From positions 16,926,001 to 16,990,000 of the forward strand of contig OZ024764.1 of assembly GCA_964016885.1 (NCBI GenBank): a stretch of DNA of 64,000 nt, given 5' to 3'. A program made the translations under genes and the position numbers. The stretch comes from Eledone cirrhosa. Lineage: Eukaryota. The notes under the pieces were generated by a model. It had not been told where the DNA came from. It did no database searches and worked only from the letters and a program-made list of their open reading frames with translations. Positions 1 to 64,000 of this stretch are shown piece after piece. Position 1 is the stretch's first letter. The number at the start of each line of letters is the position of its first letter.

Positions 1-3000
1 TCAACCAACTCTGTAGAGGTCCACCACCCTCTCGCTGCTATTTCTAGCAAGTCAACCAACACTCTAGAGGTCCACCACCCTCTCGCTGCTATTTCTAGCA
101 TGTCAACCAACTCTGTAGAGGTCCACCACCCTCTCGCTGCTATTTCTAGCAAGTCAACCAACACTCTAGAGGTCCACCACCCTCTCGCTGCTATTTCTAG
201 CAAGTCAACCAACTCTGTAGAGGTCCACCACCCTCTCGCTGCTATTTCTAGCATGTCAACCAACTCTGTAGAGGTCCACCACCCTCTCGCTGCTATTTCT
301 AGCATGTCAACCAACTCTGTAGAGGTCCACCACCCTCTCGCTGCTATTTCTAGCAAGTCAACCAACTCTGTAGAGGTCCACCACCCTCTCGCTGCTATTT
401 CTAGCAAGTCAACCAACTCTGTAGAGGTCCACCACCCTCTCGCTGCTATTTCTAGCAAGTCAACCAACTCTGTAGAGGTCCACCACCCTCTCGCTGCTAT
501 TTCTAGCAAGTCAACCAACTCTGTAGAGGTCCACCACCCTCTCGCTGCTATTTCTAGCAAGTCAACCAACACTCTAGAGGTCCACCACCCTCTCGCTGCT
601 ATTTCTAGCATGTCAACCAACTCTGTAGAGGTCCACCACCCTCTCGCTGCTATTTCTAGCAAGTCAACCAACACTCTAGAGGTCCACCACCCTCTCGCTG
701 CTATTTCTAGCAAGTCAACCAACTCTGTAGAGGTCCACCACCCTCTCGCTGCTATTTCTAGCATGTCAACCAACTCTGTAGAGGTCCACCACCCTCTCGC
801 TGCTATTTCTAGCATGTCAACCAACTCTGTAGAGGTCCACCACCCTCTCGCTGCTATTTCTAGCAAGTCAACCAACTCTGTAGAGGTCCACCACCCTCTC
901 GCTGCTATTTCTAGCAAGTCAACCAACTCTGTAGAGGTCCACCACCCTCTCGCTGCTATTTCTAGCAAGTCAACCAACTCTGTAGAGGTCCACCACCCTC
1001 TCGCTGCTATTTCTAGCAAGTCAACCAACACTCTAGAGGTCCACCACCCTCTCGCTGCTATTTCTAGCATGTCAACCAACTCTGTAGAGGTCCACCACCC
1101 TCTCGCTGCTATTTCTAGCAAGTCAACCAACACTCTAGAGGTCCACCACCCTCTCGCTGCTATTTCTAGCAAGTCAACCAACTCTGTAGAGGTCCACCAC
1201 CCTCTCGCTGCTATTTCTAGCATGTCAACCAACTCTGTAGAGGTCCACCACCCTCTCGCTGCTATTTCTAGCATGTCAACCAACTCTGTAGAGGTCCACC
1301 ACCCTCTCGCTGCTATTTCTAGCAAGTCAACCAACTCTGTAGAGGTCCACCACCCTCTCGCTGCTATTTCTAGCAAGTCAACCAACTCTGTAGAGGTCCA
1401 CCACCCTCTCGCTGCTATTTCTAGCAAGTCAACCAACTCTGTAGAGGTCCACCACCCTCTCGCTGCTATTTCTAGCAAGTCAACCAACTCTGTAGAGGTC
1501 CACCACCCTCTCGCTGCTATTTCTAGCAAGTCAACCAACTCTGTAGAGGTCCACCACCCTCTCGCTGCTATTTCTAGCAAGTCAACCAACTCTGTAGAGG
1601 TCCACCACCCTCTCGCTGCTGCTATTTCTAGCAAGTCAACCAACTCTGTAGAGGTCCACCACCCTCTCGCTGCTGCTATTTCTAGCAAGTCAACCAACTC
1701 TGTAGAGGTCCACCACCCTCTCGCTGCTGCTATTTCTAGCAAGTCAACCAACTCTGTAGAGGTCCACCACCCTCTCGCTGCTATTTCTAGCAAGTCAACC
1801 AACTCTGTAGAGGTCCACCACCCTCTCGCTGCTATTTCTAGCAAGTCAACCAACTCTGTAGAGGTCCACCACCCTCTCGCTGCTGCTATTTCTAGCAAGT
1901 CAACCAACTCTGTAGAGGTCCACCACCCTCTCGCTGCTGCTATTTCTAGCAAGTCAACCAACTCTGTAGAGGTCCACCACCCTCTCGCTGCTGCTATTTC
2001 TAGCAAGTCAACCAACTCTGTAGAGGTCCACCACCCTCTCGCTGCTGCTATTTCTAGCAAGTCAACCAACTCTGTAGAGGTCCACCACCCTCTCGCTGCT
2101 GCTATTTCTAGCAAGTCAACCAACTCTGTAGAGGTCCACCACCCTCTCGCTGCTGCTATTTCTAGCAAGTCAACCAACTCTGTAGAGGTCCACCACCCTC
2201 TCGCTGCTATTTCTAGCAAGTCAACCAACTCTGTAGAGGTCCACCACCCTCTCGCTGCTATTTCTAGCAAGTCAACCAACTCTGTAGAGGTCCACCACCC
2301 TCTCGCTGCTGCTATTTCTAGCAAGTCAACCAACTCTGTAGAGGTCCACCACCCTCTCGCTGCTGCTATTTCTAGCAAGTCAACCAACTCTGTAGAGGTC
2401 CACCACCCTCTCGCTGCTATTTCTAGCATGTCAACCAACTCTGTAGAGGTCCACCACCCTCTCGCTGCTGCTATTTCTAGCATGTCAACCAACTCTGTAG
2501 AGGTCCACCACCCTCTCGCTGCTATTTCTAGCATGTCAACCAACTCTGTAGAGGTCCACCACCCTCTCGCTGCTATTTCTAGCATGTCAACCAACTCTGT
2601 AGAGGTCCACCACCCTCTCGCTGCTGCTATTTCTAGCATGTCAACCAACTCTGTAGAGGTCCACCACCCTCTCGCTGCTGCTATTTCTAGCATGTCAACC
2701 AACTCTGTAGAGGTCCACCACCCTCTCGCTGCTATTTCTAGCATGTCAACCAACTCTGTAGAGGTCCACCACCCTCTCGCTGCTGCTATTTCTAGCAAGT
2801 CAACCAACTCTGTAGAGGTCCACCACCCTCTCGCTGCTGCTATTTCTAGCAAGTCAACCAACTCTGTAGAGGTCCACCACCCTCTCGCTGCTATTTCTAG
2901 CATGTCAACCAACTCTGTAGAGGTCCACCACCCTCTCGCTGCTGCTATTTCTAGCATGTCAACCAACTCTGTAGAGGTCCACCACCCTCTCGCTGCTATT

Positions 3001-6000
3001 TCTAGCATGTCAACCAACTCTGTAGAGGTCCACCACCCTCTCGCTGCTGCTATTTCTAGCATGTCAACCAACTCTGTAGAGGTCCACCACCCTCTCGCTG
3101 CTATTTCTAGCAAGTCAACCAACTCTGTAGAGGTCCACCACCCTCTCGCTGCTGCTATTTCTAGCAAGTCAACCAACTCTGTAGAGGTCCACCACCCTCT
3201 CGCTGCTGCTATTTCTAGCAAGTCAACCAACTCTGTAGAGGTCCACCACCCTCTCGCTGCTGCTATTTCTAGCATGTCAACCAACTCTTATTAGGTCCAC
3301 CACCCTCTCGCTGCTATTTCTAGCAAGTCAACCAACTCTGTAGAGGTCCACCACCCTCTCGCTGCTATTTCTAGCAAGTCAACCAACTCTGTAGAGGTCC
3401 ACCACCCTCTCGCTGCTGCTATTTCTAGCAAGTCAACCAACTCTGTAGAGGTCCACCACCCTCTCGCTGCTATTTCTAGCAAGTCAACCAACTCTGTAGA
3501 GGTCCACCACCCTCTCGCTGCTATTTCTAGCAAGTCAACCAACTCTGTAGAGGTCCACCACCCTCTCGCTGCTGCTATTTCTAGCATGTCAACCAACTCT
3601 GTAGAGGTCCACCACCCTCTCGCTGCTACTATTTCTAGCAAGTCAACCAACTCTGTAGAGGTCCACCACCCTCTCGCTGCTATTTCTAGCAAGTCAACCA
3701 ACTCTGTAGAGGTCCACCACCCTCTCGCTGCTATTTCTAGCAAGTCAACCAACTCTGTAGAGGTCCACCACCCTCTCGCTGCTATTTCTAGCAAGTCAAC
3801 CAACTCTGTAGAGGTCCACCACCCTCTCGCTGCTGCTATTTCTAGCATGTCAACCAACTCTGTAGAGGTCCACCACCCTCTCGCTGCTGCTATTTCTAGC
3901 ATGTCAACCAACTCTGTAGAGGTCCACCACCCTCTCGCTGCTACTATTTCTAGCAAGTCAACCAACTCTGTAGAGGTCCACCACCCTCTCGCTGCTATTT
4001 CTAGCAAGTCAACCAACTCTGTAGAGGTCCACCACCCTCTCGCTGCTATTTCTAGCAAGTCAACCAACTCTGTAGAGGTCCACCACCCTCTCGCTGCTAT
4101 TTCTAGCAAGTCAACCAACTCTGTAGAGGTCCACCACCCTCTCGCTGCTATTTCTAGCATGTCAACCAACTCTGTAGAGGTCCACCACCCTCTCGCTGCT
4201 GCTATTTCTAGCAAGTCAACCAACTCTGTAGAGGTCCACCACCCTCTCGCTGCTATTTCTAGCATGTCAACCAACTCTGTAGAGGTCCACCACCCTCTCG
4301 CTGCTATTTCTAGCAAGTCAACCAACTCTGTAGAGGTTCACCACCCTCTCGCTGCTATTTCTAGCATGTCAACCAACTCTGTAGAGGTCCACCACCCTCT
4401 CGCTGCTGCTATTTCTAGCAAGTCAACCAACTCTGTAGAGGTCCACCACCCTCTCGCTGCTGCTATTTCTAGCAAGTCAACCAACTCTGTAGAGGTCCAC
4501 CACCCTCTCGCTGCTGCTATTTCTAGCAAGTCAACCAACTCTGTAGAGGTCCACCACCCTCTCGCTGCTGCTATTTCTAGCAAGTCAACCAACTCTGTAG
4601 AGGTCCACCACCCTCTCGCTGCTGCTATTTCTAGCATGTCAACCAACTCTGTAGAGGTCCACCACCCTCTCGCTGCTATTTCTAGCATGTCAACCAACTC
4701 TGTAGAGGTCCACCACCCTCTCGCTGCTATTTCTAGCATGTCAACCAACTCTGTAGAGGTCCACCACCCTCTCGCTGCTGCTATTTCTAGCATGTCAACC
4801 AACTCTGTAGAGGTCCACCACCCTCTCGCTGCTGCTATTTCTAGCATGTCAACCAACTCTGTAGAGGTCCACCACCCTCTCGCTGCTATTTCTAGCATGT
4901 CAACCAACTCTGTAGAGGTCCACCACCCTCTCGCTGCTGCTATTTCTAGCAAGTCAACCAACTCTGTAGAGGTCCACCACCCTCTCGCTGCTGCTATTTC
5001 TAGCAAGTCAACCAACTCTGTAGAGGTCCACCACCCTCTCGCTGCTATTTCTAGCATGTCAACCAACTCTGTAGAGGTCCACCACCCTCTCGCTGCTGCT
5101 ATTTCTAGCATGTCAACCAACTCTGTAGAGGTCCACCACCCTCTCGCTGCTATTTCTAGCATGTCAACCAACTCTGTAGAGGTCCACCACCCTCTCGCTG
5201 CTGCTATTTCTAGCATGTCAACCAACTCTGTAGAGGTCCACCACCCTCTCGCTGCTATTTCTAGCAAGTCAACCAACTCTGTAGAGGTCCACCACCCTCT
5301 CGCTGCTGCTATTTCTAGCAAGTCAACCAACTCTGTAGAGGTCCACCACCCTCTCGCTGCTGCTATTTCTAGCAAGTCAACCAACTCTGTAGAGGTCCAC
5401 CACCCTCTCGCTGCTGCTATTTCTAGCATGTCAACCAACTCTTATTAGGTCCACCACCCTCTCGCTGCTATTTCTAGCAAGTCAACCAACTCTGTAGAGG
5501 TCCACCACCCTCTCGCTGCTATTTCTAGCAAGTCAACCAACTCTGTAGAGGTCCACCACCCTCTCGCTGCTGCTATTTCTAGCAAGTCAACCAACTCTGT
5601 AGAGGTCCACCACCCTCTCGCTGCTATTTCTAGCAAGTCAACCAACTCTGTAGAGGTCCACCACCCTCTCGCTGCTATTTCTAGCAAGTCAACCAACTCT
5701 GTAGAGGTCCACCACCCTCTCGCTGCTGCTATTTCTAGCATGTCAACCAACTCTGTAGAGGTCCACCACCCTCTCGCTGCTACTATTTCTAGCAAGTCAA
5801 CCAACTCTGTAGAGGTCCACCACCCTCTCGCTGCTATTTCTAGCAAGTCAACCAACTCTGTAGAGGTCCACCACCCTCTCGCTGCTATTTCTAGCAAGTC
5901 AACCAACTCTGTAGAGGTCCACCACCCTCTCGCTGCTATTTCTAGCAAGTCAACCAACTCTGTAGAGGTCCACCACCCTCTCGCTGCTGCTATTTCTAGC

Positions 6001-6752
6001 ATGTCAACCAACTCTGTAGAGGTCCACCACCCTCTCGCTGCTGCTATTTCTAGCATGTCAACCAACTCTGTAGAGGTCCACCACCCTCTCGCTGCTACTA
6101 TTTCTAGCAAGTCAACCAACTCTGTAGAGGTCCACCACCCTCTCGCTGCTATTTCTAGCAAGTCAACCAACTCTGTAGAGGTCCACCACCCTCTCGCTGC
6201 TATTTCTAGCAAGTCAACCAACTCTGTAGAGGTCCACCACCCTCTCGCTGCTATTTCTAGCAAGTCAACCAACTCTGTAGAGGTCCACCACCCTCTCGCT
6301 GCTATTTCTAGCATGTCAACCAACTCTGTAGAGGTCCACCACCCTCTCGCTGCTGCTATTTCTAGCAAGTCAACCAACTCTGTAGAGGTCCACCACCCTC
6401 TCGCTGCTATTTCTAGCATGTCAACCAACTCTGTAGAGGTCCACCACCCTCTCGCTGCTATTTCTAGCAAGTCAACCAACTCTGTAGAGGTTCACCACCC
6501 TCTCGCTGCTATTTCTAGCATGTCAACCAACTCTGTAGAGGTCCACCACCCTCTCGCTGCTGCTATTTCTAGCAAGTCAACCAACTCTGTAGAGGTCCAC
6601 CACCCTCTCGCTGCTGCTATTTCTAGCAAGTCAACCAACTCTGTAGAGGTCCACCACCCTCTCGCTGCTGCTATTTCTAGCATGTCAACCAACTCTGTAG
6701 AGGTCCACCACCCTCTCGCTGCTATTTCTAGCAAGTCAACCAACACTCTAGA
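1..6752. repeat. 51/54-bp minisatellite array (TCAACCAACTCTGTAGAGGTCCACCACCCTCTCGCT(GCT)GCTATTTCTAGCAWG), open at the left window edge
   Basis: About 130 near-identical head-to-tail units. The unit length is a multiple of 3, which explains the long artefactual ORFs. Confidence 0.98.
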
Positions 6753-7112
6753 GCCCCCCCTAGTGTTAGGTGCAAGTTAATTGTTATTTCAATTGTTTCC
6801 TTTTAAAACAAAGGAGTTTGGTTAGTTCGGAAGCTGAACACATATTACAAATACCGAGCCAGCTTCAAGCCTTTAGCATTCAAACCAGCCATATCCGGCC
6901 AGAATTTTCTCACCTCCTCCAGTTCAAACAGACTGTAACTGGTTACTTATACTGATGTTGTATAATAATTGTTTCTACTTTTGGCACTAGGCCAGCAATT
7001 ACCCAGTGCATTACTGGTACTTTATTTTATCGACCTCGGAAGGATGGTCGTGGAGGTGCCACGGCTAAAAGCACCCAGGTTATAATAATAATAATAATAA
7101 TAATAATGATAA

Positions 7113-7555
7113 AGGCGCATGGCTTAGTGGTTAGAGCATTGGCCTTGCAATCGAAAGGTTGTGAGTTCAATTCTCAGGCTGGGTGATGTGTTATTACCCT
7201 GAGCAAGACACTTTATTTCACATTGCTCCAGTTTACTCAGCTGTAGAAATGAGATGATAGGGACTGGGGTCCCTATCATTCCACTACAAAGTGGCCGTGG
7301 AGGTGCCACGGCAAAAAGCACCCAGCCCACACTGTAAAGTGGTCGTGTAGGCCCCACAGAAAAAAGCACCCAGCACTCACTGTAAATGAGGTTGGTATTA
7401 GGAAGGGCATCCAGCTGTAGAAATCAAGCCAGAATCAGTTCCCGTATGAGCAAGACAAGGTCAGCCGACTGGACACTGCCCACAACAGGACAACCCGTCT
7501 AACCCATGCTAGCATGGAAGAACGGACGTAAAACGGTGATGATGATGATGAATGA
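7113..7555 (+). mobile_element. tRNA-derived SINE, family A (CORE-like body, RTE-like 3' tail ending in (ATG)n)
   Basis: A box TGGCTTAGTGG, B box GAGTTCAATTC, CORE-like CCTGAGCAAGACACTTTATTTCAC...CAGCTGTAGAAATGAG, tail AACCCATGCTAGCATGGAAG..(GAT)n. Further copies near 16450-16620(-), 35240-35405(-) and 60580-60875(-). Confidence 0.8.
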
Positions 7556-8820
7556 AATTATTGTGTACAGTGCTCAGGTGCACTACAACTTATCAAAGGT
7601 GCATGTATAGTACAAATGTCAGTGAATAGTGTATGAGTCATGATATACATGTGTGCGTGTGTATGGAGGGGGAATATCAGGTGTAGTGTTGGCGAATCTC
7701 AGGAAGCATGGAGGTTTTAAGGGATGCAGTGTCTCAGCAGCTAACAACCCGAATGAAGCTAGTACAGCGTTCCTTTGTCAGTGTTGAACAAATGAGCAAC
7801 GATGGTTGCTAGACACTGTACGGCTTAATTTGGGTTGTTTGTTTACAAACACACCGAGCATTATAATAAATGTTCGGTGAATCCATACGTACATGTATAT
7901 ATGTGTGCATGTATGTATATACATATACATACTACTGTACGTCTGTATACATATATGTATGTAACATGTATGGTAACATGTATCCCAGTACAACCTGTCT
8001 CATGGTCGGGACGTTGGCGACTAAACTGGCAACCCCACCAAGGTTTCTTGGTGAGGAGGGTGACTTTGGACATCCTGCAGGACTAAAAACAAAACCTGTC
8101 AAAGGGCAAAGGAGCTCTTAAGAGTCAATGGCCATCCAAAATCACCGGGAGAGATGACCCCTTAGCCTTTGTCAAGGCAGAATTCTAGGAGAAGGAAAAC
8201 TCTGATATAACACCTGCAACCCTGATGGTATCCAATGATGTTGACTTGTTCTTCTTTTTGGTAAATATCAACTTGGTTAAGAGAGTGGGACTGGCTTTGT
8301 GCAGTGCCTTTGCTCACTATAAAAGCTTCACGGCACAGGCATTGCTTTATATCTGGAGATCTCTCTGCACTTGTCGTCACATGGTGCCATGGGCCCAGCA
8401 CTATGTGTCAATAATTGTCATAAGTGTAGTGTTTGTACCAGAGTTTTCAAGTCGCTGGCTGGACTAAAAAGTCACACTCGTTCAGCGCATCGGTAGGGGT
8501 TCTCCTACATGGATATAAAGTAGTGGCCGTACTCGAAAACGAGTTGGCAGCCACCATGTATGTGTACATACTTATATTTAAGTAACAGCCGTACTAAGAG
8601 TGAGAAATGAAATTTAGTTTCATTTTTTCCGTTTATGTAATATTCATTCATTGTTTATTCAAAGTAATCCAACTTATTTTACAAACGGGATAAAAAGAAA
8701 TAAACTGTACACAGTCCTGCACTCCTTACTTTATTATAGTCCAGATAGATAGATACTCATATACACGTCTGTCTGTTGAATAACATTTTAGTTATTTATA
8801 TTTCTTATTCAGATCTGAAG

Positions 8821-32223
<23,403 letters not shown>

Positions 32224-32305
32224 AGGGACCTGTTATTTTTATCTAAAGACATTTCTTCCAATTCCACCCCACCCGTCCCCTCAATCTACCTTATTCCTCA
32301 TTCTT

Positions 32306-32341
32306 TCTTCTGATGAAGGACTGTCGTCCGAAACGTTAAGA
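32306..32341 (+). ncRNA. Minimal (Penelope-type) hammerhead ribozyme motif in the putative CTSA 3' UTR
   Basis: TCTT-CTGATGA-A-GGAC(TGTC)GTCC-GAAA-CGT-T-AAGA: core boxes, 4-bp stem I, 4-bp stem II, palindromic ACGT stem III, GUU cleavage triplet. Confidence 0.75.
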
Positions 32342-32427
32342 CCCTCTTCCTGCTATATCAAGTGTTAACCTAGTATATCCCTTCCATATACTGTACTGAT
32401 TGTGTTGTTATTTCTGTTTACCTTTTA

Positions 32428-32455
32428 CATATATATATATGTATATATATATATG

Positions 32456-32486
<31 letters not shown>

Positions 32487-32496
32487 GATATATGTC

Positions 32497-32561
<65 letters not shown>

Positions 32562-32604
32562 GTATATATATATGTATATATATGTATATATATGTATATA
32601 TATG

Positions 32605-32697
<93 letters not shown>

Positions 32698-32760
32698 GTA
32701 TATATATATATGTATATATATGTATGTATATATATATATGTATATATATGTATGTATATG

Positions 32761-32834
<74 letters not shown>

Positions 32835-32952
32835 TATGTATATATATGTATGTATATATATATATGTATATATATGTATATATATATATGTATGTATATA
32901 TATATATATGTATATATATATGTATGTATATATATATGTATGTATATATATG

Positions 32953-32991
<39 letters not shown>

Positions 32992-33088
32992 GTATATATA
33001 TATGTATATATATGTATATATATGTATGTATATATATATGTATATATATGTATATATATGTATATGTATGTATATATATATATGTATG

Positions 33089-33142
<54 letters not shown>

Positions 33143-33164
33143 TGTATATATATGTATATATATG

Positions 33165-33212
<48 letters not shown>

Positions 33213-33234
33213 TGTATATATATGTATATATATG

Positions 33235-33268
<34 letters not shown>

Positions 33269-33312
33269 TGTATATATATGTATGTATATATATGTATATA
33301 TGTATGTATATG

Positions 33313-33372
<60 letters not shown>

Positions 33373-33512
33373 TATGTATATATATGTATGTATGTATATA
33401 TATGTATATATGTATGTATATGTATGTATGTATATATATGTATATATATATATGTATGTATATATATATGTATATATATATGTATATATATATATATTTA
33501 TATATATATATA
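32428..33512. repeat. (TA/TG)n alternating purine-pyrimidine microsatellite
   Basis: Seen directly. Confidence 0.95.
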
Positions 33513-33631
33513 TTTATTAAAATAACAGATTAAAGTTTAAGCAAAGAATCGCTGGTTTCACCCTTAATGGGATCTTAAGGGTGAAACCAGCGATTCTTTG
33601 CTTAAACTTTAATCTGTTATTTTAATAAATA

Positions 33632-34194
33632 CTAGCAGAATGGCCCGGCGTTGCTCGGGATTTGCTCTAGGGTTCACACCAACCTGATGAACATCTGGCT
33701 TAGAACAGACTTTCACTTAACCTGTTGACTGCTGTTTATACATGTTAGGATGAGTTATCTCATCTACGGCACTGAAGTGGTTGAACTACAGAGAAGCCAT
33801 TTATAAGAAAAGCTAAATATTTTAACCACATGTCTGTAGAATGAGAGCTGTGATCTTTGAAGTAGCTGCAGTAGCTACCGGGAGTGATTCTCTGAGCTAC
33901 GACTCGCTGAAGACTGTGTCTTTGGATTTGGATTCTTTCTCCTCTTTTTTATTAATGTGTAAATGCGTGTGTGTGTGCATTTATATGTATGAGTATATAA
34001 ACATAAACTTGCAAACACACACTCTCAGACATATATATTCACACAAACACGCACACACATTTACACAATCACACATACTCACAGTGTAGCAAATGGAACG
34101 CCACCTGCTGGTTTGGTATTTTCACCATCCCCTTCCTTCCTTTTACACACATACACTGACAGACAGACAGACTTCACTGAAATTTATATATAGA
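33632..34194 (-). mobile_element. Non-autonomous Helitron
   Basis: On the minus strand: A|TCTATATATAAA start at 34194, 3' hairpin CCCGAGCAACGCCGGG, CTAG|T end at 33632. A related internal piece lies at about 25730-26090. Confidence 0.8.
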
Positions 34195-34389
34195 TGATAA
34201 GGAGGATGATGATGATAATTTCCAAAAAAATATATTTTTTTTAAGGTAAACAAAATTCTTTGTGCAATAATAGGGAAATCAATAATTAATTAATAGCTTG
34301 TTAATAAGTGATTGATGAATGACTGGATAATCAATATGTGATCATTTAACAACACATTGTTCCATTGTATGAAAATTTTATAATTTGTT

Positions 34390-34395
34390 AATAAA
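34390..34395 (+). terminator. Candidate CTSA polyadenylation signal
   Basis: AATAAA followed 20-50 nt later by a U/GU-rich tract. The position is inferred, with no transcript evidence. Confidence 0.4.
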
Positions 34396-34538
34396 ATTGA
34401 AATTGGAAATGTTTCATTTCCTGGGTTTTTTACATTTCTTTTTTCCCTTTACACCCATAGCAAGCAATGGCACTATTTCATAGCTGTGGAATAATTTGGT
34501 TGTACTTTGTCACTCACCAGTCCTTAGTGTGTGTGTGA

Positions 34539-35255
34539 CAGCTCACACCTTTGCAGGTTTAGCTGGCCTCCTCCAAGGTATATCTCGTTGGAGGTGTCTC
34601 GGGTAATTTAACGATAGGGACCCCAGTCCTATCATGTTGTTACAGCTCACACCTCTGCAGGTTTAGCTGGCCTCCTCCAAGGTATATCTCGTTGGAGGTG
34701 TCTTGGGTAATTTAACGATAGGGACCCCAGTCCTATCATGTTGTTACAGCTCACACCTCTGCAGGTTTAGCTGGCCTCCTCCAAGGTATATCTCGTTGGA
34801 GGTGTCTCGGGTGATTTAATGATAGGGACCCCAGTCCTATCATGTTGTTACAGCTCACACCTCTGCAGGTTTAGCTGGCCTCCTCCAAGGTATATCTCGT
34901 TGGAGGTGTCTTGGGTAATTTAACGATAGGGACCCCAGTCCTATCATGTTGTTACAGCTCACACCTCTGCAGGTTTAGCTGGCCTCCTCCAAGGTATATC
35001 TTGTTGGAGGTGTCTTGGGTAATTTAACGATAGGGACCCCAGTCCTATCATGTTGTTACAGCTCACACCTCTGCAGGTTTAGCTGGCCTCCTCCAAGGTA
35101 TATCTCGTTGGAGGTGTCTTGGGTAATTTAACGATAGGGACCCCAGTCCTATCATGTTGTTACAGCTCACACCTCTGCAGGTTTAGCTGGCCTCCTCCAA
35201 GGTATATCTCGTTGGAGGTGTCTTGGGTGATTTAACGATAGGGACCCCAGTCCCT
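34539..35255. repeat. 104-bp x7 tandem array abutting a family-A SINE
   Basis: Period 104 (CAGCTCACACCT at 34539, 34643, 34747...). The unit includes SINE sequence GATAGGGACCCCAGTCC and a CCTCCAA/TTGGAGG hairpin. Confidence 0.93.
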
Positions 35256-35995
35256 ATCATCTCATTTCTACAGATGAGTAAACTGGAGCAATGTGAAATA
35301 AAGTGTCTTGCTCAAGGAAACAACACATCACCCGGTCCGAGAATTGAACTCACAACCTTTCGATTGCAAGCCCAATGCTCTAACCACTAAGCCATGCGCC
35401 TTCACCAGCCCTTAGATTTGACGGTGTATGAATACCAAAAGTCTACTTGGACCCCACAGTTGCTTCGTGCCTTTTTTTACTTCTCCCTATCAGTTGTGGC
35501 TTGAATTTTGTGGACACAAGGAGTCACGAATTATGTTCCCGGTCGATACTAGCAAGGTGTAGCAGTTAACAAGGAACTTTGGCCCTCTCAGCAAGGGCTC
35601 AACATCAACACACTTTGTTTTTGTTCAACTTAACCCTTTAGCATTTACATTACTCTATATATACTATTGTATTTTCACGGAGGTGCCCCGGCAAAAAAGC
35701 ACCCAGCCCACACTGTAAAGTGGTCGTGGAGGTGCCACGGCAAAAAAGCACCCAGCCCACACTGTAAAGTAGACGTGTAGGTGCCCCGGCAAAAAAGCAC
35801 CCAGCCCACACTGTAAATGAGCTTGGTGTTAGGAAGGACATCCAGCTGTAGAAATCAAGCCAGAATCAGTTCCTGTATGAGCATGCGTAGTTGAACTTTA
35901 AAATACTGCAAAGAATTCTATCTGATGTTCTAACAATTCTACCAAATTACCTTATGTATATATATTTATATCTAGAGATAAAAAGAAAACTGAAG

Positions 35996-36026
<31 letters not shown>

Positions 36027-36354
36027 CATGAAACCTTATATGTAACCAAGACCAGGATTGAACACCAAACCAGGACCTCCACGATTTCTGGTATAACCCA
36101 CCAGACCACCATATTGACTACAAAAATCTGCTGAATTTAATATCTATAAGCCTACTTTCAATATTAAAATAATTAACATGTGGTGTTGTTCATGCCTTTC
36201 TCTATGTTATTGGTAAAAATTAAAGTATTTAAACCTCAGATTTTGTTATTCAAATATGCTTACTTGTGTAATTATAAATATCGCAGAATACACATACATA
36301 TATAGATGTGAAAATATTCAGGACCCCAACGGCTGTGCTACTGCCGTTTCGACA

Positions 36355-37547
36355 TTCGAGTCTTGTAAAAGTGTTATTACTGTAATATAAAGTAGAAACC
36401 CTTTATTTAAACAAAGCTGCGATGCAGCGATGATCAAAGCAAACCCCAATCTGTAAACAAACTTCTCGTAGGTGCTGCCAGATACCCGATAACATGTGTA
36501 GACGAAGTGTAAGAGGAAGTTGGGTCGTATTATATCACTTTCATATTGACCCTATTATATTCAAATTGTCCCCCGTGGGGCGTGCACCACACGTTGAGAA
36601 TCCCTCATAAATAAATATGTGAGTGAGTTGCTATGACTGCTATTTCTAGCAGTTTACTGCTGTCCTGTAGACGCACAACAAAAACCGGAAGTGGCAGCCA
36701 TTAAAAAACTTTGGCTTAAAATCAGGCAAAAGTTTTTAAACAATTTGCCAAGAAAGATAACTCTTGTCTTACTTAATCGCAAAAATCGAGACAAAAATTT
36801 TGCGGGTGTGCAGTTTGTTTGGTGTATTTGACTGCTATTTCTAGCTGTATGGACGCTTTAGAAATAGCAGCGAAACACGGAAAACATCAGAAAGAAGGAC
36901 ACATACGTATATATTTATGTATATGTATATTTGTGTGTGTGTATATATATATATATATTTAATTAAATATATCTGTATATAAATATATATATCTGTATAT
37001 ATATATATATGTATATATATATATGTATATGTATATATATATACATATAAATATATATATATATATATATATATTACATATATACATATATATATAGATA
37101 TATATACATTTAAATATATATATTTATATATATATATATACACGCGCGCACACACACACCTATACATAGATATCGATGAGTGTATAGCTGGTATATATAT
37201 AATAATAATAATAATGAAATTATTGTGTAAAGTGCTCAGGTGCACTACAACTCGTCAATATAGTACATAGAATAATACACAAATGCCAGGGAAGTACATG
37301 TTTGTATGTGTTAGCTGTAGTGTTGGCGGATCTCGGGAAGCATGGAGGCCTTAAAGGATGCAGCGTCTCGACAGCTAACAACTGATGCAGGTAGTTTGTT
37401 CCATGCTTCAGCAACTCTGAGCGTGAAAAAATGTTTCCGAAAGTCATGGGAACTGTGCTGTTTTCTTACTTTGTGGGCATGTCCACGTGTGTTAGACACA
37501 TGGAAATCGAAAAGGCACTCAATATATGTATGGGTGAGTGTATAGCT

Positions 37548-37586
<39 letters not shown>

Positions 37587-38360
37587 ACAAATAGACACAT
37601 ATCCATAAACATATATATATACCTATATATACCTATATATATATATACCTATATATATATATATATACCTATATATATATATATACCTATATATAGGACT
37701 AGTACTGTTTCATTCAGATGAAATCTTTCATTCAGATGAAAAACAATTCGAGTCTTGTAAAAGTGTTATTACTGTAATATAAAGTAGAAACCCTTTATTT
37801 AAACAATGCTACGATGCAGCGATGATCAAAGCAAACCCCAAAGTGTAAACAAACTTCTCGTAGGTGCTGCCAGATACATGTGTATACGAAGTGTAACAGG
37901 GAGTTGGGTCGTATTATATCACTTTCATATTGACCCCTATTATATTCAAATTGTCCCCCGTGGGGCTTGCACCCCACGTTGAGAATCCCTCATAAATAAA
38001 TATATGTGAGTGAGTTGCTATGACTGCTATTTCTAGCAGTTTACTGCTGTCCTGTAGACGCACAACAAAAACCGGAAGTGGCAGCCATTAAAAAACTTTG
38101 GCTTAAAATCAGGCAAAAGTTTTTAAACAATTTGCCAAGAAAGATAACTCTTGTCTTACTTAATCGCAAAAATCGAGGCAAAAATTTTGCGGGTGTGCAG
38201 TTTGTTTGGTGTATTTGACTGCTATTTCTAGCATGTATGGACACTAGAAATAGCAGCGAAACACGGAAAACATCAGAAAGAAGGACACACACCTATATAT
38301 ATATATATTTATGTATATGTATATTTGTGTGTGTGTATATATATATATATAAATTATGTA
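36355..38360. repeat. Direct duplication of a ~600-bp block (36355-36960 and 37747-38350) separated by a CR1 fragment and (TA)n
   Basis: Near-identical sequence from TTCGAGTCTTGTAAAAGTG to CATCAGAAAGAAGGAC. Confidence 0.9.
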
Positions 38361-38387
38361 TATATATAAATATATATATTTAATTAT

Positions 38388-38420
<33 letters not shown>

Positions 38421-38482
38421 GGTATATATATATAAGTATATATATATATATATACTTATATATATATACCTATATATATATA

Positions 38483-38517
<35 letters not shown>

Positions 38518-38578
38518 CTATATATATATATACCTATATATATATATATACCTATATATATATATATACCTATATATA

Positions 38579-38612
<34 letters not shown>

Positions 38613-39008
38613 GTATAAAAAAATCAATACAATATAATTACCTCATTACCAGAGGTTTCCCGAATGAGGCGAATACGAAATAAACGACTTCATTCGGGAA
38701 ACCTCTGGTAATGAGGTAATTATATTGTATTGATTTTTTTATACATTAAATTTTGCTCTGATACTTACATAGAGCACTCTTCACTTCTATGACATTTTCT
38801 GTTTCCAACGGAAATTTCAATACCTATATATATATATACCTATATATATATACCTATATATATATATATATACCTATATATATATACCTATATATATACC
38901 TATATATATATACCTATATATATATATACCTATATATATATATACCTATATATATATATACATATATATATATATACATATATATATATACCTATATATA
39001 TATATACC

Positions 39009-39044
<36 letters not shown>

Positions 39045-39605
39045 GGTACAAATATAAATTAGCGAGAATCGTTTTCAGCTCAGGAATTAACGAAAATCAA
39101 CGTCCGATATGTGTGGCAAGCGCTCGATGAATCATATGAATCAGAGCTACAACACACGTTAAGGGCCAAACACACTGAGATGATGGTTAAACATATCATC
39201 CGCACAGCCAAAACAAAACGACCAAGTAATTCGGGTCAAACAATAAAAATATATAGGCATATATATAGGTTGATTAAAACTGCACTATCCACAAGTGTTT
39301 TTAACCTTCATATCATGTCTTCCTATTTTATCTGATGAAAACACAAATGTTATTGCATGCTGATATTTGTTTTTGAAATGCGCATAATAAAATACATGGA
39401 ACTCATTTAACCATCTTTTGATCTTATATATTATGTATACTCCAGTCCTACAAACTGTAGAGTGCTTCTTATCCGATATCTGCATTGCTTTATTGTACTA
39501 CAATAAAACTCACCTCCTACACACATATATATATATATATATAGGTATATATATATATAGGTATACATGGAACTCATTTAACCATCTTTTGATCTTATAT
39601 ATAGG

Positions 39606-39636
<31 letters not shown>

Positions 39637-39849
39637 ATATTTGGGGAGGGTCATATTTGCGTAATATTGCCAGAATTAATAACAGAACACACTCACTGTT
39701 TGGTTGGTTTTCGCTTCTCGCTGTCTTTTATATATATATATCTGCGATCTAACTTACTCGGTCCTCAATGTTGCCATTGACTGACCGGCGGTCAAAAATA
39801 ATACAGATACAATATAGACAAACACATATATATATAGTTTACATAAATC

Positions 39850-39877
39850 TTTCGTTGCACATCTGCAACATCGTCAG
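39850..39877 (-). ncRNA. Hammerhead-like core in the PLE 3' pLTR (mirror copy on + at 42567-42594)
   Basis: CTGACGA-T-GTTGCA(GATG)TGCAAC-GAAA. Stems I and III are weak. Confidence 0.55.
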
Positions 39878-40158
39878 TGGTGTTATATTCATTGTTCCTC
39901 CTGTTGTGTTGTATGTCTACGCCATTTTTTTTTTTTGTTCAGTCTGTCTATATATTTATTTATTTATTTGCTTGTTTGTTTATCTTATTTTATTTTGTCT
40001 TCTTTGCGCATGCGTTTGCGTGTGTGTATAGTGTTATGTGTGATGTGTGATGTGTGACTAGTGTGTATAGTGTTGTCTGCTGGGTGACTAGTGTGTGTTT
40101 ATGTGCTTGTGTATGTATTTATTTATCTTATTTTATTTAATTTAATTTACTTATTTAT

Positions 40159-42500
40159 TTATACTTCTCTTAGGTCAGTGTTGTTTGTTTGGGTGTTGTT
40201 GTTGTTCCACTCATTCTTTCTGTTTAGCTTTGGTCTTCTAATTTCTATTTCACTGGCCTCTCTGATTTGCCTATCTGCTGGGTCATTCCTATGTTTAGAT
40301 ATTATTCTAATTTCTATGTTGTCTATGTTACCGTCATGATGTTGTCTAGCATGTTCGTATAGTACTGACCCGTTTTTTCGTCCTTTTAGTTCCCCCCAGT
40401 GTTGGTCTATCCTTTCACCTATGCTACGAGCTGTCTCACCTATGTATGTTGTTGTCGTGTTTCTGCAAGTACCCTCTGTACATCTTATGCTATAGACTAC
40501 GTTTCTAGTTTTACAGTTTATCCGGGGGTTCACCTTACATATGATACATTTCCTATTGGTACAGTGGGTTTTCTTAAAAGGGTAGGTTTTGCTGATCAGG
40601 GATTTTATGGTGGTTCCTGGCTTTTCTACCACCTTTATTTTTAAGTGGGTCTTTCTCAGGGCCTTTCTACACTGGTTAGCTAATTTCCCTCCAGGGGTGG
40701 CGTCCACAAACATGACACTCTGATATCTCTGGTTGTCGTACCATGATGTGGCCTTCCCTATCTTATGTCTAGCCCTATCTAAGCTATTCCATGATTTGCT
40801 CCTGTATAGTGGGCAAATTCCTTTCATGTCCAGTTCTATGAGGGTCTTATACTTTTCCATGGCTCCTTCGTATACTCTGACTCTGTCTCTTTGGTTGTAG
40901 CCAGAGAACTGCATGCGGTTGATGAAGTGTTGGATGTGTCCTTCCATTTCTGTTGGGTCGCACATGCTGGACACATTCTTCATCACTCGTACCAAATCTG
41001 CGATCAGAATATTAAACTTAGCACTACTGGACATTGCTGAGTTTTTGAGTATCAGGTATTTGGAGGCCATGGGTTTAGCATAGTGTGAGTGGAGAATTTG
41101 GGCTCTCTCGTCTATAGTGTTAATCCAGAGTTCTGTGTCTAATACAGGTAGTCTATTGTTAGGGTGTTTGGAAGGGAAGTCTATAGTTACAGTTATACTC
41201 TGGTGTATGGAATTAGCTATCTGCTGGATGCTTTCCATCGTGCTACGTTCTAAATCAAACTTGTTAGTGCTCTCTAGTGGGGGTGTTCTTATAACTATAT
41301 TGATATCGTCTACATAACGAGAGTACATGATGAGGTCTATGGAGCTTTCATTAAGGAGATCTTTAAGTCTCCTTTCCCACCATACCATGAAAAGGTTGGC
41401 AACATCGCCAGCTATGCTGACGCCGATGGCTGCTCCCTCATTTTGGGTGTAGATTTTCTCATTGAACTTAAATATGTGGCCCTTTAGGGTAGTTTTGATA
41501 CTAGCCCCTATTGCATGTGCGACCATTTTTCTTACCTGATCAGTGTTTTGGGGGGTCCGTATAGCTTTGGTCCACCCAATCCACCTTCCTATGGGAGTCT
41601 TTTTAGCCATTGAGGTTATGGTGGGGGGTCTACCTCTTATAGGTCTACTAGGGCAGAAACATCTAAGGTCATGGCTGTCTAGGTAGTCAGTGTCGTAGGT
41701 AAGTCTAAGTAGGAGGCCCAGTTCGTCTGTGTCGACGTCGCAGAACTCCACCTCACTCTCAATGATCATCTCCACACATCTTTTCACAGCAAAATCAATG
41801 TTAATGGATGGGTACAGTGACACCACATCCATGCTGCCTATTATGCAGTTGGATAGGCTCCTGTTTTTGTTGCACTCACTGATTCCGCTGAGGAGGTCCT
41901 CTGTACTTTCACATACATCTGGGGACATCTTGATTATGGGGCGTATAACCATTGAGAGGAAGTAGGAGATCCTGTAGTTGCTAGCTATATTAGCTCCGCA
42001 TACAGGTCTTGTTGGTGGTCCTATTGTCGGGTCGTCGACTGTCTTGTGGTCTTTGCGGAGCCCATACAAGGGTGGTATGCCATTGTTAGACGCCTGGAAG
42101 TTGTTGGCAGTGCGTCTGCTTGGCTTTAGGATGTCAGTCCACATCATCATGTGAGCGTTGAGGATTTTTTCTCTCCCATCGTGTGTTAGTTGTGCAACTT
42201 CGCTCGTGTTGGTGATGTGGGGTTGCATTGCCTCGATGTAGTTCGGCATGCTATCTATTGACATCCTACCAGACTTATCTGTGGGTAGACACACTACCTC
42301 ACCATCCCTTGTGCGCTGCTTGAGGCTAACCAAGCCTTCTACAGGTTTTATCCCAAGTTGTTGGGCCTCTGGTCTGCTCTGTCTCATAGTGTACCTGTCT
42401 ACTACTTGTCTAATCTTATTTCTAGCTATGGTGAACTGTGCCTCCGTCTCGTCATCTATTTGTTGTGGTATGCAAACTCTTTTATTAAAGGGTAACCTCG
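40159..42500 (-). CDS. PLE reverse transcriptase + GIY-YIG endonuclease (uninterrupted, about 780 codons, true N-terminus missing)
   Basis: PTDKSG, LYGLRKDHK, SMDVVSLYPSI, QNEGAAIG, YSRYVDD, CTNRKCIIC linker, NVVYSIRC..YIGETAR..R..QH, REASEI...PKLN. Confidence 0.92.
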
Positions 42501-43797
42501 TACTGAACAAAAAAAAAAATGGCGTAGACATACAACACAACAGGAGGAACAATGAATATAACACCACTGACGATGTTGCAGATGTGCAACGAAAGATTTA
42601 TGTAAACTATATATATATGTGTTTGTCTATATTGTATCTGTATTATTTTTGACCGCCGGTCAGTCAATGGCAACATTGAGGACCGAGTAAGTTAGATCGC
42701 AGATATATATATATAAAAGACAGCGAGAAGCGAAAACCAACCAAACAGTGAGTGTGTTCTGTTATTAATTCTGGCAATATTACGCAAATATGACCCTCCC
42801 CAAATATAACAATATCTGTTTCGACACACGATTTCATATAAAAAACCTCGCAAAACTATATATATATATATATATATATACAGGTATAGCAAGTGTTGTT
42901 TCGAAATAATTTTTGCACCCATTTTTGCGATTAAGTAAAGACAGAGTTATCGTTCTTGAGATTTCGTCCTGGTGAAATTTATGGAACTGATGTCGCTAAA
43001 GCGTCAACTTATTAACTCGCACTGTTGCATCATGGGAGAGGTTAGAGTTTATTTTTTTTTAAATAAAAAGGCGAGTTTTTTAATTTACTCCTTGCCACCG
43101 TGTTTGTTGTTTGATAAATAAAAGAATTAATTCCCTCCCACACCTCCCTGTAATCTGAATATCTAATTACCATGGTGTCGGGAGTGGTTAATGTAAACAA
43201 AGGGCAATATGTAATCGCTACACCGGCCTCATAATAATTACTATTGTTCTCCTATTTTTCTTCGAAGTGATTTCGCTTCTTTCTTTCATAGAATTATGGC
43301 TAATTAATTTAAAGCCACTCACTGACGATCTCCGGCCTCTCACCCTCAGATGTTCTGTCTTCTACAACCCCTTTTAAAACAATGAAATGTGCATTCAACG
43401 ATGTAGATGTGCGTACCTTGATAATCATATAAACACAGGATGGTCACGGCAGGAATCCCATCGATTACACACATGTCGGGTCATCTTGTCTTGCTCGTTC
43501 AAGACCTGTGAATAAAAGTAAACAACAGCAACACGTCTCTACGTCTACGCTCCACTTGATAGAAATAGCAGCCAGGTTTCCTAAGAATTACGGAGGTGAA
43601 TTAGCTGTGACACATGTAAATACAATCTTTTATATTTTATCTGTGTAGGAAGATATTAACAATGTTTTTACTTTTGATTATGTATTTGTAAATATATGTC
43701 TTGATCGCTCAGGTCTGACTTGTCAATGAAAGTAAACAACAGCTCCCTTATGAAATGTTCACCATTTAAACCCCAAAATGCATACAGACATATATAA

Positions 43798-43845
<48 letters not shown>

Positions 43846-45064
43846 TCGAAATTATATATATATACGCCAAATTTTTACACGGGGGACAAACAGTTCCCAT
43901 AACCTGAATAGGTCCTCTGAGAACCGACTTATGTATATAGAATCAATGAGATTCCAGCGGTGACCAATATGTGTATATACGACTATCTAAAACTACATCT
44001 TCTAATGTGTCCTTCATTATTTTAAAACGTGACGAGCGATAAATATTTGGCTGCTATTTCCAGCAATAATTCTAATGTTACTTTTGTGTGAATATCTAGT
44101 AATTATTATATTCTCTTCTAAATCTTTCTTATTTGTTGGGGCTTGTTTAAGACGTCAGCCCTCGTCGGTCTTGACCCAGCAGAAGTACGAAGGTTGGCTG
44201 AATATGAAGGACTGATGCTAGAGCTGGGAAATCTTGCATGAATTAATTTCAAGCCTTCTTATTAATAACTGCATTGTTTCTTTCCAAGTAAACTGACATC
44301 TGACTGTTGAAAGAGGACTTCAAATGTAATTAGTAATGACCTCTTGAAAATGTACAACATATGGCATCGTGGTATTTGGCTCTGGTCCACAATTATTGTC
44401 TCTCCTCCTTCTGCACATTATACCTCTACTACAATGGTCTCTGCTCCTCCCCAACCCCTAAATATGCTGTTCCCTCTCTAACTCTACTACAATGGTCTCT
44501 GCTTCTCCCCAACCCTAAATATGCTGTTCCCTCTCTACCTCTACTACAGTGGTCTCTGCTTCTCCCCAGCCCCTAAATATGCCGTTCCCTCTGCCTATTC
44601 TATCTCTACTACTATAGTCCCTGCTCCTCAGAGGCTGCTTGTCTCCACTGAAACACTCATCAGTTATGTTGAAAGCCTCTGGTCTATATAGTCACTACAT
44701 TGAAGACATCCAACTCTGTTTTCTTCAAACCCACCATAACTTAATTCCTCTGCTGCTGTAGCTGAAACAATGGTTAGATTTTTCACTCACCATGGATACC
44801 TTTCCATCCTGTTGTAAGTTACCCTTACCAGTGTCCGTGGAGTCCATTGCTCTACCAATTTTCCTCCTTCACACGACAATCACCTTCTGTGTTGCCTTCT
44901 GTTATTTTTCCCCTTTCAAAAAACCTACAACCATAGGAAACTCCTTGTCCACAGTTCCTGAAAAAGTTTCGGGATAAAAGAACTGGTGTAAACCTCCTTT
45001 GAGATGTAACCTTGTAGGAGGTCAGTGTATATATATATATATGTAAGTGTAAAGAGAGCTGGAT

Positions 45065-45475
45065 GATGATCAACGAGATTACAGGAAGGAAGAGAGGGAG
45101 TTTGAGTTAGATCTGGGGATAAGAAGAGGCTGGACCATTTTAAGACCCTACTAGGAGAGCCACCTTCGACAGCCCAGAATACCAGGGAGATCAGACAGCT
45201 GTTTGAGGAACTGGATATTGAGACAGGACCTTCGCCAGAGAGGGGCTTCAGCGAACCAAGAAGATCAAGACCCATGGAGAGGCATTAAAAGTGATGAAGA
45301 GGTGTTATTTTGATGATATCATCCTGGAGTTCTGTAACCAGGCACTGGAGAAAGTTGCCCTTGATCACTAACATCATCTCAGTACCAAAGAAGGGAGATC
45401 TTTCTAGCATGAACAACTACAGGGGAATCTCATTGATGTCACTTGTGGCAAAGACCCTCAACAGAATCCAGCCCG
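45065..45475 (+). mobile_element. Decayed RTE-like LINE fragment (start of RT)
   Basis: IISVPKKGDLS.MNNYRGISLMSLVAKTLNR, with frameshifts upstream. Confidence 0.75.
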
Positions 45476-47154
45476 AGATGTATATATATATTATAAGAAT
45501 TTTCTGTACTATGGCCATATATTGTTTCCTTTATTTAAGTGTTGTGTTTGCACCACCTTAATCCATAAACTTTGGTGTAAGCAGGATTAAGCACTCTATG
45601 TATCCAACAGTGGTATTGGATTGCTTATAACACATTGAAGTATCAGTGTATATATATAGTTTTTTTTTTTTTGTCCCTTTCATTTCATAAAACCAAATAC
45701 CTAGTTAACTTCAACTACACTGTACTAAACACACTATATATACTATGTATGATGATGTCCAAGGATGATTCAAGTTGGCATTAGTTACATTCTAGAAATA
45801 TCCCATATTGCTCAATGCACACTCTGAAGGTTTCCTTTCGTCTTCCTCACATGAAACAGAGCTATCAGAGTCATTCTTTTTCACCGATGAATCAAGAACA
45901 TCATAAAGTTGTACATGAGTTGGCAGTGAATTTTGATTGCTCCACCAAGTCCTATGATAATGAACCTAACCACAATATCTTGCAGTTCTAGCATCACTTC
46001 TTCAAAGCCATCCTATGAGCTTTTCAGCTGATCCTCTTTTGTAGAGAAGAATGTTTATATAAATGTAGCTTTGTGTGTCTGACTAGAGAAGATTTAGTTG
46101 TGTTTATTTGACAAGGTAAGTATTTATATATAACTGTATCTATGTGTAAGTCTAGAGTAGGTTTAATTTCTTAGAAGAGGTTTATATAAATGTAGCTTTA
46201 TATGTTATGTGTGTAGAGAGAGAAGATGTTTTGTTTATTAGACAAAGTAAGTATGTATATATGAATGTAACAGAATGCCTTCAGTTCTCTGAATTAAAAT
46301 CCTGCTGAGGTCAACTTTGCCTTTCATCCATTTGAGGTTGATAAAACAAAGTACCAGTCTAGTATTGAGGTTGATTCTTCTGTTTCTCTGGAAGAAATCT
46401 GCTGTATTCAGACCTGGAGAGGAGATGGGTCTGCCAGGTTTTAAAAAGTGCCCTAGAAATACTGTATGTCAATGTGTGGCCTGTATGACTCCCTTAGGAG
46501 TTGCAGGTCCATGCATACATGTAACTCTCACAGTTTGGAAGTTCTGCATTCATCACATTGCTCCAGTACTCACAGCCAAGGAGTTAGTCCTGTGGTAGAC
46601 CAGCATACTATCCAGGGAGAGTCTTGTACTCTCAGACACTTAACACCAAGCAAACTGGTCATAAGCTGAGAACAGTCTTTATATATTATACTAAATTTTG
46701 GTCTAATCACATATCGATGAAGGAAATCATGGTCTTAAGATGCTTATTACCAAAATAGATAATTAGTGATTGATACTAATTACTAAGATCGATGGTTTGC
46801 ATTTTTTATTTTCTGTATTAACATAAACATTACTATCTTGAAGTAAATATACTTATTGTTCTGTATATATGTATTAAATACTAGTAGTTTAAACTTGTTA
46901 CATATAGAAACGGGATGAAAGTAAGGTAACACGGTCGTGAAAAAGTAATTTCTTTCTGAAAATATTTCGGAGACGAAGTATAATATTGATAATTATTCGG
47001 TAGAGATCTCAACTCTCACCATACGAAATATATTCAGAAAGAGATATTTCTCCACGCCCTCAGTTATCTCGTCTTCATTCCGTTTCTATATATATATTTT
47101 TTTAATAAATAAAATTCTAACTATAAGTATGACTAATTTACTCAGTAGAGTTGC

Positions 47155-47301
47155 GCTCTGTGCATGGCGCTGCACGTAACGTTTCGGGCTTCGCTGTCGT
47201 ACTTCGGTATGGCATGACCATTCTATGTGTCTGAAGATCGAATCGTTGCGGCGGCAGCCCGGCTTTATGCTGGCCTGCGTCCCCACCTCGCATTGAGTTT
47301 T
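47155..47301 (+). ncRNA. Putative Pol III structured small RNA, diverged copy 1 (147 nt)
   Basis: TATAAG at -33 (47122), B box GATCGAATC 47236-47244, cUUCGg hairpin 47195-47214, terminal stem GCTCtGTGC/GCATtGAGT, TTTT terminator. Confidence 0.55.
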
Positions 47302-48771
47302 ACTAAAAAATTCGCCGAGTTATCGTTTGAATTACTTGCCCCTGATTGGAACTATTCTCGTTTGTTGTCATTCTTCTTTATTGAATTAAACTGTTAACAT
47401 CGTTTGGATTTACTCGTGTAATTTGATAGAATCAGTCTGGATATTATACTAATGGTGAGAGGTATGTAATGTTTTATTTGCCGTATATACACTCACAGAC
47501 ATACATTATTCTATATGCCTTTCATCCTTATGGGGTCGATAAAATAAAGTACCAGTAATGCACTGGATAATTGCTGGCCTTGTGCCAAAAGTAGAAACAA
47601 TTATTCTATATACAGAAAGATTCTAGAGACGTACATATTGTTTTATTTAAACCTAAATACACACAAAACTAGATTTATATATATATAAATGTTCTTTAGC
47701 TGAGGTAAAATACCCTCTAATTTACCTGTACGAACGCTTTATTTGCCATGTATATTTTAATTCATTGCTAAACACTCGAAAATACAGTCTTAGATATATA
47801 TTAACATTCTTTAGTGTATGCATTCACCTCTATAATCCATACACTGGAAGAAACGTTTCCTATCTAGATCAATATACACATATAAAGCTACATTTATATA
47901 TACACTTTCATTCTTCTAAAGAGGTATGTAATGTTTTAGTTGTCCCTTAAATTCATCGATAAACACGTAGTTATTCCTGAGACACAAGAATAATAACTAA
48001 AACCCCTTCATACTTAGGAAAACTAAACATTCTATCTACATACACCGCCTTCTGTCTTATTCATAGTGGTACATCGTTAGAAGTAACTAACTAAGCCTTC
48101 TCTCGACACTATCATTGCATATTTTAAAATCCACTTCTTTATATACTATATTTAGGTTTAATCAATACATATATTGATGATTGGAATCATGGTCTTAAGA
48201 TTACCCAAATCGATACTAACTATTACAAATACAGATCTCTCTAAGGCTATGTTACCTACATATTAATTGTTCTGAAAAGATGCATCAGTCTTCTCCTCTA
48301 TGGAGCAGAAACGTAGCCCCTCACAAAGACGATTGACAGCAGAGCCCTGAGGACCATCACAGCCTGATGATGCCGGTCTAGTCTAACAAGAATAGATGTA
48401 CACAATACTCGAATATAAGGTGACCCTCCTCGCTATCTTATGTCTGAGAAGTGGGCAAAAATGCGAACCTTATTTACGTAGAATTTGAAGTTGGCGAAAA
48501 TGGTCAAACTATTGACTCCCTATATAAATCAACCCCTTACTACATATTCCCTGGCTTCTATTCGTGTAAATCCCGTTATATATGTACAAAACACTAGCAG
48601 TTCCTTAATGGCTATATATCCCGTTATATTTATATAGAAAGAGAAACGGAAAGAAAACGAGATAACACTCGGAATATGTCGTGTTATCTTGCTTTCTTTC
48701 CGTTTCTTTTTTTTTTAAAAAAGAAGTAAAATGTTAGCTATAAGTATGCCTATTTGACTCTGTAGAATTGC

Positions 48772-48934
48772 GGCTTGTGCGTGGCGCTGCACGTAGCGTT
48801 TCTGGCTTCGCTGTCGTACTTCGGTATGGCATGACCACTCGATCGTGTCTGAAGTTCGAATCGTTGCGGGGTCGGCCGGGACCGTTGCAGGCTGGCTTTA
48901 TGCTGGCCTGCTCTCCCGCCTCGCATGAGTTTTT
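48772..48934 (+). ncRNA. Putative Pol III structured small RNA, copy 2 (163 nt)
   Basis: TATAAG at -33 (48739), imperfect A box TGGCGCTGCACG, B box GTTCGAATC 48854-48862, terminal stem CTTGTGCG/CGCATGAG, several hairpins, T5 terminator 48930-48934. Confidence 0.62.
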
Positions 48935-50757
48935 GCCAAACAATTTGACGAGAGTTATCTCCCTTTGATTTGAGTTATTTGCCCTTTGTTGACATTGAAC
49001 AACTTCCGGTTTGTGGAACTCTTCTTCCTTTGTTGTCATTTCTTGAAGCTGTAACATCATTCTATTTACTCTGGGACTATTAACGATATCTGTTTGGATT
49101 TTACGTGTAAAGAGGTATGTAAAGTTTTATTTGCCGTGTATACACACATTATTGAGACACAAATGTAAGTTGCCATGTCTTTTAAAGAAACAAAACTAAA
49201 TATATACACGCAGCTACCTCTTCTAACTAAATATACATGTTACCCTCCTCTATTATGAAACAAAACTAACCATGATCTGTATATATACACCTCTTCTAAC
49301 ATGTTACAACTAAATCTTCTCTCGATACTATATACATACTTGTAAGGAAATATAACCAAGCTTCCTCTCTATATACATTTTATCTTCTGTATATAAACCT
49401 TATACCTGAATACACAGATATTCTATATACAAGAAGACACTTTTTCACGTAAATACACAAACACTTCAGGCATATTTATGTATTAGCCGTAAATTTATTC
49501 TAAACCATGTAGAGGAAGAATCCTGGGGACATACGTACACATGAAGCTATATTCATATATAAACGGTCTCCCTTCTATCATAACAGATACTTATGAGGCG
49601 CAATATACAAACTTGTTCATACTGGAATAATAGACATGAAACTAAACCTTCTCTAGACATATGAATATAGAAGCTAAACCATACAGTTATATTTTATATC
49701 TAACGAAGCATGGTAGCTCCATTACTCTGCCGTAACACTCCTTACTACTACTTCTAGCATCCTCACCTGCTTGATAGCTACATCATCCATATCTAAACGT
49801 TCTTCACTAGATACAAAACTAAACCTTTATATATACACAACTAACCTATTTTATATTCCTAAGGAAGAGCACCAGACCTGGAGACTACTACAACCCTATC
49901 TCAAGAAGAAAGGTAAATAAATTGTGAAATAAAAGAATAAACCAGTATTTTCCTTTGTTGCCTTATTATTTACTCCCTGTATATATACACACACTAGACA
50001 CCTCTTACACTGTAGGAAGACAAAAACCTTCTGTCACTGTATACTAGATTCATATTATATAAATTATTTCCTAGATACACCTATTAGAAACAAGCCATCT
50101 CTATATACAGGTAAATAACATCAGTGTAGACATGTCTGTATATAAGAAACTGTATTCTATAGAATATATCTAAACCCACATTGTGTGTATCTATATTATA
50201 CACGTGTATGTAGAAACCTGGAAGTGATCATACATATATAAGATAAGAGGTTTTGATCTGTACATACAGATCAATACATTCTCGCTAGATACTACACATA
50301 CCTCTCTGAGGAAACTACTACTATTGTTCTTCTAGTTGTGTATAAGGATCTCACAGTACAACGCGTACATGCTTCCTAAGAAGCAACAGAGCTAACTGTA
50401 TAAATACAAAGAAATTTAGTGTTCTTTACATACACACAAAGCTTACTTCATGTCTATAATATACCTTCTTCTCTATATTGGAAGAAGTACCTCCATTATA
50501 TATTGAAGTTGTGTTCAGTAGAGTACAGTATGTAGAACCATATGTACGCAGTTACCCTTTTCTTTAAAGGATACATCAATACCCTGTTCTCCTCTAGACA
50601 GGGATACTCACCATATAAACACTTTAGTGTATATAAAGCATATCTTCATTGTAAATTTAGAAGTTACACTACACAGATATAAAGACAACCTACATACATA
50701 TTAATACCCTTATATCTCTAGACTACTGTATTATATAAATATAGCTAAGGAATTAAA

Positions 50758-52898
50758 GATGTATGTATATATATACATACATATGCATGTATATATATAC
50801 ATACATATGTATGTATATATATACATACATATGTATATATATACATACATATGCATGTATGTATACAGACATATCTATGTATGTATATATACATGCATAT
50901 GTATACATATGTATGTATAAATACATACATATGTATATATATACATATGTATGTATATACGTACATATGTATATATATACATACATATGTATATATATAC
51001 ATATGTATATATATACACATGTATATATACATACGTATATATATACATATGTATATATATACATATGTATATATATACATACGTATGTATATATACATAC
51101 GTATGTATATATATATACGTATATATATACATACATATGTATGTATACGTATGTACGTATATGTATATATATAAATACGTACGTATGTATATACATACAT
51201 ATGCATATATATACGTATGTATGTACATACATACGTATATATATACATACATACGTATATACATACATATGTATATACATACATATGTATGTACATACAT
51301 ATGTATGTACATACATATGTATATACATACATATGTATGTACGTACATATGTACGTATGTAAATACATATGTATGTACATACACATGTATATACATACGT
51401 ATGTATGTACATACATACATATGTATGTATATACATACGTATGTATGTATATACATACGTATGTATGTACATACGTACGTACGTACATACATACATACGT
51501 ATGTATGTACGTACGTATATACATACGTACGTACATACATATGTATGTATATACATACATATGTATATACGTACGTATGTATATACATACATACGTATGT
51601 ATGTACATACATACATACGTATGTATGTATATACGTATGTATGTATAATACATACATATGTATGTACGTATATACATACGTATGTATGTATATACGTATG
51701 TATGTATAATACATACATATGTATGTACGTACATACGTATATACATACATACGTATGTATGTACATACATACGTATGTATACATACGTATGTATGTACAT
51801 ACGTGCGTATGTACATACATACATATGTACATACGTATGTATGTATATACGTATGTATGTACATACGTACGTACGTATATACATACGTACGTACATACAT
51901 ATGTATGTATGTATATACATACATACGTATGTATGTACATACATATGTATATACATACATACGTATGTATGTACATACATACGTATGTATGTATATACAT
52001 ACGTATGTATGTATATACATATGTATGTACGTACATACGTATATACATACATACGTATGTATGTACATACGTATGTATATACATACATATGTATGTATAT
52101 ACGTATGTATGTATGTACATACGTACGTATATACATACGTATGTATATACGTACATACATATGTATATACATACATACGTATGTATATACATACATACGT
52201 ATGTATGTACATACATACGTACGTACGTATATACATACATACGTATGTATGTACATACATACGTACGTATGTATGTACATACATACATATGTATGTACAT
52301 ACATATGTATGTATATACATACATATGTATGTACATACGTACGTATGTATGTATATACATACATATGTATGTACATACGTATGTATGTACATACATATGT
52401 ATGTATGTACATACATATGTATATACATATGTATGTACGTACATACGTATATACATATGTATGTGTTTATATACATACATATGTATGTACATACGTACGT
52501 ACGTATATACATATGTATGTATATACATACATATGTATATACATACATACGTATGTACATACATATGTATGTATATACATACGTATGTACATACATACGT
52601 ATGTATGTATATACATACATACGTATGTACATACATATGTACGTACGTACATACATACATACGTATGTATATACATACATACGTATGTATGTATATACAT
52701 ACGTACGTATATACATACATACATATGTATGTACATACATACGTATGTATATACATACATATGTATATATATACATACGTATGTATATATACATACATAT
52801 GTGTATACATACATATGCATGTATATATACATACATATGTATGTATACATACTTATGTATACATACATATGTATGTATGTATACATACATATGTATGT
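50758..52898. repeat. 2.1-kb TACA/TATG/TACG alternating purine-pyrimidine microsatellite
   Basis: Seen directly. It is flanked by a 21-bp exact direct repeat. Confidence 0.97.
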
Positions 52899-54992
52899 TT
52901 ATATAAATATAGCTAAGGAGTTAAACTTTTTTCTCTAGATAGAGATAAGTATGTCTATTCTATAGGATACTATTACCTTAAAACCATGTGTATATATACA
53001 CTTACTTCTATAGAATCCATACATATTAACACCTTTCTATCTCTAGGCATATGTATACATACAGAAAGAAATGGCCTCACTAGAATACTGCATTATATAC
53101 ATTACTTTCATGAAAGATGATTCGAACTGAATTCATACTTCTATTCCTATATACATACTGGGAGAGATATAGAATACAAATTTATTCTATATACAGAAGG
53201 AAATAAACTTACTAGAATACTGTATATATATACACATTATAAATGTTTATAATATGAAACTTCTTTATTAATACCTATATACTTACTGGTAAGTATGAGA
53301 GAGATATAGAATATCCACATAACCTCTTACAGGAGATATAGAATACCTATATATACAGTTCCCATTCTCAAAGAAACTTTTCTATAGCACCACACTTACT
53401 TCTTTCAGTAAGAAGGATGTTTCTTACTGGGATTCTATAGTGTAGATACACATTAATTAATCTAGTCTATATATACACTTCTTTCAAGAAGGATGTTTCT
53501 CACTAATTACATAATAATTGAATTCTCTCGCATGTTAATACCTTTTTATCTCTAGGCATGTGTTTAACAATCCACTAGTTATATATATACAGCTGTTAAT
53601 TCCTATATATTTAATATGAATGAAAGTTAAACGATCTACATGTAAGATACTACCTGTGTATATATATAAGAAACGAAAATGTGAAATAAAGATCAATAAA
53701 TAAACTACATTTTGTTGTTGGAGTTATTTTATTTCTTGAGACGACTGTGTGTATCTACACACTAAGTTGAGCTGGCGGAGATCTTCAACATATCTGGAAA
53801 GAAGCAGAGGGTATTAATAAAAACAATCCAGATTACACAGCTCTAACACCAATACTTTTCTAGAGGCAGAAATGAAACCTCTTTATCATGAACAGTTTAG
53901 TTTCTTAGGAGAGTGGGTATAGGGCTGTGAAATACAGTTTCTTATATGCCTCTAGATAAGGTATTACTGTATATATGGGTTTTTTTAAATTATAGAGGAG
54001 GATAGTAAATATAAGCCTTCTAGATGTTACAGAGGAGTCTCTACATACAAACAGTAGATTCTTTGCTGTGTACACACAATATATAGAAGTGTATTATATA
54101 CACACGTGTGTACAATATTTATATAACAAGGCAGTGTATTCTATAAAAAAACTGTATGTATGGGGAGTTGTTTTCCTCTATTGAGAAGGATAGTGAATAT
54201 AATGTCTTCTACATACAATAAATAGATGTCTTGATAAAATATCCAGAGTTTTATGTAAGTATCCTCGGGAAAAGTAGTAGAGAAGAGGGTTTTAACTTTA
54301 CCTTGTGTGTATGTAGATGCTGCATATATACGATACTTCGAAGTGTGTTTATGTATAGAAAGAGGGTCTGTATTCTATATACTACAGTTTCTTATATAGC
54401 TCCGGATACTGTGTATAATGAGGAGACATACCTTTCTTCTAAGTAAGTATATACAGAGAAGGTGTAATAGAGATACGATTATAATATAAATATATAGTTG
54501 ATATGATGTGTGCAAGAGAGAATGCTGAGTTGGAGTAAAGGTGGTGATGCCGAGGTAACTCGACGTAGAAATTACGATGGTATAGTATAGAGAGGAAAGT
54601 AACATGTATGTTTAGTTAGAAGAGGTAGCTGCGTGTATATATTATTTGTTTTGTTTTGTTTCTCGGAAGGAGGTTTAGTTCTGTGAAGAGTGTTTAGAAT
54701 AAATTTAAAAGACATGGCAACTAAAACATTACAAGAATGTATATTTCCAAGATAATGAAATGTATTTTTGTGTCTCAATAATATCCGTGAGTGTGAATAA
54801 AACTTTACATACCTCTTTACACGTAAAATCCAAACAGATATCGTTAATAGTCCCAGAGTAAATAGAATGATGTTACAGCTTCAAGAAATGACAACAAAGG
54901 AAGAAGAGTTCCACAAACCGGAAGTAGTTCAATGTCAACAAAGGGCAAATAACTCAAATCAAAGGGAGATAACTCTCGTCAAATTGTTTGGC

Positions 54993-55155
54993 AAAAACTC
55001 ATGCGAGGCGGGAGAGCAGGCCAGCATAAAGCCAGCCTGCAACGGTCCCGGCCGACCCCGCAACGATTCGAACTTCAGACACGATCGAGTGGTCATGCCA
55101 TACCGAAGTACGACAGCGAAGCCAGAAACGCTACGTGCAGCGCCACGCACAAGCC
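54993..55155 (-). ncRNA. Putative Pol III structured small RNA, copy 3 (identical to copy 2 by eye, convergent)
   Basis: Reverse complement of 48772-48934. Confidence 0.62.
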
Positions 55156-56714
55156 GCAATTCTACAGAGTCAAATAGGCATACTTATAGCTAACATTTTA
55201 CTTCTTTTTTTAAAAAAAAAGAACGGAAAGAAAGCAAGATAACACGACATATTCCGAGTGTTATCTCGTTTTCTTTCTATATAAATATAACGGGATATAT
55301 AGCCATTAAGGAACTGCTAGTGTTTTGTACATATATAACGGGATATACACGAATAGAAGCCAGGGAATATGTAGTAAGGGGTTGATTTATATAGGGAGTC
55401 AATAGTTTGACCATTTTCGCCAACTTCAAATTCTACGTAAATAAGGTTCGCATTTTTGCCCACTTCTTAGACATAAGATAGGGAGGAGGCTCACCTTATA
55501 TTCGAGTATTTTGTATATCTAGACCGGCATCATCATGGGTAGAGCCTACCAGATGCTACTGTGTTGAACGAGAGTAAGGCTGTGGGCTGATGTTTTAGAT
55601 GGTCCTCAGGGCTCTGCTATCAATCGACTTTGTGTGGGGCCACGTTTCTGCTCCATAGAAGAGAAGACTGATGCATCTTTCCAGAACAATTAATATGTAG
55701 GTAACATAGCCTTAGACAGATCTGTATTTGTAATAGTTAGTATCGATTTGGGTAATCTTAAGACCATGATTCCAATCATCAATATATGTATTCATTAAAC
55801 CTAAATATAGTATATATAAAATCTGTTCTCAGCTTCTCACCAGTTTCTTTGGAATTAAGTGTCTGAGAGTATAAGAATCTCCCTGGATAGGACACTGGTC
55901 TATCGCAGGATTAACTCCTCAGCTGAGTGTACTGATGAAATGTTTTTAAAGAATTACATACAGAACTTCCAAGCTGTGAGAGTTATATGTATGGACCCGT
56001 AACTCCCAAGGGAGTCATAGATGCAACGCATTGACATACAGTGTTTCTAGGACTCTTTTTAAAACCAGGTCTGAATACAGCGGATTTCTTCTAGAGAAGT
56101 GTAGAGGAAGAATTCACCAATAGATGGCTTCTATTATGAAGTTATAAGTTCATTCCCTATCCAGGATTGTAGAATTAATTTTATTTAGTTATTATTTAAT
56201 CAATTGTTTTAACAAACAAATTATATCTATAAAACGCCAAATATAGTGAGTTCAAATCTGACTGACATGCATGGTATATATTTATGTTTCATTATACAGC
56301 GACACAATACACAGGAACTTATAAAGATATGTATATATTGTCCAGGAGTTTCGAGTTTAGTGGGAATTGGTACAACTCTCAATTGGAGCTAGTCCCTGCA
56401 AGATCAGCATAAATAATGTTATACCTTTTCATGAAATCTTATTTTATACATGATTATTTAAAGGTGAACAAATACCAAAGAACATTGAGCAGCATTTCTC
56501 AACCTTTCTACCCATGTTGATCTCTTGAAATAGTTTTTATGTCTCAGGGAAGCCCTGCATAAAATATACTTTTTCTATCTCTAGAGCAGTGGTTCCAAAA
56601 TCGTGTGCTGCGATATGAAACTAGATGAGCTGCAAAAGACAAAGATTAAGTTTTAAGATGGGAAAAATATAAAACTGAAATTTCATATAAAAGTTCAAAT
56701 ATAGCTACAGCCAC

Positions 56715-56950
56715 AAACCTAGGCTCCACACCACGCAACGCAGAGGAGAGTAAGATAGTACGGAGGCCTGACTCTCCTCTTCCACTCCATTGAGACCTCT
56801 GCCATACTTGGTCCCCGTACTGCTGATTTCCTCCATAAAGTCGGGAGGAAAGACGGCAGGAGCCTCGTGAGGAAGGGCGACTATTGTAGCAGGTGTCTCT
56901 GTTCTTGCTCCGAGGTAACGCTTTTACGTTTCTTCCACAGGTTGCGGCTG
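56715..56950 (+). mobile_element. Decayed REL-endonuclease (CRE-like) non-LTR element 3' fragment
   Basis: AEESK..., HSIETSAILGP..ADFLHKVG, EPRE...QVSL.LLRGNA, with stops and frameshifts. Confidence 0.5.
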
Positions 56951-57296
56951 AGGGACCACTTAGACTGGGGTGAAGTGTCTGTCTCTCCCCCGACTTCTTA
57001 TTTCTTTTTTTTTCTCCTTTTCATTTTCTTTTCTCTTCTTGCTTATCTCTGCTATACCACGGCATCAAAAACATATATGATATATGTATGTATGGTATAG
57101 GTGTATTTATATTTAGGATAGTTATCAAAGGTAAATAGACTGGTTGGAGCAATAACAGTTTTGTTTATGTATATACATATATATATATATATGTTTGTTC
57201 TTGTATTTCCATAGAAAAGGTAAAGAAAAGAAGAATGCTCTATGTATTGTACAGAGCTATTTAATTACATAATAAACAACAGAATATAATTATTCT

Positions 57297-58580
57297 ATGC
57301 AAATAGACTTAGAATGGAAAACATTCAGACAGAGAAGAATGGATAATGAGCGTCGTAAGAGAAATTGGCCAACAATTAATATTAATGGGAATGTAGAAGA
57401 ATTTCATATTAGTGATATGAATGTTTCGTGTGATCACTGTGGAGCTTTGAAATTTAGAAATGAAAATTGTAACTGTTGTAATAAAGGAAAGGTTGTGTTG
57501 CCTCCATTGCAAATATACCCTGAGAGACTGAGAAATCTCTTTGAAAGAGGCCAGGAAGCAGTTGATTTCACAGAAACATCTGCAATTAAAACTACATTTA
57601 TTTCACTTCATTTGGTGTTAAACTTGCCTTACCACCCGGCAGAGGCCCGTATAGCTTTCATATTCAGGGTCAAACATAGAAGAGAAAATTGTCGTGTACA
57701 GAACTGTGAATTAAGATTTAGAAGAGGATCAGATATGAGCTGTTATAATTTACCAACTAGTAATGATAGCTGTTGTTTTGTGGGGGATTGAGGGCACACC
57801 ACCTGTACAAAGAGATATTATCATCTTTCCTAAAGACCATCCTCCTCAGAAAATACCACATAATTCATGGCACTTGGACCTCACGACCGACCCATAATGG
57901 TTAATTTTGGTGGCATAGTGACATGGAGAGGAATGCAGGACCTGTGTTTGCAATAGACTGACAATGCAGGAGTATTACATATACTGATAGCATATAGAGG
58001 AGGATATAGTGTGATATATAGGGCAGGTAAATTATTTTAGCAGTATTTAGTGGAAGCCTATATGAAAGTAGAGGGATGCAGCCTTCAATATTTGAGGAAC
58101 ATTCAAGCCCAATTGTGAGTGGATGAGTATAATGGTTTAATGAATTATCTAAACAGATGATAACACTGAGCCTTAAGAAATGAAGACAAGATAAGAAAGA
58201 GAGAAGACATTGACAAACTCCAATTAAAAGCAGGATCAATAATAATGCTTCTATGGAATATTTCAATCCAGAACAGATTATGTAATGGTATAAGATTAGA
58301 AGTAGTGGAACTGCATAAACATTTTATCGAAGCTTCTCATATCTATGGTCCTTTGATGGGCAGGTGTGTTTTGATCCCAAGACTGAAGTTATCCCCCAGT
58401 GGTGCCAACATCCCTTTTACTTTGGAAAGACCCCAGTTTCCATTAAGACTGTCATATGCCATGACAATCAACAAGAACCATGGTCAAATACATGATAAAG
58501 TGGGTCTGTTCCTCCCTGAGCAAGTATTTAACCCTGGACAATTGTATGTTGCTTTTTCAAGAGTTCACAGACAGATGTAA
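57297..58580 (+). pseudogene. Decayed autonomous Helitron Rep/PIF1-helicase fragments
   Basis: CDHCGALKF..CCNKGKVVLPPL; QYLVEAYMKVEG..LQYLR near 58040; RLCNG.RL..LIPRL.L..PF...QFPLRLSYAMTINK..GQ...GQLYVAFSRV. Deletions and frameshifts throughout. Confidence 0.85.
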
Positions 58581-59337
58581 AAATTAATCCTACCAACGCC
58601 ACCACTCCTACAACTGTTAGCCCACCCAACCTCCGTTCTAGTCCCACCGTTAGAACCAATGCTGCTTACCCAGCCTCTTTTACTAGTTCTCTCCGTCGCT
58701 CGAATTTCAAAGCTGGCCCTCTACACTTGGTCGTTGCCAGCTCACCACCTGATTGTGCTCTCTGTGTCTGCACTAGCCGGTACCTAAACACAATGAAATG
58801 TCACCTGTGCTACCAAAACTACCACAGGAACTGTGTCGGCATCAGAAAGGCTTCAATACTAGACCTTTAATCAGGGCCACTTTAGCTCCGACGACCAGCT
58901 TCTCTACCGAGTGTGTGTTGGTGGAGGGGACATGAGACCAGCAAAGTCGTAGGAGTAGAGACTAGTAAATAATATACGGTCCTAGCTATGTTAAGAATAT
59001 ATATAAGAAACATGTTCTTTACATTTAAGAAGACAAGAGAAATAAATATTTACCTCTTTCATGTAGGTAATATAGCGGTGTTATAAAACTAAATATACGA
59101 CCGGTGTAACAGTCGGTATAAAGGAAAGATGTAGAAATAAAAGTTTTAACAATGACATGAATAAAGATACAGTAATTTAATATGACCAAGAATAAATATT
59201 TAATGGAATTAAATGTAATTTAATAAGAAATAAGTAAAAGAGTGAATTGCTTAGGTAAAAGAAAAAAACAAAATGAAGAAACATAAAATTTGGTTTGTCT
59301 TTATAAACCTTATTTTAAGCGCGATTTTCCTTCTAAT

Positions 59338-59586
59338 TCCGTAGCTCAGTTAGTAGCAGCTCCGCTTACTAACCTTAGGGCTATAACGTTACATGGTTCG
59401 AATCTTACACTCTTCTCTATAGTGCCACACGAGTTATCTCCTACTCTTTTTATTTAGTTTCACTGTTTAGTGAAAGAGGGCGCTACGAACAGTTACTTAT
59501 GTAGACGGGTGGTTAGCGACTCGGCTTACTAACATTAGCATCATGACGTTACGTGGGTTCGAACCGTGCCGGCGCCTCAATTTTTC
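59338..59586 (+). pseudogene. Two degenerate tRNA-like sequences (Ser/Leu-like long variable region), pseudo-tRNA or SINE heads
   Basis: TAGCTCAGTTAG..GCTTACTAAC..ACGTTACATGGTTCGAATC and GGTGGTTAGCG..GCTTACTAAC..ACGTTACGTGGGTTCGAACC..TTTTTT. The stems do not close cleanly. Confidence 0.4.
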
Positions 59587-60090
59587 AAATAGAGTTATAA
59601 CCCATGGTTCTTTAGAGTTTCATTGTTTACTCGAAAGATGGCGCGGCGATCAACTTTTACGAGAGATAGAAAGACAAATATGTGTCACACTCAATTCTCT
59701 CACCCTCTCGTTACTTCTATTACTTTATTAGTGGAAGACAACAAATATGCTAAGAAATATAATTACATACATAAAAGGTGAATTAAATGGATAAGATCTT
59801 GTATAACTTTTTATTTGTGGATTAAATCCTGGGACAGGTACATAGGTATGTTTGTCCTACCAATACCTGGAGAACTGTTTAATGGTGACATGCAAAACTT
59901 TGTGGGGGACAGGACTCTTGGAGGGGAGATTGGTACTGTCAAACATTGCTAGGGTTCACTGGTATATACACTGTAATATATACATACACATATATAGATA
60001 TATATACACACACACATATATATACATACAATAACATGTTATCCCATATATACACATATATATACATATACATGTGTGTGTATATATATA

Positions 60091-60122
<32 letters not shown>

Positions 60123-60873
60123 CATATATATGTATATATATATATATATATATACATATATATGTATATATATATATATATATATACATATATATATACA
60201 CCCACCCACACATATATATATATTGGGTTGTCAAATATGAATTTGGTAGAAAAAAAAAAACAATCTACAAATTTCATAATTGATGACCCAATATACATAT
60301 ATATATATACAGTTATACATACATATACATATATATATACACACACACACACACATATATATATAATTGTAAATGAAAGTTTTAGCTGTTGCACAGCAAG
60401 TACAATTCAATTTGTTTGAGGCAATCACAAAGCACTCAACGGGTCAAAAGTTAAAAACAGGGATCAAGTCCAGGGTTAACACTGTAGTTATAAAGTGTGA
60501 CACCAAGAAAACCTATCGAAGGCACCAGCTATACATACAACAAAAAATTACGATAGATACAGAAATATTTATATATATCATTTCATTTTACGTCCGCTTT
60601 TCCCTGCTTGCAAGGGTGGGACGGGAACTGATTCTGGCTTGATTTCTACAGCTGGATGCCCTTCCTAACACCAACCTCATTTACAGTGAGTGCTGGGTGC
60701 TTTTTTGCCGTGGCGCCTACACGACCACTCTACAGTGGAATGATAGGGACCCCAGTGCCTATCATCACATTTCTACAGCTGAGTAAACTGGAGTAATGTG
60801 AAATAAAGTGTCTTGCTCAAGGAAACAACACATCACCCGGTCTGAGAATTGAACTCACAACCTTTTGATTGCA

Positions 60874-60910
<37 letters not shown>

Positions 60911-60983
60911 GAAGTTTGAAAGCCATGACAACGTGAAATAGCCGAACAAAGAAAGTAGATAAAGCAAGATGTTACTTTTTACT

Positions 60984-61248
60984 TTAATTAATTTATATAT
61001 ATGTCCTGGTATTTCGAGTTCAAAGTCTCTTCTTCAGAGGGAAATAGTCTAGTGTTTGGCAGAAGGGGTTATACCATGATACCGGGAGTTGTGAACATAG
61101 GGCTTTTACCTTTTTTTGTTTTTAATTAAGTTATAGGTCTTCAGAGACCTAGTATAACACGTTTACCCAAACACCAAACTAGTCCCTTGTATTTCCCTCT
61201 GAAGAGGAGATTTTGATCTCGAAATATTAGGACTTGTAAATAAATTAA
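60984..61248. mobile_element. PLE remnant with inverted hammerhead-bearing repeats
   Basis: + strand 61196-61231 CCT-CTGAAGA-G-GAGAT(TTTG)ATCTC-GAAA-TAT-T-AGG. A diverged mirror copy lies on the - strand at 61005-61040. Confidence 0.65.
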
Positions 61249-62793
61249 CCCTTTAGCATTTACATTACTCTATATACACTATTATATTTTCACAGTAAAG
61301 GCTTTACCTCACATAACATTTACATTACTCTATATATACTATTATATTTTCACAGTAAAGGTTTTACCTTACATAACATTTACATTACTCTATATATACT
61401 ATTGTATTTTCACAGTAAAGTCTTTACCTCACATAACATTTACATTACTCTATATATACTATTATATTTTCACAGTAAAGGCTTTACCTCACATAACATC
61501 TACATTACTCTATATATACTATTGTATTTTCACAGTAAAGGCTTTACCTCACATAACATTTACATTACTCTATATATACTATTGTATTTTCACAGTAAAG
61601 GCTTTACCTCACATAACATTTACATTACTCTATATATACTATTATATTTTCACAGTAAAGGTTTTACCTTACATAACATTTACATTACTCTATATATACT
61701 ATTGTATTTTCACAGTAAAGTCTTTACCTCACATAACATTTACATTACTCTATATATACTATTGTATTTTCACAGTAAAAGCTTTACCTCACATAACATC
61801 TACATTACTCTATATATACTATTGTATTTTCACAGTAAAGGCTTTACCTCACATAACATTTACATTACTCTATATATACTATTGTATTTTCACAGTAAAA
61901 GCTTTACCTCACATAACATTTACATTACTCTATATATACTATTGTATTTTCACAGTAAAAGCTTTACCTCACATAACATTTACATTACTCTATATATACT
62001 ATTGTATTATCACAGTAAAGGCTTTACCTCACATAATACCTCACATAACATTTACATTACTCTATATATACTATTGTATTATCACAGTAAAGGCTTTACC
62101 TCACATAATACCTCACATAACATTTACATTACTCTATATATACTATTGTATTGTCACAGTAAAGGCTTTACCTCACATAACATTTACATTACTCTATATA
62201 TACTATTGTATTTTCACAGTAAAGGCTTTACCTCACATAACATTTACATTACTCTATATATACTATTGTATTTTCACAGTAAAAGCTTTACCTCACATAA
62301 CATTTACATTACTCTATATATACTATTGTATTTTCACAGTAAAAGCTTTACCTCACATAACATTTACATTACTCTATATATACTATTGTATTATCACAGT
62401 AAAGGCTTTACCTCACATAATACCTCACATAACATTTACATTACTCTATATATACTATTGTATTATCACAGTAAAGGCTTTACCTCACATAATACCTCAC
62501 ATAACATTTACATTACTCTATATATACTATTGTATTGTCACAGTAAAGGCTTTACCTCACATAACATTTACATTACTCTATATATACTATTGTATTTTCA
62601 CAGTAAAGGCTTTACCTCACATAACATTTACATTACTCTATATATACTATTGTATTTCCACAGTAAAGGCTTTACCTCACATAATTATTCACATCGAATC
62701 TATGAGATTTTGATGATATTATTATTTACTTTGAAAACAAGACCTTAACATCAGTATGAGTGGCTAGTTATGGCCGGTTTAAGTGCTAAAGGG
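61249..62793. mobile_element. piggyBac-type MITE inflated by a 60/72-bp internal array
   Basis: TTAA|CCCTTTAGCA...TGCTAAAGGG|TTAA with about 23 tandem units inside. Confidence 0.88.
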
Positions 62794-62887
62794 TTAAGGA
62801 AAAACATAACATCTTGTTTCGATTAATTTCTCTGTTCGTCCATTTTATATTGTCGTAATAATGGTGGTAGTAGTTTCTTTTTTCCCA

Positions 62888-64000
62888 TTACACAGACCCT
62901 TGCAGTTCCCCCGTCTGAAAGATGACTTGACCACAATGCTCCTGGGGTATTAATATGGCCTGAGGGTGAGGCTGGTGGTTACTTAGATTCGCCACTGTTG
63001 GTGTCACAGAAGTTGTCACTACGTCCTGCAAAAGGCTTCGATAGGCCGCGACATTCATCATGGTTACATCCGACATTTCATAATCGATTGTCTCCCCTTG
63101 GCATTCGGCCGTTATCACCAGGTGGTGCTGCTGTTCGTTCTGGTTGTGTATTGTCTCCCCTCGGCATTCGGCTGCTATCACCAGATGGGGTTGCTGTTGC
63201 AGTCGGTTGTTGTTGTTGTCATACTCTATTGTCTCCCCTTGGCATTCGGCCGCTATCACCAGGTGGGGCTGCTGTTGTTGTAGTCGGTTGTTGTTGTGGT
63301 GGTTGTTGCTGCTGTCGGTGTCGCCATAGTCAATTCTCTCCCCTTGGCACTCGGCCGTTATCACCAGATGGTGCTGCTGCTGGTGTTGCTGGTTGTTGTT
63401 GTTGTTGCTGCTGTTGCTGTGGTGTAATGCAGCCTCTAGCTGGATGCGGTTGCCATCGGCAATCACAAAGTCCTCCTCCTGTTCAACGATGAAGCTCACA
63501 GTGTTGTGATCCTCTGCATTAGGTGCGACAGGCGTAGAAATCATCAACGGTTCTTCTGCAAGTACTGGTGCTGTTGTTGTTGTTGCTGTTGTGTGCAGCT
63601 TTGGCAGGCGTGACATGGTTTGCTGCATCCCATGCATTTTCAGTTCATGTCGCTGCAAGTGGTGCTTGTGTCGGAACATATAGCTGCATATTGAACATCG
63701 GAACTTGCCCTCCGTCGTGTGCGCTCGGAAGTGGGCCTGGCACATCACGTCCGTCTTGAAACGCCAGGTGCAGCCGGGGAACTGGCACGCAAACGGCCGG
63801 ACCGGGTCGTGCACTCGCTTGTGCTTGTTCAGCGTCGACTTGTCGGAGTAGGCGTAACCGCAGACGTTGCATATGACGCTGCCCTCGTTGTGCAACTGCC
63901 GGTGGGCGTGGATCGCGGCGTTGATCTTCGACGTGAAACCGCACTGCCTGCACCTGTAGGCGCTCTTGTTGTGTGTGCGCTCGTGCGCGGCGAGGTAGGT
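62888..64000 (-). CDS. C2H2 zinc-finger protein, 3' part (frame open to the window edge)
   Basis: The frame from 64000 reads TYLAAHERTH-NKSA-YRCRQC..HRQLH, CNVC..HKRVH, CQFPGC..HFRAH, CSIC..HELKMH (4 full and 1 partial finger), then a T/N/Q-rich repetitive tail and TAA at 62888-62890. Confidence 0.9.
   Translation of the reverse strand, partial: TYLAAHERTHNKSAYRCRQCGFTSKINAAIHAHRQLHNEGSVICNVCGYAYSDKSTLNKHKRVHDPVRPFACQFPGCTWRFKTDVMCQAHFRAHTTEGKFRCSICSYMFRHKHHLQRHELKMHGMQQTMSRLPKLHTTATTTTAPVLAEEPLMISTPVAPNAEDHNTVSFIVEQEEDFVIADGNRIQLEAALHHSNSSNNNNNQQHQQQHHLVITAECQGERIDYGDTDSSNNHHNNNRLQQQQPHLVIAAECQGETIEYDNNNNRLQQQPHLVIAAECRGETIHNQNEQQHHLVITAECQGETIDYEMSDVTMMNVAAYRSLLQDVVTTSVTPTVANLSNHQPHPQAILIPQEHCGQVIFQTGELQGSV

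Follow-up and report, generated by a model that had tools for sequence, protein, structure and literature searches.

A candidate multi-copy Pol III small-RNA gene in Eledone cirrhosa, likely derived from tRNA-Arg(UCG) and predicted to fold into a rod

The three GC-rich islands described here, contained in a single window (the whole stretch of 64,000 nucleotides of Eledone cirrhosa DNA that was analysed), appear to represent a multi-copy Pol III small-RNA gene, likely derived from tRNA-Arg(UCG), whose product is predicted to form a rod, with its own 3' extension as the closing strand, a reading to which we assign a probability a shade above even. The best reading of the sequence is that of a candidate gene belonging to a lineage-specific family of tRNA-derived Pol III small RNAs, similar in kind to BC1, 4.5SI and snaR.

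Organization and duplication of the islands

The islands, already recognized as GC-rich in a first-pass annotation of this DNA, are all present, and their composition (56-60% GC) is clearly distinct from that of the 200-nt flanks (29-35%). The relevant features are the following.

46899..47094, no strand: palindrome upstream of copy 1, with ~70-bp arms and AT-dinucleotide flanks, ending ~28 nt before the TATA box
47122..47127, plus: TATA box of copy 1 (TATAAG)
47155..47301, plus: copy 1, 147 nt, diverged, its 3' extension carrying a 15-nt deletion; A box 47165, B box 47236, T4 47298
48140..49163, plus: duplicated segment containing copy 2, with 91% overall identity to its inverted partner 54767-55816
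48638..48711, no strand: palindrome upstream of copy 2, ~30-bp arms and a 12-nt loop
48739..48744, plus: TATA box of copy 2 (TATAAG)
48772..48934, plus: copy 2, 163 nt, predicted Pol III transcript
50762..52911, no strand: TA-rich microsatellite of 2.1 kb, spacer between the inverted copies 2 and 3, outside the gene
54993..55155, minus: copy 3, letter-identical to copy 2; A box 55145, B box 55073, T run 54997
55183..55188, minus: TATA box of copy 3 (TATAAG), beginning at 55188
55226..55277, no strand: palindrome upstream of copy 3, with a shortened arm

Over their 163 nt copies 2 and 3 do not differ by a single letter, and no further copy was found within the 64-kb window, so that three is a count for the window only. 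The proposal that the islands spread with their flanks by segmental duplication, and not as a SINE, is supported by the shared flanks, by the duplicated segment and by the depth of contigs in public sequencing runs (see below); indeed, the islands end in a T run and not in an A-rich or repeat tail, their flanks are common to the copies, and no similarity to the SINEs of the window was found at word size 7. The scan of open reading frames also disclosed, at 58170-58577, a Pif1/Helitron fragment, from a decayed Helitron 2 kb away.

Promoter, terminator and predicted fold

In each copy TATAAG lies 33 nt before the inferred start and is followed by an A box with one mismatch, a B box and a T4-5 run, the first pass having annotated the A box as imperfect; since the start itself is inferred, the distance of 33 nt represents a conserved spacing and not a mapped start. 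This Pol III type-2 layout with an upstream TATA is nearly unique in the window: 13 pairs of A and B boxes occur on the two strands of the whole window, and both a TATA and a T run accompany only 4 of them, namely the three copies plus one unit distinct from them, at 59342. Kinship of the islands with the tRNA-like pair at 59.3-59.6 kb was considered and found unsupported (P 0.09-0.65, one masked test out of 8 giving 0.033).

The predicted fold of copy 2 has an energy of -75.2 kcal/mol (z -4.25), a value reached by 0/200 shuffles, while for copy 1 z is -2.97 and 2/200 shuffles are as good; the fold is also strand-asymmetric, the plus strand scoring -74 vs -52 for the minus strand, with 13 and 1 G-U pairs, respectively. 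Pair probabilities of 0.67-1.0 back the terminal stem, the cUUCGg hairpin and the 10-bp hairpin of the original description; a short hairpin at GCGC, close to the 5' end and also part of it, reaches only 0.04-0.12 and would be the relic D-stem. Two elements deserve separate mention.

48812..48831, plus: 8-bp UUCG hairpin, invariant in the three copies, at the place where an intron would be expected in a tRNA
48875..48934, plus: 3' extension of 60 nt, with the 10-bp hairpin at 48887-48911, a strand at 48922-48930 that pairs with the 5' end, and the T5 terminator at 48930-48934

Complementarity between the 3' extension and the 5' end extends to a 3-nt insert present in the latter, and when a cloverleaf is forced on the same sequence its energy is -41.4 vs -75.2 kcal/mol for the rod, that is, 34 kcal/mol worse; from this modelling the RNA is predicted to be rod-shaped, closed by its own 3' extension, and not a cloverleaf.

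Conservation among copies and occurrence in public runs

Between copies 1 and 2 the RNA is conserved better than its flanks, 127/147 aligned sites being identical (86%) against 165/246 in the flanks (67%; Fisher p=1.6e-5), and the stretch from TATA to start retains 28/33 positions; such a contrast could also stem from GC content, from biased alignment or from gene conversion across the many copies. The statement that the changes of copy 1 respect the fold proved selective: judged against the fold of copy 2, 6 pairs are kept, 3 of them owing to a shifted stem end, and 5 are broken, while the substitutions fall on paired and unpaired sites alike (15/114 vs 5/33). Copy 1, which provides no covariation support, is a diverged paralogue, possibly decaying.

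A search of sequencing runs for the element listed no RNA run, a blank without bearing on expression, and 5 runs whose kind is unrecorded, belonging to 2 studies. Runs X1, X3 and X4 stem from a single study, in which the sample of the window itself may be included. In the DNA runs contigs span the element and its flanks; the summed depth on the element is ~490 at one clean site, and 800-2000 per bin in X1, values of the order of the flanks and far below the neighbouring repeat at 48471-48510 (~21,000). These data suggest tens of copies with flanks in the genome, and not a dispersed SINE, as a rough estimate, contig depth not being equal to copy number. Some contigs of low depth bridge the 3' part of the element, which shows that there are truncated copies.

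In run X5, which bears another organism label and comes from another study, a single 151-nt contig (depth 5, run kind unrecorded) covers 48774-48917 with 7 differences (95% identity); all 6 listed substitutions are unpaired or preserve a G-U pair, the probability of this by chance being 0.01-0.05. Two side observations on X5, not counted as evidence, are that the contig starts 2 nt inside the inferred start, and that the flanks and the high-copy repeat are uncovered apart from six low-complexity pieces of 31-32 nt; this coverage pattern would fit a library made from RNA and a more distantly related genome equally well.

Elsewhere, the exact 22-nt hairpin motif had 0 matches in metagenome contigs, its relaxed form had 4 in viral contigs (by pattern only), and the A-box-region motif had 0 exact matches in viral contigs. 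Six motifs of the element are absent from the literature searched by text, and literature listings for Pol III RNAs and SINEs of octopus, for vault RNA of invertebrates and for the major vault protein of cephalopods show no description of it, most subscription papers and Repbase/Dfam lying outside the range of this search.

Relationship with tRNA-Arg

The hypothesis of a tRNA ancestry arose post hoc, after inspection of the sequence. Nucleotides 1-103 of the island read colinear with tRNA positions 1 to 73, with an insert at the intron site, and in copy 2 the register is as follows.

48772..48874, plus: tRNA-Arg(UCG)-like register, inferred ancestry, position 1 at 48772
48782-48793, plus: U8/A box; relic D-stem at 48784-48799
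48807, plus: U33; anticodon position 48808-48810 (UCG)
48854-48862, plus: T-loop/B box; acceptor 3' strand and discriminator at 48867-48874

The earlier verdict of "no tRNA cloverleaf" thus holds for the fold, while it misses the fact that the first 103 nt stand in the register of a tRNA-Arg. Loci for comparison were fetched with a gapped pattern made of window letters from which the anticodon was left out; 155 were returned, many being near-duplicates, and ARAGORN classified 47 of them as tRNA-Arg(UCU/UCG), 34 as tRNA-Thr(UGU/CGU) and 36 as other, finding nothing in 38. At positions outside the fetch pattern, copy 2 agrees with tRNA-Arg(UCG) of loci L060/L086 at 16/24, the best value among 41 distinct tRNA segments (P ~0.001 under two shuffles). 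When the anticodon and the invariants are excluded, tRNA-Arg scores 5-11/19, tRNA-Thr(UGU) 4-7 and non-tRNA matches 1-9; tRNA-Lys(UUU) likewise reaches 9-10/19, which counts against an Arg ancestry. The cloverleaf-register score, with the boxes kept fixed, is 20/25 for copy 2 (P=0.009) and not significant for copy 1 (P=0.067), and pairwise alignment to tRNA-Arg yields z values of 4.2 and 3.5 for two sequences, the one with 3.5 being out of register, and 1.3-2.6 for two others.

Profile methods give a different picture. No copy matched, at E<=10, nhmmer profiles built from the fetched tRNA-Arg (31 sequences) and tRNA-Thr (18), the same profiles having detected SINE heads in the window; Rfam and ARAGORN report no tRNA in the islands, the output of ARAGORN at lowered threshold being noise; and when 100 of the 155 loci were compared with a covariance model of the element, no tRNA locus scored above E 0.37. 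Six loci from metagenomes (L006, L022, L067, L068, L105 and L110) were discarded as relatives, the shared sequence continuing past the tRNA-like head in a SINE-like manner; Rfam gave no useful match for the 4/6 submitted to it. The comparisons speak both for and against homology to a tRNA beyond the promoter boxes; on the best reading the island likely descends from a tRNA-Arg(UCG) gene.

Alternative explanations

Although we consider it unlikely, a functionless tRNA pseudogene, or a tail-less SINE head, travelling as passenger of a larger amplified segment would account for the tRNA-like register, for flanks amplified as much as the element according to contig depth, and for the truncated copies seen through low-depth contigs over the 3' part; the joint retention of TATA, spacing and terminator, better than that of the flanks, argues against it, as do a 3' extension complementary to the 5' end down to the 3-nt insert and an X5 variant compatible with the fold. 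The lack of covariation in copy 1 and the Pif1/Helitron fragment in the neighbourhood speak for such a passenger, while the lack of both a tail and a match to the SINEs of the window speaks against a SINE head.

Longer vault RNA occurs in protists, and the first-pass annotation had suggested a molluscan vault RNA; the corresponding explanation, namely that the island is a molluscan vault RNA, long and highly diverged, which binds TEP1 in vault particles, is quite improbable. According to excerpts of PMC7058938 and PMC8824774, little besides boxes A and B is conserved among vault RNAs, and the island does share with them a type-2 promoter with an upstream element, a predicted 5'/3' panhandle, clustered paralogues, oligo-U and 7/8 letters of the vault motif TTACTTCG at +45 to +52. 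RF00006 is nevertheless silent at E<=10, also when the 176-nt stretch is scanned by itself, although the family includes Lottia and Helobdella members (PMC8824774, in excerpt), and the motif and box B are misplaced: the TTACTTCG-like motif lies 23 nt past box A as the loop of the closed UUCG hairpin, and not directly 3' of box A (in five putative Fasciola vault RNAs it is ~20 nt from the 5' end; Table S9), and box B is ~70 nt from the 3' end of the island. The length is 163 nt (147 in copy 1) vs 80-150 nt for vault RNAs in the excerpt of PMC8824774, and the central region, the single-stranded form of which is preferred by TEP1 (PMC7916137, in excerpt), is predicted to be mostly paired. Neither a CRE-like site in the 200 nt upstream nor a protocadherin among the 122 open reading frames scanned in the window was seen, both being vertebrate traits and weak tests outside vertebrates. 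As for other known families, Rfam at gathering threshold and at E<=10 returned nothing meaningful, SRP, snRNA, 7SK, RNase P/MRP, Y, 5S, VA, EBER and ribozymes included, in keeping with the original remark that no SRP, snRNA, 7SK or RNase P/MRP signature is visible; likenesses to 5S rRNA, 7SK, 7SL, tRNA-Sec and human vault RNA, taken as mere starting points, find no support in Rfam.

That the islands encode an unusual intron-containing pre-tRNA-Arg, still processed to tRNA or fragments, is very improbable: UCG at the anticodon position, the intron-site insert, 7/7 acceptor pairs with a 3-nt bulge and 4/4 D-stem pairs are set against the loss of A14, G18-G19 and purine 37, an anticodon stem of 2/5 pairs, the 34 kcal/mol by which the cloverleaf is less stable and the silence of ARAGORN, and a cloverleaf with the invariant residues of a functional tRNA is not found. 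Scarcely credible is the LTR of a Pol III-driven TRIM of the Helenus/Ajax type (which carry tRNA-like sequence in their LTRs, PMC10886601, in excerpt), or a virus-derived VA-like gene, since copies 1 and 2, albeit direct repeats 1.6 kb apart, are just 72% identical, copy 3 is inverted in a 1-kb duplication, known Helenus elements measure 311-1263 bp in all (same excerpt), and neither a VA/EBER match in Rfam nor an exact A-box-region match in viral contigs was obtained.

Proposed mechanism and significance

If the islands are a tRNA-derived Pol III gene, TFIIIC would bind the A and B boxes and TFIIIB would be placed via the TATA; Pol III would start at or just before 48772 and stop in the T run, and La would bind the 3' oligo-U. 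The last 9 nt ahead of the U tail would capture the 5' end, and therefore the acceptor, D and T stems would remain unformed and the transcript would escape processing by RNase P, RNase Z and the splicing endonuclease. The product would be a stable, mostly double-stranded RNA of 160 nt, whose dose would be raised by segmental amplification. By analogy with snaR, BC1 and VA RNA, its most likely job would be to engage double-strand-RNA-binding or translation proteins, as their ligand or as a decoy; that the RNA has any job at all may be given about even odds.

Octopus-type animals show extreme RNA editing. It is conceivable, albeit decidedly unlikely, that in an invertebrate lineage, probably that of octopuses, a tRNA-Arg gene independently gave rise to an abundant Pol III RNA, amplified and rod-shaped, titrating double-strand-RNA-binding or translation proteins in the nervous system; convergent with BC1 and snaR, it might modulate ADAR as an endogenous factor. 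Domesticated tRNA- or SINE-derived Pol III RNAs (BC1, 4.5SI, snaR) have been described from mammals; a conserved, amplified mollusc example would, if true, make this route to new regulatory RNAs a general one, with its steps preserved in readable form: the tRNA, the insert at the intron site, and the 3' extension locking the 5' end. A tRNA-derived rod would be an invertebrate counterpart of the mammalian RNAs of this type, and not a vault RNA; a vault RNA after all would extend that family to a form missed by Rfam.

Comparison with known systems

With tRNA-Arg(UCG/UCU), e.g., loci L060 and L034, the island has in common the register 1 to 73, UCG at the anticodon position and the intron-site insert; it differs in the loss of the D-loop invariants and of purine 37, in the 3-nt acceptor insert, in the 60-nt 3' extension and in the rod fold. 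With vault RNA (RF00006) it shares the type-2 promoter with upstream elements, the panhandle and the clustered paralogues, and differs from it in matching no model, in its misplaced motif and box B, in its greater length and in its paired central part.

The gene-level features of RNAs of the BC1/4.5SI/snaR type, which is a kind and not a single family, are found here, namely an own gene, an upstream TATA, internal boxes, a terminator and duplication with flanks. Rodent 4.5SI RNA has a tRNA origin, a TATA-like box at -31/-24 and three genes 4-40 kb apart (PMC10137851, in excerpt); like the island, it combines a tRNA-related origin, A and B boxes with a required TATA-like box, and three genes a few kb apart, while the genes of rodent 4.5SH lie in tandem multi-kb units. 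Unlike the island, 4.5SI is 98 nt long, tied to the B2 SINE and restricted to rodents, no sequence relation being expected; the island has 163 nt, a stem closing 5' and 3' ends, and no counterpart among the SINEs of the window. Rodent BC1, in which a tRNA-Ala is refolded into an extended stem-loop (PMC6114260, in excerpt), is a Pol III RNA of ~150 nt with a refolded tRNA-derived domain, as predicted for the island; it is encoded by a single gene and contains a central A-rich tract binding PABP, whereas the island is Arg-like and multi-copy and has no A-rich tract. Great-ape snaR, with ~30 genes, segmental duplication and NF90 binding (PMC3045588, in excerpt), resembles the island in being a lineage-specific, structured Pol III RNA, duplicated with its flanks and expanded between the A and B boxes; snaR derives from Alu/7SL and has been shown to bind NF90 and ribosomes.

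Organization of the locus

The three GC-rich islands described in the first-pass annotation are indeed present, and all three carry TATAAG, an A box, a B box and a T run, with a constant spacing between TATA and A box. Upstream of each TATA lies a conserved palindrome, ending about 28 nt before it; this could either belong to the promoter or be the fossil of a transposon. The relevant features are as follows:

47155–47301, plus strand: copy 1
48772–48934, plus strand: copy 2
54993–55155, minus strand: copy 3
46899–47094, 48638–48711, 55226–55277: upstream palindromes, one before each TATA
47317, 48952, 54968, 59431: 8-nt GATA-like motif
8749–15773, plus strand: serine carboxypeptidase (S10) exons, flanking the region
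62891–64000, minus strand: C2H2 zinc-finger frame, flanking the region

Some changes in the palindromes are mirrored on both arms, and that of copy 1 has long, MITE-like arms with AT-dinucleotide flanks; the GATA-like motif is identical 3' of the terminator in all copies and is also found within the palindrome arms and in the 59.4-kb unit described below.

Copies 2 and 3, identical over 163 nt, lie in the arms of an inverted duplication (48140–49163 versus 55816–54767; 91% identity over the whole length, rising to near 99% next to the gene) enclosing a 2.1-kb microsatellite. For copy 1 the shared context is about 480 nt long, at 72%. No further copies were found within the window, where TATA and T run accompany only 4 of the 13 A/B-box pairs on both strands, namely the three copies and one other unit. 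Copies 1 and 2 are 86% identical in the RNA part and 85% from TATA to start, versus 67% in the flanks (p=1.6e-5).

A decayed Helitron (57276–58580), with a Pif1 2B domain match at 58170–58577 and Rep-like fragments upstream of it, is a possible vehicle for the duplication. On the minus strand at 40162–42597, direct terminal repeats enclose an open frame of 812 codons whose match to reverse transcriptase is weak (E 3e-4) and whose GIY-YIG-like end was recognized by eye; this is a Penelope-like element, apparently intact. An isolated R3H-domain fragment (45785–45988, plus strand, E 3e-9), 1.2 kb upstream of copy 1, is either an exon or a captured piece.

Copy number

The stretch is present in five public runs, none on record as RNA; four were compared with the window, all as contigs. 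In the sequencing runs X1 and X4 (one sample) and X3, contigs extend over both element and flanks, and these runs are therefore DNA-like. In X1, near-window-identical flank contigs have depths of 156–314 and long diverged contigs 5–11; in X3, where the contigs total only 88 Mb, the same flanks stand at 11–14. Although depth is no copy number, a single-copy depth of about 6–11 in X1 would place the gene-plus-flank unit in tens of copies. These probably fall into two or more main types, since the depth at 48884 is about 160 for the copy-2-like form and 285 for a variant form. These depth runs come from one study and may include the window's own source. Element depth does not exceed that of the flanks, unlike that of a very high-copy short repeat 260 nt upstream of copy 2 (48471–48510; summed X1 depth about 21,000), and the SINE-like dispersal considered in the first-pass annotation is therefore not seen.

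Probable relationship to tRNA

The absence of a tRNA cloverleaf, noted earlier, holds for the fold; what had been overlooked is that nucleotides 1–103, counted from the inferred start, can be aligned to tRNA. This register comprises U8, a D stem of 4 bp closing a loop of 8 nt, Y32-U33, UCG at the anticodon position, an insert where tRNA introns usually lie (it contains the UUCG hairpin that is invariant among the copies), a variable loop of 5 nt, a T loop, and an acceptor strand pairing the 5' end in 7/7 positions across a 3-nt bulge. With A and B boxes fixed, copy 2 scores 20/25 where the null gives 15.1 (P=0.009), and copy 1 scores 18 (P=0.067).

A gapped pattern of the window's letters, without the anticodon, fetched at least 155 loci (at least 116 metagenome, one viral, 38 genome); on the 155 listed, ARAGORN called 47 Arg(UCU/UCG), 34 Thr(UGU/CGU), 36 other and 38 none. 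Among the canonical, non-identical tRNAs of this list (31 Arg and 27 other), Arg gave the best match at positions outside the pattern, with a rank-test p inflated by the relatedness of the sequences, and the best single match was a tRNA-Arg(UCG) (16/24, P about 0.001). Several results speak against a tRNA origin: pairwise scores are modest, tRNA-Lys nearly equals Arg over 19 sites, nhmmer tRNA profiles found 0/3 copies although they found the window's SINE heads, and tRNAs were not singled out when a model built from the element was run on 100 of the at least 155 fetched loci. On balance, descent from tRNA-Arg is reasonably probable.

Other tRNA-like sequences were noted. Two tandem plus-strand units, 69% alike over 140 nt (59303–59452, with TATA, A box, B box and T5; 59500–59585, with B box and T6), may represent another family of Pol III type, or else tRNA pseudogenes; ARAGORN and Rfam, scanning the first, gave no call. 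tRNA-derived SINE heads or tails lie at 7118–7181 and 35339–35394, with tails at 47516–47618 and about ten other sites, several expanded into minisatellites of 33-, 77- and 91-bp units. The SINE tails, together with the general style of the genome, point to an octopus as host. Four metagenome loci (L006, L022, L067, L105) form a SINE-like family, not recognized by Rfam, with a tRNA-like head that, like the element, bears U at position 14 and folds into long stems.

Predicted fold

Fold z is −4.25 for copy 2 and −2.97 for copy 1, with a clear preference for the plus strand over the minus. A forced cloverleaf reaches −41.4 kcal/mol versus −75.2 for the predicted fold, in which the pairs of the acceptor stem receive probability 0, whereas pairing of the 5' end with the 3' extension comes close to 1; the modelled RNA is of non-tRNA fold. 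The earlier claim that changes in copy 1 respect the structure is selective, as 5 pairs are broken and 6 kept, and paired sites are substituted at the same rate as unpaired ones; copy 1 supplies no support for the fold. Weak support comes from a contig of another run, X5 (151 nt, depth 5, spanning 48774–48917 with 7 differences; different organism label and study), in which each of the 6 listed substitutions either falls at an unpaired site or leaves a G-U pair in place (chance 0.01–0.05).

Alternative explanations

A serious rival, on balance unlikely, is that the element is a functionless amplified tRNA pseudogene: the tRNA-like register and the equal amplification of the flanks speak for it, the better conservation of the element than of its flanks and the X5 variant against it.

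That it is a vault RNA, as first suggested, is improbable, and it should not be so classed: promoter type and panhandle agree with PMC7058938 and PMC8824774, but the motif which in invertebrate vault candidates directly follows box A (PMC8824774; Table S9) is here displaced by 23 nt and enclosed in the UUCG hairpin, roughly 70 nt separate box B from the 3' end, no upstream CRE-like site was found, and protocadherins are absent from the neighbours (7/122 ORFs with Pfam hits), which comprise a serine carboxypeptidase gene, a Penelope-like reverse transcriptase, an R3H fragment, a Helitron helicase fragment and a C2H2 zinc-finger gene. The family was rightly called unrecognized, no Rfam match at gathering score or E≤10 being obtained with the 401-nt and 176-nt stretches; ARAGORN found no tRNA in the element, which has no tail and no likeness to the window's own SINEs.

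Proposed mechanism and comparison with known systems

Judged from its sequence, the element is a real, previously unannotated candidate RNA gene; no prior description was found in the literature searched, which did not extend to repeat databases, subscription papers or supplements on bioRxiv. In Pol III transcription, TFIIIC binds boxes A and B, TFIIIB the TATA, termination occurs at T4-5 and La binds oligo-U (PMC10137851, PMC6114260). At this putatively tRNA-derived candidate gene the same factors would act at its A/B boxes, TATA, T4-5 and oligo-U; pairing of the 3' extension with the 5' end would block tRNA processing, and the product would be a stable 160-nt rod RNA. Its likeliest role would be the binding of double-strand-RNA-binding or translation proteins, proposed purely by analogy with snaR, which binds NF90 (PMC3045588), and BC1, which acts on translation factors (PMC6114260). 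The element would work like 4.5SI, BC1 and snaR, lineage-specific Pol III RNAs of mammals, while being a member of none of these families.
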